Positions 1 through 64,000 of a stretch of DNA of 64,000 bases are shown piece by piece. The stretch lies in sequence record OK283619.1. The stretch is one strand, 5' to 3'. A program made the position numbers and the translations under genes. The notes under the pieces were generated by a model. It was not told the origin of the DNA and ran no database searches. It saw nothing but the letters and a program-made list of their open reading frames with translations. Within the stretch, counting starts at the first letter, position 1; each line of letters begins with the position of its first letter. The stretch comes from Escherichia phage LPEK22.

Positions 1-10
1 AAATTTAAAA

Positions 11-60
11 TTTATTCAATAAACGGGGTTTACTTCTTCAATAAACCCCGTATACTTCAT
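11..60 (+). promoter_or_regulatory. hairpin plus early-promoter cassette: -35 GTTTAC (28-33), 17-bp spacer, -10 TATACT (51-56)
   Basis: Inverted repeat CGGGGTTTA/TAAACCCCG overlaps the -35; TTCAATAA motif; 49 nt upstream of ATG at 106. Confidence 0.6.
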
Positions 61-105
61 TCCATAAGCAGCACAACACTGACTCTGAAATGAAGGAACT
101 ACATC

Positions 106-570
106 ATGACAACCGTAAAAATCTCCGTCTGGGCATTCAACAATTTCACCAAATTTGACGCGTTTGTTAAAAACGCTCTGGGCATCACCAACATAGAATC
201 TTTCACTTCTTATGACCGCGAAGATCAGGTCAAAATGCTTCGTCCTGAAATCGACCTTGACGCAATGCTGAACGCCATCAAGAATCACGATGACAACCTG
301 GCTGAATTCGAAAACCTCCGCACCTCTATCTTCAAAAAGAACGGTGGCATTCGTAAGCTGAGCAACAAAACCATCAAATATGTCACCGAAGGGTTCTTTG
401 TGGTGTTCGACTTCATAGAAACCAAGCCGAACGAACTTCGTAAAGATTTAGACGGCAACGTTATCACCCTGAAAATATTTGGCGAAGCCAAAGCCGATAT
501 GATGCGTGACGGCCTATGTGATGAGACATTCACATACGACGAATATTGCGATCAGTGCCAAGATCTGTAA
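106..570 (+). CDS. hypothetical early protein (154 aa)
   Basis: ORF downstream of early promoter at 28-56 and the conserved AAGGAACTACATCATG initiation motif; no recognisable domain. Confidence 0.55.
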   Translation: MTTVKISVWAFNNFTKFDAFVKNALGITNIESFTSYDREDQVKMLRPEIDLDAMLNAIKNHDDNLAEFENLRTSIFKKNGGIRKLSNKTIKYVTEGFFVVFDFIETKPNELRKDLDGNVITLKIFGEAKADMMRDGLCDETFTYDEYCDQCQDL

Positions 571-638
571 TTTGTTCTAAACCATTTGAACGGGTATGTT
601 AAAATCATACCCAACCCCTACAAATAGAGGACTATAAC

Positions 639-956
639 ATGGCTTGTAAAACACCAGAAATGAAATTAGTTGTTTCGTCAAAGGGACGTCGCAGCCGCAG
701 TCGAAATCTCATCACCCGTTTAGATATTCTACGTCAAAAATATCAAGGTCACAGCGTGTTCACGCGCATCCGTAACGCATTAAAGGAAGGGCGAACCGAG
801 TTGGAGCTATATCGTCCAAACGGTTCGACTCGTGCGTATCAGACCACCGACGGTTTGCTGGAACTGATCCGCCTCTCGGGAATGAGCATAGAACCTCGTT
901 CATCAGGGACTCCCTTGTGCAGCCTGTATGTAATCGGCAATCTTGGGGCGCTGTGA
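639..956 (+). CDS. hypothetical protein (105 aa, basic N-terminus)
   Basis: ORF with GAGGA RBS upstream of ATG. Confidence 0.45.
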   Translation: MACKTPEMKLVVSSKGRRSRSRNLITRLDILRQKYQGHSVFTRIRNALKEGRTELELYRPNGSTRAYQTTDGLLELIRLSGMSIEPRSSGTPLCSLYVIGNLGAL

Positions 957-961
957 GTTCT

Positions 962-1384
962 ATGAAGAAGTATATCGTTCTTATAACGGGTTCCCGTTCT
1001 ATAACTGAGCGGGATAAAATCTTCGCCAAACTGGATGAACTGTTAGATCCCCACGAGATCGAAACTTTTATAGAAGGTGAAGCGGTTGGTGTGGACTTGA
1101 TATCTCGTGATTGGTGTGAAATCAATTATGTCCATGTTACACCAATGGAGATCCCTAAGAATTATCACACGATATATGGGAAAGGCGCAGGAAACCAACG
1201 TAACAAAGATATGTTAGACAAAGCTATGACCCTGGCCAAACAAAAAGGTCTTGAGGTCTTTGGAATTGCATTATGGGATGGTTCGTCTACTGGGACGCAA
1301 GACATGATTACCCGCATGAAAAAAGCAGGTGTCAATGTCAATATCACTCTCATGGGCAAACCCAAAACCAAACGATTGTTATAA
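962..1384 (+). CDS. hypothetical protein, possible SLOG/LOG-like Rossmann-fold protein
   Basis: Start moved to internal ATG (MKKYIVLITGSRS); ITGSR...ALWDGSS pattern recalls SLOG/DprA-like folds (weak). Confidence 0.4.
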   Translation: MKKYIVLITGSRSITERDKIFAKLDELLDPHEIETFIEGEAVGVDLISRDWCEINYVHVTPMEIPKNYHTIYGKGAGNQRNKDMLDKAMTLAKQKGLEVFGIALWDGSSTGTQDMITRMKKAGVNVNITLMGKPKTKRLL

Positions 1385-1387
1385 ATA
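1380..1387 (+). promoter_or_regulatory. T4-type late promoter TATAAATA
   Basis: Exact TATAAATA overlapping the stop codon of gene 962-1384, 20 nt upstream of ATG 1407. Confidence 0.5.
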
Positions 1388-1406
1388 TGTTTGCCTTCAC
1401 ACCCAT

Positions 1407-1589
1407 ATGGAGTTAGCTATGCTGCAATTAATTTTGATTCTTTGCGTCGCTTTTACCATGTACTTTCTGGCGCGAATCAGTTATATCACACTAAATGATC
1501 TGAAAAATACACCACGCGAACCTAAATTTATATTTCTAAAGAAATACACCAAAAAGTTCTGCGAGAATTTTATCTATCATCTTCCGTGA
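1407..1589 (+). CDS. small membrane protein (60 aa), late
   Basis: ATG 20 nt downstream of TATAAATA at 1380-1387; one hydrophobic helix then basic tail. Confidence 0.35.
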   Translation: MELAMLQLILILCVAFTMYFLARISYITLNDLKNTPREPKFIFLKKYTKKFCENFIYHLP

Positions 1590-1590
1590 T

Positions 1591-1598
1591 TATAAATA
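1591..1598 (+). promoter_or_regulatory. T4-type late promoter TATAAATA
   Basis: Exact TATAAATA 22 nt upstream of ATG 1621; overlaps hairpin 1596-1617. Confidence 0.6.
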
Positions 1599-1620
1599 CC
1601 CCCAAAATTGGGGGTATTTT

Positions 1621-2349
1621 ATGAACGCACAAATCTACGATGTCCTTTCCTCTGGTAATGCATTTAGCAACCCGCTTCCGTCCCTCTCCGGTCCCTCACA
1701 GGATTTAATCACCAGTGGTAGTACCAATATACCATTGATAACTGCCAACGCGACTCCGGAGATGCAGGCGGCTATGGTTGCTGGTGGACTAACACCAGAA
1801 AAACTCACAGCAGCCACCACCATGTATAGCGCCGCCAACACGGGGATAACGACACTGAACACATATGGCGACCAAAGTATCAATGACGCGTATTCTCGCA
1901 TCGGTACTTCCGTGTCATACAAATCAGGTCTGAAGGGTATATCACGAGAGCCAAACAATTGTGATTTGATCAACAAGGCTTTTGGTGTTGTTCAGGATTT
2001 AGGACGCCAATGGCTGAATGCTATGGAAGGTGCTCTACAGACCGTAACAAACAAGATATCGGAATTGTATGACATGATTATGGAAGGTGCCTCAGAAGGG
2101 ATGGCAAAACTACAGCAATTGGCTGCTGAAGTAACAGGACATATCAATGAGGCAATAACCGCAGTCAACGGGGTTATAAGTGATATTACAGATGGTATAG
2201 CCGCAGAACTTGCTCACATTGAAAGCATGATCAAAGAATGTCTAAACTTCTCTTTTGCGAATGTTCTTGGAGAATGGGCTAAAGATCTCTGTGCTGGAGG
2301 CGTTATTGATAAAATAGGGACTCCAGAATTAAAAGAGTCCCTGAAATAA
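1621..2349 (+). CDS. late-expressed hypothetical protein (242 aa), likely virion-associated
   Basis: Perfect TATAAATA late promoter at 1591-1598, 22 nt upstream of ATG; Ala/Gly/Thr-rich. Confidence 0.6.
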   Translation: MNAQIYDVLSSGNAFSNPLPSLSGPSQDLITSGSTNIPLITANATPEMQAAMVAGGLTPEKLTAATTMYSAANTGITTLNTYGDQSINDAYSRIGTSVSYKSGLKGISREPNNCDLINKAFGVVQDLGRQWLNAMEGALQTVTNKISELYDMIMEGASEGMAKLQQLAAEVTGHINEAITAVNGVISDITDGIAAELAHIESMIKECLNFSFANVLGEWAKDLCAGGVIDKIGTPELKESLK

Positions 2350-2970
2350 TTAATGTCTAGCGGGGAGAACTCCCACTGGTTCGATACCTTCCATCACCAG
2401 GGAGTTCACCCCAACATCACTCATTCGAATCCATACTTTACCGCCTGGTCTTATTTCATAGATGTTCATTTCATTACCCACAGCAGATCCATTAACGAAA
2501 ACACCCTGAGTGGCAATTCGGATCGGAGATTTGGTGTTATTAACTATCTGAAATGATATTGCAACGTCTCTGGTGATTTCTACGTCCCTTGCTTGAGTAT
2601 TCCTTCTGAGTTTGTCAAAGAAAGAAGGGTTGAAAGTCGCTATGATGCTATTATTCTGAGAGTAATAAATACTTGCGGATAGATATGGGATCTTTCCTTC
2701 GTCACCTTTCCTCAATAGGGGAATCGTGGTTTTCCAGTATGGTCTCAGTGACTGGTTGTTATCATCAAAACAACCAACAGCTTGAAGAGTCTGGAAGTTC
2801 TGAAAATCAGATACTACTTGATTCAGAATATTTTTATTGCATTTATCAATGTCGGCTGAGATGTTAACAGGTATGGTTCTGATTTCAGGATCCCAGAGGT
2901 CGGTTACAGAAATGACGGACGTGACAAAGATACGGCAACTTGTGAGTGCAAGCACCATTATCATCGTCAT
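2350..2970 (-). CDS. putative lipoprotein (about 206 aa)
   Basis: Minus-strand ORF convergent with 1621-2349; internal start MTMIMVLALTSC resembles a lipoprotein signal (lipobox LTSC); start uncertain. Confidence 0.4.
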   Translation of the reverse strand: MTMIMVLALTSCRIFVTSVISVTDLWDPEIRTIPVNISADIDKCNKNILNQVVSDFQNFQTLQAVGCFDDNNQSLRPYWKTTIPLLRKGDEGKIPYLSASIYYSQNNSIIATFNPSFFDKLRRNTQARDVEITRDVAISFQIVNNTKSPIRIATQGVFVNGSAVGNEMNIYEIRPGGKVWIRMSDVGVNSLVMEGIEPVGVLPARH

Positions 2971-3033
2971 GATCCATTTTCTGAATCCGCGTATCAGGAA
3001 CACTAAAACGTTCTCCACAGCAAAGGTGCTAAC

Positions 3034-3531
3034 ATGACAGGTGTACAATTCAAAAACGAAAATCCTAATTTCGCGGCTTCCGATAAATGGCGCTTAACTA
3101 TCGGAGACCTGATATTGCTTACTCGTTCAATACATGACTTCAGTATTCCTGGAGTGTATTCTGAAGGTATCGAGGGACCATCCCCTGGCGATGTGCTCAA
3201 CTCCATACCTTCAGAACGTCTCACGTATGACCCCATCGTATTTACGTTCGTTATCGATGAGAGTTGGTACAACTGGGAACAGATTTACAATTGGATTGCG
3301 TCCAATGCTGGATCTGATTTAGCTGTTAGCCGTGACATCACCATCGACCTTCTTGATAACATGAATCGCCCTGTTGGTCTACAATTGTTGTTGGAAGAAG
3401 CCCGTCCCACAGCTTTGGACAACGTATTGGTGGATGTGGATGCTGCGGTTCCCCAACTGGTCACGACTGTCACGTTCAAATATTTGAAACTGACTCCGAC
3501 TCGCGTCACCCGCGAAATTGATAAACAATAA
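3034..3531 (+). CDS. hypothetical protein (165 aa)
   Basis: ORF only; no motif recognised. Confidence 0.45.
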   Translation: MTGVQFKNENPNFAASDKWRLTIGDLILLTRSIHDFSIPGVYSEGIEGPSPGDVLNSIPSERLTYDPIVFTFVIDESWYNWEQIYNWIASNAGSDLAVSRDITIDLLDNMNRPVGLQLLLEEARPTALDNVLVDVDAAVPQLVTTVTFKYLKLTPTRVTREIDKQ

Positions 3532-3569
3532 GTTATAATACAGAGAGTTGAAACAGCAGGGAATAAATC

Positions 3570-4025
3570 ATGAGCGAAACAAAACTTGAAACGATGAAAA
3601 CCGAAGATATAATGGCAGAATTGGAGCCTCTTATTTCGGTAAATCCTGAAGACATGAACTTAGACCAAATGTCATTGAAAATTGGTCGTTCGTGGATGAC
3701 TGTGCAACGCCATTATATTCGTGAAGGAAGATATCTGGAGTATCTAACTGGCAAATTCCGCCAAATAGATCTCTATTTACGCCGATTTTATGCAGGGGAA
3801 TTGCCGCCCAACGTTTATGTTGAACGCCCATTAAAAGTTCGACCCCTGAAATCTGATATAGATGTATGGGTAAAAGCAGATGATGATTATATCGAATTGT
3901 CTAGCATGCTTCAAGAGCAGAAAGCCAAAGTCAAGTTCATCGAAAGTTGCTTAGATCGTTTGAACAAACTCGGATATGAAGTGAAGAATGCTATTGATTG
4001 GCGAAAATATTTGGATGGGATGTAA
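3570..4025 (+). CDS. possible UvsY-like recombination mediator
   Basis: 151 aa, RBS AGGGAA; C-terminal region loosely resembles T4 UvsY; adjacent to uvsW as in T4. Confidence 0.4.
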   Translation: MSETKLETMKTEDIMAELEPLISVNPEDMNLDQMSLKIGRSWMTVQRHYIREGRYLEYLTGKFRQIDLYLRRFYAGELPPNVYVERPLKVRPLKSDIDVWVKADDDYIELSSMLQEQKAKVKFIESCLDRLNKLGYEVKNAIDWRKYLDGM

Positions 4026-4771
4026 TGGTTTCTCTACAGGCTTTGCGCAAACTTAATGACTTTGAAAATCGTCATCATACATTTCAGCAATATTCCTTGC
4101 CGTTTAAGGAACTGACTTGCGTAACTACCGAAAATGGTCGTCACTATGTTTCCCCCACTGGAGTCAAACTAACTTCAGTGACGACCATGTTAGGGCGTAC
4201 TGGTGACCACACATGGTTAGAAGCCTGGCGGGACAAGTTGGGGCATGAAGCTGCTGATATAGAAACACATCGTTGCGCAGACCGTGGGGAAAAACTTCAT
4301 TTGGCTTGTGAGTTGTATCTCAAAAACAGACCAATGAAGGAAGTTCTGGAAGCTGCAGGGGAATACGTGTTTATGTTCAAACAGGTTTTCCCCTACCTTA
4401 ACAAAATGAGCAAGATATATGCACAAGAGATTCCATTATATAGCGAAGTCCTGGGTCTTGCTGGTCGTGTTGACCTCATCGGGGTTTACGAAGGAATTCC
4501 AAGCATAATCGATTTCAAAACATCTAACACCCTAAAAACTCGAAGCATGATAGAAGATTATAGTATTCAATTGTGTCTATACTCAGTCATGTTTCAACAA
4601 ATGTTTAATGTCAAGATAGAGCGTTTAATCAATATTATATCCAACGAAAATGCCCTTGTTCCCACCATAATCGAATTCGATCGCAAAGACGTTATTTCTA
4701 AAATGTTTGACCGTGTCCGTCTGTATCACAAAATGAACAAAGAACAGAACGGAATCTGGGCGGATCGCTAA
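4025..4771 (+). CDS. PD-(D/E)xK nuclease, RecB/Cas4-like exonuclease family
   Basis: Motifs GRVDLIGV...IIDFKTS...QLCLY (D...D/E-x-K and QxxxY); start moved to ATG overlapping upstream stop. Confidence 0.5.
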   Translation: MVSLQALRKLNDFENRHHTFQQYSLPFKELTCVTTENGRHYVSPTGVKLTSVTTMLGRTGDHTWLEAWRDKLGHEAADIETHRCADRGEKLHLACELYLKNRPMKEVLEAAGEYVFMFKQVFPYLNKMSKIYAQEIPLYSEVLGLAGRVDLIGVYEGIPSIIDFKTSNTLKTRSMIEDYSIQLCLYSVMFQQMFNVKIERLINIISNENALVPTIIEFDRKDVISKMFDRVRLYHKMNKEQNGIWADR

Positions 4772-4800
4772 ATACTCCATAATATTGGGGGAAATTAGTG

Positions 4801-6300
4801 ATGTCTGAGATCCAAATAGTCAAAGTGAACGAAGTTAGAATGCGGATCCTTACCGAGGATTATATCCGTGAAGAACTCAACGATTACTTCAAATTTGAAG
4901 ATCCTAATTTCCAACCGAATCCGTTCAGTAAATGGGACGGCGTAGTGCGGCTGTTCACAAAGAGTTCTGGGCTTATCGACATCGGCCTGTTATTTGAGGT
5001 GTTCAAATTCTGTAAGATGAACGGTTACACCATCAAATTAGATCCGACCTTAAAATATATTCAAGATATTCCGGATGAAGAAATTCATGCGTTCATCGAT
5101 ACATTGAATGCGGTGTACCGAGACGAAAACAAACAATATCAAAAAGCGATTGTCCGCGATTATCAATTTGATTCTGTTGCCACAGCAATACGCCAAAGCA
5201 GATGTGTCCTCGAAGCTGCCACGAGTGCTGGCAAATCCTTTATTTTGTACATCATGGCGCGTTACTACAGGCAACGCAGAGATGCCCTCGAAAGTAATCT
5301 GAGGACGTTAATTGTTGTACCATCCATTCATTTGGTGACTCAGTTGTATGACAACTTCGAAGAATATAGCCACGGGACAGAATGGAAGCCATTGATGAAC
5401 GTCCAGACAATATACGAAGGGGCAACGAAAGAGATTTTCAAACCCATAGTTATTTCAACTTGGCAAGGTATCCAGAACCAACCCAAAGAGTGGTTCCATC
5501 AATTTGGAGATATCGTCGTCGACGAAGTACATACATCAAAATCAGATAAATTGTCTTACATCTTGAACAACTGTATTAACGCTGATCAACGTTTGGGAGT
5601 AACCGGAACCCTGGCGAATACAAAGGTCGCAGGGTTACAAGTCGTTGCTCACTTTGGCGCATATCATAAAATTATTACAGCGCGCGATTTAATCGATCTA
5701 GGATATGCGGTAGACATCAATGTTAATATGATTGAAGTCATACATCCTATGGCAGACTGTATTGAAATGCACGGTGCTGAGTATCAAAAGGAAATAGAAT
5801 TCCTCATTGCTAACGAACGCCGCAATGAATTGATAGCCCGAATGGCTCTATCTTTGAAAGGGAACGTCGCAGTCATGTTCGAACGTATCGATGCACACAT
5901 GATGTTGGTTTATGAAATGCTATCGGCAGTCAAGAAAAACGTATTCGTCATCAACGGGGAAGTCAAGACAGAAGTTCGTAAACAGATTCAGGCTGCTATG
6001 GAAGAAGGGGAAGATATAACACTGTTGGCATCATATGGTACTATGCAACAGGGCGTATCTATCAAAAAACTCCATCATCTGATATTGGCCCATCCCAGCA
6101 AATCTTATATCCGTGTTATACAGACATTGGGGCGTTTGATGCGCCAGCATTCCTCTAAGGATGTTGCGCGAATCTGGGACCTGGTAGACAACCTGCGTTA
6201 CAACGGTTCCTACAACCATGCTCTCAGGCATTCTCATGAGAGATATAAATTTTATCTTATGGAGCGCCACCCTGTTAAAATGAAAAAAGTGGCGCTCTAA
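4801..6300 (+). CDS. uvsW: UvsW-like SF2 DNA/RNA helicase
   Basis: Walker A TSAGKS, DEVH box, VASYGTMQQGVS..LHHLILAH; collinear recalled similarity to T4 UvsW. Confidence 0.9.
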   Translation: MSEIQIVKVNEVRMRILTEDYIREELNDYFKFEDPNFQPNPFSKWDGVVRLFTKSSGLIDIGLLFEVFKFCKMNGYTIKLDPTLKYIQDIPDEEIHAFIDTLNAVYRDENKQYQKAIVRDYQFDSVATAIRQSRCVLEAATSAGKSFILYIMARYYRQRRDALESNLRTLIVVPSIHLVTQLYDNFEEYSHGTEWKPLMNVQTIYEGATKEIFKPIVISTWQGIQNQPKEWFHQFGDIVVDEVHTSKSDKLSYILNNCINADQRLGVTGTLANTKVAGLQVVAHFGAYHKIITARDLIDLGYAVDINVNMIEVIHPMADCIEMHGAEYQKEIEFLIANERRNELIARMALSLKGNVAVMFERIDAHMMLVYEMLSAVKKNVFVINGEVKTEVRKQIQAAMEEGEDITLLASYGTMQQGVSIKKLHHLILAHPSKSYIRVIQTLGRLMRQHSSKDVARIWDLVDNLRYNGSYNHALRHSHERYKFYLMERHPVKMKKVAL

Positions 6301-6305
6301 CCATT

Positions 6306-6671
6306 TCAAAGATCTTGGTTCACATAGGCGGGGGTTGCCTCGCCTTCTTTGTTGGAACCAAATAAACAGTCGATCGTGCCAATACATTGTTGTAGCACTT
6401 TCGGCTCAAGAATCTGAGAAAACAATTCTTCATTAGATGCCAGCAGTGGAACAACTTTCACTTCCCGCGCCTGGCCTTGTTGAATAATGCCAACATACAG
6501 ACCTTTGTTATTTGGGAGTAATGGTATCACCAACATCGGTGACACAATAAACCCCGATGTACAGAAAAGACTTTGTAAATAAACGCCTTTTAATGACGGA
6601 CGTTGTTCTGCTATGGAAAGAATTACTTCTTGGTCTTCCCCTACTGCGTATAAACCAACAAATTGCTTCAT
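6306..6671 (-). CDS. hypothetical protein (121 aa)
   Basis: Minus-strand ORF between uvsW and the gene 45 upstream region; no motif. Confidence 0.4.
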   Translation of the reverse strand: MKQFVGLYAVGEDQEVILSIAEQRPSLKGVYLQSLFCTSGFIVSPMLVIPLLPNNKGLYVGIIQQGQAREVKVVPLLASNEELFSQILEPKVLQQCIGTIDCLFGSNKEGEATPAYVNQDL

Positions 6672-7010
6672 ATATTATTTCTCACGTGTTAGCAAACTTG
6701 ACTACATAATAATGTCATGTTCTGTTTAGACCAAATAAAATATTTTAATTGTTGAATAAAAATCGCTTTCTTGTTGAACAATCCGTGCGTAATATACGAG
6801 TTGTGAGCTTTGCGAGCAACGAGTATTATCACGAGCGAAGCGAGTAGACTGATAAAGAAAGGTTTTATTAAAACAGAATATTATAAATGCCGTCAGGCAT
6901 TTATTTATCGCGCGTAGGGCAATTTATCACTTGTTCTATAACTACAAACACGCGATACTAATTTGCGTCAAATATGACTTGAACCCCACTATATTTTGAG
7001 GATACAACTA

Positions 7011-7679
7011 ATGCAAGAGATCACTCTCTCCGAACGCACTTTACAACTGCTGGCTAACTTTGAAACCATCTGCCCCTCTATCGTTCTGGCACCTGGTAAA
7101 AAGTTGCGCACTGTTAACGATTCCAGTACAGTTATCGCTATTGCCGACATTGACGAAGACTTCCCGTTCGAATTCCCGATTCTGGATCTGACCAAATTGC
7201 TGGCAATCCAGCGTCTGCCGAGTTTTAAAGGCGGTAAAATTGAAATGTCGGAAGACCACATTTTGCTGAAAGGTGAAAACTCCCAACTGCAATTCTGGCG
7301 TTCCGCTAAAGAACTGACTGTCGTTCCGGCAGACAGCATCGATCTCCCGTCTGTAGAATTTGAAGCAACAGTCACTCCTGAAAAAATGAAAGAGCTGACC
7401 CGCGCATGTTCTACTCTGGGCCACAAAACTGTACGCCTGGTTGCCAGCGGCGGTAAAACTCGTCTGGTGGGCACGACCACTACTATCGACAATTCCAACG
7501 ATTACACTGTTGAGTTGGGTGAAACAACTCTGGGTGATTTTGCTATGCCTGTTGATGTGGTCAACCTGAAAATGATCGAAGGCAACTACGTGATCCGCGC
7601 CTGTGCCGAAATGCAACTGGTTAACTTCCAATCCGCAGACGGCACCATCAACTATTACGTCGGCATGCAGCTGGATTAA
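7011..7679 (+). CDS. 45: sliding clamp (gp45-like)
   Basis: About 222 aa immediately upstream of gp44/gp62/regA as in T4; RBS GAGGA; track start is TTG, ATG chosen. Confidence 0.8.
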   Translation: MQEITLSERTLQLLANFETICPSIVLAPGKKLRTVNDSSTVIAIADIDEDFPFEFPILDLTKLLAIQRLPSFKGGKIEMSEDHILLKGENSQLQFWRSAKELTVVPADSIDLPSVEFEATVTPEKMKELTRACSTLGHKTVRLVASGGKTRLVGTTTTIDNSNDYTVELGETTLGDFAMPVDVVNLKMIEGNYVIRACAEMQLVNFQSADGTINYYVGMQLD

Positions 7680-7709
7680 TCAATAACGATTCGGCGCTTT
7701 ATTATCGGT

Positions 7710-7731
7710 GGCGGGGGTTTCCCCGCCCTTT
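7710..7731 (+). terminator. rho-independent terminator after gene 45
   Basis: GGCGGGGG-TTT-CCCCGCC hairpin followed by CTTT. Confidence 0.6.
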
Positions 7732-7757
7732 GAAACGTTTTATCTAAAGAGGCTGCA

Positions 7758-8747
7758 ATGTCTAACATCACTATCGTCACAGATCAATACGCGTGGGAAA
7801 ACAAATATCGTCCTGACAATCTGGATGAGATCGTCCTCCCTTCAGACGTCCGTGCAAAAATCCATGGCTATGTTACATCAGGCAATGGAAACATCCCCTC
7901 AATGCTGTTCTATTCCCCTCAGCCTGGTACGGGCAAGACTACTTCTGCTCTGGCTGTGTGTAACGAAATCGGTTGTATCAAACCGTTGATGATCAATGCG
8001 TCACTGGATAACAGCATTGATGTCATCCGTGACCGTGTTATTCAATACGCAACTGGCGTCAGTGTTTTCGGTGGCCGCAAAGTCGTTATCCTCGATGAAG
8101 TTGAGCGACTTTCCATGGCGGCGCAGGAATCCCTGAAAGGCATCGTAGAGAAAGTCTCAAAAAACTGCTCCTTCATCCTGACGACTAATGCGAAACAGCG
8201 CGTTAACGAACCTCTGCGTTCCCGCTGTCGTGAAATTGATTTTATCTGGTCTGAAAAGGAAGCAGATGAAGTTAAACTTCAATTCATGCGTCGTTGCGCA
8301 ACTATCCTGACAGAGGAAGGCATTCCGTATGAAGCTGGTGTAATTGCTTCCATTGTGAAATCATATTTCCCAGATAATCGCAAAATTATGGGAACTCTTC
8401 AGGATAATGCCACCACGTTTGGTAAAATCGATGAACGCGCTCTGGCACAGGTTAAAGCAGGGGAATTCCAAGCGTTGGTGGATTTCCTAAAAACCAATGA
8501 TTGGGCTGGGATGAAGCAGTGGGTGACCGACAACCAAAACTACATCACTGAAGATTTTTATTCCCGTTTCTTCCATTTCTGCGTTCCCCAGAACAAGGAA
8601 AAGACTCCTTTGATTCAAAACGAGTCAATCCCTGATCTGGTATGCGTATGTGGTCAGTCTCAGATTGAACATCGTTCCGTCGGCGACGTCTGGTTACACG
8701 GCGTTTACTTCTTGACTAACGTCATGCTCAACATCAAATGGAAGTAA
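7758..8747 (+). CDS. 44: clamp loader large subunit (gp44-like AAA+ ATPase)
   Basis: KYRPDNLDEIVLP, SPQPGTGKTT Walker A, ILDEVER, SRCREIDF (SRC motif), FPDNRKIMG; strong recalled match to T4 gp44. Confidence 0.93.
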   Translation: MSNITIVTDQYAWENKYRPDNLDEIVLPSDVRAKIHGYVTSGNGNIPSMLFYSPQPGTGKTTSALAVCNEIGCIKPLMINASLDNSIDVIRDRVIQYATGVSVFGGRKVVILDEVERLSMAAQESLKGIVEKVSKNCSFILTTNAKQRVNEPLRSRCREIDFIWSEKEADEVKLQFMRRCATILTEEGIPYEAGVIASIVKSYFPDNRKIMGTLQDNATTFGKIDERALAQVKAGEFQALVDFLKTNDWAGMKQWVTDNQNYITEDFYSRFFHFCVPQNKEKTPLIQNESIPDLVCVCGQSQIEHRSVGDVWLHGVYFLTNVMLNIKWK

Positions 8748-8751
8748 TATT

Positions 8752-9174
8752 ATGGCCGCTCCGTCACTGTTCGATTACCTCGGTGCGTTGAATAGCACCA
8801 AAGAGAATCTGTTGATGACCGAAGACCCCGAAATCAGAAAGGCTTTTGATCCTTTCATGACTCGGCGCGGCCTTGCTCAGAGTAAAGACACGCTTGTGGT
8901 TGCCGAACAAATGAACCGCTTCCATGCCATTACTCCTTGGATGCAATGGAACCTGGCGTTTCATAGCATTCCGGCAAAACGTCGCTATGACAAGTGGTCT
9001 AAGAAGGGAGCTATGGATCCTGATGTGAAATTGATTTCTGAGTATTATTACATCAGTCCTGAAAAGGCTTCAGAATATGTTCGATTCCTGCCGAAAGAAG
9101 TCCTGGCTGAAATCAAGGCGAAGGTCGAACGTTCCAACAGCAACGAAAAAGCCAAACCGCGCAAGGCTAAGTAA
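8752..9174 (+). CDS. 62: clamp loader small subunit (gp62-like)
   Basis: Position between gp44 and regA as in T4; 140 aa; sequence match only weak. Confidence 0.55.
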   Translation: MAAPSLFDYLGALNSTKENLLMTEDPEIRKAFDPFMTRRGLAQSKDTLVVAEQMNRFHAITPWMQWNLAFHSIPAKRRYDKWSKKGAMDPDVKLISEYYYISPEKASEYVRFLPKEVLAEIKAKVERSNSNEKAKPRKAK

Positions 9175-9203
9175 TTCAAATAATTGTTAAAGGGGTATGA
9201 GTC

Positions 9204-9668
9204 ATGGCGCGTAATACGCTGGACATCTTAAAACTTTCAGCTGTCAACGATGAGGCCAGCATTGTTGACTGTATGGTTGAAGTTCAATTGAACCAAGACA
9301 AACCAGGGATTTTCCTGGGTATCAAGGAAACGCTGAGTCGGATAGGGGTTAACACTCGTCAAGAGCCTAACACCTTGTATCAAACGTGCCATATTCTGCA
9401 TAAATTTGGCAGATATCACATCGTGCATTTCAAGCATCTTTTCATGCTAGATGGGCACTACAACGGCTTTACGCGTGAAGATGTCCTGCGTATGAATCGG
9501 ATTATACGGCTTCTGGAGCAATGGAATATGGTTAAGATCTTGCATCCGGAACAAATAACCGAAGTGGCTGACATGTCTCGGATCAAAGTTGTAAAACATG
9601 ACCAAGTTTCTGAGTGGAAACTGGTTCCAAAATACACCATTCGCCCAAGTCGGGCAAAAAGCGAATAA
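9204..9668 (+). CDS. regA: RegA translational repressor of early genes
   Basis: KETLSRIGV...LYQTCHILHKFGRYHIVHFK...EWKLVPKYTI closely matches T4 RegA; 154 aa vs 122 aa in T4. Confidence 0.9.
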   Translation: MARNTLDILKLSAVNDEASIVDCMVEVQLNQDKPGIFLGIKETLSRIGVNTRQEPNTLYQTCHILHKFGRYHIVHFKHLFMLDGHYNGFTREDVLRMNRIIRLLEQWNMVKILHPEQITEVADMSRIKVVKHDQVSEWKLVPKYTIRPSRAKSE

Positions 9669-9684
9669 CTGGAGTCGCTATATT

Positions 9685-10548
9685 ATGACAACTACATTTA
9701 ATAAAAACGTGAGATTGAATTTGGCTTTTGGTAATGCGGCTGGAGATATTACAGCCCCTGACTTCGGTAAAATTCGCAATCAGGCCAAACTGGTTCTGGA
9801 AGAGACCCGCGAATTACTGGAAGCGGCTTATTTCGATCATGACATCAAACTTGAGCTGGTGGCAACTCCAAAAGAAGACACCGATGATGTTGATATGGAT
9901 AAAATCCTGAAAGCCATCATGGACGCTCAGGGTGATATCACAACTGTTAATGACGGCGTGGCCCATATCGCTGGTTTTAATGGTGATGAATGTTTACAAC
10001 GCGTGTTTGCCTCTAACATGAGCAAATTTATTCGCTCAGAAGATGAAGTCGGTCCGGCACTGGAATATTATTATTCACGCGGTTTCCCAGATGGCCAGTT
10101 ACGCGTTGAAGGTGAATTCCCTCAGGCATGCATCAAAGTGAATGAGACTGTGATGTGGAATGGCAAAGAATATCCGAAAGGAAAATTCCTGAAAAACATG
10201 GCTGTGTTCAAAGAGCCTGATTTCTCTGATATGCTGACGAATACCCCTTCCCGTCAGATCAATGACATCGTTGCCAGCATGGCAATTGAAGAAGGTCAGG
10301 TATTTGTTGATGATATGAACGGCGTGGCGTTGGTATCTCCAAAAACGTTGGAAGTAATTCTTTCTATGGCAGTTGAAAAATCTTCTCGACCCGTAGATGT
10401 TAACGGCCAAATTGAAAGTTATGTGCCAGCGTATATCATTAACGATACCAATATGCCTAAGCTGTGTGGGGTGTGGGGTGCTAATGTTCGTGTATACGCG
10501 TGCGCACCTGTTCAAAACACTGTGACACACCTCTCTCGCTTCGATTAA
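9685..10548 (+). CDS. hypothetical protein (288 aa)
   Basis: Occupies the position where T4 has DNA polymerase; start moved to ATG after regA stop; no motif recognised. Confidence 0.5.
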   Translation: MTTTFNKNVRLNLAFGNAAGDITAPDFGKIRNQAKLVLEETRELLEAAYFDHDIKLELVATPKEDTDDVDMDKILKAIMDAQGDITTVNDGVAHIAGFNGDECLQRVFASNMSKFIRSEDEVGPALEYYYSRGFPDGQLRVEGEFPQACIKVNETVMWNGKEYPKGKFLKNMAVFKEPDFSDMLTNTPSRQINDIVASMAIEEGQVFVDDMNGVALVSPKTLEVILSMAVEKSSRPVDVNGQIESYVPAYIINDTNMPKLCGVWGANVRVYACAPVQNTVTHLSRFD

Positions 10549-10572
10549 TATAATCCGTTATTCACTAAACAA

Positions 10573-10600
10573 CAGAGGCTATAATGGCCTCTGTTTTTGT
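10573..10600 (+). terminator. rho-independent terminator
   Basis: ACAGAGGC...GCCTCTGT hairpin followed by TTTTGT. Confidence 0.6.
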
Positions 10601-10617
10601 ATTCTAGAGAGGATACC

Positions 10618-11823
10618 ATGAAAGATAAACCACATGACATCCCATATTGCGGTGTCCGTGAAACCAAAATCAAATCAGCCCATCCTATGTTAAGTTCATT
10701 CCACCGCCAGCTGGCATATGAATGGATGAGGGATCGTTATGCGATACATGTCAAGAAGGACGTGCAATGCCTTCCAGCGCCATGGACGGATAATCCGGTA
10801 TTACGCCAAGTCAAGTTTTGTAACGTGCGGAGAGAGCACGATAGGCAGTCTCGAAATTTGATCAATAATATCATCCTCGATCAGGATCTCACGCTATCTG
10901 ACAAAATGTTCAACTGTGTATTGTTCCGCATGTACAACATGTGGGAACCTATACAGGCTTTGGGTGGTCCATGGACGATCGAAGAATTCGGAAACATAAA
11001 TCTTGAATGGTGTCGAGATGTTCTTCAGGAATTCGAATCTAAAGGTGGCAAAGTTTTCACCAATGCGTTTAATACAGGCGGTCTGAAACAATGCCTGGCT
11101 TTCCCTGAACTAGTTGTCAACCACAAGGAGCAACGCTTTGGCGGCATGAAGGTAAAAGTCCATCGGGTTGGCGGTGTTATAGATGAAATGGATTACAAGG
11201 TTGCCAAGAAGCTGGCCGAAGATAATCCTGGTGAATACAAAATAGAAGGCTGGGAACCATACATGCCGATGCGAGTCATCCGCTCTTTGAAGGCATTCGT
11301 CAACAAACACCCTCATTACTTTGATCGCCTCAGGGAATTTAGCCGTCCCGACTCTGTTTACCAGGCGATGTATGACGACATTGAGGGGCTTGGACCATTC
11401 TTGGCATACCAGATTTGGGTTGATTTTACATACATCGATGAATATCCATTCAGTGAAAACCACTTCACTATCGCTGGTCCAGGTTGCCGTGCTGGTATCG
11501 ATCTGTTATTTTTGGACAAGGACGGCATGACGCATGAAGAATGCATATTCTGGGTTCGTGATCATCAAGATCAATTGTTCGCTCAGTACGGGTATAAACG
11601 TAATGAATTTTGGTCGGCAGAAGAACCGGAAGACCGTTGCATGAATGTTATGCAGTTGGAGAACATGTTCTGTGAACTTCAGAAATATACCCGCTGCGTT
11701 GAGGCGGTGATGCGCGGGGAGAAACCTCGAGGAAAGGTGGGGTATAATGGTGGTGAAGTTAATCAGCCATTACAGAAGACTCCCGTTCGTTCTATTAATC
11801 TGTTAGAGAAGATGAAAAAATGA
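10618..11823 (+). CDS. hypothetical protein (401 aa)
   Basis: Strong RBS AGAGAGGA, preceded by terminator 10573-10600; Trp/Tyr-rich; no motif recognised. Confidence 0.55.
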   Translation: MKDKPHDIPYCGVRETKIKSAHPMLSSFHRQLAYEWMRDRYAIHVKKDVQCLPAPWTDNPVLRQVKFCNVRREHDRQSRNLINNIILDQDLTLSDKMFNCVLFRMYNMWEPIQALGGPWTIEEFGNINLEWCRDVLQEFESKGGKVFTNAFNTGGLKQCLAFPELVVNHKEQRFGGMKVKVHRVGGVIDEMDYKVAKKLAEDNPGEYKIEGWEPYMPMRVIRSLKAFVNKHPHYFDRLREFSRPDSVYQAMYDDIEGLGPFLAYQIWVDFTYIDEYPFSENHFTIAGPGCRAGIDLLFLDKDGMTHEECIFWVRDHQDQLFAQYGYKRNEFWSAEEPEDRCMNVMQLENMFCELQKYTRCVEAVMRGEKPRGKVGYNGGEVNQPLQKTPVRSINLLEKMKK

Positions 11824-12227
11824 AACCCGTAAAACATCATCGTTCATGGAAAGTATGCCCAGCGTGTTCAAGTCGGGCGACAAAATTGTTCAACATGAAT
11901 ACTGGGAAATATGAATGTCAAGTCTGTCGGCATCATTATGATGATCCAAAATGTCGATCTTTGGTCGACAAAATTTATAAATTTATCATTTTGTTGGGTA
12001 ATTGCGAGCAATATCAATATACCGTGTATGGTGATAGTTTAAGCCAGATCGATAAACATCTTTTGAAATTGATTTCGAAATACGATAAAGAAAGCAAGCG
12101 CCCTGTGCGCGTTGTGAGTACTCCAAAGGGTTATCCAAAGGGAACAAGATCAGTTACGGTTGTTGGTTACACCAGTTATGACGGGAAACGGTTCAGAAGT
12201 ATTCGAGTAAACATGATTCCCGTTTAA
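11820..12227 (+). CDS. zinc-ribbon protein (135 aa)
   Basis: CPAC...CQVC pair near N-terminus; ATGA start/stop overlap with upstream gene. Confidence 0.5.
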   Translation: MKPVKHHRSWKVCPACSSRATKLFNMNTGKYECQVCRHHYDDPKCRSLVDKIYKFIILLGNCEQYQYTVYGDSLSQIDKHLLKLISKYDKESKRPVRVVSTPKGYPKGTRSVTVVGYTSYDGKRFRSIRVNMIPV

Positions 12228-12228
12228 A

Positions 12229-12257
12229 CTTTTCAATAAATCTTTTCAGCGTATATT
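12229..12257 (+). promoter_or_regulatory. early-promoter-like element: -35 CTTTTC, 17 bp, -10 TATATT
   Basis: Preceded by TTCAATAA motif; followed by leader hairpin and conserved initiation motif before ATG 12324. Confidence 0.4.
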
Positions 12258-12323
12258 GACCTCACTTTAACGACGCGCCCCGATAAGGGCGCTCACTTTG
12301 AACTGAAACAGGAAGACTATACC

Positions 12324-14342
12324 ATGGCAGAATTCAAACCCTTCGCAACGGCAGTTAATAACAACGTGCTGGCGATGTCCGCAACTGGTCTGTTCATGAC
12401 CAATATCGATAAAGATGCTCTTTGGGATCTGTATCTGGCATCTTTCCCTGCTGGTACTAACCCGCTGTACCGCGAACGTACTGAACACGATTGCACCTGC
12501 TGTAAACAATTCATCCGTAACATCGGCGGTGTTGTCACCATCGATTCAGAACTGAACGTAATTTCTATCTGGGACAACATTGATCTGGGTAATGAATATG
12601 ACGTGGTGGCTGCGGCTCTTTCCGCGTATGTCAAACAACACGCAATCGTCGATGTTTATTTTAACGATTCTGCCAAAGTCGGCCTGTCTCACAATCACGA
12701 ATCTGGTGAAGATGGCAAAATCCGTACTTACAATCATTTCCATACCCAATTACTTGGTAGCTATGTTCTGCGTCCGGACGCAATCGCTTCGAAAAAAGGT
12801 GAAATCCGCCAGGCTATTGAATTGTTTGAACGCGGTCTGCGTGAAATTACTCTGGAATCAGCTGAAATCGTTCTGGAACTGATTGACCAGAATTCTCTGT
12901 ATCGCGGCGCAGAACACAAAGCAGCAGTGAAGGGATTTGTTGAAACCAAAAAGGCATATGAACAAGTCCCCGAATCAGCCCGTTCTCTTTGGGCATGGCA
13001 TACTGGATACCGTTCAAACAATCATGTTCCACACGGCATCCGCAACACAGTTATCGGCACTCTGCTGACAGATATCAGCGAAGGCGTGGAACTGGAAAAG
13101 GCTGTTAAATCGTTTGAATCCAAAGTTGCTCCGGCGAACTACAAACGTCCGACAGCGCTGGTTTCAAAATCCATGATCGAAAACGCTCAGAAAGAAGTTA
13201 TTGCTCTGGGTTTGGAAGACTCACTGGCGCGTCGTTATGCGGTTTACGATGATCTGACAATCAACAACGTTCTGTTCGCAGATCTGGCCGCTCAGAAAGC
13301 GATGGATCCGTTTGCACAGCTGGCCGCCGAAGTGAAAACTCCGACCAAATCCCTGGAAAAAGTTGAAGAGATCAGCGTTGATGATTTCCTGAGCAATGTT
13401 CTGCCAAAAGCGCATTCAATGGAAGTGCTTGTAGAGAATTCTCATACTAGCAACCTGATGTCCCTGGTTGCTCCGGCGAACCCAGATGCGCCTAACCTGT
13501 TCAAGTGGAACAACGGTTTCTCCTGGTCTTACAACGGTGAAGTGACCGATTCCATTAAAGAACGTGTAAAGGCTGCTGGTGGTAAAGTTGACGGGTATCT
13601 GCGCGTTTCCTTGGCGTGGCACAACAACGACGACCTCGATCTGCATATGTTCAACAACATGGAGCACGTTTACTTCCGTGATCGCCGCTCTATGACAGGT
13701 GCCCATCTGGATATCGATATGAACGGTATGGATGGTATTGATCCAAACCGCGCTCCGGTGGAAAATATCATCTTTACAGATGAAAGCAAGCTGCGCGATG
13801 GTGAATACCGTTTCGAAATCCACAACTACAATCAACGTGAAAAAATCGACGAAGGGTTTGAAGTCGAAGTAGAATACAAAGGCGCAACGCATCGTTTCAG
13901 CCATCCTGGCCTGAAAGATCAGGGGCGTATCACTGCAGTCATCCTGACTGTTAAAGACAAACAAGTTGTTGGCATTAAGTCCGAACTGGCTAATGTTGAT
14001 AAGTCTAAAGAAGTTTGGGGTATCAAGACCGCGACCTTCCAGAAAGTACAGCTGGTTCTGAATTCACCAAACCATTGGGATGGGGAGCAAACTGGTAACA
14101 AGCATGTGTTCTTCATTCTTGAAGGCTGTGCTAATCCTGAAGGTACTCGTGGTTTCTACAACGAATATCTGAAGCCGGAACTGGATAAACATCGTAAGGT
14201 TTTTGAAATGTTGGGTAGTAAAATGAAAGTCCAGCCGAATGAAAACCAACTGTCCGGTCTGGGATTCTCGACGACGCAACGCAACCACGTGTTCGTCAAA
14301 GTGTCCGGCGCGTTTAACCGTACTGTAAAAGTCATTTTCTAA
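12324..14342 (+). CDS. large hypothetical protein (672 aa)
   Basis: Long ORF with early-promoter-like element and conserved initiation motif upstream; no Walker A; function unknown. Confidence 0.6.
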   Translation: MAEFKPFATAVNNNVLAMSATGLFMTNIDKDALWDLYLASFPAGTNPLYRERTEHDCTCCKQFIRNIGGVVTIDSELNVISIWDNIDLGNEYDVVAAALSAYVKQHAIVDVYFNDSAKVGLSHNHESGEDGKIRTYNHFHTQLLGSYVLRPDAIASKKGEIRQAIELFERGLREITLESAEIVLELIDQNSLYRGAEHKAAVKGFVETKKAYEQVPESARSLWAWHTGYRSNNHVPHGIRNTVIGTLLTDISEGVELEKAVKSFESKVAPANYKRPTALVSKSMIENAQKEVIALGLEDSLARRYAVYDDLTINNVLFADLAAQKAMDPFAQLAAEVKTPTKSLEKVEEISVDDFLSNVLPKAHSMEVLVENSHTSNLMSLVAPANPDAPNLFKWNNGFSWSYNGEVTDSIKERVKAAGGKVDGYLRVSLAWHNNDDLDLHMFNNMEHVYFRDRRSMTGAHLDIDMNGMDGIDPNRAPVENIIFTDESKLRDGEYRFEIHNYNQREKIDEGFEVEVEYKGATHRFSHPGLKDQGRITAVILTVKDKQVVGIKSELANVDKSKEVWGIKTATFQKVQLVLNSPNHWDGEQTGNKHVFFILEGCANPEGTRGFYNEYLKPELDKHRKVFEMLGSKMKVQPNENQLSGLGFSTTQRNHVFVKVSGAFNRTVKVIF

Positions 14343-14379
14343 TTGATTTGACCACAAATTCGTAATAAGGAACAATGAA

Positions 14380-14751
14380 ATGTTTGATCAAGCAACCCGT
14401 TTAAAACTGCGTTTCAACTCTAACAAAGGTCTGCTGTCTGTTGAGCAGGTTTGGGATCTGAACCTGAATGCCCTAAACGAACTGGCGAAAGACCTCAGCC
14501 GTCAGGTGAAGGAAGCCGCCAGCGATGAAGAAGATTTCATCGGCGTGAAAAGCGCAGTCGACTCTCAGTTACAACTGCGTTTCGATATCGTGAAAGCGAT
14601 CATCGGTGTCAAACTGAAAGAACGTGACGAAAGCGCAACCGCCGCCGAACGTAAAGCGAACAACCAGGTTATTCTGGAACTGATCCAGCGTAAGAAACAG
14701 CAGGAGCTTGAAGGTAAATCTGTTGAAGAACTGGAAGCGCTGTTGAAATAA
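14380..14751 (+). CDS. hypothetical coiled-coil protein (123 aa)
   Basis: ORF with RBS AAGGAA; followed by terminator 14773-14799. Confidence 0.5.
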   Translation: MFDQATRLKLRFNSNKGLLSVEQVWDLNLNALNELAKDLSRQVKEAASDEEDFIGVKSAVDSQLQLRFDIVKAIIGVKLKERDESATAAERKANNQVILELIQRKKQQELEGKSVEELEALLK

Positions 14752-14772
14752 TCTGTCGGCTCCGGCCTGAGC

Positions 14773-14799
14773 AACCCCGCCTTGTGCGGGGTTTCTTTT
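14773..14799 (+). terminator. rho-independent terminator
   Basis: AACCCCGC-CTTGT-GCGGGGTT hairpin followed by TCTTTT. Confidence 0.65.
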
Positions 14800-14810
14800 G
14801 GAGAAATATT

Positions 14811-15047
14811 ATGAAACAAATTACTAAGACAGTACAAATCACCCAATATCAAACGGATGACGGCAGAGTGTTCGATACTCTTGGTCAGGCCGAACATTAT
14901 GAGAAGATGAAGTCCGGTATTCGCAAGGTATGCCCTTCTTGTGATGGCAAAGGTCGCGACTCTCCGTCTGGCGACGGGCGTGATATGACGACTTGTCATT
15001 ATTGTGGTGGTAAAGGCTGGGTAGAAAAGAAAGAGATATGGGGTTAA
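14811..15047 (+). CDS. DnaJ-type zinc-finger protein (78 aa)
   Basis: Two CxxCxGxG repeats (CPSCDGKG, CHYCGGKG); RBS GGAG. Confidence 0.5.
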   Translation: MKQITKTVQITQYQTDDGRVFDTLGQAEHYEKMKSGIRKVCPSCDGKGRDSPSGDGRDMTTCHYCGGKGWVEKKEIWG

Positions 15048-15457
15048 TGAAACCTGTCATCTGTGATTACTGCGGCCTTCCTGCCAAATACGTCGGGGGT
15101 GATGTTGTATACCCCCACCGCCCTGAACTCCGCAATCTGAAGTTCTGGGTGTGCACTCCATGTGACGCCCGAGTCGGTTGCCATAAACATGGTGATGGAA
15201 AGACCCCTATGGGAAGGATGGCGAATGCCGCTCTCCGTGCTGCTAAGCAGGAAGCTCATAGGTCGTTTGACCCTATCTGGAAAAGTGGGCAGAGGAGCAG
15301 GAGTGATGCTTACAGCTGGCTGGCTCATAATCTGGGGATCAAGAAGCGCGATTGCCATATCGGCTTGTTCGATATCGACACGTGCCGTAAAGTAATATCT
15401 GTGTGTGACCAACTAGAGGTGTCAAACGATGTCAAAGGAAATACAAGAATCTTTTGA
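15047..15457 (+). CDS. zinc-finger protein (136 aa)
   Basis: CDYCG...CTPCDARVGCHKH cysteine cluster; TAATG overlap with upstream gene. Confidence 0.5.
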   Translation: MKPVICDYCGLPAKYVGGDVVYPHRPELRNLKFWVCTPCDARVGCHKHGDGKTPMGRMANAALRAAKQEAHRSFDPIWKSGQRSRSDAYSWLAHNLGIKKRDCHIGLFDIDTCRKVISVCDQLEVSNDVKGNTRIF

Positions 15458-15680
15458 AAAGTTATCTCAGGTAATGACCGATTGCAACCGCCGAAATTAT
15501 TGCGATGAAGCGTATACGCAATTGAAAACCGTCGTCGAATCTGAGTTGAATAACCTTTCAACTTTTAAAGATATTCAGACCGAAGTGCTATATCTGTCGG
15601 ATGAAGATTTAAGGCGTTGTCCCCGCAAGATTTACCAATTACTGGATCGTTTGGTGAAAGTGGGGGTGGATAATGGGTAA
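15429..15680 (+). CDS. hypothetical protein (83 aa)
   Basis: ORF with RBS GAGGTG. Confidence 0.4.
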   Translation: MSKEIQESFEKLSQVMTDCNRRNYCDEAYTQLKTVVESELNNLSTFKDIQTEVLYLSDEDLRRCPRKIYQLLDRLVKVGVDNG

Positions 15681-16398
15681 TCGTGAAGGGATTAAACTCA
15701 CTCCAGAACTTCTAAAGTCCCACATCGCCGAAGTGATTTATGAAGACCGTGAAGTCGGTGGTCATCGTGTCATTACATGCCACTTCAAGATGGACAATGG
15801 CTTCGTCGTCTGGGGGAAGAATAGTTCAACTTCTATCGACCCAGCCAACTTTGATGAAGAGTTGGGTAAGAAACTGGCCTATGAAAAGACCTTCTCCCAG
15901 CTGTGGGAACTGGAAGCATATCGCGCGATGGTAGAAAAGCAGATCATCGATGTGTCCGTCAAAGATGCTAAGATCAACATTGATGAATATGTGTCAGAAA
16001 GGGAAGCGATACATGAGATGGGTGGTTCTGAATTCCTTAAGGGTAAAGGACAATCTGTCGTGTTTCGTCATCCCAAGGATCCAAGTCGGGGATTTCGAGT
16101 TGAATTTGTTCGCACCGATAACGAACGTTATAACGAACGACGTAATGGTGAAGCAAGATCTTTGGTGGAAGCGTATCTTCGCTCGTTCATGACTTCTGAA
16201 GAACTAAATTCTGAACTTGTTTTGCGTTTGGCGAAAACGTGTAATGCTGCTTCAGGGGATTATCCGTGGTGTGACCTGTCAGAAGACAAACGCCAAGCAG
16301 CTTGTGATCGTGTTAAGAAATTCTTGTTAGATCCGAAAGCCGAACCTGATGATTCCGTGGGGGCGCTGTATAGAGCCATCGTGGTGTCATACTTGTGA
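15673..16398 (+). CDS. hypothetical protein (241 aa)
   Basis: ORF overlapping upstream stop; N-terminal CHFKMDNGFVVWGK region recalls a phage Gp49-like domain (weak). Confidence 0.5.
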   Translation: MGNREGIKLTPELLKSHIAEVIYEDREVGGHRVITCHFKMDNGFVVWGKNSSTSIDPANFDEELGKKLAYEKTFSQLWELEAYRAMVEKQIIDVSVKDAKINIDEYVSEREAIHEMGGSEFLKGKGQSVVFRHPKDPSRGFRVEFVRTDNERYNERRNGEARSLVEAYLRSFMTSEELNSELVLRLAKTCNAASGDYPWCDLSEDKRQAACDRVKKFLLDPKAEPDDSVGALYRAIVVSYL

Positions 16399-16497
16399 TT
16401 TTCAAAAGTCTTTCAAAATCAATAACGTCCGGCAAATTGCTGGGCGTTTCAATTAACAAGCCAAGGTATAATGGTCTAATTGTAAAGCGAGGAAATC

Positions 16498-16857
16498 ATG
16501 TCCGTAAAAATGAAAGGTGTTGAATTCAACGCCTACTATAACGATGACGAATATTGGGAAAAGGGTGCTTGGCACGATGATCATTGCGTCAAAGTTAATG
16601 GAGAATACCGTGAAGAACTCGATGAAAATATTCCAGACGATGCTGATGTCGTAATTGAGTCAGGCACAGTTTATATCCCTGTAGCTGGAGAAAGTGGTGC
16701 TGAAGAGAAAGATATCCAGTTGGTCACTCATTTCAAGAATTGGCGTAAGAAAAAGAACTTTTCTTTCATTGTTGTGATTGTAAAGAAAGATAAGGCGTCG
16801 GAAGTCCGTGAAGCCCTGAAGAATATTTCTGGTGTCATGGAAGTGAAAGGGAATTGA
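16498..16857 (+). CDS. hypothetical acidic protein (119 aa)
   Basis: ORF with RBS GAGGAA. Confidence 0.45.
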   Translation: MSVKMKGVEFNAYYNDDEYWEKGAWHDDHCVKVNGEYREELDENIPDDADVVIESGTVYIPVAGESGAEEKDIQLVTHFKNWRKKKNFSFIVVIVKKDKASEVREALKNISGVMEVKGN

Positions 16858-16858
16858 T

Positions 16859-17029
16859 ATGACCAAACCATTTTTGCGTTCAGGAGTTGACTCTCTTGAC
16901 TCACAGTTTAAACCCAGCGAAGTTTTAATCCAACAGATTGAAACTAATCGCGAATTCATAGAACACATGCTGGCGAAGCCGGAAGGTGAAGCCGTCCATA
17001 CCACTAAAGAAGGTAATAACGATGATTGA
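16859..17029 (+). CDS. small ORF (56 aa), below ORF-track size cutoff
   Basis: ATG 2 nt after upstream stop with RBS AAAGGGAA; stop overlaps the vWA gene start. Confidence 0.3.
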   Translation: MTKPFLRSGVDSLDSQFKPSEVLIQQIETNREFIEHMLAKPEGEAVHTTKEGNNDD

Positions 17030-19238
17030 ATCATTAACATTTAAGAATGCGGTTGCGACCGTCGCGCCGTCTAACCATGTAATCGTTGTGGATATCTCCG
17101 GTTCCATGTATCGTTCACTTCCAGAAGTCCGTAAGCATCTGAAGGAGAACCTGCCTTCCCTGGTGAAACCGGAAGATACTGTGAGCATCCTTTACTTTTC
17201 ATCTCGCGGTGATTTCGGAACGGTATTTGCCGGACGTCAGATTAACAGTGCAACTGACCTCAGTGAGATCAATAATCTAATTGACCGTTTCCTGAAGCCT
17301 TCTGGTTGTACTGGTTTTGTTGAGCCGCTGAAACTGGCTGCGGAAACTGCCATTAGCCTGAATAAACCTGGTTATGTTAACAACCTGGCATTCATGACCG
17401 ACGGGTATGACAACTGCTGGCGTTCTAATGAAATCCTGGATGCCGCTGAAGTACTGCCCAAAGCGTTTGATAACATTACCTTCATCGAATACGGTTGGTA
17501 TTGTAATCGCGAACTGCTGGGGCTAATGGCAGAACGTTCTGGTGCGACCCACGTATTCGCCGAAGGACAGAATGAATATCAGACCGAATTGGAAAACGTG
17601 CTGAAAACTTCTTCACCGAAAGTTGTAGTCGATGTTCCTCTGGTTTATACCCATGCCATTTATGTTGAAAATGGCGTGGCGACTGTTTTAGCTGTGCATC
17701 CTGATGAAGAGCACCCTATTGGCCACGTCAGCATCCCTGAAAGCGTTTCTCAGCTGTGGGTTGTAAACCCCAACATGATCGACCAGCTGGATAATCTGGC
17801 AGACATCCAAGCGGCATACGTGCTGGCATTTTACGGCGTGTATACCATGGACGCCGATCTGGTCTGGGCCGCGCTGAAGAAGACGGGTGACGTCCGCTTC
17901 ATCAAACAGTACAGCAACTGTTTCACCAAGCAGGACTATTCCAACATCAAAGTCGATCTGACTCAGGCTATCGTAGACGAATCTCTGCGAGGAGTTGATG
18001 GCATCGATTATAATATGGTTCCGGCTGAAGACGCCACCACCATTGTTGATGTTCTGACGTATCTGGCTGAAGCAGATGTCTCTATCGTCACCAAGCATCC
18101 ACTATTCTCTTACAAGAGCATTGGGCGCGGTACTGTACAGAAAGTTGATGACACCGAAGACAAGTTGGCCGAAGAGATTGCGAATGCGACTTCTAAAGAA
18201 GAGCGTAAAGCCCTGGCGCTCAAACTGGCCGAGCACGAAGATTGGACCCCCGAATTCAATCCGGTTGATGATAAAGGGATTGTCCCGATCAGCAATTTGG
18301 TCTACAATTCAGAACGTCCTAACATCAGTGTGCAGACAGTTCAACACGGAACGGTTGTTGTGCCTGAGTTTGTACAGAAGAAATATGAACTTCCTGAAGA
18401 GCTGGGGACCTGGCGTTATCGCAATTACACCATTGTCAAGGATGGTATCATCAACCTGAAAACAATGCCTATCACTGCAGATTCTCCGATTGTTCGGGCT
18501 AAGGTGGCACAGGATTTGACTGCCATGGGTGTTCATGTGTTTGGTGGACCGGAAGTCTTCATTGTAAATCTGGAAAGTGTCCCAATGGTTAACCGCGCCA
18601 TGACAAAGAATATCAGTGCTGCTGAATTCTTTGCAGACAATGTGCGCCGTGAAGCATTGAAGGCAAAACAGAAAGTTCTGAAATTCTACCGTGATGAACT
18701 GGTTGGTAAAGGCAACGCTACTGGTCTGGCTTCAAAATATGGCAAAGAAGCAGCTGATTTCCTGTCAGCAAACGGAATTCGCGACTATGGATTTTCACCG
18801 AAGACTTCTTCTGTAGAATCAACCGATGTCTATATGAGTCGTGAATTGAATGTGAAAATCAAAGGCGCATCTTCACTGCCGAGCATCGCGTCTGTTATCA
18901 AAAAACAGACGGACGGTAAAAAACTGAATGTCGCTGATCAGCTGATCGCTAATGCCCTGGCTGAATACAATGCATTTGTTAAATCGCCGATGATCACCAG
19001 CGTACCGGAAGAGACTCAGAAAAAGCTGATTGAAAGCTGGATCGGAGACGCAGCAAAAGCGGCCATTAACGAAGTCCGCGCCCTGAACAAAACGCTGTCC
19101 AAGGTAGTTTATGGGATTGTTGCAGGCCATGGTTGGTTTACCGACCTGGATTTGGAAGAATCCACTATGGATGTGGAAGTTGATGGGGTGAAATACACCG
19201 TCACTGCCGAACTGGCTGAAAAAGAAGTCAAAATCTAA
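17022..19238 (+). CDS. von Willebrand factor A (vWA) domain protein (738 aa)
   Basis: MIDAS motif DISGSMY near N-terminus and vWA-like topology; start moved to internal ATG (MIESLTF). Confidence 0.75.
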   Translation: MIESLTFKNAVATVAPSNHVIVVDISGSMYRSLPEVRKHLKENLPSLVKPEDTVSILYFSSRGDFGTVFAGRQINSATDLSEINNLIDRFLKPSGCTGFVEPLKLAAETAISLNKPGYVNNLAFMTDGYDNCWRSNEILDAAEVLPKAFDNITFIEYGWYCNRELLGLMAERSGATHVFAEGQNEYQTELENVLKTSSPKVVVDVPLVYTHAIYVENGVATVLAVHPDEEHPIGHVSIPESVSQLWVVNPNMIDQLDNLADIQAAYVLAFYGVYTMDADLVWAALKKTGDVRFIKQYSNCFTKQDYSNIKVDLTQAIVDESLRGVDGIDYNMVPAEDATTIVDVLTYLAEADVSIVTKHPLFSYKSIGRGTVQKVDDTEDKLAEEIANATSKEERKALALKLAEHEDWTPEFNPVDDKGIVPISNLVYNSERPNISVQTVQHGTVVVPEFVQKKYELPEELGTWRYRNYTIVKDGIINLKTMPITADSPIVRAKVAQDLTAMGVHVFGGPEVFIVNLESVPMVNRAMTKNISAAEFFADNVRREALKAKQKVLKFYRDELVGKGNATGLASKYGKEAADFLSANGIRDYGFSPKTSSVESTDVYMSRELNVKIKGASSLPSIASVIKKQTDGKKLNVADQLIANALAEYNAFVKSPMITSVPEETQKKLIESWIGDAAKAAINEVRALNKTLSKVVYGIVAGHGWFTDLDLEESTMDVEVDGVKYTVTAELAEKEVKI

Positions 19239-19246
19239 ATTCAACT

Positions 19247-19270
19247 GGCGGGGAAACCCGCCTTCATTTT
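19247..19270 (+). terminator. rho-independent terminator after vWA gene
   Basis: GGCGGG-GAAA-CCCGCC hairpin followed by TTCATTTT. Confidence 0.55.
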
Positions 19271-19275
19271 GAGAT

Positions 19276-19593
19276 ATGCTTATGTCAAACAAACCAACTT
19301 ATGTTGAAGTAATGCGTGTTCTGGCTCAGTACGCTTGTGACAACCTGAACATGGAAACCTGGCGCAACGGGGATCACAAGGACAAGTTTGATAACATTGA
19401 TGATAATATCGATGCTTTAGCGCCGTTACGGGTTAAGAATGATCTCGGCGGTGACGATCTTGACATGATTGAGCTGGTCATGGAAATCGAAGAAGAGTAC
19501 GATGTAGAAATTAGTGACGAGTGGGTGGGTAAACATGGAGATGATCCTACCCTCGGAGAGTTAGCTGAACTCGTCGTTGTTCTCTGCAAATAA
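19276..19593 (+). CDS. acyl carrier protein-like protein lacking the phosphopantetheine-attachment serine
   Basis: DLGGDDLDMIELVMEIEEEYDVEISDE aligns with ACP [27 protein letters not shown]; Ser replaced by Asp (codon GAT). Confidence 0.7.
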   Translation: MLMSNKPTYVEVMRVLAQYACDNLNMETWRNGDHKDKFDNIDDNIDALAPLRVKNDLGGDDLDMIELVMEIEEEYDVEISDEWVGKHGDDPTLGELAELVVVLCK

Positions 19594-19602
19594 TAATCCA
19601 TG

Positions 19603-19671
19603 AAATCCCCAATAATTATTGGGGATTTTTACTTTCAAAGGCTTTACTTGAATAAACATTTGCCGTATTAT
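19603..19671 (+). promoter_or_regulatory. terminator hairpin plus early promoter: -35 CTTTAC, 18 bp, -10 TATTAT
   Basis: Hairpin AAATCCCC/GGGGATTT with T-run, then CTTTAC...TATTAT 53 nt upstream of ATG 19725. Confidence 0.55.
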
Positions 19672-19724
19672 TCAATAACTGGCTAACGTGGGGTTGGTCA
19701 GAAATTGAATAGGTTGATTATAAC

Positions 19725-19964
19725 ATGTCAAACAAGAAAGTAGAAACGGCAGTAGAAATAGACCGCAATTGGGGCTTGCTCCGCGCTAAAGGATTCCGCC
19801 GTGTGTACATGACTAAGGAAGTCTATGCTTCGCGCCGAGATGTTATCATTAGCAAGAAAGGAAAAGTATGGGTTGCTGAAGAGGTTGATGCCGAAACGGG
19901 TGTCGTCGGTAAGGTTAAAGCCAAGGCGAATATTCTTTTCGCTCTTCTGAAGCATATCAATTAA
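19725..19964 (+). CDS. hypothetical basic protein (79 aa)
   Basis: ORF downstream of early promoter at 19642-19671. Confidence 0.45.
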   Translation: MSNKKVETAVEIDRNWGLLRAKGFRRVYMTKEVYASRRDVIISKKGKVWVAEEVDAETGVVGKVKAKANILFALLKHIN

Positions 19965-20023
19965 TTCTATAAATTATGGCGGGGTATGATTACCCCGCCG
20001 ATTTGAAATGCAGGAACTATACC

Positions 20024-20479
20024 ATGACCCGTATCAATGTTATTCCCGTTGAATCTCTTTGCGACCAACACCTCCTTGCCGAGTACAAAGAACTTGCGCC
20101 AGTTGTCCTTAACGTGGTGAATGGAAAACGCCGTAATCTCAAGGGCGCTCCAAAGCAGTACAAACTCAACGAAGGTCATGTGCTGTTCTTCCGCGACAAA
20201 CTCATTTATCTGATCGAGCGCTACGATCAGCTTGTTGCCGAACTGATTTCTCGTGGGTATGTTGTCAACTATCCTTCGCTCCGCAATCAGGTGACGTCTG
20301 ACAATCGACAGGAACTCGCGATCTATTTGAACGATTACCAACCGACCCAGGCAGCAGTAGAAGAGAATGCCGAGCGCATTGTCGAACGTCTGAATGGCAT
20401 GGGCAAGATCACGTATAACAGAACACCAGTAGATCCATCCTACATGGTGAACGTTATGAAACAAACATTCCAATTTTGA
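20024..20479 (+). CDS. denV: endonuclease V (pyrimidine dimer DNA glycosylase, DenV)
   Basis: MTRINVIPVESLCDQHLLAEYKELAPV matches T4 DenV N-terminus; start moved to internal ATG with conserved initiation motif. Confidence 0.88.
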   Translation: MTRINVIPVESLCDQHLLAEYKELAPVVLNVVNGKRRNLKGAPKQYKLNEGHVLFFRDKLIYLIERYDQLVAELISRGYVVNYPSLRNQVTSDNRQELAIYLNDYQPTQAAVEENAERIVERLNGMGKITYNRTPVDPSYMVNVMKQTFQF

Positions 20480-20491
20480 AGAGACTATATC

Positions 20492-20770
20492 ATGACAGAT
20501 CAAAGAAGTATTGCTCGTTCGGAAATCAAAGATATTATACAGAGCAAAACCAACGAAACTCATGCTCAATCCAGAATGCTATCTCGATTTGTTGAAATTA
20601 AGTTTGACATTGAAGAGAATAACAATCGGAGAGCGCTGGAGGGAATGTTGGCGATTATCTTGGGCCATGTCACCAATTCAGCATACGACATGGATGATTT
20701 AACTCGTTTGTTGAACGCCCAGAATAACGTTGGGAATTCTGTTCGCGAATTGCTGTTTAAGTCCGAATGA
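20492..20770 (+). CDS. hypothetical protein (92 aa)
   Basis: ORF only. Confidence 0.4.
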   Translation: MTDQRSIARSEIKDIIQSKTNETHAQSRMLSRFVEIKFDIEENNNRRALEGMLAIILGHVTNSAYDMDDLTRLLNAQNNVGNSVRELLFKSE

Positions 20771-20807
20771 ACTAACTAAGGGATAATCCTATATCCCGAG
20801 GTGTGTC

Positions 20808-21257
20808 ATGTTCCTTACATCCTTTATTGACTGGATGAATATCATAAATGGCCTGAGGATTCCTGTTGGGAACCTCGGGCTTTCTCGTTCTTCTATGCCG
20901 CAAATCGATGCCGACAAACAAGAAGATTTTCACAAATATCTTGAAGACAACGGCGTGTCCATAGATGCTGCGCAAGTGCCCATCAAAATGCTTCGTCTTA
21001 CCCAGAACGAAATCAATAAAATGAAGGTCTGGAAGATTATGAAGCAGATCAGAAATAAGAAGCCCATGGGTCGAGTTTGGGTGTCTTCTGACAATTACGT
21101 TGTTGACGGGTCTCACCGATTTGTCGCTGCGTTGAACATGGACGGCAAACAGCGCATGAAGGTCTACAAAGTTGATTTGCCAGCGATGGAATTTGTTAAA
21201 CTCGCTAAACAGTTTCAGGGTGTGCGATACAGAACGGTCAGCGATACCCGTTTCTGA
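20808..21257 (+). CDS. ParB-like nuclease domain protein
   Basis: LRLTQNEIN...YVVDGSHRFVAALN resembles ParB/Srx N-terminal domain. Confidence 0.4.
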   Translation: MFLTSFIDWMNIINGLRIPVGNLGLSRSSMPQIDADKQEDFHKYLEDNGVSIDAAQVPIKMLRLTQNEINKMKVWKIMKQIRNKKPMGRVWVSSDNYVVDGSHRFVAALNMDGKQRMKVYKVDLPAMEFVKLAKQFQGVRYRTVSDTRF

Positions 21258-21336
21258 ATACGATAGTTTATTGAAACCCTTTACTCAACATGGTGACAGC
21301 CCTATCATTTTATCCAATGAAATAAGGAGAATCACC

Positions 21337-22026
21337 ATGAAACGTTTAATCATCGGGGTTGTGCTGGCTGGTCTGGCACTTCCTGCCACCGCCAAGCTGA
21401 ACTCCACAGGTGAAAAACTGTGGTCTGATCTTTCCTACTGTGCTGGGTTCTCCCAAGCCGTCGCTATAGACAAAACTGGTTCCATAGAGAACTTTGCTGA
21501 ACTCTGGACCACAGGTAATGTCACAGATGCCGTTGTAAATGCTGGTATTGAGTTTAATCGATATAAGCAAGGCGCGTTCAACCTGAAAGGATATATGAAC
21601 GACAAAGAATTTAACCGAGGAGGCATGGAGGCTGGCGATCTTATTATGACTGGTCGTATGGGTACACAAGGACGAATGACCGTAAGACAGTGCCGTTCTC
21701 TTCCTTCTCCAGCATTACAAAAAGGTGTGCAGGTTGGCCGACGTCAGCTGGATCTCATCAATGATGGCAACCAATGCATCAAGGTGTTTGAATATAGTGC
21801 CGACCAAGAATCAGATCGACGTTTGAAAAAGGAATGGCGGACTCGCGCCCTTGGCCTGAGAGCATGGCTGGTGGAAAATGATCATTATTATGAAGACCGT
21901 GTTCAGAATGGTTTGAAAGATCTTTCCACTAATTTGTCTGTCAATCTTGATGATCCAAGGCTTTCCCGTGAACTCAAGCAAACAAGAATTGACTGTGATA
22001 ATATGATGAAGGAGAACGAAAGATGA
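21337..22026 (+). CDS. secreted protein with Sec signal peptide (229 aa)
   Basis: Start at internal ATG with AAGGAG RBS; N-terminus MKRLIIGVVLAGLALPATA is a signal peptide. Confidence 0.5.
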   Translation: MKRLIIGVVLAGLALPATAKLNSTGEKLWSDLSYCAGFSQAVAIDKTGSIENFAELWTTGNVTDAVVNAGIEFNRYKQGAFNLKGYMNDKEFNRGGMEAGDLIMTGRMGTQGRMTVRQCRSLPSPALQKGVQVGRRQLDLINDGNQCIKVFEYSADQESDRRLKKEWRTRALGLRAWLVENDHYYEDRVQNGLKDLSTNLSVNLDDPRLSRELKQTRIDCDNMMKENER

Positions 22027-22343
22027 AAATCAAAATCTTATTGTTATTCCTGTGCACTTTCATGTCTTCCCAAGTATTGGCAGCTCCGGCCAGTAAGTTG
22101 AATATTTGTGCTGCTTGGTTGTCTACATATCAACAATTCCATCCGGATGATAAGGATACATCAATTCTTTTATCTGATTATGAAGGTGAATTGAAACGCC
22201 TTGATCTCTATAGTGTGGACCAGATAGAGAATGCGCTTGATTTATCTATGATGGAATCTGCCGCAGACAACAGCAAACAGACTATTAAAGATCTGACGAT
22301 GTGTCGTGAAATTGCAACTAATTTCGTTGGAAATCAAAGATAG
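22023..22343 (+). CDS. small secreted protein with signal peptide (106 aa)
   Basis: MKIKILLLFLCTFMSSQVLA signal peptide; ATGA overlap with upstream gene. Confidence 0.5.
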   Translation: MKIKILLLFLCTFMSSQVLAAPASKLNICAAWLSTYQQFHPDDKDTSILLSDYEGELKRLDLYSVDQIENALDLSMMESAADNSKQTIKDLTMCREIATNFVGNQR

Positions 22344-22392
22344 TTTCAGGTTAAAATTTTATTCCCCATTGAACTGAAAGGTGTATTTCGTG

Positions 22393-23184
22393 ATGATCAT
22401 TACCAAAAAGATCGCTGAGGCGATCGTTGAAAAGAATAAAATGTTCGCACCTAACAAAGCAAAGGTTATTCTGATCCATGATGATGGTCGCGTGGTCTTC
22501 GCTGAAAAATTTGAGCAAGGGTGCGCTTTCTGGTTTGCAGACACGATGCGTGAAAGCAAGCTACAGGGCATCATTTACAAATTAACTCTGGTTGCCAAGC
22601 GCAACGACCAGGGTGACTGGGTTACGGTTTGTGATTTCAGCTCCAAGGTTGATACTCGACCAAAATCTCGCCAAGAGAGAATTCTGGAAGCTCAGGAAAA
22701 ACTTGTTGCTGCTCGTACTTCACCAGTCATTAAGCCAGCAGTCATCTCCCCTTCTATTGATCTGCCGCCTGTCAGCCAAAAGGCTGTTGAGCAATATGCA
22801 GAAAAACGAAAAGAAGAACCCGTGAAGTCTCCGGTTGAGAATAAAGAAGAATCTGAATTTATTTCAATCAGGCAGTTATGTCCGCAAGAAAGGCGATTTT
22901 CTTCACCAAATGATTTATTCGTGTCTTTCCGGTCTAATGGGAAGATTATATTGTGCAAAACCCTACGGGAACAATTGCAGTGGCCTAACATCAATATGAT
23001 GGTGAGTCGGAACTTCAAACGATTCGCAATCGGTGAAGGTAAAGATTATCCTGTTAATAAGAGCGGAACATATGCAAATCGTCATATGTGCGACAAATTG
23101 TCTTTCCCAAACGATTCTGGCACTATTCGTGTTCGTTTAGAATGGGATGAAAGTTTGAACATGTATGTCGGTGATATAAAATAA
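22393..23184 (+). CDS. hypothetical protein (263 aa)
   Basis: ORF; track start is GTG, internal ATG chosen; followed by terminator. Confidence 0.45.
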   Translation: MIITKKIAEAIVEKNKMFAPNKAKVILIHDDGRVVFAEKFEQGCAFWFADTMRESKLQGIIYKLTLVAKRNDQGDWVTVCDFSSKVDTRPKSRQERILEAQEKLVAARTSPVIKPAVISPSIDLPPVSQKAVEQYAEKRKEEPVKSPVENKEESEFISIRQLCPQERRFSSPNDLFVSFRSNGKIILCKTLREQLQWPNINMMVSRNFKRFAIGEGKDYPVNKSGTYANRHMCDKLSFPNDSGTIRVRLEWDESLNMYVGDIK

Positions 23185-23198
23185 TTCAATAACATTAG

Positions 23199-23227
23199 GG
23201 CGGTTATTATTAAACCGCCTTTTATTT
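23199..23227 (+). terminator. rho-independent terminator
   Basis: GGCGGTT...AACCGCC hairpin followed by TTTTATTT. Confidence 0.6.
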
Positions 23228-23241
23228 GAGAGATCTATATT

Positions 23242-23910
23242 ATGAACAACAAGAGCCGTATTATCATCGGGGCTGACCAGGGTAATTTATATTTTGAAAG
23301 ATCTGATGTTGTCGCCCACGCTATCCTTCCCACTGGAATTTCCGTTTATTGTGTGGAACATCCTGACCCTGCAGTTAAACGTCTTTGCTATGTCTCCCGT
23401 GAAAATGGACTAATTGTATTGCCAGAAGGCGCGATTATGCGCGCTCGTTTTTGGCCGATCGATTTTAATTCCATGAGCAATAGGGAGATCGACGCCCGTT
23501 TCTTCGTACATAATATGAACCGGACTCTGAAAAATGAAACTCAGAGAGTTGTTCATTTCGACAATGAAACTCATGGAGTGACGTTAGAATTCAGAACTCG
23601 TGGTGAAGCTCTTCAGGTGAAGAAATCAAGCTGGAAAACTGAAGGGACGTTCACATATGATTATGCGTTAATCGACAAATTGTGTAATCAGTTTCGCATT
23701 AGCCTGACTGCCAACGACGATTTAGGTCAGTATGTTGTATGGACAGCCCGTTCACCACATATGAACGGTATCATGATGGAGAGTGAAACTCGTAATCGCG
23801 CTGTGCTCCAACTGCTGCTGTTAGACGCGTATTCTCGCAACCCGTTGGAATATCTGTCTCGGGAACAGATTGATAACGCGCTTTCTCATTGTAACCGTCT
23901 GGAGGTGTAA
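23242..23910 (+). CDS. hypothetical protein (222 aa)
   Basis: ORF only. Confidence 0.5.
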   Translation: MNNKSRIIIGADQGNLYFERSDVVAHAILPTGISVYCVEHPDPAVKRLCYVSRENGLIVLPEGAIMRARFWPIDFNSMSNREIDARFFVHNMNRTLKNETQRVVHFDNETHGVTLEFRTRGEALQVKKSSWKTEGTFTYDYALIDKLCNQFRISLTANDDLGQYVVWTARSPHMNGIMMESETRNRAVLQLLLLDAYSRNPLEYLSREQIDNALSHCNRLEV

Positions 23911-23911
23911 T

Positions 23912-24199
23912 ATGTCCGGCGTATGGTGTGATGTATTGTTGGTAAGATTTTCAAACGGGATGGATAATCAGATCATTTCATTCTTTTATCCTGTTCCCTT
24001 TTCTTCTATGGGTCTGACTGTCAAGCGCGTTCTTGACATAGAAGAAAAACTCAACACGATGCCGTATATGGCGCGACCACACGTGCTGGGTTGTGAACTG
24101 TTAAACGAAATGATGATTGACGAGAATCTTGTTGAAACAATTATCACGCGTGAACAGATGAAAACCATACTGTCTCAGGGAGAACCCCATGTCGAATAA
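23912..24199 (+). CDS. hypothetical protein (95 aa)
   Basis: Start at internal ATG with GGAGGTG RBS. Confidence 0.4.
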   Translation: MSGVWCDVLLVRFSNGMDNQIISFFYPVPFSSMGLTVKRVLDIEEKLNTMPYMARPHVLGCELLNEMMIDENLVETIITREQMKTILSQGEPHVE

Positions 24200-24509
24200 A
24201 CCGTTTGAACTTAAATTTCGCGTTTGGCATATTCCCCAGGTTCCTGGGATCGCTTTTCATGTTGAGGTTCCAACATTTGAAGAAGCGCAGCGCCTGAAGA
24301 ATACTCTGGCTGATTACGACCTGTTTCAGTATAACAATAACATCAAGCCGGATTATTGTAATGCTTCCGGCGTTCAAATATACCAACATGATCTGACTGA
24401 AGAAGATCTAAATGATATGGGTCTGGATGATCGTTGGGTTGATATCGAAGATATTGACGAACTCAACGATTATTTTGATCATCTGCGTAGCACAGGGTGG
24501 GAAATATGA
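24189..24509 (+). CDS. hypothetical acidic protein (106 aa)
   Basis: ORF with RBS GGGAGA. Confidence 0.45.
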   Translation: MSNKPFELKFRVWHIPQVPGIAFHVEVPTFEEAQRLKNTLADYDLFQYNNNIKPDYCNASGVQIYQHDLTEEDLNDMGLDDRWVDIEDIDELNDYFDHLRSTGWEI

Positions 24510-24715
24510 TCGGGTTAATCCGTTATCTGTTCATATTCGTAATTTCAACATTCATTTTATTTTTCTTTTTCAAATACTTGAAAGAGACTAAAATCTACCG
24601 AAGTAAACGTTGGCGTAAACGGGTGAGGGTAACTTTCCTGCTGCTGATTTCTTCGGTTACAATAACCGCACTCACATTGGGTGCATATATCTACATTTTT
24701 GAAGGGGTACATTGA
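24506..24715 (+). CDS. small membrane protein, two predicted TM helices (69 aa)
   Basis: ATGA overlap with upstream gene; hydrophobic LIRYLFIFVISTFILFFFF and FLLLISSVTITALTLGAYIYIF. Confidence 0.45.
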   Translation: MIGLIRYLFIFVISTFILFFFFKYLKETKIYRSKRWRKRVRVTFLLLISSVTITALTLGAYIYIFEGVH

Positions 24716-25506
24716 TGTTCAAGAAATTGGTGTTTGGTGCAATTATGGTTCTGGCTGCAAGTCTACTTTCTGGTTGTGGTGGCGTTATCGATGAAGGTAA
24801 TGTCGGCGTTCGCACCCAATGGGGTGAAGTAGACATGAACCCTGTAACAGCGGGGATCTACACCAGCTTTGTTTCAAGCGTGGATGTTTACACGACCAAA
24901 GAAGCCGTTGTGAGTCTGACGAAAATGACGCCAAAGGCCAAAGACAACCTGACCTTGGAAGATCTGGATGTGGACGTTTATTACACACCGAACGTCGCGA
25001 AGGTTCCTTGGTTCCATACCAAATTTGCAGGTCAGAGCGCTGAACTCGGTGACGGCACGATAGCGGTGGGATTCAACCTGGTTAAAACCGCCGCAGCATC
25101 CTCAACGATGGACGCCGTTTCCTCTTTGGATTCTATGACAATTCACACCCAACGGGCTGAGTTAGAAAAGATGATCAAGGAACGCACCCAGCAGCAATTG
25201 GAAACTGCTGCGCCTGGCATGTTCACAATCACACGTGTGTTGGTGAAAAAGGCGCTGACAGATCCTTCGATTGAGCAATCTATCCGTGATAATGTCATGG
25301 CCGACAAACGTTTGGATACAGCAAGAAAGAACGTTGAAATTCGAGACCAAGAAGCCAGGGCGAATCAGAAACTGACGACATCTCTGACACCTGAATATTT
25401 ACAACACGAATATAACATGGTGTTGCAATCTTGCGCCAACAGCGGGAAATGTACTCTGATTGTTGATGGTTCAGGCTCAAGTAAAATGCTAAACGTCGGC
25501 AAATAA
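24712..25506 (+). CDS. SPFH/band-7 (prohibitin-like) domain lipoprotein
   Basis: Lipoprotein signal with lipobox LLSGC; GNVGVRTQWGEV...VDVYYTP resembles SPFH domain. Confidence 0.6.
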   Translation: MMFKKLVFGAIMVLAASLLSGCGGVIDEGNVGVRTQWGEVDMNPVTAGIYTSFVSSVDVYTTKEAVVSLTKMTPKAKDNLTLEDLDVDVYYTPNVAKVPWFHTKFAGQSAELGDGTIAVGFNLVKTAAASSTMDAVSSLDSMTIHTQRAELEKMIKERTQQQLETAAPGMFTITRVLVKKALTDPSIEQSIRDNVMADKRLDTARKNVEIRDQEARANQKLTTSLTPEYLQHEYNMVLQSCANSGKCTLIVDGSGSSKMLNVGK

Positions 25507-25589
25507 ACGCTTTATTCAATAGTATTTGTTAGGTAAGCTGTAGTCCTCTTGTAGTGAAACATCGTAAACAACTAACTGGAGTAATCCGA

Positions 25590-25868
25590 ATGAACCGTAC
25601 TGATTTTATCGCTCACATCGCTCAAACCCAGGGTATGACCAAAGGCGAAGCTGAGAAAATCGTTGCATCTTTTATCAATGGCGTGAAAACTGCAGTCGCG
25701 GCTGGCCAATCTGTCCAATTCGTAGGCTTCGGCGCGTTCGAAGTTAAACATCAGGAAGCGCGCACTGGCCGCAACCCGCTGAACGGACAACAGATCCAGA
25801 TCGAAGCGAAAAATGTAGTTAAATTCAAAGTCGGTGAAGGTCTGAAAGCTGCTGCCAACGGCCAGTAA
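25590..25868 (+). CDS. HU/IHF-family histone-like DNA-binding protein
   Basis: FVGFGAFEVKHQEARTGRNPLNGQQIQIEAKNVVKFKVGEGLK matches the HU beta-arm signature; start moved to ATG with GGAG RBS. Confidence 0.85.
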   Translation: MNRTDFIAHIAQTQGMTKGEAEKIVASFINGVKTAVAAGQSVQFVGFGAFEVKHQEARTGRNPLNGQQIQIEAKNVVKFKVGEGLKAAANGQ

Positions 25869-25928
25869 TCACACCAGGCGTCGGCTCAGCGCATGTCTGC
25901 AGTGCAGCGGCGCAAGGCTAAAAGGAGA

Positions 25929-25955
25929 AGCCGAGGTTAATGCCTCGGCTTTTTC
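25929..25955 (+). terminator. rho-independent terminator after HU gene
   Basis: AGCCGAGG-TTAAT-GCCTCGGCT hairpin followed by TTTTT. Confidence 0.7.
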
Positions 25956-26003
25956 GTTGTTGGGATTCGGGTAAACTATAACAGAATCCAAAGGAGGAAC
26001 AAC

Positions 26004-27725
26004 GTGACAGCATTTAATCAACACCGAAAGGCGATTGACGCCATAGGCCGTAAGGTTCCTGTGGAAGAAATACAACGCCTTACCAAAGATGAATTCCCAT
26101 ATGACAAAGCGAACCCAGGCCAGATGGAATGCATCGTCGAAGCCATAGATGCGCTTATCAACAAAAAGGTTAAACATGTCATCATTGAAGCTCCGACAGG
26201 TGTCGGTAAATCTTTGATTGGCACTACCATTCATAAAGTGATTCGCCATCTAGTTTTACAGGCTGATCCTTATGGGCAATTTCGCACTTCTATCAGCACC
26301 CCGACCAAAGGTCTGCAAGATCAGTATGCTGCTGAAAAGGCGGTGGCGATAGACATCCTAAAAGGCAAGAAGAACTATCGTTGCCACGTACATCCAGATG
26401 TGTATTACAATGCTGTCCAATGCCGTATAGCATGCCGTGACGGGCATTGTAGCAAACGCCGCTGTCCTTATGTACAGGCGCGTAATTTGTGGACGGATAT
26501 TTCATCATTGCGTTGTACTAATGCTGCCATGATGATCGAAATGTGTACAACCATCTGCATGAAGCCCGAAAACCGTTCCGATATGCTGATCCTTGACGAG
26601 TGCCATAAAATGCCCTCTACGCTCCTAGAGCACACGATCATGGAATACAATACAAAGGCCGTGGAGGGGCTGCGTTCTATCCCTGATGGCAAGGAGATCG
26701 TCTCTACCATTGGTGATATCGTAGAACGCACCAAGGACTATGTCCTGGGCAAGTTATATTCCTTGTCTGGTGAACTACATTCAATGTTTGAAGACCTCCA
26801 TCTCAAAGTAGAAAATTTGTTGGAAGTTCTTGAAGAATTGGTCGAAGATGATCGCTTGAGTGAAAGCCAAGTGATGAAACTCGCCGACATTATAGATGTC
26901 TTGCATAACTTGAGTGATTATTGCGGTATTATGTCTCAGACAAAGGCCAGCACCTTTATCGTACAGGAAAAGGGAGATGACTTTATTCGGTTTAAACCCG
27001 TTATGCCTTCTGATGTAAGTGAATTCGGGTTATTCCGAAAAGCTGATTATCACGTTCATATGTCAGCAACGATCTGTGGTATAGATTCGTATGCTCGTTC
27101 ATTGGGTATTCGACAGGGGGATTATCATTCCATTCAGATCGGCAACCCTATCCCGATTGAAAACAGAAAAGTCAACTATATGCCCATAGTGAAGATGACT
27201 AACAATATGGGTGACTATGAAATGAAAAGGTTGACGGAATATATTGATGAAATAATCGCGTTCCACCCAGGTCAGTCCGGTATTATCCATACAGTGAGTT
27301 ATGATCGCGCGTTGGCAATACAAAAATTCAGCAAATATCAGAATTTTATCCATGTTCCGCGCACCCGAAAGGCGTTGATGGATATTATGGAAAATGCTTT
27401 TAGAACAAAGTCCCCATGCGTCATTGCCAGTCCTGCCATGGAAGAAGGTTATGATTTCAAAGGGGATTACAGCCGTTTCCAAATACTGATCAAAGTCCCT
27501 TATGATTATCTGGGCGATCCACTGATAGCACATATCAATTCAGTGGATCCGTCGGCATATTTCCGCAATGCAGTACTGCGCATTGTTCAAATGTGTGGGC
27601 GTTCGGTCAGGGGTGTTGATGACTGGGCTGCGACATACATCATTGATTCATCTTTTGAATCTCTTATGATGCGCAACCCAGAATTCTTCCCAACCTGGTT
27701 CACCGATGCAGTGTTTGAGGTTTAA
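26004..27725 (+). CDS. DinG/XPD (Rad3)-family helicase
   Basis: Walker A APTGVGKS, DECH box, Cys-rich segment between them typical of the Fe-S domain; GTG start with AAGGAGG RBS. Confidence 0.75.
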   Translation: MTAFNQHRKAIDAIGRKVPVEEIQRLTKDEFPYDKANPGQMECIVEAIDALINKKVKHVIIEAPTGVGKSLIGTTIHKVIRHLVLQADPYGQFRTSISTPTKGLQDQYAAEKAVAIDILKGKKNYRCHVHPDVYYNAVQCRIACRDGHCSKRRCPYVQARNLWTDISSLRCTNAAMMIEMCTTICMKPENRSDMLILDECHKMPSTLLEHTIMEYNTKAVEGLRSIPDGKEIVSTIGDIVERTKDYVLGKLYSLSGELHSMFEDLHLKVENLLEVLEELVEDDRLSESQVMKLADIIDVLHNLSDYCGIMSQTKASTFIVQEKGDDFIRFKPVMPSDVSEFGLFRKADYHVHMSATICGIDSYARSLGIRQGDYHSIQIGNPIPIENRKVNYMPIVKMTNNMGDYEMKRLTEYIDEIIAFHPGQSGIIHTVSYDRALAIQKFSKYQNFIHVPRTRKALMDIMENAFRTKSPCVIASPAMEEGYDFKGDYSRFQILIKVPYDYLGDPLIAHINSVDPSAYFRNAVLRIVQMCGRSVRGVDDWAATYIIDSSFESLMMRNPEFFPTWFTDAVFEV

Positions 27726-28489
27726 TAACCCGCAATAAACGATAAATGGCACTTGATATTTGGTTCAAGTGTCGTTATCGTGATAATCATATTGTCCACA
27801 TCTTGGCTGAAAGATATATTTGCGATCGGTTTGGTTTGAACATGATTATACAGGCTATAAATCAGATCTTCACCACGATAACCGATTTTGCCATCAGTGT
27901 CCTGCCAATGACCGAGGGTAGACTCTCGAGCGTGTACTCGGAATTCGACCATATGAAACAATGCTTTTGGGATTGTCTTCAGTATGCTGGTCCCAACAAC
28001 CGGAATATCAATAGAAGAGTCGTTGGAGTTTCCTTCATAAACAGATTCCCAACCAAATATTGGATCACCTCCTGCCACAGGAGTTCTTTTCCAGTATTGG
28101 AATTCTGGGTTGCCCGAAGCGTTCTTTTGTAGGAGGATTACTTCACCGCCTTCAAAATTGGAAGTGTCTATATCGTCCCTTGCTAATAAATCTGCCGGAG
28201 AACCAATAAATTTCCAAGTTTCGCGATCTAAAATAGACTTATAATAATCGGTGAATACGTTGCTGTCGTTAGCTGCATTGATTGCGTCTTTAAGACCTTC
28301 ACCTGTGACCATCTCATTAAGTTTTAGCCACATGTTTTTGACAGCTGACGCAGCTGCGACTTGACCTTCAGTCCCACCCGCCGTGTAGTCATAAATGATG
28401 TCCAGCTTTTGTATGGAATCATTTATAGACAAGAGCAAACGCTCAATTTCTGGGGCGGTCAGACTGAAACGATATGCGCGTTCTGACAT
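27722..28489 (-). CDS. hypothetical protein (255 aa), opposite strand
   Basis: Minus-strand ORF with GAGGAA RBS, convergent with the helicase gene. Confidence 0.5.
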   Translation of the reverse strand: MSERAYRFSLTAPEIERLLLSINDSIQKLDIIYDYTAGGTEGQVAAASAVKNMWLKLNEMVTGEGLKDAINAANDSNVFTDYYKSILDRETWKFIGSPADLLARDDIDTSNFEGGEVILLQKNASGNPEFQYWKRTPVAGGDPIFGWESVYEGNSNDSSIDIPVVGTSILKTIPKALFHMVEFRVHARESTLGHWQDTDGKIGYRGEDLIYSLYNHVQTKPIANISFSQDVDNMIITITTLEPNIKCHLSFIAGY

Positions 28490-28531
28490 GATTCGTTCCT
28501 CATCGATAAAACCAGTTTGGGATACTTATAC

Positions 28532-29059
28532 ATGATTGAAATATACACTGACGGGGCATCATCCCCTCAGAAGACACGAGCCGCTGGTTGGGCATTTGCC
28601 ATCAGTCCAATCACTGGAGAGCAATGGAAAGTGTTTTATGGGTATTTACCCCCGCCGTCAACGAACAATATAGCTGAGTTACTCGGGGTTATAAACGCAA
28701 TGAAGATCCTATGGAAATTCTCTAATTGCGGTGAACGCTGCATTCCCCCAGCCCGCATCATATCCGACAGCCAATATGTTATCAATAGCGTTTTGGAGTG
28801 GCGTCGTAAATGGGAATATGAAGGAATGCCGCCTAAGAACACAGAACTTCTGCTCGAGTTGTTCGATTATTATGACAAAGTTTGTTCAATTTGTGAACTT
28901 GAATTAAAATGGGTGAAAGGTCATGCAGGAACGATGGGCAACGAAATTGCGGATCAGTGGAGCGTTAGAGCCAAAGAAGATAGTTCAATGGTTCTTGAAA
29001 ATAACCGTTTCTCGGTCAAGAAAGTCGTTGGTTCTTTCAATGAATTCATTGGTATTTGA
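28532..29059 (+). CDS. rnhA: ribonuclease HI
   Basis: IYTDGAS...NNIAELLGVINAM...ISDSQYV...WVKGHAGTMGNEIADQ match the RNase H1 DEDD motifs; track start is TTG, ATG chosen. Confidence 0.85.
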   Translation: MIEIYTDGASSPQKTRAAGWAFAISPITGEQWKVFYGYLPPPSTNNIAELLGVINAMKILWKFSNCGERCIPPARIISDSQYVINSVLEWRRKWEYEGMPPKNTELLLELFDYYDKVCSICELELKWVKGHAGTMGNEIADQWSVRAKEDSSMVLENNRFSVKKVVGSFNEFIGI

Positions 29060-29070
29060 GGATTATCACG

Positions 29071-29862
29071 ATGGGTATGAATTTTGTAGACAGGGGTGAT
29101 AACGTCACCAAATATTTCACAGACGAAGATAATGACCGTGTTGTTGGAATATTGAGAGATTGGATTCCGGCTCGCAAAAAGGCTTTGGCCGAAGGAACAC
29201 CCCTACCAAGAATCCCCAATTATGTGGCCATGAATGTTCAGATGATTATTAAGAACATGAGTATGCGCTACAACTATCGTGATTATCCATACCGCGAAGA
29301 CATGGTCAGTGAGGCCGTTGTCAACATCCTTCGTTACCTCCATACATTTGACGTCAGTCATATCGGCAAGAAAGGAAAAATCAATTTCTTCTCTTGGGTA
29401 ACGATGTGCGCCGATCGTTCATTCGCCAAGAAACTCACCAGTGAAGAAGAACACAATTATATCAAGTTGCGTTCATTTGAAGAAGCAGGTGGTTTCGCTG
29501 CATTATCAGATGACCCAGACTTCCAGCAACAGACATTCGTAGACAGCACTGGTATAACAATGGACTTCCGTGAGCGTATCGGAAATTTTGAAACTAAGAA
29601 AGAAGCACAGCGCGAAAAGGAACGCCAAAAGCAAATCGCCATCAAAGAAGAGGAAAAGAATAAGAAAATTCCTCGCGGTATACTTCAATGTCTCACAAAG
29701 AGTGAAAATACCATTACCGCCGACGCCGAAGATAATTCAGACTATGACTTCGGCTCTACTCAATTCAATCTGGAAGACGAAATATGTTCTATGGAACCAG
29801 ATTGGGAAGAAGCAAAGAAACGAGCATTAGAACGGGAGCAACAAAATAATGGCGATTGCTAA
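29071..29862 (+). CDS. 55: late-transcription sigma factor (gp55-like) with C-terminal extension
   Basis: Central block RYNYRDY...DMVSEAVVNILRYLHTFD...NFFSWVTMCADRSFAKKL parallels T4 gp55; 264 aa vs 185 aa. Confidence 0.65.
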   Translation: MGMNFVDRGDNVTKYFTDEDNDRVVGILRDWIPARKKALAEGTPLPRIPNYVAMNVQMIIKNMSMRYNYRDYPYREDMVSEAVVNILRYLHTFDVSHIGKKGKINFFSWVTMCADRSFAKKLTSEEEHNYIKLRSFEEAGGFAALSDDPDFQQQTFVDSTGITMDFRERIGNFETKKEAQREKERQKQIAIKEEEKNKKIPRGILQCLTKSENTITADAEDNSDYDFGSTQFNLEDEICSMEPDWEEAKKRALEREQQNNGDC

Positions 29863-30964
29863 AATAGGCGATTTACATATCGGGAGCCGTAATGGTTCCC
29901 GTTACGTTCGAGAATTCATAAAGAATTATCTCATCAATTATTTTATTCCAGAATTGGTTGACGCCGATATTAAAGAAGTGTGGCAATTTGGTGATACGTT
30001 TGATGTTCGCAAATTCATGTATGGTCGCGATAAAGATTGGTTGAAAGATGAATTGACGCCAGCGCTGCGCAAAGCAGGTATTAAATGGAATGGCATCGTC
30101 GGCAACCATGATATCACGTTAGAAGAGTCCAATCGCATTAACTGGCCTTCTTATCTTAATGAATTGGCACCGGATGTTTATCATTATTACAGCGAACCAA
30201 CTGAAGTAATGATTGAAGGTGTCAAGACCCTCCTACTGCCGTGGATTAACAAAGAGAACTATGATGCGTCCATTAAAGCGATACAAGATACAGACGCCAA
30301 GTACTGTTTTGCGCATCTGGAGTTGGCAGGGTTCAAAATGTATCAGTCCTCTATATGTGATAAAGGTCAGATCGACGTGGCGCTCCTTTCGAAATTCGAG
30401 CGCGTGGATACCGGACATTTCCATACCCGTTCGATGGAAGGTAACATTCAGTATATTGGGACTCCTTATCACCTTACCTGGGAAGACCACAAAGACGGGA
30501 CGAACCGAGGATTCTATGTAGACGACATGAATGGCGGGGAATTGTTTATCCCCAACAACGAACAACAAACGTTGTTCCGGTTCGTGGAATACGACTACAC
30601 GCAAATGTCTTCTGACACCGAAGGTAATTGGATCGACCCCGATTGGTTAAACAATGTTTTGGGTATTGAAGGGCAAATCGTTAAGGTGATTGTACAGAAC
30701 CGTGACAATGCCAAGCATTATGAAAAGTTCTGTGACGCATTGAAGCGCTGTAAATGCATCGATTACAACTTCATCGATCGGACGATTACTGTTGCTTCCG
30801 AGAAGGTAGAAGTCACTGAAGAGATGGTGGCGACTGATGCTGTGGAAGTCCTGAAGAAAGATATCCGCGCCGCCAATAATATCCAGCGCCCTGAAAATGT
30901 TTGCAAATTAGCAGAACAATTCTATAATGCTGCCCAACAACGCCTGAACACATTGGATGCATAA
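29849..30964 (+). CDS. 47: recombination endonuclease subunit (gp47, Mre11/SbcD-like)
   Basis: Phosphoesterase motifs GDLHIG, GDTFD, GNHD, GHFH; collinear with T4 gp47. Confidence 0.9.
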   Translation: MAIAKIGDLHIGSRNGSRYVREFIKNYLINYFIPELVDADIKEVWQFGDTFDVRKFMYGRDKDWLKDELTPALRKAGIKWNGIVGNHDITLEESNRINWPSYLNELAPDVYHYYSEPTEVMIEGVKTLLLPWINKENYDASIKAIQDTDAKYCFAHLELAGFKMYQSSICDKGQIDVALLSKFERVDTGHFHTRSMEGNIQYIGTPYHLTWEDHKDGTNRGFYVDDMNGGELFIPNNEQQTLFRFVEYDYTQMSSDTEGNWIDPDWLNNVLGIEGQIVKVIVQNRDNAKHYEKFCDALKRCKCIDYNFIDRTITVASEKVEVTEEMVATDAVEVLKKDIRAANNIQRPENVCKLAEQFYNAAQQRLNTLDA

Positions 30965-30966
30965 TA

Positions 30967-33300
30967 ATGAACAATGTAGACCTATTATCAAAATTTGGTT
31001 CGCTGTTGAAAGAAGCGGACACTCCTGTTTCTGTTGAAGCACCATTTGAAATCCGTGGGGAAATTACCCACAAACTGACTTTCCATCGCGGTCGCGCTAA
31101 AAACTTTCGTTCTATCGGTAATGAATTCATGGAAATTGATTACCAACGCAACCCTGCAACCTTGGTTACATCCGATGACAATGGCGCTGGTAAATCCACC
31201 ATGCTTGTCTGGCTGCTGTTCTTCGTTCTGTATAATGACACATATAGCAAGAAAGAAAAGAAAGCCGGATTAGTCAATTCCCAAAACAAAAAGGAATGCG
31301 TGGGTGAAGTTGAGTTCTCCACTCGAGGAAGTGAATGGAAAGTCCGTCGTGGTATCAAACCTGATTTCGTAGAAGTCTATCAGATGGTAGACGGTGAGTG
31401 GAAGCAGGTCGTGAATGATGCGGCCAAAGCCGACATGAACAAATATATTGTGAACCTGATTGGCGTAGACCAGAAGATGTTTGAGAACTCCCTGGTTCTG
31501 GGCAAAGAGAAGTTCATCCCATTCACGGAAATGTACACTGCCGACCGTCGCGCTATGGTAGAGACAATCTGGGATTTGGGGTTCTTCAGTCTGATGAATG
31601 AAGATGTAAAAGCATCTATCAAGACAGTAACGAATGAACTCACGACGGTCACCAATGATTACGCCTTTCATGATGTAAATTTAAAAGGCCAGCAATCGCA
31701 GTTGGAACAGATCAATAATTCCAATGCGATGATCCAGCAACAATCTGCTGATATCCTTGTCCAAGAGAAGGAACGTCTGAATAGCCTGAATTCAGATATC
31801 AGCGCAGTGCAGGAACAACTGACAGAGTCCCGTGCTCAAGACTCTAAATTGGAATCAGAATTATCAGAAGTCCGTAATCGCCTGAATGCCGAAATGAAAG
31901 GGGATATCGATGCCATCAATGAAGAGTATGCGGCCAAAATCCAAGCAGTTCAGGATGAAGCCGATACCAAGGCTGAAGATTATGAACGCATAGAAGTATC
32001 CGACGGCGAAAGGTCGTTACAAGAAATCCGCGAAAGAATGGCGGTGGTCACAGAACGCAAAAACGAACTAGTCGGTCAGAGGAATGCTAATCTCGACGAA
32101 CTGAATAAAGCGTTGGCGCGGCGTCAACAGGGAGAGAACTTCCGTATCAAATTCGTAACAGAAATGGAAGGACATGAATCTGCCATCAAACGTTTCCACG
32201 ATATGGGCACTTGCCCTACGTGTACGCAATTAGTGTCGGACGATACCAAATCACGCATTGAAAGTCAATATTATCCACAAATCAGTGAACTGACTGACAA
32301 GATTCTTCAGGTTGATACAGCCCTAGAAGAAGTGAATTCCCTGATTGAGAATTACAATGTCAGAGATTCAGAATTATCTTCTCAGATTTCGGTTATTGAC
32401 AAAGAACTGGATGCTTTGCGCAATGAAATCCGAGAAGCGGAATCGGCGATCGCTACATTAAAACGCGACATCCAAGGATTCTATGATGTCGCTGCTGTTG
32501 AGAAAACATCTTTACAGCGGGAACAACAGTCCAAAATTAACGACGTCCTCAAGGCCGTAGACACCCGTTACGAAGATATCACGACGTCAATCCGTCAAGC
32601 GCGTGAGCAGCTCTCTAAGAGTATCAACGACACGGCTGATAAACTCACCAGCCTGAAATCACGCCGTGCCCCTCTAGAGGCATCCATTGCCGATTTAGAG
32701 CGTAAATTGGCGGTTAAGCCGACACCAACTGAAGCCCTGGAAGGAGAGATCGCTCGCATCACGGCATTAATGGAAGATCTGAATGCGCGGCGCGTAGAGT
32801 TGGATGAGAAATTGCAAGACCTGAACCATCTTCTGTTCTTCCTAAAAGATGATCAGACCAAGGCTCGAATTATCAGCCTGTATTTGCCTTTCCTCAATAG
32901 TAAAATAAACGAGTATCTTGAAGCACTCAATATGTTCTTGGATATTGCTGTTGATGATACATTTGAAATCACCATGAGCGCTGCAGGTCGTAAAGGGCAA
33001 AGCATATTCTCCCTGTCTACAGGACAACGCAGCCGACTCAATCTGGCTGTGACATTAGCCCTACGGGACGTGGCCAACCTCAAGGCGTCGGTGCAATGTA
33101 ACCTGTTTGTGTTAGATGAAATCCTTGAGAACATGAGCGAGCGTGGCGTACAAGAATCGGTTGAGATGCTGAAACATAAATTTGGTGGGAACAATCTATT
33201 TGTCATCAGTCAGCGTGAGCAGGAGTTCCAAGAATATTTCCAACATAACATTCGTTATGGTCTGCGTAATGGCATGACCGAAGTGATTAAGAAGGATTGA
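30967..33300 (+). CDS. 46: recombination ATPase subunit (gp46, Rad50/SbcC-like)
   Basis: Walker A DDNGAGKST, long coiled-coil middle, C-terminal signature/Walker B (LFVLDE); adjacent to gp47. Confidence 0.88.
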   Translation: MNNVDLLSKFGSLLKEADTPVSVEAPFEIRGEITHKLTFHRGRAKNFRSIGNEFMEIDYQRNPATLVTSDDNGAGKSTMLVWLLFFVLYNDTYSKKEKKAGLVNSQNKKECVGEVEFSTRGSEWKVRRGIKPDFVEVYQMVDGEWKQVVNDAAKADMNKYIVNLIGVDQKMFENSLVLGKEKFIPFTEMYTADRRAMVETIWDLGFFSLMNEDVKASIKTVTNELTTVTNDYAFHDVNLKGQQSQLEQINNSNAMIQQQSADILVQEKERLNSLNSDISAVQEQLTESRAQDSKLESELSEVRNRLNAEMKGDIDAINEEYAAKIQAVQDEADTKAEDYERIEVSDGERSLQEIRERMAVVTERKNELVGQRNANLDELNKALARRQQGENFRIKFVTEMEGHESAIKRFHDMGTCPTCTQLVSDDTKSRIESQYYPQISELTDKILQVDTALEEVNSLIENYNVRDSELSSQISVIDKELDALRNEIREAESAIATLKRDIQGFYDVAAVEKTSLQREQQSKINDVLKAVDTRYEDITTSIRQAREQLSKSINDTADKLTSLKSRRAPLEASIADLERKLAVKPTPTEALEGEIARITALMEDLNARRVELDEKLQDLNHLLFFLKDDQTKARIISLYLPFLNSKINEYLEALNMFLDIAVDDTFEITMSAAGRKGQSIFSLSTGQRSRLNLAVTLALRDVANLKASVQCNLFVLDEILENMSERGVQESVEMLKHKFGGNNLFVISQREQEFQEYFQHNIRYGLRNGMTEVIKKD

Positions 33301-33302
33301 TC

Positions 33303-33611
33303 ATGGGTAGCCTGATTCGTGTATCAAAGAAATCCAAGGGCGCTGAAAAGCGCCTGTACAAAGCCGTTCGCCTGATGATCCTCTACAAGTACAAAGCGGA
33401 GAATCAATGCTGGCGCAAGAAGACACGCGCCCGATATCAGTTGGCTCAGTACAATATGAGGCGCCATGTCGTCCGACTAGCATTGAAGATCGCAGGGAAT
33501 TACAGTTATTGGACATGTGAGGCTGTGGGTAGCCGCAAGGCCATTGACCTCATATATGACCGGAACCTGTCCTTCTTGATCAATCTATCTAATTATGAGG
33601 ATATGTCATGA
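33303..33611 (+). CDS. hypothetical basic protein (102 aa)
   Basis: ORF; track start is TTG, ATG chosen. Confidence 0.4.
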   Translation: MGSLIRVSKKSKGAEKRLYKAVRLMILYKYKAENQCWRKKTRARYQLAQYNMRRHVVRLALKIAGNYSYWTCEAVGSRKAIDLIYDRNLSFLINLSNYEDMS

Positions 33612-33766
33612 TGGCTACTATTTGTTTGGTATTTTTGATTTTAATCACAATTTGTTCTGTGAATATGTGTTTACGCCACATAAACTCTGGAGAAATTATC
33701 TATGGTTTTATGTACGGTGGTGTAAGCGTTTGGGCAGCATACTGGTTAGCTGATACAATCATATGA
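33611..33766 (+). CDS. small hydrophobic membrane protein (51 aa), below ORF-track cutoff
   Basis: Translated manually: MATICLVFLILITICSVNMCLRHINSGEIIYGFMYGGVSVWAAYWLADTII; start and stop overlap neighbouring genes. Confidence 0.3.
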   Translation: MATICLVFLILITICSVNMCLRHINSGEIIYGFMYGGVSVWAAYWLADTII

Positions 33767-34092
33767 AAGTCGTCCACTTCAAGAAGGAACCACACGACGT
33801 CTACATTGGCCGTCCTGGCAAATGGGGAAACCCGTTCGAGGTCAAAGACCACGGGCGGGGAAACTGTATTGAGTTGTTTGAAGACGACTTGTATGTGCGC
33901 CTGATTGAAGGGGATATCACCGAAGATGAACTCCTTGAATTAGATGGAAAGACCTTGGGATGCTGGTGTAAGCCGCGCCCATGTCATGGAGATGTTTATG
34001 TCAAAGTGATCGGTCGTATTAAACTATTCCGTAAGTTGGGTAAATCTTTTACTGAATATTTGAGACAAACATATGTCAGAAGAGAAAGATGA
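33763..34092 (+). CDS. DUF4326-like protein
   Basis: GKWGNPF and GCWCKPRPCHGDVY match the recalled DUF4326 signature (CWCxPxxCHxD). Confidence 0.55.
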   Translation: MKVVHFKKEPHDVYIGRPGKWGNPFEVKDHGRGNCIELFEDDLYVRLIEGDITEDELLELDGKTLGCWCKPRPCHGDVYVKVIGRIKLFRKLGKSFTEYLRQTYVRRER

Positions 34093-34357
34093 AATTCAGA
34101 TTGCTTGTGATATCGCTGTCGAGTTATGGAATCAGCGAAACAAACATTATCAGGTGACGTTGACCCCAAAGCGTTATCTAGAGCAAGGTGGCTTAATAGT
34201 CGTTGATGCCGTGTTAGGTTTCAACAAATATACTGACATGCAAATCTTGGACGGGAATTTCACTATTGCTTCCAATACAGCTTGGGATGATCCTATGGAA
34301 TTTGTCTACGGTTGGTTGGAATGCATCGAGGAATCATACCATCTGATCTACGAATAA
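34073..34357 (+). CDS. hypothetical protein (94 aa)
   Basis: ORF followed by terminator hairpin. Confidence 0.45.
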   Translation: MSEEKDEIQIACDIAVELWNQRNKHYQVTLTPKRYLEQGGLIVVDAVLGFNKYTDMQILDGNFTIASNTAWDDPMEFVYGWLECIEESYHLIYE

Positions 34358-34361
34358 GGTG

Positions 34362-34393
34362 AAGGGCACTAAATATCACGTGCCCTTTATCTT
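34362..34393 (+). terminator. rho-independent terminator
   Basis: AAGGGCAC...GTGCCCTT hairpin followed by T-rich run. Confidence 0.6.
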
Positions 34394-34453
34394 TTAACCC
34401 TGTCAGGAGGCTCCAGCGAGCTGCAAGTCGACAAACACATAAGGAACGCCATC

Positions 34454-35071
34454 ATGACGATGACAACGTTGAAGGCCATGGCCTTGTCCGTGACCTTTAC
34501 CATTGCCAGCGGGAGTGTGCACGCTTCCCAAAGTACCACCCAATGTGATTACGAATTTTCTGATCAACAACTTTCAACCATGGCCACAGCCTATCACATA
34601 GGCAAACAACAAGACCTTGGTTTCACCCTCGCCGCGATATCATGGAGGGAAAGCCGCGCCGGAGAAGATGTTGTATCCATGCGGAATAACCTCAAATCGG
34701 CTAATATGGGGGCATTTCAAAATCGCGTCCAAACCGTCGGGAAACGGGAGGGATGCAAAACACAGAAGTGTTACGCCAATGTCGCGATCAAATTACTGGT
34801 CAATCAAGAGTACGCAGCCAATGCTGCCCTTGATGAAATGAATTTCTGGCTAGAATATCATAACCAAAACATCCGCAAATCCCTTTCCTCTTACAATGCC
34901 GGTTTCAGTCGTAACCAAAAATCCAATTCATACGCTGCTGATGTCGTGAAGAAGGCTAAATATCTTCAACGATGTGTGTCTTTCAAAGGCATGGCAATAA
35001 ACCCAAAGGTCGACCCAGGAGTGATCGCCATGAATAAGCGCACGATTGAGAAACTCAAGAGGACCAGATAA
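34454..35071 (+). CDS. secreted lytic-transglycosylase-like (SLT) protein
   Basis: Signal peptide MTMTTLKAMALSVTFTIASGSVHA; motifs SWRESRAG (ES), GAFQ, SYNAG resemble SLT-domain ES/GLMQ/AYNAG. Confidence 0.5.
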   Translation: MTMTTLKAMALSVTFTIASGSVHASQSTTQCDYEFSDQQLSTMATAYHIGKQQDLGFTLAAISWRESRAGEDVVSMRNNLKSANMGAFQNRVQTVGKREGCKTQKCYANVAIKLLVNQEYAANAALDEMNFWLEYHNQNIRKSLSSYNAGFSRNQKSNSYAADVVKKAKYLQRCVSFKGMAINPKVDPGVIAMNKRTIEKLKRTR

Positions 35072-35709
35072 TGAATATCACTCCATCTCAGACCGGATAC
35101 GAGCACTTAATGGTGTTTATTGCGATTCAGGGGGCAAAAGAAGGCATCATTACTTCAGAATATTCCGGTACAATGCGCCTTGCGGATTATGTCGCGCCTG
35201 AAGCATTCATCAAGAAATGCATTGACGCTTGGTGCCTTTATGCGCTCGGCACGTATCCATCCCCTCCTGCTGGTGAGTTATTGTTTACCATACCGACTCC
35301 GGCAACTGGTGACACAGACGCGATATTCGCTGATATGCTGTCAAAGGGTTATCTGACATATGACAGTGCTCACGGCGTGTATGATTTTTCTGCGCTGAAT
35401 CGTATCTTCGGATTCACCATAACTTCTGAAGCCAATATTCCTGATTATGGAATACTAGCATGGGGCGTCGACGGTTTGGGGGCAACATATGCATCTTCGG
35501 ATGTCGGTCCTGTGTTGATAGACCCAGGGGTGACGATGGAGCAATACATGTCACAATTCCCTCAGCATAATGTTACCGGAAGCGACATCATTATTGTCTA
35601 TCCTGGTTCTAATGCGTTGTCCCGCCTGGTGGACGGCTGGAAGCCTCAGCTGAAGGACATTGTCTCTGGAATCAGGTTCCATATTCCCGTTGTCAATCCA
35701 ACACCTTAA
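35071..35709 (+). CDS. hypothetical protein (212 aa)
   Basis: ORF with ATGA overlap; no motif. Confidence 0.5.
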   Translation: MNITPSQTGYEHLMVFIAIQGAKEGIITSEYSGTMRLADYVAPEAFIKKCIDAWCLYALGTYPSPPAGELLFTIPTPATGDTDAIFADMLSKGYLTYDSAHGVYDFSALNRIFGFTITSEANIPDYGILAWGVDGLGATYASSDVGPVLIDPGVTMEQYMSQFPQHNVTGSDIIIVYPGSNALSRLVDGWKPQLKDIVSGIRFHIPVVNPTP

Positions 35710-35710
35710 A

Positions 35711-35765
35711 ATATTCAATAAAAGGGGCAAAAGCCCCTTTACTTCTTCAATAACCCACGTATAAT
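35711..35765 (+). promoter_or_regulatory. terminator hairpin plus early promoter: -35 CTTTAC, 17 bp, -10 TATAAT
   Basis: AAAGGGGC-AAAA-GCCCCTTT hairpin fused to CTTTACttcttcaataacccacgTATAAT. Confidence 0.65.
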
Positions 35766-35813
35766 TCTAAACATAAGCAGTACGACACCAACTTGAAAAG
35801 CAGGAACTACATT

Positions 35814-36089
35814 ATGAAAATCATCCTCGACGCATATATCCGTTACGGCAGCAAATGGTTGATGGCCAAAGTTTACGACGGTGAAGAATTAGTCCACGCC
35901 CAAACCGCCCCTTCTGAACAATTGCGTGAAATTATGAAACGCGATTTTCCTACTGCTGAAATGATTGAACCTGCCAACCAAACCGAAGTTGACAAAGAAT
36001 GGGAACGCGAATGGAGTCCGGCGGCGTTGGCACAATTTGATAAGAATTACAACAATCGCCAAAACGCGTCTCGCCCGTTCCGTCGTTAA
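35814..36089 (+). CDS. hypothetical early protein (92 aa)
   Basis: Start at ATG after conserved AGCAGGAACTACATTATG motif, downstream of early promoter 35737-35765. Confidence 0.5.
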   Translation: MKIILDAYIRYGSKWLMAKVYDGEELVHAQTAPSEQLREIMKRDFPTAEMIEPANQTEVDKEWEREWSPAALAQFDKNYNNRQNASRPFRR

Positions 36090-36167
36090 GAATAAAGGGG
36101 TGTTAGCATCCCTTTCTTTTCGCTAATTAAGGGAAACCGCACCGATTTTATAATCAGGAGAATTACA

Positions 36168-38549
36168 ATGGCCATCCCATCTTTCTTGAACTTTCTTGAA
36201 GAGTCTAAACAATTAGACGAAGCGTTTAACTCATCCCCGTATGAATTGACATTCGGCAAGAAGAACGCTGGCGACATTTTCTTCACATTTGTTGATGAAG
36301 ACGAAAAAGAATTCCGCATCCAATTTTATACCCCGCAGGGGCTGGGCAAGAACGTTCGTCAGGTCTTCATAGGCCAGAAACGTGGTTCGACCTATCCAGA
36401 CGCAATCGGTCGTTTCAAAAACCCAATGCGTGTCATCGCATCCATGATCGAAGCAACAAAGCAATTCATGGCGACGCCTTTGGGGAAAACCATTGACGGC
36501 TTTGCAATTAACTTCTCCAAGAAAGCATTGGAACGTGGTGTTACCCTCCTGCCGAAGATCATCCGTCAGTCCGGCCTGAAGCAGAAGCTCAATGTCATGG
36601 ACCTGACGTATACCCCTATCCCTGATCGTGCATTCGTATGGGTTGTGCGTAAAGGTAAGGATCCTGCTCAGGTATTCGATGGTCCGAAAATGAAAGGCGT
36701 GACTTGGGACGACCCAGACAAAGTCGGTGACGTTCCTGACCAGAAAAATAATCCTGATGTGGGTGTATCATCTTCTGTTGATGATTCCAACGGCTGGAAA
36801 TTAACTTCAGACGGGAATCAGCCTATGATGATATGGAGTGGTAGAGAGAAAGGTCGCTTAGTCACGGCAAATATCGCCCCTCACTACAATGAGCCTGGTG
36901 TGTATGTTGGTGCCTACATGAATGAGAAATCTGTGCGCGGACAAAGTGCTGATTTTATTGCTCGTCAGTTGAAATTACCGCAAGTCCCTATCAGTATCCT
37001 GAATGATTTTACCACGGCGTCCACAAAATTCTGGAAAGGTTCTCAACAGAAATCTGCGCCTGTAGATTCCAACACCACAATCGGTGCAACCAGCATCGAA
37101 CAACTGATCGACAGCGGTTTCGTCGCCCGTGTGTTGGGTATCATTGATACCAACATTGATCAGAAAGCAAGCTACCTCCCAGGAGAAAGCATTAAGAAAA
37201 TCGGACAGGCGCGTTATCAAACCAAAGGCGGTCTAGTGATCATTGTCAGCTTCGATTCGGTCGACGGTAAGAATCTGAAGTACAGCGTGTTCTCTGAGAT
37301 CGAAACTCAACCTGGTGTCATCTCTGGTGATGCTCGTCGGGTGGCAAACGAAGTCATGGAAACCATCACATACGTGGCTGAACATCAGTATCGCGGTGAA
37401 TGGGAAATCAACGCAGTGCCGATGAGCGCTCCATACCCTATCAAGTCCATCCGTCATTCTCGGGGCTGGGGCTATGTAGAGACCGCAAATTGGACTCTGA
37501 AAATAGCCGATGCGGTTCTGAATCGCGTGAAACCAGGGAATACCGCTCTGTTGGAACTCAACAAAGAGCCTCTGCGCGGCAAGCACCTTCTGGAAATCAT
37601 TCCAGAGAAGGGCGACAAGACTCTGATGCTAAAAGATCGCAGCGGAGCCATCTACGGTTCCATTGATCTGAATGCTCAGGGTGCGGATCTGGTCAACTCC
37701 GGAACCCTGAAAATCCCGAGCAACGCCATGGTATTTGGTGAGACTGTTAATGGTATGTCTGTCACATGGACTGGCGTCAATTTCCCGAAAGGCGGGAAGT
37801 ATGACGGCGCGGTGTTGACAACTAATGTGACCTATTACTACGACAAAGGTAAAGTAGCATTCACTCCGATGGTCTCTAACAAAGGTCGCACCCTGAACAA
37901 TCCGAAAACATATGAACTTCCTTTGAAGAAAGAATTTGTTCAAGGTGTTCTTGATGATACCTCTGACGAGATGAGTATGGTGACGAGGAACATGCAGACC
38001 CTCGTCAGCACGAATTACAACCCGAAACAAGTCTTCCTCAATGATATCTACGTGGACGACAGCGGCGCGGTGCTCTGGCGCGGCCACAACATGGGTGATC
38101 GCCGTACGACAGAGATCATGCTAAACGCCATAAGCAAAGAAACCGAACGTCTGGAAAAAGAACCAGGGACTACCAAGAAGACGGGTGTCGACCTCGCAAC
38201 ATATGCTGGTTCTATCCGCGACAATGCTCCGAAAGGGCGCGATCTGGATTGGCAGATCTATGCAAGCCGTGATGGTCAAACACTGAACGTGGACTGGGAT
38301 ATCACTTTCCGTCGCAATACGACCGAAGGAGCATATCGTGAATTCAAGGATCAGATCAACCGTGCCAACCAATACCTGCAAACGGTATACAACGACGCGA
38401 AATCTAAAGGCTATAATCCTACCGTGCCAAATCTCATGACTCTTGAACGCGCTCGCCAATCCGACGAATGGGCTGTGAGTAATGGTGATAGTGCATACAG
38501 TGAATATGAACAATCGCTGGGTGGTAATCTTCAGATTAGTCTGAAATAA
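36168..38549 (+). CDS. large hypothetical protein (793 aa)
   Basis: Long ORF with AGGAG RBS; no motif recognised. Confidence 0.6.
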   Translation: MAIPSFLNFLEESKQLDEAFNSSPYELTFGKKNAGDIFFTFVDEDEKEFRIQFYTPQGLGKNVRQVFIGQKRGSTYPDAIGRFKNPMRVIASMIEATKQFMATPLGKTIDGFAINFSKKALERGVTLLPKIIRQSGLKQKLNVMDLTYTPIPDRAFVWVVRKGKDPAQVFDGPKMKGVTWDDPDKVGDVPDQKNNPDVGVSSSVDDSNGWKLTSDGNQPMMIWSGREKGRLVTANIAPHYNEPGVYVGAYMNEKSVRGQSADFIARQLKLPQVPISILNDFTTASTKFWKGSQQKSAPVDSNTTIGATSIEQLIDSGFVARVLGIIDTNIDQKASYLPGESIKKIGQARYQTKGGLVIIVSFDSVDGKNLKYSVFSEIETQPGVISGDARRVANEVMETITYVAEHQYRGEWEINAVPMSAPYPIKSIRHSRGWGYVETANWTLKIADAVLNRVKPGNTALLELNKEPLRGKHLLEIIPEKGDKTLMLKDRSGAIYGSIDLNAQGADLVNSGTLKIPSNAMVFGETVNGMSVTWTGVNFPKGGKYDGAVLTTNVTYYYDKGKVAFTPMVSNKGRTLNNPKTYELPLKKEFVQGVLDDTSDEMSMVTRNMQTLVSTNYNPKQVFLNDIYVDDSGAVLWRGHNMGDRRTTEIMLNAISKETERLEKEPGTTKKTGVDLATYAGSIRDNAPKGRDLDWQIYASRDGQTLNVDWDITFRRNTTEGAYREFKDQINRANQYLQTVYNDAKSKGYNPTVPNLMTLERARQSDEWAVSNGDSAYSEYEQSLGGNLQISLK

Positions 38550-38554
38550 GTCAT

Positions 38555-38570
38555 AGCCCCTTCGGGGGCT
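38555..38570 (+). other. UUCG-tetraloop hairpin after the 793-aa gene (no U-tract)
   Basis: AGCCCC-TTCG-GGGGCT; same stem-loop recurs as the terminator after gene 32. Confidence 0.4.
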
Positions 38571-38600
38571 AAATACATCAAAATCCTTAGGAGATCCACG

Positions 38601-39170
38601 ATGAAACCGTTTATCGAATATTTTAAAGAACAAGCTCAACAACCGCAAACTCATGGCGGCATACAAGGCAAAAGTGTAACCATCACCAAACAGGCCGACG
38701 GAACCCAATGGTGTACTGGTGCCACCGTGACCCAGATCACTCCAGATAATCAGGCCGACATCTATAATCTGGAATTGACTAACGGCAACACCACCAAAGT
38801 AAAACTCACACCGGACCAGGTTCATGCGGTTTCTGTGGGCAAAGATGTTGTTGCCGTTCATGACGGTTTTGAGTTCTTCTTTGGGAAAGATGCCAGCAAA
38901 GGTCAGGTCACAGAATCCTATGCCCAAGAATTGGCGAACATGGATAAGATGATCGGTAAAGCGCTGGGCGTTGGCAAATCTCGTAAAAGCGGTCGTACAG
39001 AGTTTGAATATTCCGGTATTCCTGGTATTGGAAAACCTGTCGCAATCGACTTCGGCGGAGAAGACGATCCATATGTAATTGTCACAGTCGCTGGCAAACA
39101 GCATGACATCAGTAAGGGGAAAACCCTAGCTGCGGACATTGCCAAATATATTGGCGTTAAACCTGTCTAA
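38601..39170 (+). CDS. hypothetical protein (189 aa)
   Basis: ORF with AGGAG RBS. Confidence 0.5.
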   Translation: MKPFIEYFKEQAQQPQTHGGIQGKSVTITKQADGTQWCTGATVTQITPDNQADIYNLELTNGNTTKVKLTPDQVHAVSVGKDVVAVHDGFEFFFGKDASKGQVTESYAQELANMDKMIGKALGVGKSRKSGRTEFEYSGIPGIGKPVAIDFGGEDDPYVIVTVAGKQHDISKGKTLAADIAKYIGVKPV

Positions 39171-39179
39171 GGAGGTTGT

Positions 39180-39422
39180 ATGAAAGGATTCCAGGACTTC
39201 CTCTTGAAGGAAGCAAAGGTTGACCATCGCCGCCTTGGGCAGCAGGGCATGTACGACATCACGGATGTTGGTCGTCCAACCAAAGGCGAGCTGATCGATT
39301 ACTACAATCGCAACGGTGATAAGCGGCAGGGGAAAGTGAAGTCCGTGAACGCGCAAGACATCATGACCCTGACAGACACCGACACGGGTGAAACCGTCAA
39401 GATGACTCTGGTCAAGCCGTGA
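39180..39422 (+). CDS. hypothetical protein (80 aa)
   Basis: ORF with GGAGG RBS; followed by strong terminator. Confidence 0.45.
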   Translation: MKGFQDFLLKEAKVDHRRLGQQGMYDITDVGRPTKGELIDYYNRNGDKRQGKVKSVNAQDIMTLTDTDTGETVKMTLVKP

Positions 39423-39426
39423 TTAC

Positions 39427-39458
39427 AATCCCCCTAAATACAGGGGGATTTTCTTTTT
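39427..39458 (+). terminator. rho-independent terminator
   Basis: AATCCCCC...GGGGGATT hairpin followed by TTCTTTTT. Confidence 0.7.
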
Positions 39459-39471
39459 AGGGGTAAATATC

Positions 39472-39825
39472 ATGGTCAATGCGAGTATATTCATCAACCG
39501 TGGACTGCTTGCTATAGCCCACTCTCATGCCCTCCACTTCGTTACAACGTCCTATGCCAAGCACAAGGCACTCGGGGAGTTCTACGGGGAACTGGAGGAC
39601 TTGCTAGACACCTTTACGGAAGCGTATATTGGTGCGGGTGGTATATACATTCCAGGATTCGAGAACATCAAATTGTACAATCCTGAACCGATATCGTATA
39701 TCAACAGCGTGGTCATCGACGTTAATGGGATCTACAATCAGTGTGATAGCCATTTACAAAACACGCTTGACGAAATCAAAACTTTGTGCTATCAAACGAT
39801 TTACAAACTGAAGCAATTGTCCTAA
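39472..39825 (+). CDS. hypothetical protein (117 aa)
   Basis: ORF only. Confidence 0.45.
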   Translation: MVNASIFINRGLLAIAHSHALHFVTTSYAKHKALGEFYGELEDLLDTFTEAYIGAGGIYIPGFENIKLYNPEPISYINSVVIDVNGIYNQCDSHLQNTLDEIKTLCYQTIYKLKQLS

Positions 39826-39888
39826 CTCAATAGGATCATCGTCAGGTTATAATTTTGCCCATTCGTCATCAATAGGATACAGATAACA

Positions 39889-40506
39889 ATGGGCAAAATC
39901 TTTATACCTTCTCACTCAGAAGGTTGTCAAATCGCTGCAAAATTTCTACACAAACAAATGAATTGTGGTGCTGTGTTCGTAGAACCAAATTCATTCGATA
40001 ATCGTGAATCCCCTGACGCCATCGGGTTCAGACCTGGGGGTTGTTCTATATTAATGGAAGTTAAAGTCTCCCGCGCCGACTTCCTGACAGACAAAAAGAA
40101 ACCTCATCGCATGAATCCTTCCATAGGCATGGGAGCATATCGTTTCTATGTTTGCCCAGCAGATGTTATTAAAATTGAAGACCTCCCTCCCAAGTGGGGT
40201 TTGTTGTACTTCACCCCTAGAAAATCTTTGAAGCCCGTTCACGTTCCGAATATGCAATATTCCTCTTTGTCTTCACCGGAACATTATGCATCATATTTGT
40301 CTAAATCTTTGGACAAAAGAAGACCTACAGATATCCCTCATTATCTATTAGGGTACAAACAGATGCTGGAAGAATTCGCCCACTTTGAACGCAATCAGGT
40401 TGCGGAACAAAATATTTTGTATGGGGCTTGGCGACAGCTTTGCATAGCTCAAAGTCGCGGGGTGGATTATAATGTGACAGAAGTGTTCCAGAGGCCAAAT
40501 ATCTAA
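39889..40506 (+). CDS. hypothetical protein, possible PD-(D/E)xK nuclease fold
   Basis: DAIGFRPGGCSILMEVKVS resembles a D...ExK nuclease motif (weak); directly upstream of primase. Confidence 0.35.
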   Translation: MGKIFIPSHSEGCQIAAKFLHKQMNCGAVFVEPNSFDNRESPDAIGFRPGGCSILMEVKVSRADFLTDKKKPHRMNPSIGMGAYRFYVCPADVIKIEDLPPKWGLLYFTPRKSLKPVHVPNMQYSSLSSPEHYASYLSKSLDKRRPTDIPHYLLGYKQMLEEFAHFERNQVAEQNILYGAWRQLCIAQSRGVDYNVTEVFQRPNI

Positions 40507-41570
40507 TGAAATTCTTGGACGAACAATACATCAATTTTCTCGCCCCCCGACTTGATAAATTCAGCTGGGAACGTGTTGGCGCTGTCGCCAAATTTCGTTG
40601 CCCATTATGCGGGGATTCTAAGAAGAGTGCCAACAAGCGTCGTGGTCACTTCTTTTATGATCGTGATGACGATGTGTTTCGTTTCAAGTGCCACAACTGT
40701 AATGAAATGAGCGGTTGGGCGTTTGAATTCTGGTTGAAGAAGTTTGACGAGCGTCTGTATAATGAATACAACCTTGAAAAATTCAGGATCATGGGGGATA
40801 CCAGTTCCCGCCCGTTACAAAAACTCAAACCATTACAGCGCCTGACCCAGACAGCACGTATCGGTTCTCAGGTCGCCAAACGGGATGAAGAGCACCTTGG
40901 GAATATGATACGCCTTGATCTTCTTGACCGTGATCATATCGCCCGTCGTTATGTTGAAGGCAGGGGAATGCCGGAGAGCACGTTATCTTTGTTGTATTAC
41001 AGCAGAAATTTTCGTCAAGATCTTCTGAGTTTTGAAACGGATGTTGAGAAGCAAAAGAAGATACCCGAAGATGAGCGGCTGGTAATCCCATTCTGGACCC
41101 AAGACGGGCGCATGAAGATAGTTCAGGGGCGCGCATTCGGCGATAACCTTCCTGATGGGGTATTACGGTATGCCACTGTCAAGCCTAAGAACGAAGACAC
41201 TAAAATCTACGGGGAAGAGCGCATCATTTGGAACAAAACAAAGTTGGTAGTAGAAGGTCCAATTGATAGCTTGTTTCTACCTAATTGTCTTGCGACTGCC
41301 GATGCCGACTTATTAAGTGCTAAGGGAGACATCTATATCCCCGATAACCAATACAGGAACAAACAAGTTTGTGACGGTATACAGAAGATGATAGACAGCG
41401 GAGTCAAAGTCGTTCTGTTTCCACCGGAAATACCGTGGAAGGATATCAATGATATGGTTCGCCCCGACAAGGGAAATATCCCGATACGTGATCTGCTTCA
41501 GATCATAGCCAAGAACGTATATCAGGGACTGTCGGCGTCCTTACGATTTTCTGACTTGAGGAAGATATGA
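40506..41570 (+). CDS. 61: DNA primase (gp61-like)
   Basis: Zinc ribbon FRCPLCGDSK...CHNCN, VVEGPIDSLF, KDINDM; collinear with T4 gp61. Confidence 0.9.
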   Translation: MKFLDEQYINFLAPRLDKFSWERVGAVAKFRCPLCGDSKKSANKRRGHFFYDRDDDVFRFKCHNCNEMSGWAFEFWLKKFDERLYNEYNLEKFRIMGDTSSRPLQKLKPLQRLTQTARIGSQVAKRDEEHLGNMIRLDLLDRDHIARRYVEGRGMPESTLSLLYYSRNFRQDLLSFETDVEKQKKIPEDERLVIPFWTQDGRMKIVQGRAFGDNLPDGVLRYATVKPKNEDTKIYGEERIIWNKTKLVVEGPIDSLFLPNCLATADADLLSAKGDIYIPDNQYRNKQVCDGIQKMIDSGVKVVLFPPEIPWKDINDMVRPDKGNIPIRDLLQIIAKNVYQGLSASLRFSDLRKI

Positions 41571-41776
41571 TGGATTTGAAAGAACTGAATAGTATGGACG
41601 ATGAAGAGATTCTTCGCGGGTATATGCAAGCCCGTGAAGGATATGTCCTATCTGGCTTAGAATCTAAGAGTTTCATCCATGGTTGGAGGAATGGAATGGT
41701 GGACTTCGGCGGTTGTCCTATCACTGAAGAACAAATGGATTTGGCTCGCCAGTATTTGAAAAAGAAGCCGACCTAA
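41567..41776 (+). CDS. hypothetical protein (69 aa)
   Basis: ATGA overlap with primase gene. Confidence 0.4.
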   Translation: MMDLKELNSMDDEEILRGYMQAREGYVLSGLESKSFIHGWRNGMVDFGGCPITEEQMDLARQYLKKKPT

Positions 41777-41804
41777 AACTTTTTAACTCAAATTATTTCC
41801 CTTC

Positions 41805-41829
41805 AGGCCTCATTCTACGAGGCCTTTTA
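41805..41829 (+). terminator. rho-independent terminator
   Basis: AGGCCTC-ATTCTAC-GAGGCCT hairpin followed by TTTT. Confidence 0.6.
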
Positions 41830-41868
41830 AAATACTTCAAAAATAATTTAAAAATTTATTGAAAAAGA

Positions 41869-41898
41869 CTTTACTCTTCAATAATCATGCACTATTAT
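41869..41898 (+). promoter_or_regulatory. early promoter: -35 CTTTAC, 18 bp, -10 TATTAT
   Basis: Same CTTTAC-tcTTCAATAA spacer architecture; preceded by terminator at 41805-41829. Confidence 0.55.
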
Positions 41899-41975
41899 AG
41901 TTCACATAGGGCGGTACACAACACCCCGCCGAATGAAAAGTGAAACGACCCAACTACATTATGAGGAATTACATC

Positions 41976-42464
41976 ATGGCTACTACCAAAACTCTGATCA
42001 CCAACGGCACCATCTCTTTTGAACTGAACACCGAAGTTGCAAAAGTTGAAATGTTCCGCATCGCTCAGGCAGCTGGCTTCACTGGTGGCAAAACTTCCTT
42101 CATGAATCTGCTGAACGGCAAAGTGAAAGCGACCAACGGCTTCACCCTGGTAGAGCAGGTTGTCGTAGACAAAGCCGTGGTTGCCAAAACTGCTGACAAG
42201 GTTGGCATGCTGAAAGACCTGGGCCATGACATCCACGTTGTCGAAGCGAACACCGAAACTTACGGCACCATCGTAGTCGGCAAAGGCCGCATTCAGCTGA
42301 ACCCGCTGAACAACGGAACCTTCTCCGTGATGGTATTCCCGAAAAAGGGTTATGACAACAGTGATATCGTGAAAGCGGCTGGTGGCGAAGCAAAAGCTCA
42401 GTACGTCAAAATGGGTAAACTGACCGCCAAAGACGTTCAGACCCTGGTAAGCAAACTGGCTTAA
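41976..42464 (+). CDS. hypothetical early protein (162 aa)
   Basis: Start at ATG after conserved initiation motif, downstream of early promoter 41869-41898; Ala/Val/Gly/Lys-rich. Confidence 0.55.
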   Translation: MATTKTLITNGTISFELNTEVAKVEMFRIAQAAGFTGGKTSFMNLLNGKVKATNGFTLVEQVVVDKAVVAKTADKVGMLKDLGHDIHVVEANTETYGTIVVGKGRIQLNPLNNGTFSVMVFPKKGYDNSDIVKAAGGEAKAQYVKMGKLTAKDVQTLVSKLA

Positions 42465-42471
42465 TCGAAAG

Positions 42472-42482
42472 GGGGGGGGGGG
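42472..42482. repeat. homopolymeric G tract (11 G)
   Basis: GGGGGGGGGGG immediately after the stop of gene 41976-42464, followed by AAACTCCCCTCC. Confidence 0.8.
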
Positions 42483-42523
42483 AAACTCCCCTCCTTATTC
42501 AGATTTTTGGTAGGAGATTCAAA

Positions 42524-42646
42524 ATGGACGAAGAAGTTCTGTATTGCCCGCATTGTGGTTCGGAAATGGAATTTGAAGACGGTGATTGCCCGCATTGCGG
42601 TGAGCACATGGACTCCTGGAAAGATAGTGAAGGAGACGACGAATGA
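42524..42646 (+). CDS. zinc-ribbon mini-protein (40 aa), below ORF-track cutoff
   Basis: Translated manually: MDEEVLYCPHCGSEMEFEDGDCPHCGEHMDSWKDSEGDDE; RBS TAGGAG. Confidence 0.4.
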   Translation: MDEEVLYCPHCGSEMEFEDGDCPHCGEHMDSWKDSEGDDE

Positions 42647-42840
42647 CCGCATACGAAATGTGCATCAACAACATCGCATTCACTTTGTTCAACCGCAACC
42701 CGAACATGGTGAACTCAAGCCCCCCGAGCGCATTCGATTTCTCCCTCGGGCTGGCAGTGGGGTTCTGTAAGGACGCTCAGGAAGTGGTGATGGACATCGC
42801 CGCTGCCGTCGCTAAACTCCAGAGGGAGGAAGCAGCATGA
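42643..42840 (+). CDS. hypothetical small protein (65 aa)
   Basis: ATGA overlap with upstream mini-ORF. Confidence 0.3.
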   Translation: MTAYEMCINNIAFTLFNRNPNMVNSSPPSAFDFSLGLAVGFCKDAQEVVMDIAAAVAKLQREEAA

Positions 42841-43025
42841 GCCGGGCAGTCATTCAAGCCTCTTCAGGCGCTCTATGGGTTGCCGACCGAATTCCCAACG
42901 CGCACTTTCCTCAGTTCCAAGAGGAACTGGAACAAGCGATGTTGAAAATATTTGAAAAATATGGGTATGATTCCGAAGTTAGGACTTCCTTCAAAGAAAT
43001 CATGCCTGTCGTCGTAGTCAGATAA
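42837..43025 (+). CDS. hypothetical small protein (62 aa)
   Basis: ATGA overlap. Confidence 0.3.
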   Translation: MSRAVIQASSGALWVADRIPNAHFPQFQEELEQAMLKIFEKYGYDSEVRTSFKEIMPVVVVR

Positions 43026-43094
43026 TCGACACTAAATCCTCAAGTTCGACTTTCACTTTAAATACCTTCGCATACATTGCGGAGGTATTTTCTT

Positions 43095-43889
43095 ATGGCC
43101 ATTCTAAAACTTGGCAACCGAGGTTCTGAAGTCAAAGCACTTCAACAAAGCCTCAACAAAATCGGTTTCTCCCTTACAGCCGATGGCATATTTGGTAAGG
43201 CAACAGAGAATGCTGTCAAATCCGTTCAGGCAGGTGCTGGATTGGTTATTGATGGTATTGCTGGACCAAAGACCTTCTATGCTATCCGCAACGCTGGAGA
43301 CGCTCATCAGGAACATCTGACCGAAGCGGACTTGGTTGACGCAGCACGTGAACTTGGTGTTGAGCTGGCCAGTATGAAAGCGGTGAACCAGGTAGAATCC
43401 CGTGGCACGGGTTTTACCAAAACTGGCAAGATCAAAACTCTGTTTGAGCGCCACATCATGTACAAAAAGGTGACGGCCAAATTCGGGCAAGCAAGAGCCA
43501 ATGCTCTGTACCAACTCTACCCAACATTGGTTAACCCCAATTCTGGCGGGTATATCGGCGGAGACGCGGAGTTGGAACGCCTTCAGGGTGCAATCACCCT
43601 TGACGAGGACTGCGCTTACGAGAGTGCTTCCTACGGCCTATTCCAGATCATGGGGTTCAACTGCCAAATCTGTGGATATCCAAATGCCAAAGAGATGTTC
43701 ACTGATTTCCTGACTGGTGAACGCGCTCACCTTCTGGCATTTGTCAAGTTCATCAAGGCTGATGCCAATATGTGGAAAGCCCTGAAGAACAAGAATTGGG
43801 CCGAGTTTGCTCGTCGGTACAATGGTCCGGCATATGCGAAAAACCAGTATGATACTAAACTGGCGGCAGCATACAAGAGTTTCTGCTAA
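43095..43889 (+). CDS. endolysin: N-terminal peptidoglycan-binding domain plus C-terminal muramidase-like domain
   Basis: PG_binding_1-like LKLGNRGSEVKALQQSLNKIGF...DGIFGKATENAV...DGIAGPKT; C-terminal ES/GLFQ block; track start TTG, ATG with GGAGG RBS chosen. Confidence 0.7.
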   Translation: MAILKLGNRGSEVKALQQSLNKIGFSLTADGIFGKATENAVKSVQAGAGLVIDGIAGPKTFYAIRNAGDAHQEHLTEADLVDAARELGVELASMKAVNQVESRGTGFTKTGKIKTLFERHIMYKKVTAKFGQARANALYQLYPTLVNPNSGGYIGGDAELERLQGAITLDEDCAYESASYGLFQIMGFNCQICGYPNAKEMFTDFLTGERAHLLAFVKFIKADANMWKALKNKNWAEFARRYNGPAYAKNQYDTKLAAAYKSFC

Positions 43890-43895
43890 TTCTCA

Positions 43896-43918
43896 AGGCC
43901 GGAAACGGCCTTTTTCTT
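43896..43918 (+). terminator. rho-independent terminator after endolysin
   Basis: AGGCCG-GAAA-CGGCCT hairpin followed by TTTTTC. Confidence 0.65.
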
Positions 43919-43996
43919 TATCTGATATACAGGTATGCTGGGCGTGTCGCTTAATTAAAGGTGTCGACAACCCCTGTAGATATAGGAAGGTTCAAC

Positions 43997-44836
43997 ATGC
44001 AATCTGCGTCTAAAGTTGTATCCATGAAGCCAGCGAAGACAAAATCTGCTCGTAAGAAAGAAACCATCCAGAAGGAAGAAGACTGGATGAAATTTTCTAA
44101 AGGTGATTTCAAAATTGCTCCGTTCAATGGCCTCTCAGAAAATCAGAACCTCGCATATCAATCCGCATTAAACGAACACCTCACTATCGCTATCGGTCCG
44201 GCAGGTACAGGCAAATCCTATTGTGGTGCATCTGCTGCAGCAAAACATCTGATAGACAAAACCATCAACAAGATTATCATCACACGTTCTCCCCTTCCAA
44301 CTGGCACCACAGCAGGGTTCCGGCCTGGTGACACATATGAAAAGCTGATGCCTTATTTGATGCCGCTCATACAGACATTCAAAAAGGTTCTCAAAACAGA
44401 TACGGGTTCCGACGGTTTCTTCAACTATCTGTGGGAGAAACGCATCATAGAAATTCAAGACCTTGAAACTGTAAAAGGGATGACTTTCGATGATTGTTTC
44501 CTGATTATCGAAGAGGCGCAGGAATGCGATATGGAGCAGCTGAAGAACTTGTTGACTCGCGCTTCAGATTCTTCGTACATCTTCGTGAATGGAGATATCA
44601 AACAGTCTAACAAGCGACTGCGTGATAGTGCGTTACAGACGTATGTGGATTCCTTTAAAGACTTCAACAACAAGCTGGAAACAGGTTCCTTGCAAATTGA
44701 CGGTGTAGAAATCGGGGATGAATATCCAGAGTGGGTTCAACCATTCAGCATCATCGAATTCGATAAGTCTGATCGTAATGGTCGCGGCAACTTCACCCGC
44801 CTGATGTTAGAAATTAACGACCTGTACAACATTTAA
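43997..44836 (+). CDS. phoH: PhoH-like ATPase
   Basis: Walker A GPAGTGKS, RP...LPTG, Walker B/LTR block IIEEAQE...LTRA...VNGDIKQSN. Confidence 0.85.
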   Translation: MQSASKVVSMKPAKTKSARKKETIQKEEDWMKFSKGDFKIAPFNGLSENQNLAYQSALNEHLTIAIGPAGTGKSYCGASAAAKHLIDKTINKIIITRSPLPTGTTAGFRPGDTYEKLMPYLMPLIQTFKKVLKTDTGSDGFFNYLWEKRIIEIQDLETVKGMTFDDCFLIIEEAQECDMEQLKNLLTRASDSSYIFVNGDIKQSNKRLRDSALQTYVDSFKDFNNKLETGSLQIDGVEIGDEYPEWVQPFSIIEFDKSDRNGRGNFTRLMLEINDLYNI

Positions 44837-44920
44837 ATACCACACGAACTTCCCCGCCGCCTTCAATCCATGGAGGCGGCGTATAATAACAGCCTGCATA
44901 AACACAAACCGAGGATCGCT

Positions 44921-47197
44921 ATGATTAACATCATAAAGCGGGACGGATCTTCTGTCCCCTTTGACATTGAAAAACTCCATACCGTTATTGAACGAGCATG
45001 TGACGGCCTTGAAGGAGTATCGGTGTCTGAGGTGGAAGCTGCATCGAAGATCCAATTCACCGATAACATGAAAACCGAACGCATTCAGGATATCATTATC
45101 CAAGCTGCGGCCACCTTAATTTCTGTTGATAAACCCAACTATCAATATGTTGCTGCCCGCCTGAAGTCGTATGACCTGCGCAAGGTTGTCTATGGTCAGT
45201 ACAAGCCACCTCATTTGCTGGATATCTTTGCAAAGAACACCAAGCTGGGTGTTTATGACCGCGAATTCCTCGAACTTTACTCTAAAGAAGAATTCGAAGA
45301 ACTTAACACAGTCATCAACCACAAACGCGACAAGAATTTCACTTGGGCAGCAATGGGCCAGCTGACTCAAAAATATCTTTTGCGTGATCGTTCTTCTGAC
45401 AGCAAAGTGTATTATGAAACCCCTCAAGTCATGTACATGGCAATCGCTATGGCATTATTCTCAGCGTGGGATAAAGAAAGCAGACTGACAATGGTGAAGA
45501 AGTTCTATGAATACGCCAGTACAGGCAAATTCAGTCTTCCAACACCTATTATGTCCGGCGTCCGCACCCCGACCCGACAGTTCAGCTCTTGTGTATTGAT
45601 CAAAACTGGTGACACATTGGACTCAATTAATGCCACTGCGAAAAGCATCGTGGATTATGTTTCCAAACGTGCTGGCATCGGATTCGATGTTGGGGCAATT
45701 CGTGGCATCGGTAGCCCTATCCGTAAAGGGGAAATGGTCCATACAGGTCTGGTTCCATTCATCAAGTATTTGACTGGTGCCCTGAAGTCTTGCTCTCAAG
45801 GCGGTATCCGTGGTGGATCGGCAACATGCTATGTTCCCATCTGGCATTATCAATTTGATGATGTCGTTGTTCTCAAAAACAACCGTGGATTGGAAGAGAA
45901 CCGTGAACGCCGTATCGACTATGGGATTCAGATTAACCGCGTCATGTTCGAGCGCCTGGTGAACAAACAGCCTCTATACCTGTTTGATCCAAAAGACAAC
46001 CGCGAAATGTATGAAGCATTTTTCGCAGACGTCAATAAATTCCGCGAAATGTACGACAATATGATCAAGGCCGCCGACGCCGGGTTATGTCGTTCCAAAA
46101 AGCTGCAAGCTGAAGAAGTGTTCCAAATGCTACTAGACCAGCGTTCTGACACTGGACGGATCTACATCGCATTCGTTGATCACATGAACGAGTATAGTCC
46201 GTTCAATTTGGACACGATTTATAGCTCTAATCTGTGTTTAGAAATCGCGCTTCCGACTCGTGAGTTCCAACAGTATGATGATGAAGATGGTCGCATTGCC
46301 CTGTGTACACTCGCATCATTTAACCTGACGGCGTTTGAAGATCCAACAGAAATGGAAGATGTTGCTTTCGTTCTGGTTTCAGCTTTGGATATGTTGTTGG
46401 AATATCAGGACTACCCAGCTCGCCAAGCCCGTTTGGCCGTAGAAGAATATCGTCCTCTGGGTATCGGTATCGTCAACGTCGCACATTTCCTGGCCAAGAA
46501 TTTCACGGGTTATGGATCGCCTATCGGATTAGAACTTCTAGACAAGTGGATGGCGCATCTTCATTTCTACTTGGTCAAAGCGTCCAACCGTCTGGCCATG
46601 CGTTTCGGATCTTGTAAGAAATCAACTATCCATGATTCCGGATTTGTAACAGCCGACCTTCAGCCTCTCCCGCTGGACATCCTACCCAATGGCAAAAAGC
46701 CTGTTGGGCAAGCCTATGGTCTTGACTGGGAAGGTCTTAAGCAGAACCTATCCGAGTATGGGATCCGTAACGCCACGTTGTTAGCCGTAGCACCAACTGA
46801 AAGCTCCTCTCAGGTGCTGAACGCAACGAACGGTATAGAGCCACCCAAAGGCCTCATCAGTATCAAAGGCAGCAAGGATGGCGTCTACAAGCAGATCGTT
46901 CCGGACGTTGAAACCCTTGGTCCTCTATATGACCTGAAATGGAATCTGGATTGTATTGAATACCTGAAGACGGCTGCGGTCATACAACGTTGGGTAGATC
47001 AATCTATCAGTACCAACACATGGTATGACCCAGAGAAATATCCAGAAGGCAAGATCCCGCGCTCTCTTATGATGCAGGATATTCTGTCTTTCTACATGTG
47101 GGGTGGTAAAACTCTGTATTACAACACCAACAAAGACTCCAAGGAAGATGAAGAGTTGAAACAAGTTGAAGAAATTTGTGATACCTGTGTTGTTTGA
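44921..47197 (+). CDS. nrdA: ribonucleotide reductase large subunit (class Ia NrdA)
   Basis: N-terminal ATP-cone (IIKRDGSSVPFDIEKL), catalytic Cys/Asn/Glu motifs (SSCVLI, NLCLEIALP), C-terminal redox tail CDTCVV. Confidence 0.95.
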   Translation: MINIIKRDGSSVPFDIEKLHTVIERACDGLEGVSVSEVEAASKIQFTDNMKTERIQDIIIQAAATLISVDKPNYQYVAARLKSYDLRKVVYGQYKPPHLLDIFAKNTKLGVYDREFLELYSKEEFEELNTVINHKRDKNFTWAAMGQLTQKYLLRDRSSDSKVYYETPQVMYMAIAMALFSAWDKESRLTMVKKFYEYASTGKFSLPTPIMSGVRTPTRQFSSCVLIKTGDTLDSINATAKSIVDYVSKRAGIGFDVGAIRGIGSPIRKGEMVHTGLVPFIKYLTGALKSCSQGGIRGGSATCYVPIWHYQFDDVVVLKNNRGLEENRERRIDYGIQINRVMFERLVNKQPLYLFDPKDNREMYEAFFADVNKFREMYDNMIKAADAGLCRSKKLQAEEVFQMLLDQRSDTGRIYIAFVDHMNEYSPFNLDTIYSSNLCLEIALPTREFQQYDDEDGRIALCTLASFNLTAFEDPTEMEDVAFVLVSALDMLLEYQDYPARQARLAVEEYRPLGIGIVNVAHFLAKNFTGYGSPIGLELLDKWMAHLHFYLVKASNRLAMRFGSCKKSTIHDSGFVTADLQPLPLDILPNGKKPVGQAYGLDWEGLKQNLSEYGIRNATLLAVAPTESSSQVLNATNGIEPPKGLISIKGSKDGVYKQIVPDVETLGPLYDLKWNLDCIEYLKTAAVIQRWVDQSISTNTWYDPEKYPEGKIPRSLMMQDILSFYMWGGKTLYYNTNKDSKEDEELKQVEEICDTCVV

Positions 47198-47267
47198 TTA
47201 GGTCTATACAACACAAACGTTTAATATCAGGGGTGATTCGTCACCCCTTATTCATCAGGAAAGAAAC

Positions 47268-48371
47268 ATGAACGAACAAAAGCAATTCTCAGTATTCGAT
47301 CCATCTTCAAATAATACAGGACTGCCATTCTTTGGCGACCCTGTAAGTATCCAGCGTTATGACAAAGTGGCTTGGCCTTTTGTTCAAAAATGGTATGAAA
47401 AAGGCCTCAGCCAATTCTGGCGTCCGGAAGAAGTGGATGTCACCAAAGACAAAGCAGACTTTGCCACTCTATCCGCTGCGGAACAACACATCTACTTCAG
47501 CAACCTGAAACGACAGACCATGCTGGATTCTATCCAGGGTGCTGCTCCGTTCGAAGCGTTTGGCCCATGGGCATCAACACCAGAAGCGCAATTTGCTATT
47601 CTGGAGTGGACGCGCCAAGAAGCCATCCACTCACTATCTTACACGCATATCCTTCGTAACACAGTGAATGATCCTGGTATCGTTTTTGACCATGTTCTGG
47701 ACGTTCAGGAGATCGTCGATTGCGCCGGACAGATCAGCGTATACTACGACGACATGGTGCGTTACAGCGGGATGCGTATGGCTGGACGCGCGTTCACCCG
47801 TGAAGACATCATGAACGCCAAGCGTGCATTCTGGCGTGCTCTGTTTGCCGCCAACTCCCTCGAAGGCGTCCGTTTCTATGTTTCATTTGCGTGTTCTTGG
47901 GCATTCATGCAATTCCTCAACAAAATGGAAGGCAACGCTAAAATCATCCGTCAGATTGCTCGTGATGAGCAAGATCACCTCATCCTGACCCAGACTTTCC
48001 TGAACCGTCTGCCACTGATGGACCCTGATTTTGCCATTATTAGAGAAGAACTGCGCGGCGAAATGACCCAGATGTATGTCGACGTTGTCAACCAAGAAAA
48101 AGAATGGGCGAATTATCTGTTCAAAGACGGCTCAATGCTGGGACTGAATGCAAATATCCTTCATCAAATGGTGGACTGGTTGGCAACACACCGTATGGGA
48201 GCTATTGGCCACCCATATCCAGGACAAGCCCGTAAAGACAATCCGGTGCCATGGATAAATGAGTGGCTAGATAATAAAACAATGCAATATGCATTACAGG
48301 AAGCGGAAGCCCCTGATTATCTGACTGGTGTCCTTACTGGATCAGTCTCCGACGGTCTGAAATTTGCCTAA
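47268..48371 (+). CDS. nrdB: ribonucleotide reductase small subunit (NrdB)
   Basis: Di-iron/tyrosyl-radical protein of NrdB size directly after nrdA; EAIHSLSYTHI and ANSLEGVRFY blocks. Confidence 0.92.
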   Translation: MNEQKQFSVFDPSSNNTGLPFFGDPVSIQRYDKVAWPFVQKWYEKGLSQFWRPEEVDVTKDKADFATLSAAEQHIYFSNLKRQTMLDSIQGAAPFEAFGPWASTPEAQFAILEWTRQEAIHSLSYTHILRNTVNDPGIVFDHVLDVQEIVDCAGQISVYYDDMVRYSGMRMAGRAFTREDIMNAKRAFWRALFAANSLEGVRFYVSFACSWAFMQFLNKMEGNAKIIRQIARDEQDHLILTQTFLNRLPLMDPDFAIIREELRGEMTQMYVDVVNQEKEWANYLFKDGSMLGLNANILHQMVDWLATHRMGAIGHPYPGQARKDNPVPWINEWLDNKTMQYALQEAEAPDYLTGVLTGSVSDGLKFA

Positions 48372-48380
48372 AGGTGAGAA

Positions 48381-48605
48381 ATGATTACGATTTATTCCAA
48401 ACAAGGTTGTGCGCAATGTTTACAAGCTGAAAACATCTGTCGCATTCGCGGTATTGAACATAAGATTCTGAAACTTGATAAAGATTACAAGCTGGAAGAA
48501 TTACAGAAAATCACTGGTAAACAGCGCATGTCTATGCCCGTGATTGTCCTGGCTGATCAAACCGTGACCGACGTTACTGGACTCGCCGCAAGTTTGAAAC
48601 GCTGA
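48381..48605 (+). CDS. glutaredoxin/NrdH-like redoxin
   Basis: 74 aa with CAQC redox motif immediately after nrdB. Confidence 0.7.
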   Translation: MITIYSKQGCAQCLQAENICRIRGIEHKILKLDKDYKLEELQKITGKQRMSMPVIVLADQTVTDVTGLAASLKR

Positions 48606-48612
48606 TCTTTCA

Positions 48613-48660
48613 AAGCCCCTCAATGAGGGGCTTTACTTTTGAAACCTTTCCGCCTATACT
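48613..48660 (+). promoter_or_regulatory. terminator hairpin plus early promoter: -35 CTTTAC, 18 bp, -10 TATACT
   Basis: Hairpin AAGCCCCTC/GAGGGGCTT whose 3-prime arm runs into the CTTTAC -35. Confidence 0.6.
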
Positions 48661-48711
48661 TCCCAGTAATTTATTGGCAAACGCCACAAATTGAATAGCA
48701 GGAACTATATC

Positions 48712-48945
48712 ATGACCAACTCTGAAATATATCATGCTTCTATGCATTATCACGACCTACGCGCCCGTCCAGGACACGCAAAACAAAAAGCATTCTGGGT
48801 GGCAGAACTCAGATTACGCCGTGCTGTCGTTAACCACCAAATAATCATGAATCGGAAAAACGACAAATCACCGTTGTTGGCAGATTCTTATCTTGAACTC
48901 CGCACAGCCTATGAACAAGCCAAACAGCACGTAATAGGAGCATAA
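48712..48945 (+). CDS. hypothetical early protein (77 aa)
   Basis: Start at ATG after conserved AGCAGGAACTATATCATG motif, downstream of early promoter 48631-48660. Confidence 0.45.
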   Translation: MTNSEIYHASMHYHDLRARPGHAKQKAFWVAELRLRRAVVNHQIIMNRKNDKSPLLADSYLELRTAYEQAKQHVIGA

Positions 48946-48946
48946 C

Positions 48947-49408
48947 ATGTCCAACAAATTACTCACCAACCCTCGTCACAACTTCGGTTACATCCAATTG
49001 CCTGAAGTGATCGATACGTTATTCCCAGAAGACAAGGAAGAAGTTTGTTGGGCACCAGCGACTCTTATTGAACGCGAAATTTTCAAATCTGAAGTAGACG
49101 TGATGTTCCGCATCGGTTCATCCGGAGACCTCCATTATTTGGGGAAAGTGACCGAGTTAAAGACCTGCCATGCTCAAAGATTTTTGCGCATTGACACCAC
49201 TCAATGTGAAGACTTTTCATTCAGCATTCTGCGTGAATATGTTCAGGTCAACCGTCCTGTGTATCAACACCGTCCTTATTTGACGTCGATGCATATAGAC
49301 AATTATATTTCTGACATTCATTTACGTGCATCAACTATCCATGAAGAAGATTCTGGTGTCGCGGTTGATACAGTACTCAATATGATCGTCATTACTTTGG
49401 TGCCGTGA
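48947..49408 (+). CDS. hypothetical protein (153 aa)
   Basis: ORF with GGAG RBS. Confidence 0.45.
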   Translation: MSNKLLTNPRHNFGYIQLPEVIDTLFPEDKEEVCWAPATLIEREIFKSEVDVMFRIGSSGDLHYLGKVTELKTCHAQRFLRIDTTQCEDFSFSILREYVQVNRPVYQHRPYLTSMHIDNYISDIHLRASTIHEEDSGVAVDTVLNMIVITLVP

Positions 49409-49409
49409 T

Positions 49410-49748
49410 ATGTACAAATTCCCGATATTAGAAACAGTGTACTCTGTTCACAAAAAGGAAGGTCCATTATTTGAAAATTTGGATATTCTGTTAAAGGAAA
49501 ATGTCCGTATCCCTCTGGTTCTAAAGGGAAAGCAAATAGGATATAGCCATGACTGCCAAATAATGCGTTCTGAAGGCACCAACGTCTTACGCATCCGTCT
49601 GACATTTGTGTTGACAGGTAATCTGGACGGTATGGTGGTTAATCTGAAACCAACCACCATAGTCCACAGAACGGGTGGGAAAATATTATATCGTTTATTA
49701 ACTCATTTTGAGTTGGTGACAAAATGCTCTGCCACGGACGTTCTTTAA
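49410..49748 (+). CDS. hypothetical protein (112 aa)
   Basis: ORF overlapping upstream stop. Confidence 0.4.
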   Translation: MYKFPILETVYSVHKKEGPLFENLDILLKENVRIPLVLKGKQIGYSHDCQIMRSEGTNVLRIRLTFVLTGNLDGMVVNLKPTTIVHRTGGKILYRLLTHFELVTKCSATDVL

Positions 49749-50129
49749 TCAATTTGTCCGTTTCAACCATATGGTGTCTGTTATCGGCTCTGGGTTGTTG
49801 ACCACATAGAACGTGATGGTTACGCCCAGAGAATGATAATCGTCCGACAATGATACATCAACAGATTGCAATTCAGCTCTTGGCTCAAAAAGAGCAATGG
49901 CATCTTCAACTTTGTTCTTCACGTCGACCTGTATCGTGGGATTTGTGTTTTCTCCCAACATGGTATACAACCCCGCCCCAATACTCGGATACGTCGGCCA
50001 ATCACCTACCGTCGACATTACTATATTACGCACAGATTGTAGTACAGCATAAATGCCTGTTTTCTTAGTGACATCTTTGGTGACCGGATGCATGCCAAAC
50101 TTCAGGTCAATGTCCTTGTACTCTTTCAT
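49749..50129 (-). CDS. 25: baseplate wedge protein (gp25-like)
   Basis: Collinear with T4 gp25 (DIDLKF..., conserved central block, NNPEPITDTI tail); start moved from GTG to ATG (MKEYKDIDLK). Confidence 0.8.
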   Translation of the reverse strand: MKEYKDIDLKFGMHPVTKDVTKKTGIYAVLQSVRNIVMSTVGDWPTYPSIGAGLYTMLGENTNPTIQVDVKNKVEDAIALFEPRAELQSVDVSLSDDYHSLGVTITFYVVNNPEPITDTIWLKRTN

Positions 50130-50193
50130 GTTAAACCCCTTTGGATATTGCCTCTCCAGCACGAGAGGGCATTATCTGCCCTCACCAGTGTAA

Positions 50194-51819
50194 TCATGCG
50201 CCTTTACCACCAAAATTGCCGCCGTTATCCTCTAACTCCGGTTTTATATCAATTGGACCTGGGCCTGTAGTTGTTACAGGAGTTGCCCCCGCACGTGAGG
50301 CGGCGCGACCAGCGCCTTCAGCATATTTGATGTTGCCTTCAATAGTCTGCGCCACCGACAACTTATCACAAACTATTTCACTAGCCAGTATTTTAGGCAC
50401 TTTCAAAGTATTGGAAACTTCCAACATTTCACAGATGAGACGCAACACGTTCTGTGCCTGTATCTCAGCCAATTGGGAAAATTTCATCAACGCTGTTCCA
50501 GCGACCACATTGGAATAGTTAGAAGAGTGTAAGTGGTAAACTTCTCCTTTCTTGCGCTGTACTTCAGTCCCACCAATTGTCAGGTTATGATCACCCCCCA
50601 CATAATAACGTTTGTCGAACATCGTCAGGTCATAATGATCTTTGACTGATTTATTAACAACATCACCGTCAGGAAGCATTTGCTTGTAAGACCCAGAAGA
50701 GTGCATCCAATGCAAACGTTCCCCGCCTGGAGTGTCATCGACCTCCATAATATGCCCAGCGCGAGAAGCCATAACATTGTTGTATGGATAACGAGACCCC
50801 CCAGCCGAAGGAACCGATACCTCTCCTGTGTTGTCAATATCCTGAACACGACCAGAAGGAGGCGGTGTTTCTTGGACTTTCGGGGTACGATCCGGAATAG
50901 GTTCAGACCATTTACCATTTTGTTGTGCCGGAGCTGCTGAAGCTGTAGTTGCTGGACCTGGCCAACGATAACCCAACACGGATGAGCGGCTAAAACGGCT
51001 CACCTTCACAGAATCGGATTGGTTTCCCCCGATACACCAAACGTAGTTGGCGTCAAATTTCTGAACGAATGCAACGTGACCGAATGTCGGGTTGTTCCCG
51101 CGCCGGAACACTACAACAGCGCCGTAACGTGGTTCTGACAGAGGAGACCCCCATTGTAAATATGAACGAGCCAAAGCAGAACGTGTTGATGTATATCCGG
51201 CCTGTATCAGAACCCATCCGACAAACGACGCACACCAACTAACTTCATCTTCTGACGCCCCCAGGGAAGTTGTCTTATGATATTCCAATATCCTTGGGTT
51301 GTTATTGAACTTACCAGAATATTCTTTGACACCCAATTCCCCACGAGCCACGGTCATCCACTTCTCAGGATCATATCCGTCTACTGGTGGTTGTGGATCC
51401 GGTTGCGGTTCATCCTCAATCTTAACAGGAACATTCTCGACGGCATTATACTTCTGCCTTTCTATAGATTGAACGACCTGACCCAGCGCCAATGGGTTTG
51501 TATCTGACCCATCTGTTGGTGTTGCTGCTGGCCATACCCATGCAATACGGATGTTCTGATATGCTTCATCCAAAGCAAACCCCATGACGTCAGAGCCGAC
51601 AGTGATACCCGTCGGAGACCAGCCTAAACCTGCCGAGGAGGCGTTAGATGCTGGCATAAGCATTTTACCCCAAGGCAATAATTCGGTAGGCAGGAGAGTG
51701 GTATCCTCCGTGTGTACCCCATAGATGCGTACTGCGACGCGCCCGTTTTGATCGGGATCATTCACGTCTTCAACGCGCCCGTAAAACCAACGCAAGTTGT
51801 CTAACATATTGAAACCCAT
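50194..51819 (-). CDS. 5: baseplate central spike (gp5-like) carrying a CHAP/NlpC-P60-type peptidase domain
   Basis: N-terminal OB motif VEDVNDPDQNGRVAVRIYGVH; middle CHAP-like WCASFVGW (Cys) and GHVAFV (His); C-terminal beta-helix-like repeats; late promoter upstream. Confidence 0.75.
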   Translation of the reverse strand: MGFNMLDNLRWFYGRVEDVNDPDQNGRVAVRIYGVHTEDTTLLPTELLPWGKMLMPASNASSAGLGWSPTGITVGSDVMGFALDEAYQNIRIAWVWPAATPTDGSDTNPLALGQVVQSIERQKYNAVENVPVKIEDEPQPDPQPPVDGYDPEKWMTVARGELGVKEYSGKFNNNPRILEYHKTTSLGASEDEVSWCASFVGWVLIQAGYTSTRSALARSYLQWGSPLSEPRYGAVVVFRRGNNPTFGHVAFVQKFDANYVWCIGGNQSDSVKVSRFSRSSVLGYRWPGPATTASAAPAQQNGKWSEPIPDRTPKVQETPPPSGRVQDIDNTGEVSVPSAGGSRYPYNNVMASRAGHIMEVDDTPGGERLHWMHSSGSYKQMLPDGDVVNKSVKDHYDLTMFDKRYYVGGDHNLTIGGTEVQRKKGEVYHLHSSNYSNVVAGTALMKFSQLAEIQAQNVLRLICEMLEVSNTLKVPKILASEIVCDKLSVAQTIEGNIKYAEGAGRAASRAGATPVTTTGPGPIDIKPELEDNGGNFGGKGA

Positions 51820-51840
51820 TAGTCAATTAGAATCATGTGA

Positions 51841-51848
51841 TATTTATG
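51841..51848 (-). promoter_or_regulatory. late-promoter-like CATAAATA upstream of gp5-like gene
   Basis: Minus-strand CATAAATA 21 nt upstream of ATG at 51819; one mismatch to consensus. Confidence 0.4.
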
Positions 51849-52150
51849 GCGGGGATTTGAAATCTGTCGAATAATATATTATAGGAAGCTCTGCTTCCGT
51901 TCAACCTTTATTCTTTTCGTTCCTACTCGCTGAAGCTCGTAACACCGCCTTGACAGGCAGTCCCATTCCAATGCCATGGAGGCATAAAGGCGAGGAAAAT
52001 ACTGTACACCTCAGAACATGCGTAGAAAAGGATTATTTTTGCTTCAAAACAAATTCAAACCCCAATTACACAACACTTACTTCAGCAACAACGGTGTTAT
52101 AGCAATTTAAGGTTAAACGTTCCTGTCTTAACCTATAAAACAGGTAAGCA

Positions 52151-52176
52151 AAGAAAACCCCACATTACGTGGGGTT
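52151..52176 (-). terminator. rho-independent terminator on minus strand
   Basis: Minus-strand AACCCCAC-GTAATG-TGGGGTT followed by TTCTTTG, about 150 nt after stop of gene 52326-53132. Confidence 0.5.
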
Positions 52177-52325
52177 GGAAGATTTCTTAGACAATCTAAT
52201 TTTCAGTGTCTCGGTAAGCAAATCAAGATGCCACGGCATCGATTCACTGATTTCAAATATGCTATAGCCGTGTGCCTTTAATTCGTCACACATCACAAAA
52301 TAGGAGAGTAAATCAATTTCAAAAA

Positions 52326-53132
52326 TTAAATGAAAATCTCGGTGACACTGTTAAATTTGACTTCGTGTTCTTTCCCACACGAAGGGCATTTAATTTTTGT
52401 CGCGTAACGAATACGCGGAATCTTTTTAAAGAAATCATTCGAAATGTCCTGAACAATCTCAGATTCAATATTGTCCCCGACCCATTTGACAAATTCATCC
52501 TTAATGCGTTGGCGTTCTTTAGCAACTTCTGGATCGATACCAGGTTCAGCCGGATTTTCCACCTTCCAAACCTGACCATCGTCGTCATACAGACAATCGA
52601 TAAAGGTGGCAATCATTTGTTCAACAGAGGATGCTTCATTAAGCACTGAGGCATCCGAGAAGGACGGCTGGCGCATCTTTATATGATAACCACCTGGTAG
52701 ATCAAACGTCTCCCTGAAGCCTTCTGGGGACACGCATTTTACCTGATTGAGCGGGATCGGTAACACAAGCTCTTGACCACAATCTTTAAGGCCAGAAACT
52801 GGTTCTTCACCACCTTCATTGGTTTCGGCTTGAACTTTGTTATTACATTTGTAACGTATCTTCATGACCTCGCCGATAGATATACAGCGCATCTTTAAAA
52901 ATACTTCTTCAGTAACACCGATTGGCAGTTTACTAAAGGGAACGCCAGCATCAACACAACTGTCAAATAGTTGCTCCAATGTTGCCACGCGCTCACTCAT
53001 AGGAGTGTTCGGATCAGCAACCTGAAGTAACATGGTCTGTTGCCCTGCTGTAAAGGCGCGGTATTTGATCACAGTCGGCCAGAAATCACTTTTATGTGTT
53101 CTCTCAGTTTTGGGCAATGATGGTAAATTCAT
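52326..53132 (-). CDS. late protein with C-terminal zinc ribbon (268 aa), possibly baseplate-associated
   Basis: Perfect TATAAATA 28 nt upstream of ATG with GGAG RBS; C-terminal CPSCGKEH; identity as a baseplate hub subunit unconfirmed. Confidence 0.5.
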   Translation of the reverse strand: MNLPSLPKTERTHKSDFWPTVIKYRAFTAGQQTMLLQVADPNTPMSERVATLEQLFDSCVDAGVPFSKLPIGVTEEVFLKMRCISIGEVMKIRYKCNNKVQAETNEGGEEPVSGLKDCGQELVLPIPLNQVKCVSPEGFRETFDLPGGYHIKMRQPSFSDASVLNEASSVEQMIATFIDCLYDDDGQVWKVENPAEPGIDPEVAKERQRIKDEFVKWVGDNIESEIVQDISNDFFKKIPRIRYATKIKCPSCGKEHEVKFNSVTEIFI

Positions 53133-53160
53133 AATGTATCTCCACGGTATATTGTAATTG

Positions 53161-53168
53161 TATTTATA
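53161..53168 (-). promoter_or_regulatory. T4-type late promoter TATAAATA
   Basis: Exact minus-strand TATAAATA 28 nt upstream of ATG at 53132, with GGAG RBS between. Confidence 0.6.
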
Positions 53169-53181
53169 ACGAGGACTGAAA

Positions 53182-53706
53182 ATGCACGCGTTCTGTTTCA
53201 GTAAAGTGGGGGAGCAACTCGCAATTAATTATCCGGATGCAAACACGGACTTTTTTGTATTACTCACAGATTTTGCAAATAAATTGGGGATAAAGAATGT
53301 CGCCATGACCGTGTCCGATATGAAATTCGGGTGGCTGGGAGTTAAAGATTTATTGAATTATGGATTCAATGTGATTATCGTTGATCCAACGTACAGCCCA
53401 ATTGACGAGGAAGATGTTATTCCAGTTTGGGTTCAACGAGACATAAACACTCTGGATAAGCATTATCCCGATTGTGTCATCATTGGCGAATTAATACCGT
53501 ATTTTCATAAACGTCGTCGCCTTGAAACAATTAAAAGTTATTTTCAAGATAATGATTGTGGATATAAAATGGATGTCCTTACGAGCGGTTGGGTTGTGAA
53601 GAATACCACAGGCAATGCCGACCGAATTACTTCTCGTCTTTATGAATATGTTAAAGAACGGGATTATGAACTGGAGAACAATAATGCCAAACGTAGAACG
53701 CGCTGA
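53182..53706 (+). CDS. hypothetical protein (174 aa)
   Basis: ORF with GAGGA RBS, divergent from the late gene at 52326-53132. Confidence 0.4.
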   Translation: MHAFCFSKVGEQLAINYPDANTDFFVLLTDFANKLGIKNVAMTVSDMKFGWLGVKDLLNYGFNVIIVDPTYSPIDEEDVIPVWVQRDINTLDKHYPDCVIIGELIPYFHKRRRLETIKSYFQDNDCGYKMDVLTSGWVVKNTTGNADRITSRLYEYVKERDYELENNNAKRRTR

Positions 53707-54169
53707 TATTCAGCAGGTACAAGACGTCATCCTTCAACGCCTTCGCGCTGTGATCACAAATGAAAAGGGAGAAATTGCGCCAGGGTTTGAAGGCGCATTC
53801 GACGGTTTCGTTGCTGATGATCAGGGGAACCCCGTTGTACAAACGATCGCTGGCATGATTATGCTGAATAGCGAATTTATGGCTGATGGTAAAATCCATT
53901 ATTCACCCAATCTCAGTGTTGACGGAGAATCTTTGGCTTCCGAAGTGGTTGATTTAACGGTTGCCGTTGGTGAGTTGGGTTATGTTTTGATGGTTTGCAC
54001 CGCGCATTATGTGGACGCCAACGGCCATGTGTCATATGGTGATGAAGCGCGGGGGATCAAACGTCATGTGGACACTTCTGCATTACTGCAACAGATACGT
54101 CAGATGCAAGAAGAAATGGACTCCAAACCTCGCCTGATTTTACCGGAAAGCAAAATCGTCACCAGATAA
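53684..54169 (+). CDS. hypothetical acidic protein (162 aa)
   Basis: Start chosen at internal ATG with GGAG RBS; start uncertain. Confidence 0.4.
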   Translation: MPNVERADIQQVQDVILQRLRAVITNEKGEIAPGFEGAFDGFVADDQGNPVVQTIAGMIMLNSEFMADGKIHYSPNLSVDGESLASEVVDLTVAVGELGYVLMVCTAHYVDANGHVSYGDEARGIKRHVDTSALLQQIRQMQEEMDSKPRLILPESKIVTR

Positions 54170-54206
54170 TCCGGTCTAAATACCCATAACACAATGAAAC
54201 TTCGTT

Positions 54207-54818
54207 ATGGGTATTTTTATGAAATTTTGCGGAATCGACTATTCTTACGGCTGTCCAGCCATGTGCTTCTGGGACGACAAAGATCCTCTGGATTTTGATC
54301 ATCTTCATTTCTATGCACATCATACCGTTGAGAAGCACTGTCGTCAAGTGCGACACAATATTCTTATTTTACGTCAACCCAAATATGAATCCCCCGAAGA
54401 ACGGTTTTATAACATTTCCAAATGGGCTGAAGCCGTACTTCTTACAGAGAAGCCGGATTTCATCACCCTAGAAGGCTATGCTATGGGGAATTCAAAAAAC
54501 TCCAACAACATATGCCAAACCGCCGAGAACACATCTCTATTGAAACAAGCGATGCGCCGTAACAATATGGAATTTCAGATTGTTACCCCGTCTTTTGTTA
54601 AGAAACATTTTTGTGGTAAAGGAAATGCCGACAAATTGGTCATGATAGATCACTTTGAGAAGCTGTTCAACGTTAAGATGCGCGGTATAATGGACATGTT
54701 GGATGTGAAGGATCCAAAGCCAATCGATGACCTCGTGGATTCGTTTGCAAATATGGTTTCTGGTCCTTACTTCATAGAAAATTATCCTGATTTCAATAGA
54801 GGTGTAAGAAATGATTAA
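54207..54818 (+). CDS. possible RuvC-like Holliday junction resolvase
   Basis: FCGIDYS (Asp), ITLEGYA (Glu), KLVMIDHF (Asp/His) laid out as in RuvC catalytic residues; tentative. Confidence 0.35.
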   Translation: MGIFMKFCGIDYSYGCPAMCFWDDKDPLDFDHLHFYAHHTVEKHCRQVRHNILILRQPKYESPEERFYNISKWAEAVLLTEKPDFITLEGYAMGNSKNSNNICQTAENTSLLKQAMRRNNMEFQIVTPSFVKKHFCGKGNADKLVMIDHFEKLFNVKMRGIMDMLDVKDPKPIDDLVDSFANMVSGPYFIENYPDFNRGVRND

Positions 54819-55107
54819 TTACTGGCTGCTGGCAGATATACTGCTTTTCGCCTTGCTGTTGATGACGGCGTTTGTTTGGATTAAGGGATTCTTGACATTC
54901 CTTCATTCATTAAGTGCCATGGTATCTTTCTATGCGGTTTCGCCACATAGTGACGTCAATGTAAGAGCTGCAAATCAATCTGATATGTTGGCCGAATATG
55001 TTTTGCTGCGTGATAAAGCAAGCAGGATTGTCCTGTTTTCTACGCTGGTGGGAGCAGTTATTATATTTCTACGACACGTATTGGAGGCGATTCATGCCGT
55101 TTTATGA
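54811..55107 (+). CDS. membrane protein, two predicted TM helices (98 aa)
   Basis: Hydrophobic LLADILLFALLLMTAFVWI and LFSTLVGAVIIFL segments. Confidence 0.4.
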   Translation: MINYWLLADILLFALLLMTAFVWIKGFLTFLHSLSAMVSFYAVSPHSDVNVRAANQSDMLAEYVLLRDKASRIVLFSTLVGAVIIFLRHVLEAIHAVL

Positions 55108-55339
55108 TTATGCCTGTACAGGTTGTGGAAATTCGTTTAGTGCTCGAAAATCTTGTGCTGAACGTCATACACCTGAATTAGAGCCATGTTCTGAATGTGG
55201 CGGTGAAATAAAAATGATTATTGGAGCACCAAAGATCGTATCTGGTGTTCGTGGTCCTCAGTCCGCGCCTGATGGCTTCAAAGACGTTTTGCGTCATATT
55301 AAGAAGCAATCAGGGAAGGGGAATACAATCGATGTCTGA
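55094..55339 (+). CDS. FmdB-family zinc-ribbon protein
   Basis: MPFYDYACTGCGNSF...CSECGG matches the FmdB zinc-ribbon signature; GGAGG RBS. Confidence 0.55.
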   Translation: MPFYDYACTGCGNSFSARKSCAERHTPELEPCSECGGEIKMIIGAPKIVSGVRGPQSAPDGFKDVLRHIKKQSGKGNTIDV

Positions 55340-55574
55340 TCAACAAATAGCACAAGTGCTCACACCAGATTCTTTTTCCGAATTGGTGTTGATGAGAGCA
55401 AGCCAACGCAAGGAATCAATCCTTGAAACGATGGCCAGTGTTTGTGAAGAGTATGACATCGAAGAAGCAAAGGTCAAAAAATTGATCACGCCTCCTCTTT
55501 TGTCAAGGCTAACAGCTGAATGTTCTGATGCTCGGTTGTTGAAGGGTGAATTGAAATCTAAAAAACTCATTTAA
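55332..55574 (+). CDS. hypothetical protein (80 aa)
   Basis: Start moved to internal ATG; upstream of gene 32. Confidence 0.4.
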   Translation: MSDQQIAQVLTPDSFSELVLMRASQRKESILETMASVCEEYDIEEAKVKKLITPPLLSRLTAECSDARLLKGELKSKKLI

Positions 55575-55583
55575 GGTTGTAAC

Positions 55584-55823
55584 ATGAGCAAAGAGCAAAT
55601 CTATAAAATGTTGAAGGCGCAAGAGTATCTGCCAGGTTCTATCCGCTGGCGTCACGGTAGCCTCAATGAACATGCTGATGATATGGATCGTGTACGTTAC
55701 ACGACGCCGGAAGGTAAATCCTATGTCATCGAATACCATACATTCTTGGAAGGACACAAAACCTTCTCGGATGTGTACGACATTATTGAAATAGACCCAG
55801 CAAAACAAATGATTGCGGGTTAA
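55584..55823 (+). CDS. hypothetical protein (79 aa)
   Basis: ORF only. Confidence 0.4.
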   Translation: MSKEQIYKMLKAQEYLPGSIRWRHGSLNEHADDMDRVRYTTPEGKSYVIEYHTFLEGHKTFSDVYDIIEIDPAKQMIAG

Positions 55824-55919
55824 CTCAATAGCAAAACGCAGTATAATTACACCGTCGGAATAATTGACAAATACATTTACAGAATAGCCCGAAGGGGCGG
55901 ATTATAGAGGAATATTAAA

Positions 55920-56957
55920 ATGGGTAATTTATTTGATCGTCTTAAACAATCTCGTGGCCAACAAGCCGAAGCTATGCAACAGCGACTCGCTCAGCAAGGC
56001 CAGCGTGTTGGTGGCGGTCGTGACCCACGCATCTGGAAGTGGACCTGGAATGATAAGGGTACTTCTGAAAACATCATTCGTTTCCTGTCGATCCCTTTGG
56101 TGGACATGAAGGCTAAAGAAGAAGGCACCATCCCTGAAGATGCTGTGTTAACTCCGTGTGCCATGATCATGAAACACGCATTCCAGGGCGCTGGTGGTTG
56201 GTATATCGAAAACTCTCCTCAGACTTTCGGTAACGATGATCCTGTTCGTGACCATGACCGTCCTCTGTGGGCACAACAGAAAGAAACGAATGATGAAAAG
56301 CTGAAAACAGTTCTCAAAAAACGTCTGCCGGACACCAAATACTACGCCAACATCCTGGTGATCAAAGATGGCAACAATCCGGAAAACAACGGCAAGGTCT
56401 TCTTGCTTGAGTTCGGTAATGCCGTCAAGAAAATCCTGGATTCGGCTCAGAATCCTAAGTTCTCAACTGACCCTAAATTCGACCCGTTCGATATGTGGGA
56501 AGGCGCGAACCTGATTCTGAACCTCTTTGGTGAAGAGAAAGAGTTCGGAAACTGGAAAGGTCTGGTGGCCAACTTCACCAATGTGAAGTGGGATAGTCCG
56601 GCACCGCTGGGAACCGACGAATACATTGAAGAGATCTGGGAAAAAGAGCACAGCTTGTTTGAGTTCTTTAATCCGGCCAACTTCAAATCGTACGAAGATC
56701 TGGAAAAACGTTTGCGCAAAGTTCTGGCCATCCCTGATAATCAGCCTCTGGTTGAAGGTGGTGCTTCTACTATGGCACATGCGCCTACCCAGTCTCAGGA
56801 ACCCCAGCGCCCGACAGCGCAGGAAAGTCTGAACCAACAACAATCTCAGCCTTCTAATGCACAGCAATCTGTTCCAGCCAATAATGGTGGTGCGGGTGCC
56901 GATGCGAAACAGACGGCTTCCATTGATGAGTTCGAGCAGTTCCTGAAGCAAGACTAA
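55920..56957 (+). CDS. 32: single-stranded DNA-binding protein (gp32)
   Basis: YYANILVIKDGNNPENNGKVFLLEFG and MWEGANLILNLF match T4 gp32 core; acidic/Gln-rich C-terminal tail. Confidence 0.92.
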   Translation: MGNLFDRLKQSRGQQAEAMQQRLAQQGQRVGGGRDPRIWKWTWNDKGTSENIIRFLSIPLVDMKAKEEGTIPEDAVLTPCAMIMKHAFQGAGGWYIENSPQTFGNDDPVRDHDRPLWAQQKETNDEKLKTVLKKRLPDTKYYANILVIKDGNNPENNGKVFLLEFGNAVKKILDSAQNPKFSTDPKFDPFDMWEGANLILNLFGEEKEFGNWKGLVANFTNVKWDSPAPLGTDEYIEEIWEKEHSLFEFFNPANFKSYEDLEKRLRKVLAIPDNQPLVEGGASTMAHAPTQSQEPQRPTAQESLNQQQSQPSNAQQSVPANNGGAGADAKQTASIDEFEQFLKQD

Positions 56958-56962
56958 TTTCA

Positions 56963-56986
56963 CTAAAGCCCCTTCGGGGGCTTTTT
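56963..56986. terminator. bidirectional terminator between gene 32 (+) and the convergent late gene (-)
   Basis: AAAGCCCC-TTCG-GGGGCTTTTT, U-tracts on both sides. Confidence 0.65.
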
Positions 56987-57929
56987 AGTTTTTAACGACG
57001 TCCTGCAACAATCCGAGTAAACTACTCTTCTCAGACGCCGTCAGGTTATCATTGCCTAATATATCCCTCTGGATGCCGATAGAGATCCTTTCGAAGTCTG
57101 CCAGGCTGATACCCGCCAAATTATTTACAAGCTGATCGAGTTGCTTGTAGGCCAGTAGGGCTTCACCTGTAAAGTTTCCTTCCTTAATCTTTTTATACAG
57201 CTGTCCGGCTTTTGACGCTGCGGTTTCCCAATCTCCGGAAGCAAGAGCATCAGCAATGCCCAAAGGAAGAAAGTCGCTGGCGAGGCTGCGCGTTTCATAT
57301 TCAGTCTCCGATAATACTTTATTGTAAGAGAACGATATATTGTACTGGTTAAATTGGTCGGCGGCACTTTTGTCTAGGTCGATGGAACTGAAGTTAATAG
57401 GATGAGCCTCAGTCACATAAACGCGATGAACAACCTGATCTTCCGTATCCATCTGCTCTATACAAATGTCTGTAACGAAGTCTTCATAATAACCCATCTT
57501 GGTTGTGTATGGGTCGAATATCAGGTTCTTCCATTTGTCCATGACCGACTTTTCATAATAATCGTTGGCGAGGAGGAACGACAACTCCAGATCAACGTTC
57601 GTCTTGTTATTTGGCATTTTAATGTGGTTGCCGTTGTTGGTCATGGGAGTAGTGTCAATCCCTGTACCAGGTAAAGATGCGACCATACACATCATTTGTA
57701 AGGAACGAGACGTCTGGTTTGTCCCTCCAAAGAAAGCGTTTACAATACGGGCGCTTTGTTTGAACAGATCCCCAAATGATGAAGATGAAGGATATGCGTT
57801 CCCATCATTTGCTAGTGTTGCATTGGAATCAAATATTCCAGGCGGCAACGGAATTGTAACACGAAATCTGTTCTTGCGGGAAATACCCCGTTGAAGCAGT
57901 TGCGTTAGAAAATTGCGATAGTCTTCCAC
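56985..57929 (-). CDS. late-expressed hypothetical protein (about 315 aa), likely structural
   Basis: TATAAATA on minus strand at 57964-57971; inferred GTG start 8 nt after GGAG avoids antisense overlap with the gene at 57984. Confidence 0.5.
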   Translation of the reverse strand: MEDYRNFLTQLLQRGISRKNRFRVTIPLPPGIFDSNATLANDGNAYPSSSSFGDLFKQSARIVNAFFGGTNQTSRSLQMMCMVASLPGTGIDTTPMTNNGNHIKMPNNKTNVDLELSFLLANDYYEKSVMDKWKNLIFDPYTTKMGYYEDFVTDICIEQMDTEDQVVHRVYVTEAHPINFSSIDLDKSAADQFNQYNISFSYNKVLSETEYETRSLASDFLPLGIADALASGDWETAASKAGQLYKKIKEGNFTGEALLAYKQLDQLVNNLAGISLADFERISIGIQRDILGNDNLTASEKSSLLGLLQDVVKN

Positions 57930-57963
57930 GATGAGGACTCCATTTAAATAATATATCTGTTGA

Positions 57964-57971
57964 TATTTATA
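57964..57971 (-). promoter_or_regulatory. T4-type late promoter TATAAATA
   Basis: Exact minus-strand TATAAATA, antisense to the RBS of the + gene at 57984, upstream of late gene 56985-57929. Confidence 0.55.
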
Positions 57972-57983
57972 AGGAGTTGACAA

Positions 57984-58688
57984 ATGGCTAAGAACGCTAT
58001 GGGTGAAGAAGACCCGTTGTTGCTTCCCGCCGAGATGGACGCCCCAGAACTGGTCAAGCGTTACATCCGCAAATATCGTCAACATTTTGGGCCGGAAGCG
58101 AAGCGTAATATTCGTCGTTCTCATGTATGGTTTATGGAGCGCGTATCGAAAGATGCCAATTTATCCCCCAACCACATGATGAAGGCGTTTGCTGAAAATA
58201 AACGTCCTGTCCAGGGTGTGCGCTATATTGTTGGTCGCATGTATTATTTCAAATATGATGCGCTGACCAAAGATGAACTCCCGTATTGGGATATGTATCC
58301 CCTGGTATTCTTCTTCAATTTTGTGAAGGGGGACGGGGTGAAATTCGGTGAACGTGGTGTAACCTATCTTTATGGTCTAAACCTCCATTATTTACCGCCT
58401 AAACTCAGATTGTTGGTGTTTGAAGATCTTATCAAGTTGAGGAACGAAAGAGCGTACCGTTCTAAAACTCGTTTGAGACTTACTTGGGATGCCCTGAAAC
58501 GGTTCGCCAATCACCCTCTGTACAACCATTGTGTGAAACTGTACCGCGCTGATCAATTTCGTTCACAGCTTTATGAGATTGAGCCTCAATACTGGGAAGT
58601 TGTTTTGTTTATGCGCACTGCTCGATTCCAGAAACAGAGCCAGATGTCTGTTTGGAAAGACGCTCGTCGTAAACACAAAAATGGTTAG
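57984..58688 (+). CDS. hypothetical protein (234 aa)
   Basis: Strong AAGGAG RBS; aromatic-rich core YWDMYPLVFFFNF; no motif recognised. Confidence 0.55.
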   Translation: MAKNAMGEEDPLLLPAEMDAPELVKRYIRKYRQHFGPEAKRNIRRSHVWFMERVSKDANLSPNHMMKAFAENKRPVQGVRYIVGRMYYFKYDALTKDELPYWDMYPLVFFFNFVKGDGVKFGERGVTYLYGLNLHYLPPKLRLLVFEDLIKLRNERAYRSKTRLRLTWDALKRFANHPLYNHCVKLYRADQFRSQLYEIEPQYWEVVLFMRTARFQKQSQMSVWKDARRKHKNG

Positions 58689-58749
58689 TTCTAAAAGCCG
58701 TTCTATGGGATAATTCGCGAACGGCTTTCTATAAACATGAGGTTATGAT

Positions 58750-59496
58750 ATGTCACAGCTACACCGTATTTTTGGTATTGAATTCAGTTCTAATTGCGTT
58801 CGTTATGATCGCACTCATAAAGATTCGGGTGGTAAAACCGGATATGAACTCGGTAGCCAGTTGGGATATTCCAGGGAACAATTGTTCAATCAATACAGGC
58901 TGAATGAAACGGATCTTCTTAGGGTTATGGGCATTGAACTTGATTCCGAAGCCAGCTTGGATCTGGGCGACGAAATTCGTTTTGGTAAACCAGAAGCATT
59001 GGAATTCATTGAAGATTTCGTTTCTGGTTATACCCAAGCCGCTACGAACCGCCGCGCTGCTAATGATGCAGTGGGTAAATTCTACTTTGCGGCGAAATAT
59101 CTTGCCGACAAACGTATACAGATGGAAGCCGAATTCAGTAAAGAAAATCTGAAAGCAGTTTTCGGCGAAGAAGGCGATTTCCGTTTAATGCCAGAATCTG
59201 GCACTGAATCAGCTCGTGATTTCTTTGAAAAACCATTTGTGGTCAAAGGTTGTAAAATTCTTACCGACGAAGACCACGCTTTCGCAATCCATACTGAAGT
59301 CGTTTACAATGAAGAGAATTGCCTTGTTATTTCCAGATTGTTCAACAGTCTGTCATATACAGCGTATTCTTTGATTGAACGTTGTATGGAAGAAGAGCAT
59401 CGTCAGGTGGTGGTGAACAAAATTCGCTTACACGTTGAGCAGAATTTTAACGGGTTTGGTTGTGAATCCGGCGAAATCCCTAATTTCTATCTGTAG
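58750..59496 (+). CDS. hypothetical protein (248 aa)
   Basis: ORF with GAGG RBS. Confidence 0.5.
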   Translation: MSQLHRIFGIEFSSNCVRYDRTHKDSGGKTGYELGSQLGYSREQLFNQYRLNETDLLRVMGIELDSEASLDLGDEIRFGKPEALEFIEDFVSGYTQAATNRRAANDAVGKFYFAAKYLADKRIQMEAEFSKENLKAVFGEEGDFRLMPESGTESARDFFEKPFVVKGCKILTDEDHAFAIHTEVVYNEENCLVISRLFNSLSYTAYSLIERCMEEEHRQVVVNKIRLHVEQNFNGFGCESGEIPNFYL

Positions 59497-59513
59497 CACA
59501 AGCAGGGGGCTGT

Positions 59514-59801
59514 ATGAAGAAATATGTTCGCCTGAACACGGTACTGGAATCTGTAATCGAATATTTCATAATGCAGCACCTCAGAGCAGAAAATGATCAT
59601 GTGAGCGATGCTTTGACTTATGACCACCGGATAGTGGTTCATTCCGTCGAAATAGTGGACGACGAATTGTTGATTGCCAACATAGAACATGCTCTCTGGG
59701 ACGAAGTTTTGGACCAGTATGTTCAACCCAAATTCACACAAATCGAGTTGTCTGCCATGTGGCCACCTGAAACAGTTTTCAATATTGATATACAAAGTTA
59801 A
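59514..59801 (+). CDS. hypothetical protein (95 aa)
   Basis: ORF with GGGG RBS. Confidence 0.4.
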   Translation: MKKYVRLNTVLESVIEYFIMQHLRAENDHVSDALTYDHRIVVHSVEIVDDELLIANIEHALWDEVLDQYVQPKFTQIELSAMWPPETVFNIDIQS

Positions 59802-59878
59802 TATTCACGCCAGTCCGCGCTGATACAGCGTTCCGTTGTCTAACACAGAAGTGTTAACCAACTTTTCAATAAAAAGTG

Positions 59879-59907
59879 GTTTACATCTTCTAAAAAGGCA
59901 GTATATT
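59879..59907 (+). promoter_or_regulatory. early promoter: -35 GTTTAC, 17 bp, -10 TATATT
   Basis: Preceded by TTCAATAAAAAGTGG; 67 nt upstream of ATG 59975. Confidence 0.5.
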
Positions 59908-59974
59908 AATGTTCCAGACGCACAGTTGAACATTAGACTGCCAAAGAAGGTTACTACACAAAAGGGTTTTTATT

Positions 59975-60934
59975 ATGTCCTATATTCTTCATATCGAGTC
60001 CGGCCTGAAATTTGAAATTGATGGTAAAACCGCTGCTGATCTTCAAGCAGAAATCAAAGGTGCAGACCTTATCATCGGCAACGTCACGTTACGCCGTATG
60101 ATGGAAGGCGTCCTCCAGTCAGCCAATGGCTTTGAACTCATCGAAGGTCTGAGCCAGGAAGAGAAAGAAGAGACTCTCGAAGCTCTTGACCGCGCTGAAG
60201 CCGAAAAAGTTAAACCGACCGAAGATGCGGGGGTTAAACAGGGCGACGGTGAATCAAATCCGGTGATTGACGCCGAAGAAACGGTTGGGCAACCTGTCGG
60301 TGATCAAAATTCCCAGACCGTCGAAGACGGTTCTCTTGAAGTCAACAAAGACGGTTCCATTTCCCTGGTAGTTGAAGGCGAAGAAGTTCTTGACGAAGAA
60401 GCGCAAGCCCGTGCTGAAGAAGTTCGCCGTCGTATGCTGGGCACAACCGTTGCTGAAGCAATCGCCGACGTTGAAAATCCGAAGGATGATCAGGCTTTAG
60501 CGAACGCGAAGGCGGTTCTGGCCAAGAAATCTTCTGAAATGCGCCCTGCATCTTCTACCGAAGAACGCAAGCGTCGTCATAACAAGCGTGAAGAAATGGT
60601 TGAAGCGGCTCGCGCATCCAATTATGGTCCTATCCTGGCTGCGGTTGAATCAGGGGTTGTGCCTGGGGTTTATTTGAGCTATGTGAATCCGGATATGCGC
60701 TGGTTCCAGTTCCCTGTTACCGAACTGGCAGATGAAGCCAATCCACACGCCCGCACCAATACTTATGTTGATCTGGCGCCAATCGTTTCCGGCGGCTGGG
60801 GGTTCAGTCTGTATGTGAATGGTAAATCATTCACCAAACGCCAGAAAATCAAAGAAACCGATGCCGAATCTCTGGTGAAAGCAATCAATGAATGGTTGCC
60901 TCAGGCGTTGGCCGAAGCGAAAGCTGCTGCGTAA
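59975..60934 (+). CDS. hypothetical acidic protein (319 aa)
   Basis: Downstream of early promoter 59879-59907; acidic N-terminal half. Confidence 0.5.
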   Translation: MSYILHIESGLKFEIDGKTAADLQAEIKGADLIIGNVTLRRMMEGVLQSANGFELIEGLSQEEKEETLEALDRAEAEKVKPTEDAGVKQGDGESNPVIDAEETVGQPVGDQNSQTVEDGSLEVNKDGSISLVVEGEEVLDEEAQARAEEVRRRMLGTTVAEAIADVENPKDDQALANAKAVLAKKSSEMRPASSTEERKRRHNKREEMVEAARASNYGPILAAVESGVVPGVYLSYVNPDMRWFQFPVTELADEANPHARTNTYVDLAPIVSGGWGFSLYVNGKSFTKRQKIKETDAESLVKAINEWLPQALAEAKAAA

Positions 60935-61006
60935 TTTAATTCAGAAGCGTTCAATAGATAAAGGGGCTGCTATAATAGCAGCTCCTTTTGTTTGTTGGAG
61001 CATGTC

Positions 61007-61669
61007 ATGTCTTATTCGCTCAAAGGGCTGTTGAAGCGCCCTGTGCATTTGTTTGTCAAACCACCTGCTGTAGAAGGGGAATATTCGGCACGAGGAGAGT
61101 TGTATTACATTAAAGGCTCCAATGGTAGTGGTAAGTCTACTGTGCCTTCTTATTTGGCGGAGAATGATCCTCAGGCGTATGTCGTAACCCATAACAGTAA
61201 GATCATGCTCACGGTTTGTCCATCTTACAATATTGTCTGTGTCGGTAAATATGACAAGTCTAAGTCCAAAGGGGTTGATTCTCTGAAGGATACTGAGCAG
61301 ATGTTGTTCGCGTTGTCTATTGCTGACCAACCAGAATACCTGAAATATGATGTGATTTTCGAAGGCATCATTCCGTCTACATTATTGAGTTCTTGGATTC
61401 CCCGCCTGACACGCCCACCACGTGAATTGGTCGTCCTCTTTATGGATACCCCTCTTGAAACCTGTATTGCCCGTGTTAAATCGCGTAACGGTGGCGCAGA
61501 CTTCAATGAAAGTCTGGTGGTCGAGAAGTGGGAGAGAGTTCATGATCACCGTCAACGGCATAAAGGCTTGTTCCCTACCGTTCCCGCAGGTATGATGAAG
61601 TCCGATGGCCTGACTGTAGAGCAGGCTGTTTTTGCGTTTCTCAATCGTGATTTTGGGAGTATTTATTGA
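61007..61669 (+). CDS. P-loop nucleotide/nucleoside kinase-like protein
   Basis: Walker A GSNGSGKST about 45 aa from N-terminus, kinase-like size; track start TTG, ATG with GGAG RBS chosen. Confidence 0.55.
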   Translation: MSYSLKGLLKRPVHLFVKPPAVEGEYSARGELYYIKGSNGSGKSTVPSYLAENDPQAYVVTHNSKIMLTVCPSYNIVCVGKYDKSKSKGVDSLKDTEQMLFALSIADQPEYLKYDVIFEGIIPSTLLSSWIPRLTRPPRELVVLFMDTPLETCIARVKSRNGGADFNESLVVEKWERVHDHRQRHKGLFPTVPAGMMKSDGLTVEQAVFAFLNRDFGSIY

Positions 61670-62715
61670 TGGAAATCAAAGCAATTAACAACAACGACAT
61701 GCTGAAACAGGCTGTCTTGGCTATCCGTGAGCACGGGATTGAATCTGACCCTGGTAACGCGGAGATCAACACAGACGGCACTCGTTTTATTGATGGCGTG
61801 ACGATCACCGTCTCTGACATCCGCGACCGTTGGCTGTCTGTTGAAGGACGCAACTCATCGGCTATTGCTGCCATCGGCGAGACCTTCTGGGTTCTGTCTG
61901 GGCGCGATGATGTGCGCTTCTTGTCCCGTGTCCTCCCTCGCGCCGCCAACTTCTCTGATAATGGCCATACATGGCGAGCCGCTTATGGTCCGCGTCTGTA
62001 CGCCCATGGCCAGCTGGATAGCGTTATCAACCGCCTACGCAAGAACCCAAATACTCGTCAAGCGTACCTCACCATCTATGATCCGGCTCTAGATTCGGAT
62101 GCTGGTCTGGCGAAGTTCAGCGAGAGCGGCGAAGCAAAGACTAAGGACATGGTGTGTAACCTGGCTCTGTTGTTCGCCATCGTTGAAGGTCGTCTGAACC
62201 TGACGGTCATCAACCGCTCACAGGATGTTCTGTGGGGGATGAGTTCAATCAACTTCATTGAGTTCTCTATTCTTCAGGAAGTGATTGCTCAGGTGTTAGA
62301 TGTTGATGTCGGTCAGTACAAGCTATTCTCTAACAATCTTCATTACTACAACAATGAAGTCAGCCAGAAGCAGCTTGGCAAGATCACCAAAGACACAAAA
62401 GTCACTGGTGGTTTCATCAACTCCATGATCTACTTCACGAACGTGACCAACCAGAACCATATCCGCAATCTGTTCACTGGTGTGCTTCATCACTGTGATA
62501 TCGGCAGCCCGTGGGAAACTGTTGTCGCTCACCTGAAGGAGTACGGCGCGGATCGCGGCCTGATCGTGCAGATGGCGTACTGCCTGTACTGCAAACTGAA
62601 CGACAAGCTCATCAACATGAACCTGATTCAGGATCATGGTTTGAACATCGCGCTCGCTCATTCTCCGATTGACCGCAAGATCGTTGATCCCAAGTTCTTG
62701 GAAGGTGCAGTATGA
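61669..62715 (+). CDS. thymidylate synthase-family enzyme (TS or dUMP hydroxymethylase candidate)
   Basis: TS blocks ETFWVLSGRDD, NPNTRQAYLTIYDP, catalytic Cys in DMVCNLALLF, RSQDVLWGMSSINF with Asn at base-recognition position, LHYYNNE. Confidence 0.75.
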   Translation: MEIKAINNNDMLKQAVLAIREHGIESDPGNAEINTDGTRFIDGVTITVSDIRDRWLSVEGRNSSAIAAIGETFWVLSGRDDVRFLSRVLPRAANFSDNGHTWRAAYGPRLYAHGQLDSVINRLRKNPNTRQAYLTIYDPALDSDAGLAKFSESGEAKTKDMVCNLALLFAIVEGRLNLTVINRSQDVLWGMSSINFIEFSILQEVIAQVLDVDVGQYKLFSNNLHYYNNEVSQKQLGKITKDTKVTGGFINSMIYFTNVTNQNHIRNLFTGVLHHCDIGSPWETVVAHLKEYGADRGLIVQMAYCLYCKLNDKLINMNLIQDHGLNIALAHSPIDRKIVDPKFLEGAV

Positions 62716-63281
62716 TGTATCCGAACCTTGAATTCTTTACGGGGCGCAAGCGCTCCGGCAAGGACTTCTGTTTGGAGTCCCTCATCAGCTATCACCATTT
62801 ACAGGGTGATATGGACATCCAGCGCTTATCTTTCTCGGACGAGTTGCGTCGGGTGGCTCATTACATCTATCCTTGGTTGCCAGAGGAAGTAGAGGACGAT
62901 ATCAAGGACTTGCCATATGTTCACCCAGATAACCCCAAGGGATTAACCCCAAGGCAGATCTGGCTTCATCTCGGCAGCGATACGGGGCTTCGTTATGTCC
63001 AACCGGATCTGTTTTTGTCTTTCTTTAAGCGTTACCAACTCCCATTAGTTGAACAGAATCCTAACATTCATTATATTGTGAGTGATCTACGGACGCCTCA
63101 AGAATATGAATGGGCGCTGAGCACTAAATGTCCCATCACCCGCATTTCAAAGGCAGATCGCGGCGGTATCATAGAGGACGACATAGAGGCTTTCATTGAT
63201 GAGATGAAAGTTGATTATGAATTTGTTAACCCATTTGAAGGTTGGCAACCATTCGTCAAATTTTATAGGGAACGGAAATGA
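62712..63281 (+). CDS. 1: deoxynucleoside monophosphate kinase (gp1-like)
   Basis: N-terminal FFTGRKRSGKDF matches T4 gp1 P-loop LSGVKRSGKDT; 189 aa. Confidence 0.7.
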   Translation: MMYPNLEFFTGRKRSGKDFCLESLISYHHLQGDMDIQRLSFSDELRRVAHYIYPWLPEEVEDDIKDLPYVHPDNPKGLTPRQIWLHLGSDTGLRYVQPDLFLSFFKRYQLPLVEQNPNIHYIVSDLRTPQEYEWALSTKCPITRISKADRGGIIEDDIEAFIDEMKVDYEFVNPFEGWQPFVKFYRERK

Positions 63282-63829
63282 TCACAGCAGAGCATATCAA
63301 AAGTCTGCTCGAACTTCAAAAGGCCACCAACGTGGCCTATTTTGGGGAAGAGTGGCGTAAACATTGGACTCATGTGGCGGTGGTGAACTCCATCTATCGT
63401 GAGTGGGCAGAGTTTCTTGACGAAACAACCCAGGACTGGAAAATCTATGGCGGTGGGATACAATATGACCGAGAAGCAGCTGTCTACGAATTGGTGGACG
63501 TGGTACATTTTATGTTGTCTTCCATTTTATCTGGATTTGGTTCTGCTTTCCCAGTTGAAATGCAGATTGACCTTTTCTTCAAGGACGGACGAGTGATAGA
63601 CAAATCGGCCAATCTGGAATCGGTCACAGAATGTTTTACGTCATTTATGGTTCAACCAGATGTTATCCGTTTTGTGCGGTTTTTATCAAAGGCTTGTGGT
63701 TATTTGGATCTGGACACCGAAACCTATATGCTGGCCCACAAGCGCAAGAACGATCGCAATCGTCTACGTGCTGCTGGCGGTGCGAACTATGACAAGTCTG
63801 CCGAAACCCCTCTGACTCTGGAGTTCTAA
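63278..63829 (+). CDS. 56: dCTPase/dUTPase-like all-alpha NTP pyrophosphatase (gp56-like)
   Basis: ELVDVVHFMLSSIL matches T4 gp56 ELVDIFHFVLNMF; size 183 aa. Confidence 0.65.
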   Translation: MITAEHIKSLLELQKATNVAYFGEEWRKHWTHVAVVNSIYREWAEFLDETTQDWKIYGGGIQYDREAAVYELVDVVHFMLSSILSGFGSAFPVEMQIDLFFKDGRVIDKSANLESVTECFTSFMVQPDVIRFVRFLSKACGYLDLDTETYMLAHKRKNDRNRLRAAGGANYDKSAETPLTLEF

Positions 63830-64000
63830 TGTTTACAGTTGTCGTATCATATTATGCGGAACATGCCCCGTACATGGCAGAGAACTTCGCTGAGTTTATT
63901 AAACCAGGCGGTCATGTCGTTATTGCGACCAATTTCAAGAAAGAGCCAGATGGTGCGGCTACTGTAACACAACATATTACAACCAAAGAGCCGGAAACAC
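63829..64000 (+). CDS. hypothetical protein, 5-prime fragment truncated by window end
   Basis: ATG overlapping upstream stop; ORF runs off the window. Confidence 0.3.
   Translation, partial: MFTVVVSYYAEHAPYMAENFAEFIKPGGHVVIATNFKKEPDGAATVTQHITTKEPET

Follow-up and report, generated by a model that had tools for sequence, protein, structure and literature searches.

A conserved sequence at putative early-gene start codons of a ViI-like phage is probably the ribosome-binding part of a recurrent promoter-leader-start cassette

The window analysed here, a stretch of 64,000 nucleotides of Escherichia phage LPEK22 (OK283619.1), comes from a ViI-like phage of the genus Kuttervirus (Ackermannviridae). 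Positions 83-108 read CTCTGAAATGAAGGAACTACATCATG, with the ATG of an annotated coding sequence at the 3' end. This site is one copy of a sequence of about 24 bases that ends at early-gene start codons and that is real and conserved across the phage family. Most copies form the 3' end of a cassette of about 105 nt, in which an AT-rich tract, a GC hairpin, a promoter of T4 early type (GTTTAC-N17-TATAMT), a leader and the initiation region follow one another. The leader comprises 40-50 nt; it may be poor in G and free of structure or may have a hairpin at its 5' end. The initiation module has the consensus YTGAA-A-N-G-M-AGGAACT-WYAYC-ATG. The copies in the window and their surroundings, all read from the sequence, are as follows (TIR, translation-initiation region; SD, Shine-Dalgarno).

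1-22, + strand: AT-rich, UP-like tract AAATTTAAAATTTATTCAATAA of cassette 1
23-28 and 46-51 (within 23-56), + strand: inverted repeat ACGGGG/CCCCGT around the -35 of cassette 1
29-56, + strand: putative T4-early-type promoter TTTACT-N16-TATACT of cassette 1, by sequence match
57-84, + strand: G-poor, CA-rich leader TCATTCCATAAGCAGCACAACACTGACT of cassette 1
85-108 (noted site 83-108), + strand: TIR motif copy 1, CTGAAATGAAGGAACTACATC-ATG, at the annotated start (106) of a 154-aa gene
12275-12326, + strand: GC hairpin (12275-12292), then gapped variant TIR TTTGAACTGAAACAGGAAGACTATACC-ATG
19643-19727, + strand: early-type promoter (19643-19671), leader and SD-diverged TIR ATTGAATAGGTTGATTATAAC-ATG of a 79-aa gene upstream of denV
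19978-20026, + strand: GC hairpin (19978-19999), then TIR copy 2, TTGAAATGCAGGAACTATACC-ATG (denV), lacking a promoter of its own
35717-35816, + strand: cassette 3 with hairpin AGGGGCAAAAGCCCCT, promoter TTTACT-N16-TATAAT (35738-35765), leader and TIR TTGAAAAGCAGGAACTACATT-ATG (35793-35816)
41870-41978, + strand: cassette 4 with promoter TTTACT-N17-TATTAT (41870-41898), leader with a weak hairpin and tandem TIR (41940-41978)
48614-48714, + strand: cassette 5 with hairpin AGCCCCTCAATGAGGGGCT overlapping the -35, promoter TTTACT-N17-TATACT (48632-48660), leader and TIR TTGAATAGCAGGAACTATATC-ATG (48691-48714)

Searching the window for GCAGGAACTAYATYATG with at most two mismatches gave four matches (92, 20010, 35800 and 48698), all on the + strand and all with an annotated ATG at the 3' end. 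Shuffled sequence yields an expectation of 0.02 matches, and none of 100 shuffles gave four, so that the random occurrence considered in the earlier note does not apply to these strict matches. A PWM scan returned the identical four strong sites with 37-38 bits, all other sites reaching 18 bits at most, and, applied to the complete genome of BSP101, a near-identical phage, revealed a fifth strong copy at gp061. Three further copies, at 12324, 41976 and 19725, are degenerate. The first is a gapped variant (TTTGAACTGAAACAGGAAGACTATACCATG); in the second a 15-nt SD-to-ATG unit is repeated in tandem with the first SD lost (GTGAAACGACCCAACTACATTATG-AGGAATTACATCATG), which is the partial duplication seen before; the third, a seventh copy with diverged SD, precedes 19725 (ATTGAATAGGTTGATTATAACATG). 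The near-identity formerly ascribed to six starts thus holds for 106, 20024, 35814 and 48712, but not for the gapped copy at 12324 and the SD-less tandem at 41976. TTGAAM was rejected as a general intergenic signal, being only mildly enriched (49 vs 31 expected) in mixed contexts, and an Rfam scan of the whole window returned no RNA family at the gathering threshold.

We also considered whether the motif is coding sequence and rejected this, since the shared N-terminal peptide would need TTG or GTG starts devoid of an SD, copy 106 contains an in-frame TGA (its frame reads CTG AAA TGA, so that the motif is not coding there) and the RefSeq start is the downstream ATG. The peptide M-K/N-S-R-N-Y-I-M at the beginning of some listed open reading frames is indeed artefactual, as the earlier note had recognised, but it arises from the TTG or GTG of TTGAAA/GTGAAA and not from an in-frame upstream ATG: the frames listed at 35793 and 48691 start with TTG and that at 41940 with GTG.

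Across all 219 genes of BSP101 the start regions carry information only at about -12 to -8, where they are G-rich, and at -3/-2. The AGGA or AAGGA of the motif, located 8 nt before the ATG (7 nt in some Serratia phage copies), is a Shine-Dalgarno sequence and coincides with the genome-wide G-rich signal. Beyond this signal the motif also fixes YTGAA, a G, CT and the spacer, which bears out the claim that conservation extends past the Shine-Dalgarno core. The fixed bases that do not pair are YTGAA, which keeps a constant distance of 5 nt to the SD, a G at -3 and the CT that follows AGGAA. Extended pairing with the 3' end of 16S rRNA was dismissed in a by-eye check against the E. coli end; AGGA/AAGGA alone pairs, and hence rRNA pairing does not account for the extra conservation. 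The data support a shared, non-coding translation-initiation element whose register is fixed relative to the start codon and whose conservation far exceeds what a Shine-Dalgarno sequence requires. They likewise support, as judged from sequence, the assignment of the motif-bearing genes to putative early-type transcription units.

Upstream of five motif-bearing starts we found a promoter-like TTTAC-N17-19-TANNNT at a distance of 48-53 nt, or of 77 nt in the case of the tandem, and in IMG/VR the cassette promoter lies within 75 nt in 26 of 34 distinct contexts. An IMG/VR scan with the promoter 16-mer TTTACTTCTTCAATAA returned mainly unrelated AT-rich sequences among the matches listed; within the first 80 loci of these, seven had the TIR pattern downstream, six of them being Ackermannviridae cassettes. 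Cassette 3 shares 80% identity with cassette 1 across 56 nt, and its promoter has the top promoter-like score of the region in a pattern scan. Orthologous cassettes in Dickeya, Klebsiella and Serratia phages are preceded by the same AT-rich tract as cassette 1. In the Dickeya phage LIMEstone1 the cassette 1 leader is 100% identical over -60 to -25, a stretch identical to the cassette 1 promoter is labelled a 'putative early promoter', and the other sites carrying the motif cassette bear the same label (PMC3296691). The initiation module also occurs solo inside operons, directly after a hairpin or a stop codon, as at denV and at Serratia phage genes 022 and 023. The hairpin upstream of denV is labelled a terminator in LIMEstone1, and the hairpin-TIR arrangement is kept in IMG/VR relatives.

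This anatomy agrees with that published for the promoter-early stem-loop (PeSL) cassettes known from T4-like phages (Arbiol et al. 2010, PMC2839356; Comeau, Arbiol & Krisch 2014, PMC4122927). AT-rich tracts lie upstream of the -35 in cassette 1 (AAATTTAAAATTTATTCAATAA), before the 41976 cassette and, outside the window, before the BSP101 38442 cassette. Stem-loops adjoin or overlap the promoter, as hairpins at 35717-35743 and about 48614-48632 abut TTTACT and the inverted repeat of cassette 1 surrounds the -35, but the 41976 cassette has no stem-loop upstream of its promoter. Sigma-70-like early promoters are predicted at 29-56, 35738-35765, 41870-41898, 48632-48660 and 19643-19671; the denV copy has none, and the 12324 copy has none in canonical form. 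The 3'-terminal Shine-Dalgarno sequence and start codon are the motif itself, and the cassettes are linked to insertions, deletions and replacements between related genomes. The promoter consensus is TTTACW-N17-TAYWAT in T4/PST PeSLs and TTTACT-N16-17-TATAMT here, and both kinds of cassette occur in multiple copies per genome, include degraded or slipped copies and have unrelated genes swapped at their borders. PeSLs are known from Straboviridae, whereas the present cassettes belong to Ackermannviridae and are few by comparison (about 5-10 per genome). Leader and initiation region are strongly conserved here (16-19-nt consensus, fixed spacing) where PeSLs have just 'an SD', and the present initiation module, unlike a PeSL, can stand without a promoter. 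The PeSL-type promoter-leader cassette and its conservation throughout Ackermannviridae were both absent from the earlier account.

The motif is found in four genera, Kuttervirus, Limestonevirus, Taipeivirus and Miltonvirus, and 19 sites from three genera share the pattern YTGAA-A-N-G-M-AGGAACT-N4-5-ATG. As consensus and invariant positions derive from these 19 sites, which were selected by a pattern requiring TGAA and GGAA, the invariance at TGAA/GGAA is partly circular. In IMG/VR the 19-nt core is followed by a start codon within 7 nt in all 37 matches of Ackermannviridae-like loci, as against 2 of 27 matches in unrelated contigs, most of which lie inside one coding sequence. Comparison of 10 orthologous pairs gave 79-100% identity for -25 to +3, 34-100% for the leader (-60 to -25) and 14-95% for the adjoining coding sequence.

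Three cassettes of Kuttervirus are followed by non-homologous genes in Limestonevirus, with -25 to +3 being 86-100% identical and the rest of the cassette 73-100% identical, and after the swapped genes homology restarts at the stop codon and terminator hairpin. A single cassette type in IMG/VR precedes at least five different first genes. These comparisons show unrelated genes exchanged precisely at the cassette borders, as with PeSLs.

The motif-bearing initiation regions have among the lowest predicted opening energies of the genome (median 4.5 vs 7.8 kcal/mol, Mann-Whitney p=1.2e-4). Among the nine starts with the motif, seven fall within the lowest 3-13%, and the other two, 12324 and denV, lie at 38% and 49%. 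Leaders are predicted to be less stable than shuffles in 199 of 200 cases for copy 106, folded from position 63 and including the TIR and the first approximately 35 nt of coding sequence, and in 185 of 200 for copy 35814. The 3' half of the motif, GAAGGAA(A/C)...ATC ATG, is present at the scaffold and major-head (capsid) genes as well, which suggests a standard strong ribosome-binding site; the late starts read GAAGGAAACTATC-ATG (scaffold), TAAGGAACGAGCATC-ATG (major head) and GAAGGAATGATATT-ATG (sheath). The suggestion of an enhanced ribosome-loading site, one of two options in the earlier note, fits these data on opening energy, leader folding and late genes.

We consider it probable that the motif is the initiation module of a standard early-gene expression cassette, which Ackermannviridae would reuse before many genes. 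The module would place a Shine-Dalgarno sequence of 4-5 nt (AGGA or AAGGA) at a distance of 8 nt from the AUG, within surroundings that are rich in purines and A, poor in G and essentially free of pairing, allowing efficient ribosome loading on the first mRNAs after infection. Two forces may keep its sequence constant, purifying selection and a role as homologous border for gene exchange between phages, that is, PeSL-type modular shuffling. The literature searched contained no expression, transcription start site or translation data for Ackermannviridae, so that we infer both the early timing of the motif genes and their presumably high translation efficiency. It contained no description of the present motif either.

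Strong phage ribosome-binding leaders, such as that of T7 gene 10, are well known, and Liebig and Rüger reportedly described a shared ribosome-binding-site consensus of T4 early genes in 1989. The present motif resembles these in its GAAGGA-type SD, its A/T/C-rich, G-poor spacer of 7-8 nt, its unstructured upstream region and its reuse, theirs being on highly expressed genes. It differs in that it has no sequence homology to them, lacks the rRNA-complementary T7 epsilon sequence and contains a YTGAA block with no described counterpart.

Selection for efficient initiation alone does not explain about 16 specific bases fixed across genera. The 5' block was not found at equal spacing at highly expressed late genes; some of the motif is thus specific to one gene class and may have a reader other than the ribosome, and we infer some such reader for the early-specific block YTGAA. 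A less likely possibility is that the non-SD bases that do not vary (YTGAA at its fixed distance, G at -3 and the CT following AGGAA) are the site of a trans-acting phage factor, either RegA with a specificity other than that of T4 RegA or another nuclease or activator acting on early mRNAs, which would turn the motif-bearing genes into a family-wide immediate-early translational regulon.

A RegA operator, at which accumulated RegA would bind the initiation regions and stop translation of an immediate-early regulon, is unlikely. The phage does encode RegA, as stated previously (gene at 9204-9668, product 45% identical to T4 RegA), and the gene adjoins the clamp-loader genes as in T4. RegA is present in every motif-bearing genus (89% identity in the Dickeya and Klebsiella phages, 57% in the Serratia phage), and distant Vibrio phages of the family, such as D506 and BX-1, encode it as well. 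In the window's RegA, T18, R21 and W81, which bind RNA, are kept. K14 and F106 of T4 RegA are replaced, however, so that the specificity of the phage protein is not predictable. More bases are conserved than ribosome pairing needs, in agreement with an operator, and the T4 RegA targets 44 and 45 carry a motif-like TTGAA directly 5' of GA(A)GGAA. T4 gene 56 is RegA-sensitive and likewise has TTGAA before its SD, but TTGAA in this position occurs in 3 of 88 T4 genes (44, 45 and 56), close to the chance expectation of about 1.9. The 3' half of the motif is common to late structural genes, which does not favour an operator either.

T4 RegA operators overlap initiation regions of early mRNAs, as the earlier note had correctly said, and are unstructured (Uzan & Miller 2010, PMC3014915); the motif, too, lies in the initiation region (SD to AUG) of putative early mRNAs and is predicted to be unstructured. 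The kind of site is different, though. RegA sites of T4 and RB69 are A+U-rich tracts between SD and AUG (AAAAUUAUG, AAUAAUAAUAA) that contain a stretch of poly(A) or repeated UAA and show 'no clear sequence conservation' (PMC3014915). These sites are loosely defined, whereas the present motif is sharply defined and best conserved 5' of and within the SD (core UGAAANGMAGGAACU). Its spacer, ACUAYAUC, is no A+U-rich tract of this type, having no A tract and no repeated UAA, and in the Serratia phage it is less conserved than any other part of the motif. Furthermore, the motif is missing at the orthologues of the T4 targets 44, 45, 62, regA, rIIA, rIIB and dexA, the rIIA initiation region showing only a loose resemblance. 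Given the different site type and the lack of the motif at the T4-target orthologues, the shared RegA operator proposed earlier is not supported.

It is improbable that the conserved non-SD bases are functionless and that the cassettes are mere copies, homogenised and spread by recombination between cassettes or co-infecting phages. Copying does leave traces: the LIMEstone1 ORF084 leader is a mosaic of segments of window cassettes 1 and 3, the motif has genus-specific flavours such as ACGAAGG in the Serratia phage, 41940-41978 is a tandem-duplication fossil, and genes are swapped at cassette borders. Yet the motif persists without the promoter cassette, in the Serratia phage immediately behind stop codons and at denV behind the hairpin. 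In three Kuttervirus-Miltonvirus pairs -25 to +3 is 82-86% identical, compared with 54-69% for the leader and the remaining cassette. Orthologues from three genera retain variants peculiar to single sites, which have not been homogenised: the gapped 12324 variant at the orthologous gene in Limestonevirus and Miltonvirus and the 41976 copy with 100% identity over -25 to +3 in LIMEstone1, which means that gene conversion is not the only process at work.

Quite improbable, in our view, is a motif that flags early mRNAs for some other factor, namely a RegB-like endoribonuclease of phage or host, a translational activator or a small RNA. T4 inactivates early mRNAs by the same logic, and the motif is confined to putative early-type units, its 5' block being missing at motif spacing from late genes. 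Extended invariant bases surround its GGA core, and T4 RegB sites (GG*AGRAYARAA) likewise have a long consensus about the SD in early mRNAs; by itself RegB recognises GGA, and strong RegB sites have an 11-nt consensus (PMC3014915). The motif has GGAA instead of GGAG, however (core GGAAC), and does not match GGAGRAYARAA, and tblastn with T4 RegB detected no homologue in BSP101, LIMEstone1, 2050H1 or the window (all E>0.7). Nor did a candidate factor or a Rfam family emerge from the window. Comparison with the consensus sites of CsrA, Hfq and RNase E gave no convincing match, each leader having only one GGA.

We give almost no credence to a function as DNA, either as promoter element or as operator for a transcription factor that silences early promoters: TTGAAA resembles a -35 hexamer (a pattern scanner reports TTGAAA-17-GAAAAT at 35793) and the motif lies at about +25 to +45 from early promoters, but its register is tied to the ATG and not to the promoter (-10-to-ATG distance 48 to 77 nt), it also occurs without a promoter, and it is non-palindromic and always on the coding strand. 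A sigma-70 promoter within the motif was rejected as well, as the candidate -10s located 9 nt downstream (TACATC, TATACC) stand at the wrong spacing and do not end in the critical T.

We thus prefer to interpret the motif as the ribosome-binding part of a recurrent promoter-leader-start cassette and not as an established repressor site. CBA120, Det7, LIMEstone and other ViI-like phages (Ackermannviridae) are in wide biocontrol use while their early regulation is poorly understood: informatics could not identify early promoters according to the CBA120 paper, and only 'five putative early promoters' were given for LIMEstone1 (PMC3296691). A family-wide cassette shows concretely where the likely immediate-early transcription units lie and which genes come first in them. 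Its recognition also corrects start-codon calls, the upstream in-frame TTG/GTG starts being artefacts. The PeSL model of cassette-bounded gene exchange would extend past the T4-like Straboviridae, and the cassette may serve as a compact, portable expression module for phage engineering. The early-specific 5' block, finally, is a defined target for asking whether RegA or another factor controls early translation; if a trans-acting factor does read it, this would reveal a family-wide immediate-early regulon in a group whose early control the literature calls unidentified.

Over its first 6 kb the window shows 99% identity to numerous ViI-like phages of Salmonella and Escherichia, and it is collinear with the genome of Salmonella phage BSP101 (NC_049382; Ackermannviridae, Kuttervirus) starting at BSP101 position 84046; the whole BSP101 genome served as annotated reference. 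Window 83-108 reads CTCTGAAATGAAGGAACTACATCATG, and searching with GCAGGAACTAYATYATG at up to two mismatches gave four matches in the window (92, 20010, 35800, 48698) vs 0.02 expected, all on the + strand and ending at an annotated ATG. A PWM derived from these strict sites scored them at 37-38 bits and everything else in the window at 18 bits or less, and a scan of the rest of the BSP101 genome added one strong site, at gp061. The six near-identical copies claimed in the earlier note thus comprise four strict ones and two, named 41976 and 12324 after their start codons, that are real but degenerate: 12324 is a gapped variant, and 41976 has the 15-nt SD-to-ATG unit twice in tandem, the first SD having been lost (41940-41978, CCCAA replacing AGGAA; identical in LIMEstone1, a Dickeya phage). 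A similar tandem fossil, ATTGAAAAGTTTCACTACATCATGAGAGGCAAAAATG, is found outside the window at BSP101 152118-152153, and an additional, SD-diverged copy precedes gene 19725. The peptide shared by several ORFs, previously ascribed to an in-frame ATG, originates where TTGAAA/GTGAAA supplies an in-frame TTG or GTG that is used as ORF start codon; at copy 106 a TGA interrupts this frame, indicating that the motif is non-coding. Conservation does extend beyond the Shine-Dalgarno core, as proposed: the initiation regions of all 219 BSP101 genes are informative only in a G-rich block at -12..-8 and as A/T at -3/-2, so that the motif far exceeds the generic RBS of the phage.

The motif occurs at orthologous positions in LIMEstone1, which belongs to a different subfamily, in Klebsiella phage Menlow and in Serratia phage 2050H1. 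The 105 nt preceding LIMEstone1 ORF133, a stretch annotated as 'putative early promoter' (the LIMEstone publication lists 'five putative early promoters'; PMC3296691), equal window 1-105 nearly base for base, and 2050H1 carries about ten copies, some directly behind a stop codon with neither promoter nor hairpin. Nineteen sites from three genera yield the consensus YTGAA-A-N-G-M-AGGAACT-(A/T)(C/T)A..-ATG, with TGAA and SD at a constant distance of 5 nt and a GGAA-to-ATG spacer of 6-7 nt. As the selection pattern demanded TGAA and GGAA, the invariance of these bases is partly circular; G at -3, A at -1 and the CT following GGAA lie outside its requirements. Identity over -25..+3 is 79-100% in ten orthologous pairs, and in Kuttervirus-Miltonvirus pairs it reaches 82-86% vs 54-69% for the remaining leader and 58-73% for coding sequence. 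Scanning IMG/VR with the 19-nt core returned 64 matches. A start codon follows within 7 nt in 37 of 37 matches in Ackermannviridae-like loci vs only 2 of 27 in unrelated contigs (mostly one conserved coding sequence), showing that as an initiation element the motif is family-specific and consistently used there.

Upstream of five sites lies a T4-early-type promoter, TTTACT-N16-17-TATAMT, with its -10 element 48-53 nt away, or 77 nt in the case of the tandem copy. An AT-rich tract and a GC hairpin come before this promoter, the hairpin either abutting the -35 element or enclosing it. The cassettes of genes 106 and 35814 share 80% identity over 56 nt. Copy 20024 (denV) lacks its own promoter and comes directly after a GC hairpin; copy 12324 is also preceded by a GC hairpin, the promoter-like sequence upstream being degenerate. 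This element is a PeSL-type early expression cassette, a kind already known, here in Ackermannviridae. Like the PeSLs of T4-like phages (T4/PST promoter consensus TTTACW-N17-TAYWAT), it combines AT-rich tract, stem-loop, sigma-70-like early promoter and, at its 3' extremity, SD and start codon (PMC4122927); unlike known PeSLs, its leader and initiation module are strongly conserved and the module is also used alone.

Several further features were observed around these elements. (T)TCAATAA recurs in the UP-like tract and the unusually conserved -35/-10 spacer (window 17-22 and 39-44, …TTATTCAATAA…TTCTTCAATAA…; 35751-35756; other cassettes). TATAAAT at 19968-19974, resembling the T4 late-promoter core, adjoins the 5' side of the hairpin before the denV motif, and a transcript from it would start with this hairpin. 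Within 59880-59977, an early-type promoter, TTTACA-N16-TATATT, lies 67 nt 5' of the start of a 319-aa gene (59975), and this start does not carry the motif; hence the standard module does not accompany every early-type promoter. GC hairpins often have TTTGAA(A/C) 0-4 nt to their 3' side (window 7700-7760; BSP101 91774, 96342, 39028; one example precedes gp44), and an overlap between the 5' block of the motif and the tails of weak terminators or attenuators is therefore possible.

Modular shuffling, the hallmark of PeSLs, is likewise found at the cassette borders. No homology is detectable between the first genes behind three window cassettes and those behind the orthologous LIMEstone1 cassettes:
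Window 106-620: first gene, vs LIMEstone1 ORF133
Window 35814-36089: first gene, vs LIMEstone1 ORF084
Window 48712-48945: first gene, vs LIMEstone1 ORF064
The three cassettes themselves are 86-100% identical over -25..+3 and 73-100% over the remainder (Kuttervirus vs Limestonevirus). At the 3' border of the first swap (571-620) homology resumes in the final ~10 nt of coding sequence and goes on through TAA, ACC-TTTGAAC and a hairpin, the TTTGAAC-hairpin being a terminator. In IMG/VR at least five different first genes stand behind one cassette type, and the motif genes encode DenV and otherwise small proteins whose function is unknown. Gene conversion alone does not account for this pattern, since variants specific to sites 12324 and 41976 are retained in orthologues of other genera.

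The motif probably acts by highly accessible ribosome loading, as folding predictions suggest. By predicted opening energy of -15..+12, seven of the nine starts that carry the motif fall within the lowest 3-13% among the 219 genes, and the remaining two, 12324 and denV, stand at 38% and 49%, with a median of 4.5 vs 7.8 kcal/mol (Mann-Whitney p=1.2e-4), in line with the earlier suggestion of an enhanced ribosome-loading site. Leaders 106 and 35814 are predicted to fold worse than 199/200 and 185/200 shuffles, respectively; the other leader type is predicted to form a hairpin on its 5' side and to leave the initiation region behind it open. The motif's 3' half recurs in front of the late genes for scaffold (GAAGGAAACTATC-ATG), major head (TAAGGAACGAGCATC-ATG) and sheath (GAAGGAATGATATT-ATG), which are the most abundant ones, and we therefore read this half as the optimal ribosome-binding context of the phage. 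At fixed spacing, YTGAA was not seen before these three genes, nor is it able to base-pair with the 3' end of 16S rRNA; this 5' block is the early-specific part. The whole motif would then be a standardised, highly accessible ribosome-loading site on the first mRNAs.

That the motif is instead a shared RegA operator, as also proposed, is possible but rather improbable. The phage does encode a true RegA homologue (CDS 9204-9668; 45% identical to T4 RegA; T18, R21 and W81 kept, K14 and F106 changed), RegA is conserved in every motif-bearing genus, and in T4 genes 44, 45 and 56 a TTGAA resembling the 5' block lies just 5' of the SD, directly before GA(A)GGAA; T4 is AT-rich, however, and 3/88 genes is near chance. 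Moreover, a review of T4 describes the sites of RegA as A+U-rich tracts between SD and AUG that are unstructured and only loosely defined (rIIB, AAAAUUAUGUAC; gene 44, AAAUUAUGAUU; SELEX, aaAAUUGUUAUGUAA; RB69, AAUAAUAAUAA; PMC3014915), whereas the motif is sharply defined and best conserved 5' of and within the SD, and in the Serratia phage varies most in its spacer. Orthologues of the classic T4 targets 45, 44, 62, regA, rIIA, rIIB and dexA lack it, leaving the operator proposal unsupported. The annotated RegA N-terminus is 23 residues longer than that of T4 RegA, whose Met1 aligns with Met24 (~9273), so that the true start may be internal. RegA of OR844942.1 ('Enterococcus phage Efm 3-10', 111 kb) is 100% identical to that of the window, and this record seems to be a Kuttervirus sequence that was mislabelled or contaminated. 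A role at the DNA level is unlikely because the register of the motif is set by the ATG rather than by the promoter. A RegB-like nuclease target is unlikely as well, as the core is GGAA, not GGAG, and tblastn detected no RegB homologue in BSP101, LIMEstone1, 2050H1 or the window.

The publications consulted on ViI-like phages give promoter predictions of the sigma-70 type only, early promoters being described as not identifiable in CBA120 (PMC3184105; PMC3121705), and we found in this literature no mention of the initiation consensus or of PeSLs, nor, in the literature searched, a transcriptome study of any Ackermannviridae phage. The PeSL-type cassette and its initiation module are of use for annotation, engineering and the study of early regulation in Ackermannviridae.

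Follow-up and report, generated by a model that had tools for sequence, protein, structure and literature searches.

A conserved stem-loop cassette with tandem G·A mismatches in the divergent region upstream of the sliding-clamp gene of a Kuttervirus

The window analyzed here, a 64,000-nt stretch of Escherichia phage LPEK22 DNA, derives from a Kuttervirus of the Ackermannviridae and shares about 99% identity with phages CBA120 and PhiSH19. In front of gp45 lies a gap of 339 bp, whose limits, 6672-7010, are exact: the start codon of ORF121 ends at 6671 and the ATG of gp45 is found at 7011. Because ORF121 (6306-6671) is encoded on the minus strand and gp45 on the plus strand, the gap is divergent and not a plus-strand region, as a sequence-only reading had described it; neither is it the longest intergenic region, since gaps of 625, 506, 482 and 369 nt are present in the same window. 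It is AT-rich, with a GC content of 0.34 vs 0.45 for the window. The gp45 gene (7011-7679, plus strand) is annotated as sliding clamp in relatives and has a weak Pfam match to gp45-slide_C; Pfam matches identify gp44 (Gp44_lid) and then gp62 (Phage_clamp_A) downstream, and a RegA homolog (PF01818) is encoded at 9204-9668. The gap thus heads a T4-like 45-44-62-regA block. No tRNA or tmRNA remnant was found within the whole window.

More than 90% of the gap length can be aligned in 270 phage records, with identity down to about 74%. In an alignment of 13 sequences from four genera, 57% of the gap columns are invariant, compared with 22% of the gp45 third codon positions, used as neutral proxy, and with 18% of the columns in the gap between genes 45 and 44; conservation of the gap is strong and lies far above the neutral proxy. 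At 6786-6825 the invariant columns amount to 80-85%, and the same range is given across the two stem-loops, HP1 and HP2, discussed below. Small ORFs are annotated in the gap, one of 35 codons on the plus strand (6810-6917) and one of 30-47 codons on the minus strand (6689-6832), and hypothetical proteins have been called from them in SeKF_64 and in a few other records; that they are real micro-genes is, however, extremely improbable. Indels of 1, 3, 4 and 5 nt between genera fall within these ORFs; the 3-nt one is in-frame, while those of 1, 4 and 5 nt break the frame, which indicates that the gap is not coding. In addition, the plus-strand ORF starts with TTG and has no ribosome-binding site, and the conservation pattern is set by stem-loop arms, not by codon positions.

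The gap had been said to contain several promoter-like hexamers. A scan for the sigma70 consensus (TTGACA-N16-18-TATAAT, the second and sixth bases of the -10 element being A and T) returned 3 sites against 2.7 expected, so hexamers alone are no better than chance. In a true promoter the hexamers would be conserved and the spacer would keep its length and not its sequence; judged by this pattern, two element pairs appear promoter-like. The one on the minus strand (6706-6734), a candidate promoter for ORF121, consists of a -35 TTGGTC (6734->6729), a 17-nt spacer and a -10 TATTAT (6711->6706); TGTTTAGACCAA is invariant in the 13 sequences, as are T, A, T, A and T of the -10, only its third base being variable, and the consensus scan did not report it. 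The other, a candidate gp45-proximal promoter on the plus strand (6931-6959), has a -35 TTGTTC (6931-6936) and a -10 GATACT (6954-6959), both invariant, separated by a spacer that varies in sequence and keeps its 17-nt length in four genera; it falls under the scan threshold because it matches the consensus at just 7/12 positions. The predicted composite control region is borne out: the gap is conserved and holds several elements that look like promoters. Upstream of HP1, however, the gp45 locus shows no sigma70 promoter on the plus strand that would be convincing.

A MotA-dependent middle promoter of T4 type is characterized by (a/t)(a/t)(a/t)TGCTT(t/c)A centered at -30, 12±1 bp before TAnnnT, together with phage-encoded MotA and AsiA; in the gap, the distance between (C)TGCTTTC (about 6763-6770) and the closest TAnnnT is about 20 nt, not 12±1. 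As to the middle-promoter activator, for which a search had been proposed, ViI-like phages have neither MotA nor AsiA according to the genome paper on CBA120 (PMC3184105). Late promoters were sought as TATAAATA (T4) or as (A)CTAAATA(C/T)C, seen 30-45 nt before Kuttervirus late genes, so that CTAAATA(C/T) is probably the Kuttervirus late-promoter motif. CTAAATA[CT] is not found anywhere in the gap, which has only the T4-like TATAAATG, matching at 7/8 positions, in a hairpin arm; [CT]ATAAATG occurs 13 times in CBA120, mostly within genes. Block A (TTGGTCTAAAC) was considered as a genome-wide promoter motif and discarded, its other near-matches having no correctly spaced -10 or being terminators. 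A literature search found no published transcription-start or RNA-seq study of Ackermannviridae.

An A-box and a pyrimidine box, TTGAATAAAAAT CGCTTTCTTGTTGAAC (6752-6779, plus strand), form the 5' end of a cassette that is common to two further loci, upstream of gp5 and gp6; hereafter, locus 1 is that of gp45, locus 2 that of gp5 and locus 3 that of gp6. TAAAAA of the A-box shows no variation, not even in Erwinia Bue1 or L037, and strings of the same type head locus 2 (GCAAAAATAATCCTTTTCTACG, 52021-52041, minus strand) and locus 3 (GGTAAAAACTACTTTTCTACA). At locus 1 the hexamer TAATAT (6790-6795, plus strand) follows 16 nt past the pyrimidine box and overlaps the base of HP1; its T, A, n, T, A, T pattern is conserved in all genera and the box-N16-TAnnnT spacing is repeated at loci 2 and 3 and in Bue1. 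The hexamer is -10-like and may act as such. In CBA120, the A-box/CTTTYCW-N16-TAnnnT arrangement is essentially confined to the cassette loci, and it was rejected as a general early-promoter class.

Two strings had been taken for imperfect direct repeats. Both exist, GCGAGCAACGAG at 6812-6823 and CGAGCGAAGCGAG at 6832-6844, each once in the window, but the repeat finder gave no direct-repeat family for them: they are better seen as arms of imperfect palindromes, belonging to two stem-loops that are conserved together with their tandem G·A mismatches, and are not promoter or operator repeats. HP1 (6794-6826, plus strand) has the RNAalifold consensus ATAC-GA-GTTGT-GA-GC [TTT] GC-GA-GCAAC-GA-GTAT and is interrupted twice by tandem G·A/A·G mismatches, all of them invariant; HP2 (6831-6845, plus strand), AC-GA-GC [GAA] GC-GA-GT, has one such interruption and includes GCGAAGC. 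Both are thus short Watson-Crick helices split by invariant tandem G·A/A·G mismatches, where CGAG stands opposite CGAG. The five CGAG units within 49 nt represent the densest cluster of the window, matched in 0/300 Markov-1 simulated windows. The spacer between the two hairpins differs by 3, 4 and 5 nt among genera. In HP2, the internal loop is invariant beside a variable apex, which can be GAA, GTA, AAA, TTCA, AAC, ATA or an 18-nt extension; the arms of Aglimvirinae HP2 are ATGAGC/GCGAAT.

Pairing is kept at every variable stem position of HP1 and HP2. Among 10 distinct sequences from loci 1 and 3, Bue1 and L037 included, 99.1% of the 114 HP1 cells are paired, with compensatory changes in 4 pairs; slid registers gave only 20-57%, and none of 500 shuffles reached the observed value. 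One-sided changes are of the G·U type (U·G<->U-A, G-C<->G·U), while in HP2 the pair 6832/6844 shows a compensatory change from C-G to U-A. The compensatory changes are few and phylogenetically linked events, possibly spread between paralogs by gene conversion. The structure strings were hand-picked and the hairpins were searched by regex scans, MAFFT having mis-registered the divergent hairpins of Bue1 and L037. The mismatches are G·A on the sense strand throughout, the other strand reading C·T; the GAGC...GCGA core of HP2 occurs on the gp45-sense strand only at all Ackermannviridae-type loci, the GAGCGNAGCGA core is likewise found on the sense strand only, and a looser scan for tandem-GA hairpins gave 37 sense loci vs 7 antisense. 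The folding energy of the window copy is unremarkable (RNA z = -0.63, DNA z = +0.89), as calculated by a model that treats G·A motifs poorly, and only the sense-strand RNA of Bue1 stands out thermodynamically (z = -2.84). A long-range helix around HP1 and HP2, pairing CTTTCTT with AAGAAAG, is present in the window and was dismissed as unconserved.

Downstream of HP2, an A/T-rich spacer (6846-6881, plus strand) varies in sequence and length, with 15-20% invariant columns and indels between genera. An A/T-rich tract is present beside the CGAG units. The hairpin announced by the sequence-only reading is real: HP3 (6883-6904) is a perfect 9-bp hairpin, ATAAATGCC GTCA GGCATTTAT, with a 4-nt loop. 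The window contains 13 perfect 9-bp hairpins vs 2.2 expected, among which HP3 is unusually AT-rich; its 5' arm holds the partial late-promoter match noted above (6882-6889). HP3 is kept in Kuttervirus and Aglimvirinae, with loops of 4 and 3 nt, respectively; its sequence is not conserved in Taipeivirus, where a different AT-rich palindrome, AATAGATTAATCTATT, takes its place, nor in Bue1. At locus 2 the same place is occupied by GGAAGC AGA GCTTCC in Kuttervirus and GGCGGC TGC GCCGCC in Bue1, and at locus 3 of Bue1 by GGCGGC TCT GCCGCC. An intrinsic terminator has a G+C-rich stem followed at once by a T-run on the transcribed strand; clear terminators of the same genome, e.g. AACCCCAC..GTGGGGTTTTCTTT, are indeed GC-rich stems with T-runs. 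HP3 has 3 G-C among its 9 pairs and a terminator scan flags the minus strand only; it does not look like a canonical terminator. The CGCGCGTAG box (6909-6917, plus strand) contains an invariant CGCG; the locus 3 cassette, too, has a related CGCGCG(A)G box behind it, and so has each of the three cassettes of Bue1. Nearer to gp45, RNAalifold predicts a small hairpin in the putative leader, GTCA AATA TGAC (6967-6978, plus strand), whose sequence is invariant and thus shows no covariation. Finally, the translation-initiation region CCCCACTATATTTTGAGGATA... (6984-7010, plus strand) has 85% invariant columns and a Shine-Dalgarno GAGGA at 6998-7002; the RegA homolog may be linked to it.

Each genome carries three paralogous copies of the cassette, upstream of gp45, gp5 and gp6, each sense to the following gene. 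The two larger copies, those of gp5 and gp6, have an added module that includes a pseudoknot. The core at locus 2 (51925-51985, minus strand) comprises this module M, ATGCC TCCAT GGCAT .. GGAATGG .. CTGCCT GTCA AGGCGG, and an HP2-type hairpin, ACGAGC TTCA GCGAGT (51940->51925); it is kept in Taipeivirus, Agtrevirus, Limestonevirus and one Yersinia phage. When module M and HP2 are counted together over loci 2 and 3, all 306 cells are paired (100%), with compensatory changes in 6 of 18 pairs, against 27-53% in slid controls, and a pair in the pseudoknot helix covaries A-U<->C-G (CCAT/ATGG vs CCCT/AGGG) at both loci. Before the structured part, loci 2 and 3 have promoter-like elements, TTGATA-N18-TATTAT (10/12) and a conserved TGnTATAA(T/C), and after the small hairpin a late-type promoter (CATAAATA, GCTAAATA) of the downstream gene. 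The architecture is kept in Erwinia and Vibrio Ackermannviridae despite different helix sequences: Bue1 builds the HP1 design at loci 2 and 3 on unrelated stems, TATTTAT/ATAAATG and TTATTTC/GAAATGA, and has an identical HP2 at all three loci. The same three genes follow the cassettes from Kuttervirus to Erwinia Bue1, and the gp45 position is found also in Vibrio phages. A search of IMG/VR with the HP1 pattern returned 36 matches, two in each of 17 Ackermannviridae genomes, one in an eighteenth and one on a 6-kb fragment.

We tentatively read the gap core as a transcribed structured-RNA cassette with sigma70-like promoters for ORF121 and gp45 on its flanks, a reading that we hold as quite possible and toward which the pseudoknot, the conserved G·U pairs and the variable HP2 apex beside its invariant internal loop, all RNA-like features, point. 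Transcription of the cassette would start from the A-box / CTTTCTTG / TAnTAT elements, or from further upstream, and yield a short structured RNA; with a start about 7 nt past TAnTAT, the outer stem of HP1 would be lost, because the hexamer overlaps the HP1 base. This possible loss weighs against the reading, as do the unremarkable folding energies of the window copy, the want of a convincing sigma70 promoter before HP1, the noncanonical HP3 and the small number of linked compensatory events. A protein, or RNA polymerase, could then recognize the RNA by its G·A motifs, and the RNA, together with HP3, might gate the amount of transcription, or the transcript stability, reaching gp45, in the manner of a leader or attenuator. 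A second, proximal sigma70-like promoter, TTGTTC-N17-GATACT, would drive gp45 directly, and the opposite-strand TTGGTC-N17-TATTAT would drive ORF121.

The hairpins may instead act as single-stranded DNA, sense-strand mini-hairpins extruding from supercoiled or unwound DNA beside the A/T-rich tract and serving as origin, priming site, structure-dependent promoter or R-loop stabilizer; we consider this unlikely, though it deserves more weight than the other alternatives. The strand asymmetry is strong, HP2 is exactly GCGAAGC, and apices such as GAA, GTA, GGA, GCA, GTCA and GTTA are closed by C-G; the motif class occurs at the G4/St-1/alpha3 complementary-strand origins, at RSF1010 ssiA and, as GCGGAGC, in N4 vRNAP promoters (PMC13037366), and "CGAG blocks" made of G:C and sheared G:A pairs give stable DNA hairpins by NMR (PMC10085684). 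A near-pure A/T stretch adjoins each cluster, reaching about 60-100 nt in Vibrio VP-1 and D493; at locus 1 the HP1 stem contains a -10-like hexamer, and multiple origins would fit three copies per genome. However, the covarying pseudoknot helix of the larger copies is hard to rationalize for DNA, and wobble pairs, here G·T, are conserved; HP2 apices TTCA, AAC, ATA, AAA and the 18-nt extension violate the mini-hairpin rule, every copy points in the direction of the gene that follows, as a transcript would, and the DNA folding z-scores are unremarkable. To our knowledge, no virion RNA polymerase occurs in Ackermannviridae, and in N4 the promoter hairpin lies on the template strand.

That the cassettes are independent genes for small trans-acting ncRNAs, e.g. 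a sponge or decoy of a host or phage RNA-binding protein, and lie before gp45, gp5 and gp6 only by chance, appears improbable. It would agree with the promoter-like element before and the small hairpin after the core at loci 2 and 3, with the late-type promoters owned by the genes downstream there, with invariant G·A motifs common to three paralogs, as in multi-site sponge RNAs, and with the single HP2 sequence of the Bue1 loci; but the hairpins after the cassettes are weak as terminators, and from Kuttervirus to Erwinia Bue1 the cassettes stay in front of the same three genes, at gp45 also in Vibrio, which favors a relationship in cis. Less probable still is a duplex promoter or operator, in which CGAG repeats and palindrome would bind transcription factors and promoter classes would fire in turn. 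Invariance does exceed pairing needs, and HP1 contains face-to-face, overlapping TTGTGA-17-TATTAT (plus) and TTGCTC-17-TATATT (minus); moreover, divergent genes need promoters in the gap, as stated by the CBA120 authors (PMC3184105). Conversely, a symmetric dimer site would not hold one-strand G·A at every mismatch, the variable positions change with pairing preserved, and Bue1 has the same design on unrelated helix sequences; the plus-strand -10 is without the essential final T in Aglimvirinae and Taipeivirus (TATTTG, TATTAG), the generic promoter scan is at chance level, and MotA and AsiA are absent (PMC3184105).

A wider role can be envisaged, although we regard it as improbable: the three-copy cassette, in RNA or DNA form, could be the missing timing device of Ackermannviridae, which are without MotA, AsiA, Alt and ModA. 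As RNA, the tandem G·A would load a factor onto polymerase, or bind polymerase itself, leading to read-through into gp45, gp5 and gp6; as DNA, hairpins of the non-template strand would mark fixed starts of replication or clamp loading and thereby couple replication to late transcription. A vague "regulatory region" is resolved into defined, testable parts: two candidate sigma70-like promoters backed by their conservation pattern, and a covariation-supported cassette with unusual tandem G·A motifs that has three copies in each genome, is conserved from phages of Salmonella to those of Erwinia and Vibrio, and has no counterpart in Rfam. A functional RNA would represent a new phage RNA motif before the clamp gene and two baseplate genes; a DNA-acting element would be a candidate for a replication origin or initiation signal of this family; and a timing device would be a class of regulatory element undescribed in T4-like phages. 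These phages are widely used in the biocontrol of Salmonella, E. coli O157, Klebsiella and Dickeya, and their control elements therefore matter for engineering.

Sensitive E-value searches of loci 1-3 with the Rfam 15 covariance models, where a match should score at or near the gathering threshold, gave either nothing or unrelated matches at chance level (E 0.03-0.9), far below it. Hammerhead, pistol and other self-cleaving ribozymes were discarded, having no Rfam match and no core motifs, and the likeness of the module-M hairpin to a type I-F CRISPR repeat was judged too weak; Salmonella hosts, as far as we know, have no I-F systems. Tandem sheared G·A/A·G beside a G-C-rich helix, typically protein-binding, recalls the K-turn, but HP1 and HP2 are not K-turns, because all three G·A loops are symmetric 2x2 without a 3-nt bulge. 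An iteron-type origin, with at least 3 direct repeats of about 17-22 bp, regularly spaced, and an adjoining A/T-rich unwinding element, was also rejected: the repeat finder gave no such family, and the CGAG units are of 4 nt with spacings of 7, 9, 7, 12 and 9. In the N4 hairpin promoters, the template strand forms a stem of 5-7 bp and a purine loop of 3 nt, read by a virion-encapsidated single-subunit RNA polymerase. No vRNAP gene is annotated in CBA120, and the hairpins here are sense to the downstream gene; we know of no dedicated hairpin-reading polymerase or primase in these phages.

By rule, DNA mini-hairpins have a loop of GNA or GNNA that contains a sheared G·A pair and is closed by two G-C pairs (GCGNAGC/GCGNNAGC). 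They are extraordinarily stable as DNA and much less so as RNA, only one strand being stabilized, and are found where nucleic-acid synthesis starts (PMC13037366). HP2 (GCGAAGC) belongs to this sequence class, as do the HP1 apices GCGTTAGC (AV101), GCGTCAGC (Bue1) and GCGGAGC (L037); the apices are mostly GNA/GNNA closed by C-G, in keeping with the DNA rules, an observation that speaks against an RNA role. However, Kuttervirus HP1 (GCTTTGC), locus 2 HP2 (TTCA, AAC, ATA) and EP75 (AAA) depart from the rule; furthermore, the phage cassette conserves the internal G·A loop and not the apex, places its hairpins on the sense strand of the downstream gene and, in the larger copies, holds a covarying pseudoknot. 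The tandem sheared G·A motif is carried also by r(GGCGAGCC)2 and d(ATGAGCGAAT)2 duplexes. The "CGAG block" DNA of the human AUTS2 promoter (PMC10085684) likewise has 5'-Y-GA-R-3' opposite itself with G-C flanks; being physical-chemistry models or a human element, these cases support only the plausibility of the fold.

Among systems controlling gene expression, similar in organization are promoter-proximal antitermination or attenuation cassettes, such as HK022 put RNA, the pseudoknotted Bacillus EAR RNA and lambda PR'-6S RNA-tR'. As in those, a short structured RNA of few stem-loops would lie after a promoter-like element and before a hairpin, in few copies per genome that head gene blocks where timing matters. 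The cassette differs in having no sequence or structure similarity to them and no Rfam match, and in being defined by tandem G·A internal loops, which put and EAR are not known to contain; read-through control is here purely inferred, and the late-type promoter after the gp5 and gp6 cassettes would bypass the cassette. Antitermination in these phages was raised as a possibility by the CBA120 authors (PMC3184105).

The region of T4 gene 45 shares with the locus a syntenic 45-44-62-regA block, a RegA homolog and a conserved translation-initiation region. In T4, gene 45 is controlled by a MotA-dependent middle promoter, by other promoter classes and by a RegA translational operator; in contrast, the phage gap has no properly spaced MotA box, no MotA/AsiA and no detected sequence similarity to it, is divergent and must also serve the minus-strand ORF121, and the T4 locus is not known to have anything resembling the G·A cassette. 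T4-type phages do have mobile cassettes, the "promoter-early stem-loops" (PeSLs) reportedly described by Arbiol et al. in 2010, which are simple sigma70 promoter plus terminator units of hyperplastic regions. Like PeSLs, the G·A cassette joins a promoter-like element to a stem-loop and recurs between genes at several places in a genome; unlike them, it occupies fixed syntenic sites, is far more elaborate and is conserved across genera.

The 339-bp gap at 6672-7010 separates ORF121 (6306-6671, minus strand; 121 codons, phrog_4255, function unknown, no Pfam domain) from the gp45 sliding-clamp gene, which begins with the ATG at 7011 on the plus strand and has gp44, gp62 and a RegA homologue downstream of it; the UvsW gene (4798-6300) is convergent with ORF121. 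Since a minus-strand gene lies on one side and a plus-strand gene on the other, the gap is a putative divergent promoter region and not the plus-strand gap described by the sequence-only reading, nor is it the longest intergenic region, as a simple gene map gives the window gaps of 625, 506, 482 and 369 nt. The surrounding 1.7 kb is 99-100% identical to the Kuttervirus phages Se-E, PhiSH19, CBA120 and Det7 (Ackermannviridae). Alignments covering >90% of the 339 bp exist for 270 phage records of Kuttervirus, Agtrevirus, Limestonevirus and Taipeivirus, down to ~74% identity. Among 13 representative sequences, invariant columns amount to 57% in the gap and 80-85% in its core (6786-6845), compared with 22% at gp45 third codon positions, 18% in the 45-44 gap and 24% in ORF121. 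ORF121 stands beside the conserved hairpins in every genus examined, though its sequence is poorly conserved; in Erwinia phage Bue1 it is matched by an unannotated open frame. A terminator-like hairpin 3' of uvsW, AGGCGGGGGTTGCCTCGCCT followed by a T-run (6326-6345), falls within the 3' end of ORF121 and is the best-conserved part of this fast-evolving frame (85% invariant columns vs 24% for the whole ORF).

The direct repeats and the hairpin reported earlier are both present where they had been placed, and they are not chance features: the observation was real and even understated, while its interpretation was right only in part. Five CGAG tetramers within 49 nt (6797-6845) form the densest cluster of the window, and none of 300 simulated windows attained this density. 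The window has 13 perfect 9-bp hairpins where 2.2 are expected; the one in the gap, HP3 (6883-6904), is AT-rich, the others being GC-rich terminators. Genera differ by 3, 4 and 5 nt in the length of the stretch that separates the repeat blocks, and the first block carries a 1-nt indel, so that the small ORFs annotated here by some pipelines are not genes.

Folding of the alignment with RNAalifold converts the repeat blocks into two stem-loops on the gp45-sense strand: HP1, of 33 nt (6794-6826), ATAC-GA-GTTGT-GA-GC [TTT] GC-GA-GCAAC-GA-GTAT, and HP2 (6831-6845), AC-GA-GC [GAA] GC-GA-GT. All helix interruptions are tandem 5'-GA-3'/3'-AG-5' mismatches; CGAG opposite CGAG gives C-G, G·A, A·G and G-C, and it is because CGAG "pairs" with CGAG that the sequence reads as direct repeats. 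Variable stem positions are few and pairing is preserved at all of them, through C-G/U-A exchanges beside the HP1 apex, U·G/U-A in its middle stem, A-U/U-A and C-G/U-A in the outer stem, and C-G/U-A in HP2. In 10 distinct HP1 sequences, including Bue1 and the unclassified 159-kb phage L037, standard pairs occupy 99.1% of 114 cells, four pairs show double changes and both G·A tandems are invariant; none of 500 shuffles does as well, and pairing falls to 20-57% when the partner is slid by 1-3 columns. Read from the other strand, the mismatches turn into C·T/T·C and the wobble pairs into A·C, so only the gp45-sense strand is predicted to form the structure. In one natural isolate with an EP75-type genome (Escherichia phage, locus L118) HP2 reads ACGAGCAAAGCGAGT; its loop AAA, in place of GAA, lacks the triloop's sheared G·A, so the apex evidently tolerates change. 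The stretch immediately 5' of HP1 (6778-6796, ACAATCCGTGCGTAATATA) has a 19-nt near-identical match in the interior of a gp25-like gene (50022-50040, minus strand, ACAATCTGTGCGTAATATA; E-value ~0.02), which may be due to chance.

A scan for the same design (stem, GA, 2 bp, loop, 2 bp, GA, stem) revealed further copies. If the copy upstream of gp45 is called locus 1, locus 2, also in the window, is a 506-nt minus-strand gap that separates the baseplate-hub genes gp26 and gp5 (51820-52325, core 51925-51985), where a pseudoknotted unit, module M, is joined to an HP2-type hairpin (51940-51925, ACGAGC TTCA GCGAGT) co-oriented with gp5. This copy is kept across genera; a strong gp26 terminator (52176-52156) precedes it, and CCTATAATAT and the late-type motif CATAAATA lie between it and gp5. 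The whole CBA120 genome holds a third copy, on the sense strand of gp6, in the divergent gp6/orf218 gap outside the window (JN593240 133100-133460, minus strand; locus L101 33300-33660). This locus 3 is the fullest copy, with the HP1-like CGAGTTGTGAGTGTTAACGAACAACGAG, a 49-nt module M 96% identical to that of the gp5 locus, and an extended HP2, ACGAGC-GAGGGCGTCAGCCCCCTC-GCGAGT; a 10/12 sigma70-like promoter, TTGATA-N18-TATTAT, is found ~115 nt upstream on the same strand. Four helices were written down by hand for module M plus HP2: the hairpin GCAGCC-TCCAT-GGCTGC, a pseudoknot of its loop CC(A/C)T with A(T/G)GG of the linker GGAATGG, the hairpin CTGCCT..AGGCGG, and HP2 itself. In 17 distinct sequences, from both loci of Kuttervirus, Agtrevirus, Limestonevirus, Taipeivirus and a Yersinia phage, pairing extends to all 306 cells, and double compensatory changes are seen at 6 of 18 pairs, one of them in the pseudoknot (0/500 shuffles reach this value; slid controls give 27-53% pairing). 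The HP1 pattern has 36 matches in IMG/VR, two each in 17 Ackermannviridae-size genomes, one in another genome and one on a 6-kb fragment. The most conserved part of the gap belongs to a covariation-supported family of hairpin cassettes that is specific to Ackermannviridae and had not been described before.

In Bue1 (gp45 56% identical) HP1 and HP2 are kept upstream of gp45, and the gp5 and gp6 loci carry HP1-type hairpins with entirely different stems (TGAG-TATTTAT-GA-AC[GAA]GT-GA-ATAAATG-CGAG and TTATTTC-GA-AC[GAA]GT-GA-GAAATGA); HP2, ATCCGAGCGTAGCGAGTGAT, is identical at all three. The L037 hairpin is GTTGTTGT-GA-GC[GGA]GC-GA-ACTACAAC. Vibrio phage VP-1 (gp45 31% identical) has GGTCC[GAA]GGACC and then TGGT-GA-GC[GCA]GC-GA-ACCA upstream of gp45, and Vibrio phage D493 has GATTGC[GAA]GCAATC. 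The exact core GAGCGNAGCGA occurs on the gp45-sense strand only; it is absent from ~55 cyanophage-like gp45 loci, where a looser tandem-GA scan gave scattered matches, none resembling HP1 or HP2. Nearly pure A/T stretches lie 5' of the Vibrio hairpins, of ~110 nt in VP-1 (L018 1110-1230), itself preceded by two strong GC hairpins, and of ~60 nt in D493 (L016 1250-1310), a layout that looks like a DNA-unwinding element.

Comparison of the cassette loci gives a common order: an A-box (A/T)TAAAAA(T/C), a pyrimidine box CTTTYCW, a ~16-nt interval, a TAnnnT hexamer, the G·A hairpins with or without module M, an A-rich spacer, a small hairpin (HP3 at locus 1; GGAAGC-AGA-GCTTCC at Kuttervirus locus 2), TATA(A/G)TAT or a T-rich run, a CGCGCG box and the gene's own promoter. 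In Bue1 the small hairpin shows compensatory replacement by GGCGGC-TGC-GCCGCC (locus 2) and GGCGGC-TCT-GCCGCC (locus 3). In CBA120 the A-box/pyrimidine-box pattern hardly occurs outside the cassette loci and is therefore not a general promoter class.

The cassette could well be a transcribed, cis-acting structured RNA, the reading tentatively preferred here: the pseudoknot covaries, G·U-type pairs are conserved and one-sided changes go via G·U, the cassette is co-oriented with the downstream gene at all loci, and HP2 combines a variable apex with an invariant internal loop, as RNA helices that bind proteins usually do. It is rather unlikely that the signal is instead a hairpin of sense-strand DNA, even though HP2 is a textbook GCGAAGC mini-hairpin, a class whose RNA versions are much less stable than the DNA ones (PMC13037366), the apices are mostly C-G-closed GNA or GNNA loops, CGAG blocks have been proven to form DNA hairpins (PMC10085684) and A/T-rich tracts adjoin the clusters; moreover, at locus 1 a TAnTAT hexamer overlaps the base of HP1, and a start 7 nt downstream would leave its covarying outer stem outside the RNA. 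Folding energies do not discriminate RNA from DNA, and no transcript data were found in the searchable literature. A trans-acting small RNA is a more doubtful reading still, and a duplex operator site appears improbable.

As regards promoters, the hexamers noticed earlier are at chance level in a generic sigma70 scan (3 sites vs 2.7 expected). Requiring invariant hexamers and a fixed spacer length, with spacer sequence left free, points to candidate sigma70-like promoters for gp45, TTGTTC (6931-6936)-N17-GATACT (6954-6959), and for ORF121, TTGGTC (6734->6729)-N17-TATTAT (6711->6706). Reading by eye the 100-nt stretches that precede 27 CBA120 late genes revealed (A)CTAAATA(C/T)C ~30-45 nt 5' of many start codons, including those of gp22, gp18, gp14, the tailspike genes and gp6, and also of uvsW, with the variants CATAAATA (gp5) and TATAAATA (gp26, gp19). 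Plus-strand window sites are 4768 (uvsW), 34369, 34956, 38569, 39434 and 54176; the motif is not enriched genome-wide (19 vs 16.5 expected), yet its sites are strongly positioned and strand-biased. In several cases the motif itself is the 5' arm of a hairpin, and the 3' arm lies directly in front of the ribosome-binding site, e.g. ACTAAATACCCC...GGGGTATTT (window 1591-1620; CBA120 tailspike upstream regions 124081, 126074, 129288 and 141335); such a hairpin would fold in read-through RNA but not in transcripts begun at the late promoter. HP3 (TATAAATGCC..GGCATTTAT) is arranged likewise.

The motif appears to be the Kuttervirus equivalent of the T4 late promoter TATAAATA; according to the 2011 CBA120 paper (PMC3184105), such an equivalent had not been identified. 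The motif is absent from the gp45 gap, where only TATAAATG (6882-6889) is found, in the 5' arm of HP3. The gap also contains no MotA-type middle promoter, and as for the middle-promoter activator to be sought, the CBA120 genome paper reports neither MotA nor AsiA (PMC3184105). Of the T4-like composite control expected by the sequence-only reading, the composite nature stands and the likeness to T4 does not, the regulatory role of the cassette being putative. The RegA translational-repressor homologue (PF01818, 9204-9668) follows gp62 as in T4; the gp43 DNA polymerase gene, adjacent to regA in T4, is instead ~55 kb away in CBA120.

Follow-up and report, generated by a model that had tools for sequence, protein, structure and literature searches.

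A widespread two-gene cassette, a plastic small-gene slot and a stand-alone vWA protein, best read as a mosaic, in a ViI-like Kuttervirus

Positions 12324-19238 of the 64-kb stretch of phage DNA analysed here (the whole of which we call the window) are, in our moderately confident reading, a mosaic of three independently inherited units, namely a g672-g123cc cassette, a slot of small genes and a vWA gene, with the roles proposed below and located in the replication/nucleotide-metabolism arm of the genome. A sequence-only reading had presented these 7 kb as one module. This picture proved misleading and is removed, because the cassette, the small genes and the vWA gene differ in their distribution and a terminator lies between them. 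In phages phiA8-29 and pf16, the g672 and vWA genes are both present and far apart, and RB43-like phages and PBS1 have vWA homologues without a detected g672. Some linkage of the cassette and the vWA gene is nevertheless suggested: both in Ackermannviridae and in an unrelated contig (L071), g672 and the vWA gene are no more than about 5 kb apart, their order is the same, and RPPK-NAMPT separates them.

The Salmonella phages vB_SalM-ps4, BSP101 and heyday share 97-99% DNA identity with the window, which identifies it as belonging to a ViI-like Kuttervirus (Ackermannviridae). All nine proteins reported for the block were recovered as plus-strand ORFs within 12324-19238 (672, 123, 87/79, 139, 83, 241, 119, 56 and 738 aa), and the ACP-like gene said to follow them is present. 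Two of the three zinc-finger proteins that had been counted, both with paired CxxC motifs, lie in the block (14784-15047 and 15038-15457), but the third is a zinc-ribbon gene at 11820-12227, upstream of the block start, and is absent from phage heyday. The first of these ORFs opens with a GTG at 14784; the start at 14811 was chosen by correspondence with the heyday CDS and by a PHROG match to residues 12-87. The genes were rightly called uncharacterised: neither the 672-aa protein nor the last ~450 aa of the vWA protein could be assigned a function by searches of Pfam, NCBIfam, PADLOC, PHROGs and the PDB, and the ten proteins searched against known defence and counter-defence families gave 0 PADLOC model matches. 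The 672-aa protein indeed has no P-loop, as no Walker A motif was found among the 17 proteins encoded at 9598-21257, block and flanks included. The statement that the block has no T4 counterpart is only partly true: RB43, which is T4-like, and its relatives encode a full-length vWA homologue (48.6% identity). The features are as follows.

12230-12257, plus strand: sigma-70-like promoter TTTTCA-16-TATATT upstream of g672, containing the TTCAATAA motif
12272-12294, plus strand: GC-rich hairpin downstream of the promoter and upstream of the g672 start codon, with a weak T-tail (-13.6 kcal/mol, z -3.6)
12324-14342, plus strand: g672, built of a novel N-terminal core, an inserted TerD-like beta-sandwich and a C-terminal domain
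13584-13997, plus strand: aa ~421-558 of g672, a beta-sandwich insert of TerD-like, Ca-binding type
14380-14751, plus strand: g123cc, a helical protein of 123 aa, partner of g672 and next to its long, TerD-containing form at every locus examined
14773-14801, plus strand: intrinsic-terminator-like hairpin and U-tract ending the g672-g123cc unit (-18.5 kcal/mol, z -3.3)
14811-15047, plus strand: small zinc-finger protein (two CxxC motifs; weak match to DnaJ CXXCXGXG), found in only some Kutterviruses
15038-15457, plus strand: DUF3268 zinc-finger-containing protein (PF11672, E 1.1e-37, 129.5 bits, above cut-off)
15429-15680, plus strand: 83-aa protein, variably present
15673-16398, plus strand: 241-aa protein with an N-terminal N4 gp49 / Sf6 gp66 family domain
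16498-17029, plus strand: variable slot, with 119-aa and 56-aa genes here and RPPK and NAMPT in related phages
17022-19238, plus strand: 738-aa vWA protein (vWA aa 1-195, beta-sandwich aa ~196-250, conserved C-terminal ~450 aa)
19247-19270, plus strand: terminator-like hairpin (19247-19262) with a T-run to 19270, after the vWA gene
19276-19593: ACP-like gene after the block (PF00550 match)

The g672 and g123cc genes are a bicistronic cassette, which has a sigma-70-like promoter of its own, ends at a strong terminator and is intact across many unrelated lineages. The TTCAATAA-containing pattern of the promoter was also found at other intergenic promoters in the window. The block had been described as lying between two terminators; stable hairpins do flank it (12272-12294 and 19247-19262), but the strongest hairpin is internal, at 14773-14801, and phiCbK has an annotated terminator at the matching position. 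The hairpin at 12272-12294 is either a 5' leader element or the terminator of the upstream gene.

The g672 family comprises about 9,200 clusters at 50% identity. Its members keep 45-50% identity over their full length between very different phage lineages and are present in essentially all Kutterviruses, and the cassette was found in Ackermannviridae, Vequintavirinae, phiCbK-like, N4-like, Bastille-like and cyanophage genomes. It is thus one of the commoner large phage gene pairs without an assigned function, and many of its carriers are therapeutic candidates. Neither the whole g672 protein nor its sub-domains matched anything in Pfam, NCBIfam, PADLOC or PDB sequence searches. Its homologues bear a precomputed Pfam label, PF26675, of which no mention was found in the literature searched, and the matches of a BFVD fold search were all viral proteins that are themselves uncharacterised, among them one of the giant virus Indivirus. 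No search made here supports the annotation of the BIS47 homologue as 'DNA-directed RNA polymerase'. A role of g672 in making the ViI thymidine hypermodification is unlikely, as g672 occurs in many lineages that are not known to carry it and as 5-NeOmdU was obtained in vitro with five other proteins, gp67, gp160, gp226, gp243 and gp247 (PMC8989533). The core (aa 1-420) has a conserved HDCxxC...H138 site and many conserved Arg and Trp residues, and is followed by the insert and by the C-terminal domain (aa 565-672). Because of the conserved Arg/Trp residues and the possible Zn site, the core would be expected to act on nucleic acid or a nucleotide-type ligand.

A g123cc homologue adjoins the g672 homologue in 80 of 80 viral loci. 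Searches of Pfam, NCBIfam, PADLOC and PDB sequences gave no match for g123cc, and a profile match to SdhE-like 1puz (E 0.34 over 26 residues) was judged to be due to chance. Shorter g672 homologues, seen at five loci, have neither the TerD-like insert nor the partner gene. Because homologues without the insert also go without the partner, we infer from these five short-form loci and the phyletic correlation that g123cc works with the TerD-like domain and probably binds it. A two-gene unit with a TerD-like insert and a partner that tracks this insert offers a concrete handle for experiments. The sole source of expression timing for the cassette is the cyanophage Ma-LMM01, whose homologues (37% identity) gp014 and gp013 fall in the middle, replication-class cluster B5 (PMC5780444 Table S3). 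The cassette usually lies among replication and nucleotide-metabolism genes; the co-location with replication genes (30/63) is weak evidence, because such genes occupy a large share of these genomes. The g672-g123cc complex may be cytoplasmic and active in the replication phase.

The insert has a TerD beta-sandwich fold, and its likeness to TerD is at the fold level only. Its motifs are W432-x-N434-x-DDLD439, LDxDxN (462-467) and VEN (479-481); D436/D437/D439, D463/D465/N467 and E480/N481 are invariant in the g672 family, and only the first motif aligns to TerD. The isolated domain had no Pfam match at E<=10, TerD was absent from the matches of a profile search against PDB sequences, and hhalign against six Klebsiella TerD-domain paralogues gave a probability of 4%. 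The insert thus differs from the TerD family (Klebsiella TerD, PDB 2kxt; Streptomyces SCO6318, PDB 2qz7) in lacking a significant sequence or profile match, in being embedded in a 672-aa protein whose core is otherwise novel, and in having an obligate small helical partner, and the window lacks TerC, TerB and TelA genes. The domain might serve as a regulatory module for Ca2+ or a small ligand.

The resemblance to TerD raises an alternative that we consider improbable, in which the block represents a Ter-like system, degenerate and carried by phages: the two cassette proteins, the vWA protein (taking the place of TerF/TerY) and the PRTases of related phages would act together, sensing or making a nucleotide-derived metabolite and Ca2+, for superinfection exclusion or protection of the NAD+/nucleotide pool. 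We keep it under consideration because, in Acinetobacter phage ME3, a canonical Ter operon lies immediately before the cassette (gp177, with gp178 as its partner) on the same strand. The genes before gp177 encode a TerF-like vWA protein (gp168), a membrane protein, a canonical TerD (gp171; E 1.6e-29 against Klebsiella TerD) and PRTase-HAD-PRTase, a cluster described as a Ter system by Iyer et al. (PMC7824862). The g672-partner-RPPK-NAMPT-...-vWA order in Ackermannviridae and the unrelated contig also favours it, as does the Klebsiella ter operon, which likewise unites TerD paralogues, a vWA protein, HAD and ATP-grasp genes. However, ME3 is the only lineage in which the cassette adjoins canonical Ter genes. 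No TerD or TerC genes were found in the 80 viral loci, the window or the phiCbK region, and a TerC, TerB, TelA, TerF or PRTase/HAD neighbourhood was absent from the window and the 80 viral loci. A second g672-Ter neighbourhood was sought in phage FBKp34; judged from annotation, no ~670-aa ORF occurs in the 40-109 kb surrounding its Ter cluster. The vWA protein matched only the generic VWA, VWA_2 and VWA_3 profiles of Pfam and not vWA-TerF-like, and tblastn with ME3 gp168 found no match in the window at E<=1e-3. The fold-level nature of the TerD likeness and the separate occurrence of the vWA and g672 genes in the phages named above also argue against it. A broader version, which we likewise hold to be unlikely, is that of a widespread unrecognised phage system in which a TerD-like sensor of Ca2+ or a ligand, gated by g123cc, controls a new core that is an enzyme or binds nucleic acid, tied to PRPP/NAD+/nucleotide metabolism, with the vWA protein cooperating in Ackermannviridae as the phage counterpart of the Ter stress/exclusion system of bacteria. 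If a link to Ter or to NAD+/PRPP metabolism were true, a phage function would be tied to the bacterial Ter system, which is poorly understood.

Within the mosaic, the five small genes constitute a plastic slot between the cassette and the vWA gene, which carries NAD+-salvage cargo in relatives. A divergent version of the 241-aa protein, with a RyR domain, is encoded by related phages. In related Ackermannviridae the NAMPT and RPPK genes sit in this slot, and in contig L071 they come after the g672 pair; the window lacks them and has the 119-aa and 56-aa genes in the slot. It has been proposed in a review that these NAD+-salvage genes could aid phage evasion of NAD+-depleting defences (PMC11721090). 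The locus is a landing place for counter-defence cargo, because the slot holds NAMPT and RPPK in related phages, with both genes missing in this phage.

The block had been suggested to be an early host-takeover or anti-defence module, inhibiting host processes or defence systems. The slot cargo of relatives speaks in favour of this suggestion, as it is the very cargo proposed for evasion; for the block as a whole we find it improbable. The sigma-70-like promoter upstream of the block and the lack of a housekeeping family assigned to its proteins would fit, and the block encodes small zinc-finger proteins, which are typical of takeover cassettes. Early takeover is doubtful for the cassette, because the Ma-LMM01 homologues are middle genes and because of its usual location among replication and nucleotide-metabolism genes; the early takeover genes of Ma-LMM01 are gp054-gp063 only. 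Anti-defence genes are fast-evolving and patchy, unlike g672 with its conservation across lineages and its presence in essentially all Kutterviruses, and the absence of PADLOC matches also counts against this reading. In addition, a published comparison of Vi01-like phages lists the vWA and DUF3268 proteins in its numbered annotated-protein table (PMC10892097).

The third unit of the mosaic is a phage-restricted, stand-alone protein with a vWA domain and a beta-sandwich. The 738-aa protein scored 30.8 bits against Pfam VWA (cut-off 23.8) and has the vWA fold. Its MIDAS is intact, as had been stated: D24, S26 and S28 are nearly invariant, and T97 and D127 invariant, among 30 homologues. The reported lack of an adjacent AAA+/MoxR partner also stands, with no Walker A motif encoded beside the vWA gene and no match below E = 1.7 when Pokken gp31 was used as a MoxR-type tblastn query over the 64-kb window. 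Its description as unusual does not, since ATPase-independent vWA proteins are common. The best structural matches were ArnB, ITIH1, Sec23/24, Rpn10 and TFIIH p44/Ssl1, all of which are known to function without a dedicated ATPase. The 738-aa protein has in common with ArnB, the Sec23-24 trunk-plus-barrel and ITIH1 (PDB 8s05, 5a8j, 1m2v, 6fpy, 4fx5) a vWA trunk followed by a beta-sandwich, and differs from them in its ~450 extra conserved C-terminal residues and in being restricted to phages. This C-terminal region had no structural match and no sequence match in Pfam, NCBIfam, PADLOC or PDB sequence searches. Phage MoxR(AAA+)-vWA pairs (N4 gp24 and the adjacent vWA/metallopeptidase; Pokken gp31-gp32) likewise have a phage-encoded MIDAS vWA, but the 738-aa protein has no metallopeptidase domain, and no AAA+ gene lies next to its gene or elsewhere in the 64-kb window. 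Of 848 phage records with a MoxR-like gene, only 34 are from Salmonella phages, as against about 160 Salmonella Kutterviruses.

By analogy with ArnB, Sec23/24 and ITIH-type proteins, the vWA protein could be an adaptor that needs no ATPase and uses its MIDAS to clamp an acidic residue on a target from host or phage, and its large, conserved C-terminal region would hold the real activity. A place for the vWA protein, and perhaps for g672, in the virion or its assembly, for example as a tail-associated adhesin or an assembly co-chaperone, is very improbable, given that the genes lie in the replication/early arm, far from structural genes, in Kuttervirus, RB43 and PBS1, that there is no AAA+ partner, that PHROGs classes the family as unknown, and that no block protein is among the Sajous1 virion proteins named in the passages covered.

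The vWA gene has no conserved neighbour; a conserved small gene upstream of it was sought across lineages and none was found. The context of a vWA homologue in an Achromobacter locus gave no interpretable clue. Zinc-finger genes lie near the vWA gene, and ArnA is the zinc-ribbon/FHA partner of ArnB.

The 6.9-kb block of Escherichia phage LPEK22 at 12324-19238 is 97-99% identical to sequences of many Salmonella and Escherichia Kutterviruses (Ackermannviridae, ViI-like). All matching records label its genes as hypothetical, the exceptions being "putative vWa containing protein" and a single "putative chaperone protein". The sequence-only reading had reported nine proteins here; nine plus-strand ORFs are present at the coordinates it gave, and its observation of the block was largely right. 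Its proposal of one host-takeover or anti-defence module was not supported. Three parts make up the stretch: a two-gene cassette that is very widespread and carries a TerD-like insert, a slot for cargo genes, and a vWA protein that stands alone and is ATPase-independent. The synteny comparison across related phages that it had suggested went against a single module: the cassette is kept, the small genes come and go, and the vWA family is differently distributed. Of the new facts, four are the most useful: the two cassette genes are obligately paired, insert and partner are correlated, a homolog has middle-class expression, and there is a single adjacency to a Ter operon. The features at the borders of and inside the block are as follows:

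10597-11823, + strand: 408-aa protein directly 5' of the block, matching the 5-hmdU DNA kinase helical domain (PF18723, E 1.7e-83)
11820-12227, + strand: 135-aa zinc-ribbon gene with two CxxC pairs, just upstream of the block
12230-12257: sigma-70-like promoter with the TTCAATAA-containing pattern common to other promoters of the window
14773-14801: strongest hairpin (-18.5 kcal/mol), with UUUCUUUU after it; inside the block, between the 123-aa gene and the one that follows

Three stable hairpins were found in and around the block. Because the strongest is internal, the block is not one unit between two terminators, as had been thought. On the upstream side are replication genes of the T4 type (exonuclease, UvsW-like helicase, clamp, clamp loader, and RegA) and a MazG-like NTP pyrophosphohydrolase gene; downstream are the ACP-like gene and a pyrimidine-dimer glycosylase gene. 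The 408-aa protein has no Walker A motif and may be a stand-alone helical paralog related to the ViI thymidine-hypermodification enzymes. Three zinc-finger proteins had been counted in the block, but only two with paired CxxC lie inside it, the third being the upstream zinc-ribbon gene. The latter is present in the window and some Kutterviruses and absent from phage heyday, where a gap of ~110 nt separates the genes that flank it in the window; it is an insertion/deletion polymorphism, with an insertion relative to heyday.

The cassette consists of the 672-aa protein gene (g672; 12324-14342, + strand) and a 123-aa helical partner gene (14380-14751, + strand). More than 7,500 word-sharing homologs of g672 were found (9,247 representative clusters at E<=1e-3), nearly all of 650-700 aa and 45-50% identical between lineages. 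By tblastn, g672 occurs in 558 phage records, including Ackermannviridae, Vequintavirinae, phiCbK-like phages, Bastille-like Bacillus phages, N4-like Pokken, Ma-LMM01, ME3, and Cellulophaga phages. A homolog of the 123-aa protein adjoins it on the same strand in 80 of 80 viral loci, nearly always directly downstream, and no other neighbor is conserved among the viral loci compared. The pair corresponds to gp39/gp40 of Pokken, gp014/gp013 of Ma-LMM01, gp177/gp178 of ME3, and gp145/gp144 of phiCbK, the last followed by an annotated terminator; it is also found in BIS47. Homologs tagged Pfam PF26675.1 are present in the protein database, and no mention of PF26675 was found in the literature searched.

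Short homologs of 538-562 aa are encoded by PaBG, Bosavirus FMYAK-P1 and AXL_1, FBKp24, and Moabite. They align to residues 24-432 and 565-671 of g672 and do not possess the TerD-like insert (residues ~421-558, alike at the fold level only). No partner gene was detected for these five, and AXL_1, FBKp24, and Moabite, the three records with annotated terminators, each show one directly 3' of the short gene. Since the forms without the insert are also without the partner, our inference is that partner and insert function together. Residues conserved in both forms (R52, D56, C57, C60, W83, D84, H138, R240, D250, Y273, R275, R303, R304, E367, W395, N397, E614, R624, and E628) would fit a metal site together with a charged surface for ligand binding. 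The core fold may also exist outside phages, as protein A0A1V0SEF2 (624 aa) of the giant eukaryotic virus Indivirus ILV1 is a structural relative (BFVD; Foldseek E 1e-7, 13% identity).

In RNA-seq of Ma-LMM01, both genes of the pair (gp014 and gp013) belong to cluster 2, subclass B5, the middle class that holds the genes for replication, recombination, and nucleotide metabolism; the early class is limited to gp054-gp063 (PMC5780444). In other phages, the pair lies near a family A DNA polymerase, DnaB-like helicase, ATP-dependent ligase, or SF2 helicase gene in 30 of 63 loci; other settings include RNR, PNK, and ligase; dCTP deaminase, thymidylate synthase, and tRNAs; or ThyX, UvsX, and NrdA. 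This points weakly to a replication-phase cytoplasmic role, because replication and nucleotide genes fill much of such genomes.

Among close relatives, the 87-aa, 83-aa, 119-aa, and 56-aa genes are variably present, and the 241-aa gene has an alternative form with 47% identity. In some Kutterviruses this form (L009, 12865-13737) carries an N4 gp49/Sf6 gp66 domain and a RyR domain (PF02026, E 5e-10). The slot between the 241-aa and vWA genes is occupied in five Ackermannviridae loci by genes for ribose-phosphate pyrophosphokinase (RPPK) and a NAPRTase-family NAMPT, both of which the window lacks. Both genes occur in L009 (13849-16364), L016 (12544-15047), L011, L012, L018, L048, L060, and L071, a contig unrelated to Ackermannviridae in which they are directly 3' of the g672 pair. 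According to a review, these genes vary among Agtrevirus phages of Ackermannviridae, and its authors propose that they could aid evasion of NAD+-depleting defenses (PMC11721090). An 8-nt overlap of the 56-aa gene with the vWA start codon (17022-17029, + strand) suggests translational coupling of the two. No 56-aa homolog was detectable upstream of the vWA gene in seven other lineages (RB43, its Flagellimonas-contig relative, PBS1, and bacterial/MAG loci L089-L093).

The 738-aa protein (17022-19238) is, as proposed, a true vWA protein with conserved MIDAS residues. No Walker A motif was found in or beside the block, and a MoxR-type query had no match in the window. The missing AAA+/MoxR partner had been called unusual; it is not anomalous, since several structural matches (Rpn10, TFIIH p44/Ssl1, ArnB, Sec23/24, and ITIH) act without a dedicated AAA+ partner. 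Across 503 phage records, the family is distributed differently from g672, with members in Ackermannviridae, RB43-like and Slopekvirus-like T4 relatives, Shewanella phage Thanatos, pf16, PBS1, and Rhizobium phages. No upstream or downstream neighbor is conserved between lineages; in RB43 and PBS1 it is surrounded by small hypothetical genes, none of them for an ATPase. A search of 185,579 species genomes gave only seven loci, one plainly an RB43-like phage contig. Around the vWA gene, this Flagellimonas marina contig (NZ_JBHSCL010000010.1, 178,077 bp) and coliphage RB43 are collinear, baseplate genes 25, 26, and 51 included, so that a T4-like phage genome sits inside the bacterial assembly. 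In Aeromonas phage phiA8-29 (NC_048660.1; 13076-15274 and 75461-77440), the vWA protein is 66.7% identical to that of the window, and the g672 homolog, 60 kb away, only 42.9%. This comparison suggests separate histories for the two genes, and the vWA gene may have been transferred horizontally.

A linked, Ter-like function of the g672 pair and the vWA protein is unlikely. In Acinetobacter phage ME3 (5756-14443), the g672 homolog and its partner are directly 3' of a same-strand Ter-type run encoding a TerF-like vWA protein, a membrane protein, a canonical TerD (E 1.6e-29 to Klebsiella TerD), a PRTase, a HAD protein, and a PRTase. NAD synthetase and macro-domain genes lie just upstream of this run, and the cluster was described as a Ter system by Iyer et al. 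(PMC7824862). The L071 contig has the order g672, partner, RPPK, NAMPT and, ~1.5 kb on, a vWA homolog, with no flanking genes in common with Kutterviruses. However, no canonical Ter genes were found around g672 in the 80 viral loci, in the window, or in the region examined in phiCbK; going by annotation, FBKp34 has no g672-sized gene in the 40-109 kb examined around its Ter cluster; and the two families are often unlinked or alone in a genome.

Finally, the promoter pattern TTTACT, a spacer with TTCAATAA, and CGTATA(C/A)T recurs between genes at ~25-60, 12230-12257, 19643-19680, 35735-35770, 41868-41900, and 59880-59910, the clearer promoters being those at about 25-60, 35735-35770, 41868, and 59880. 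It is probably the early/middle consensus of this phage for the host RNAP.
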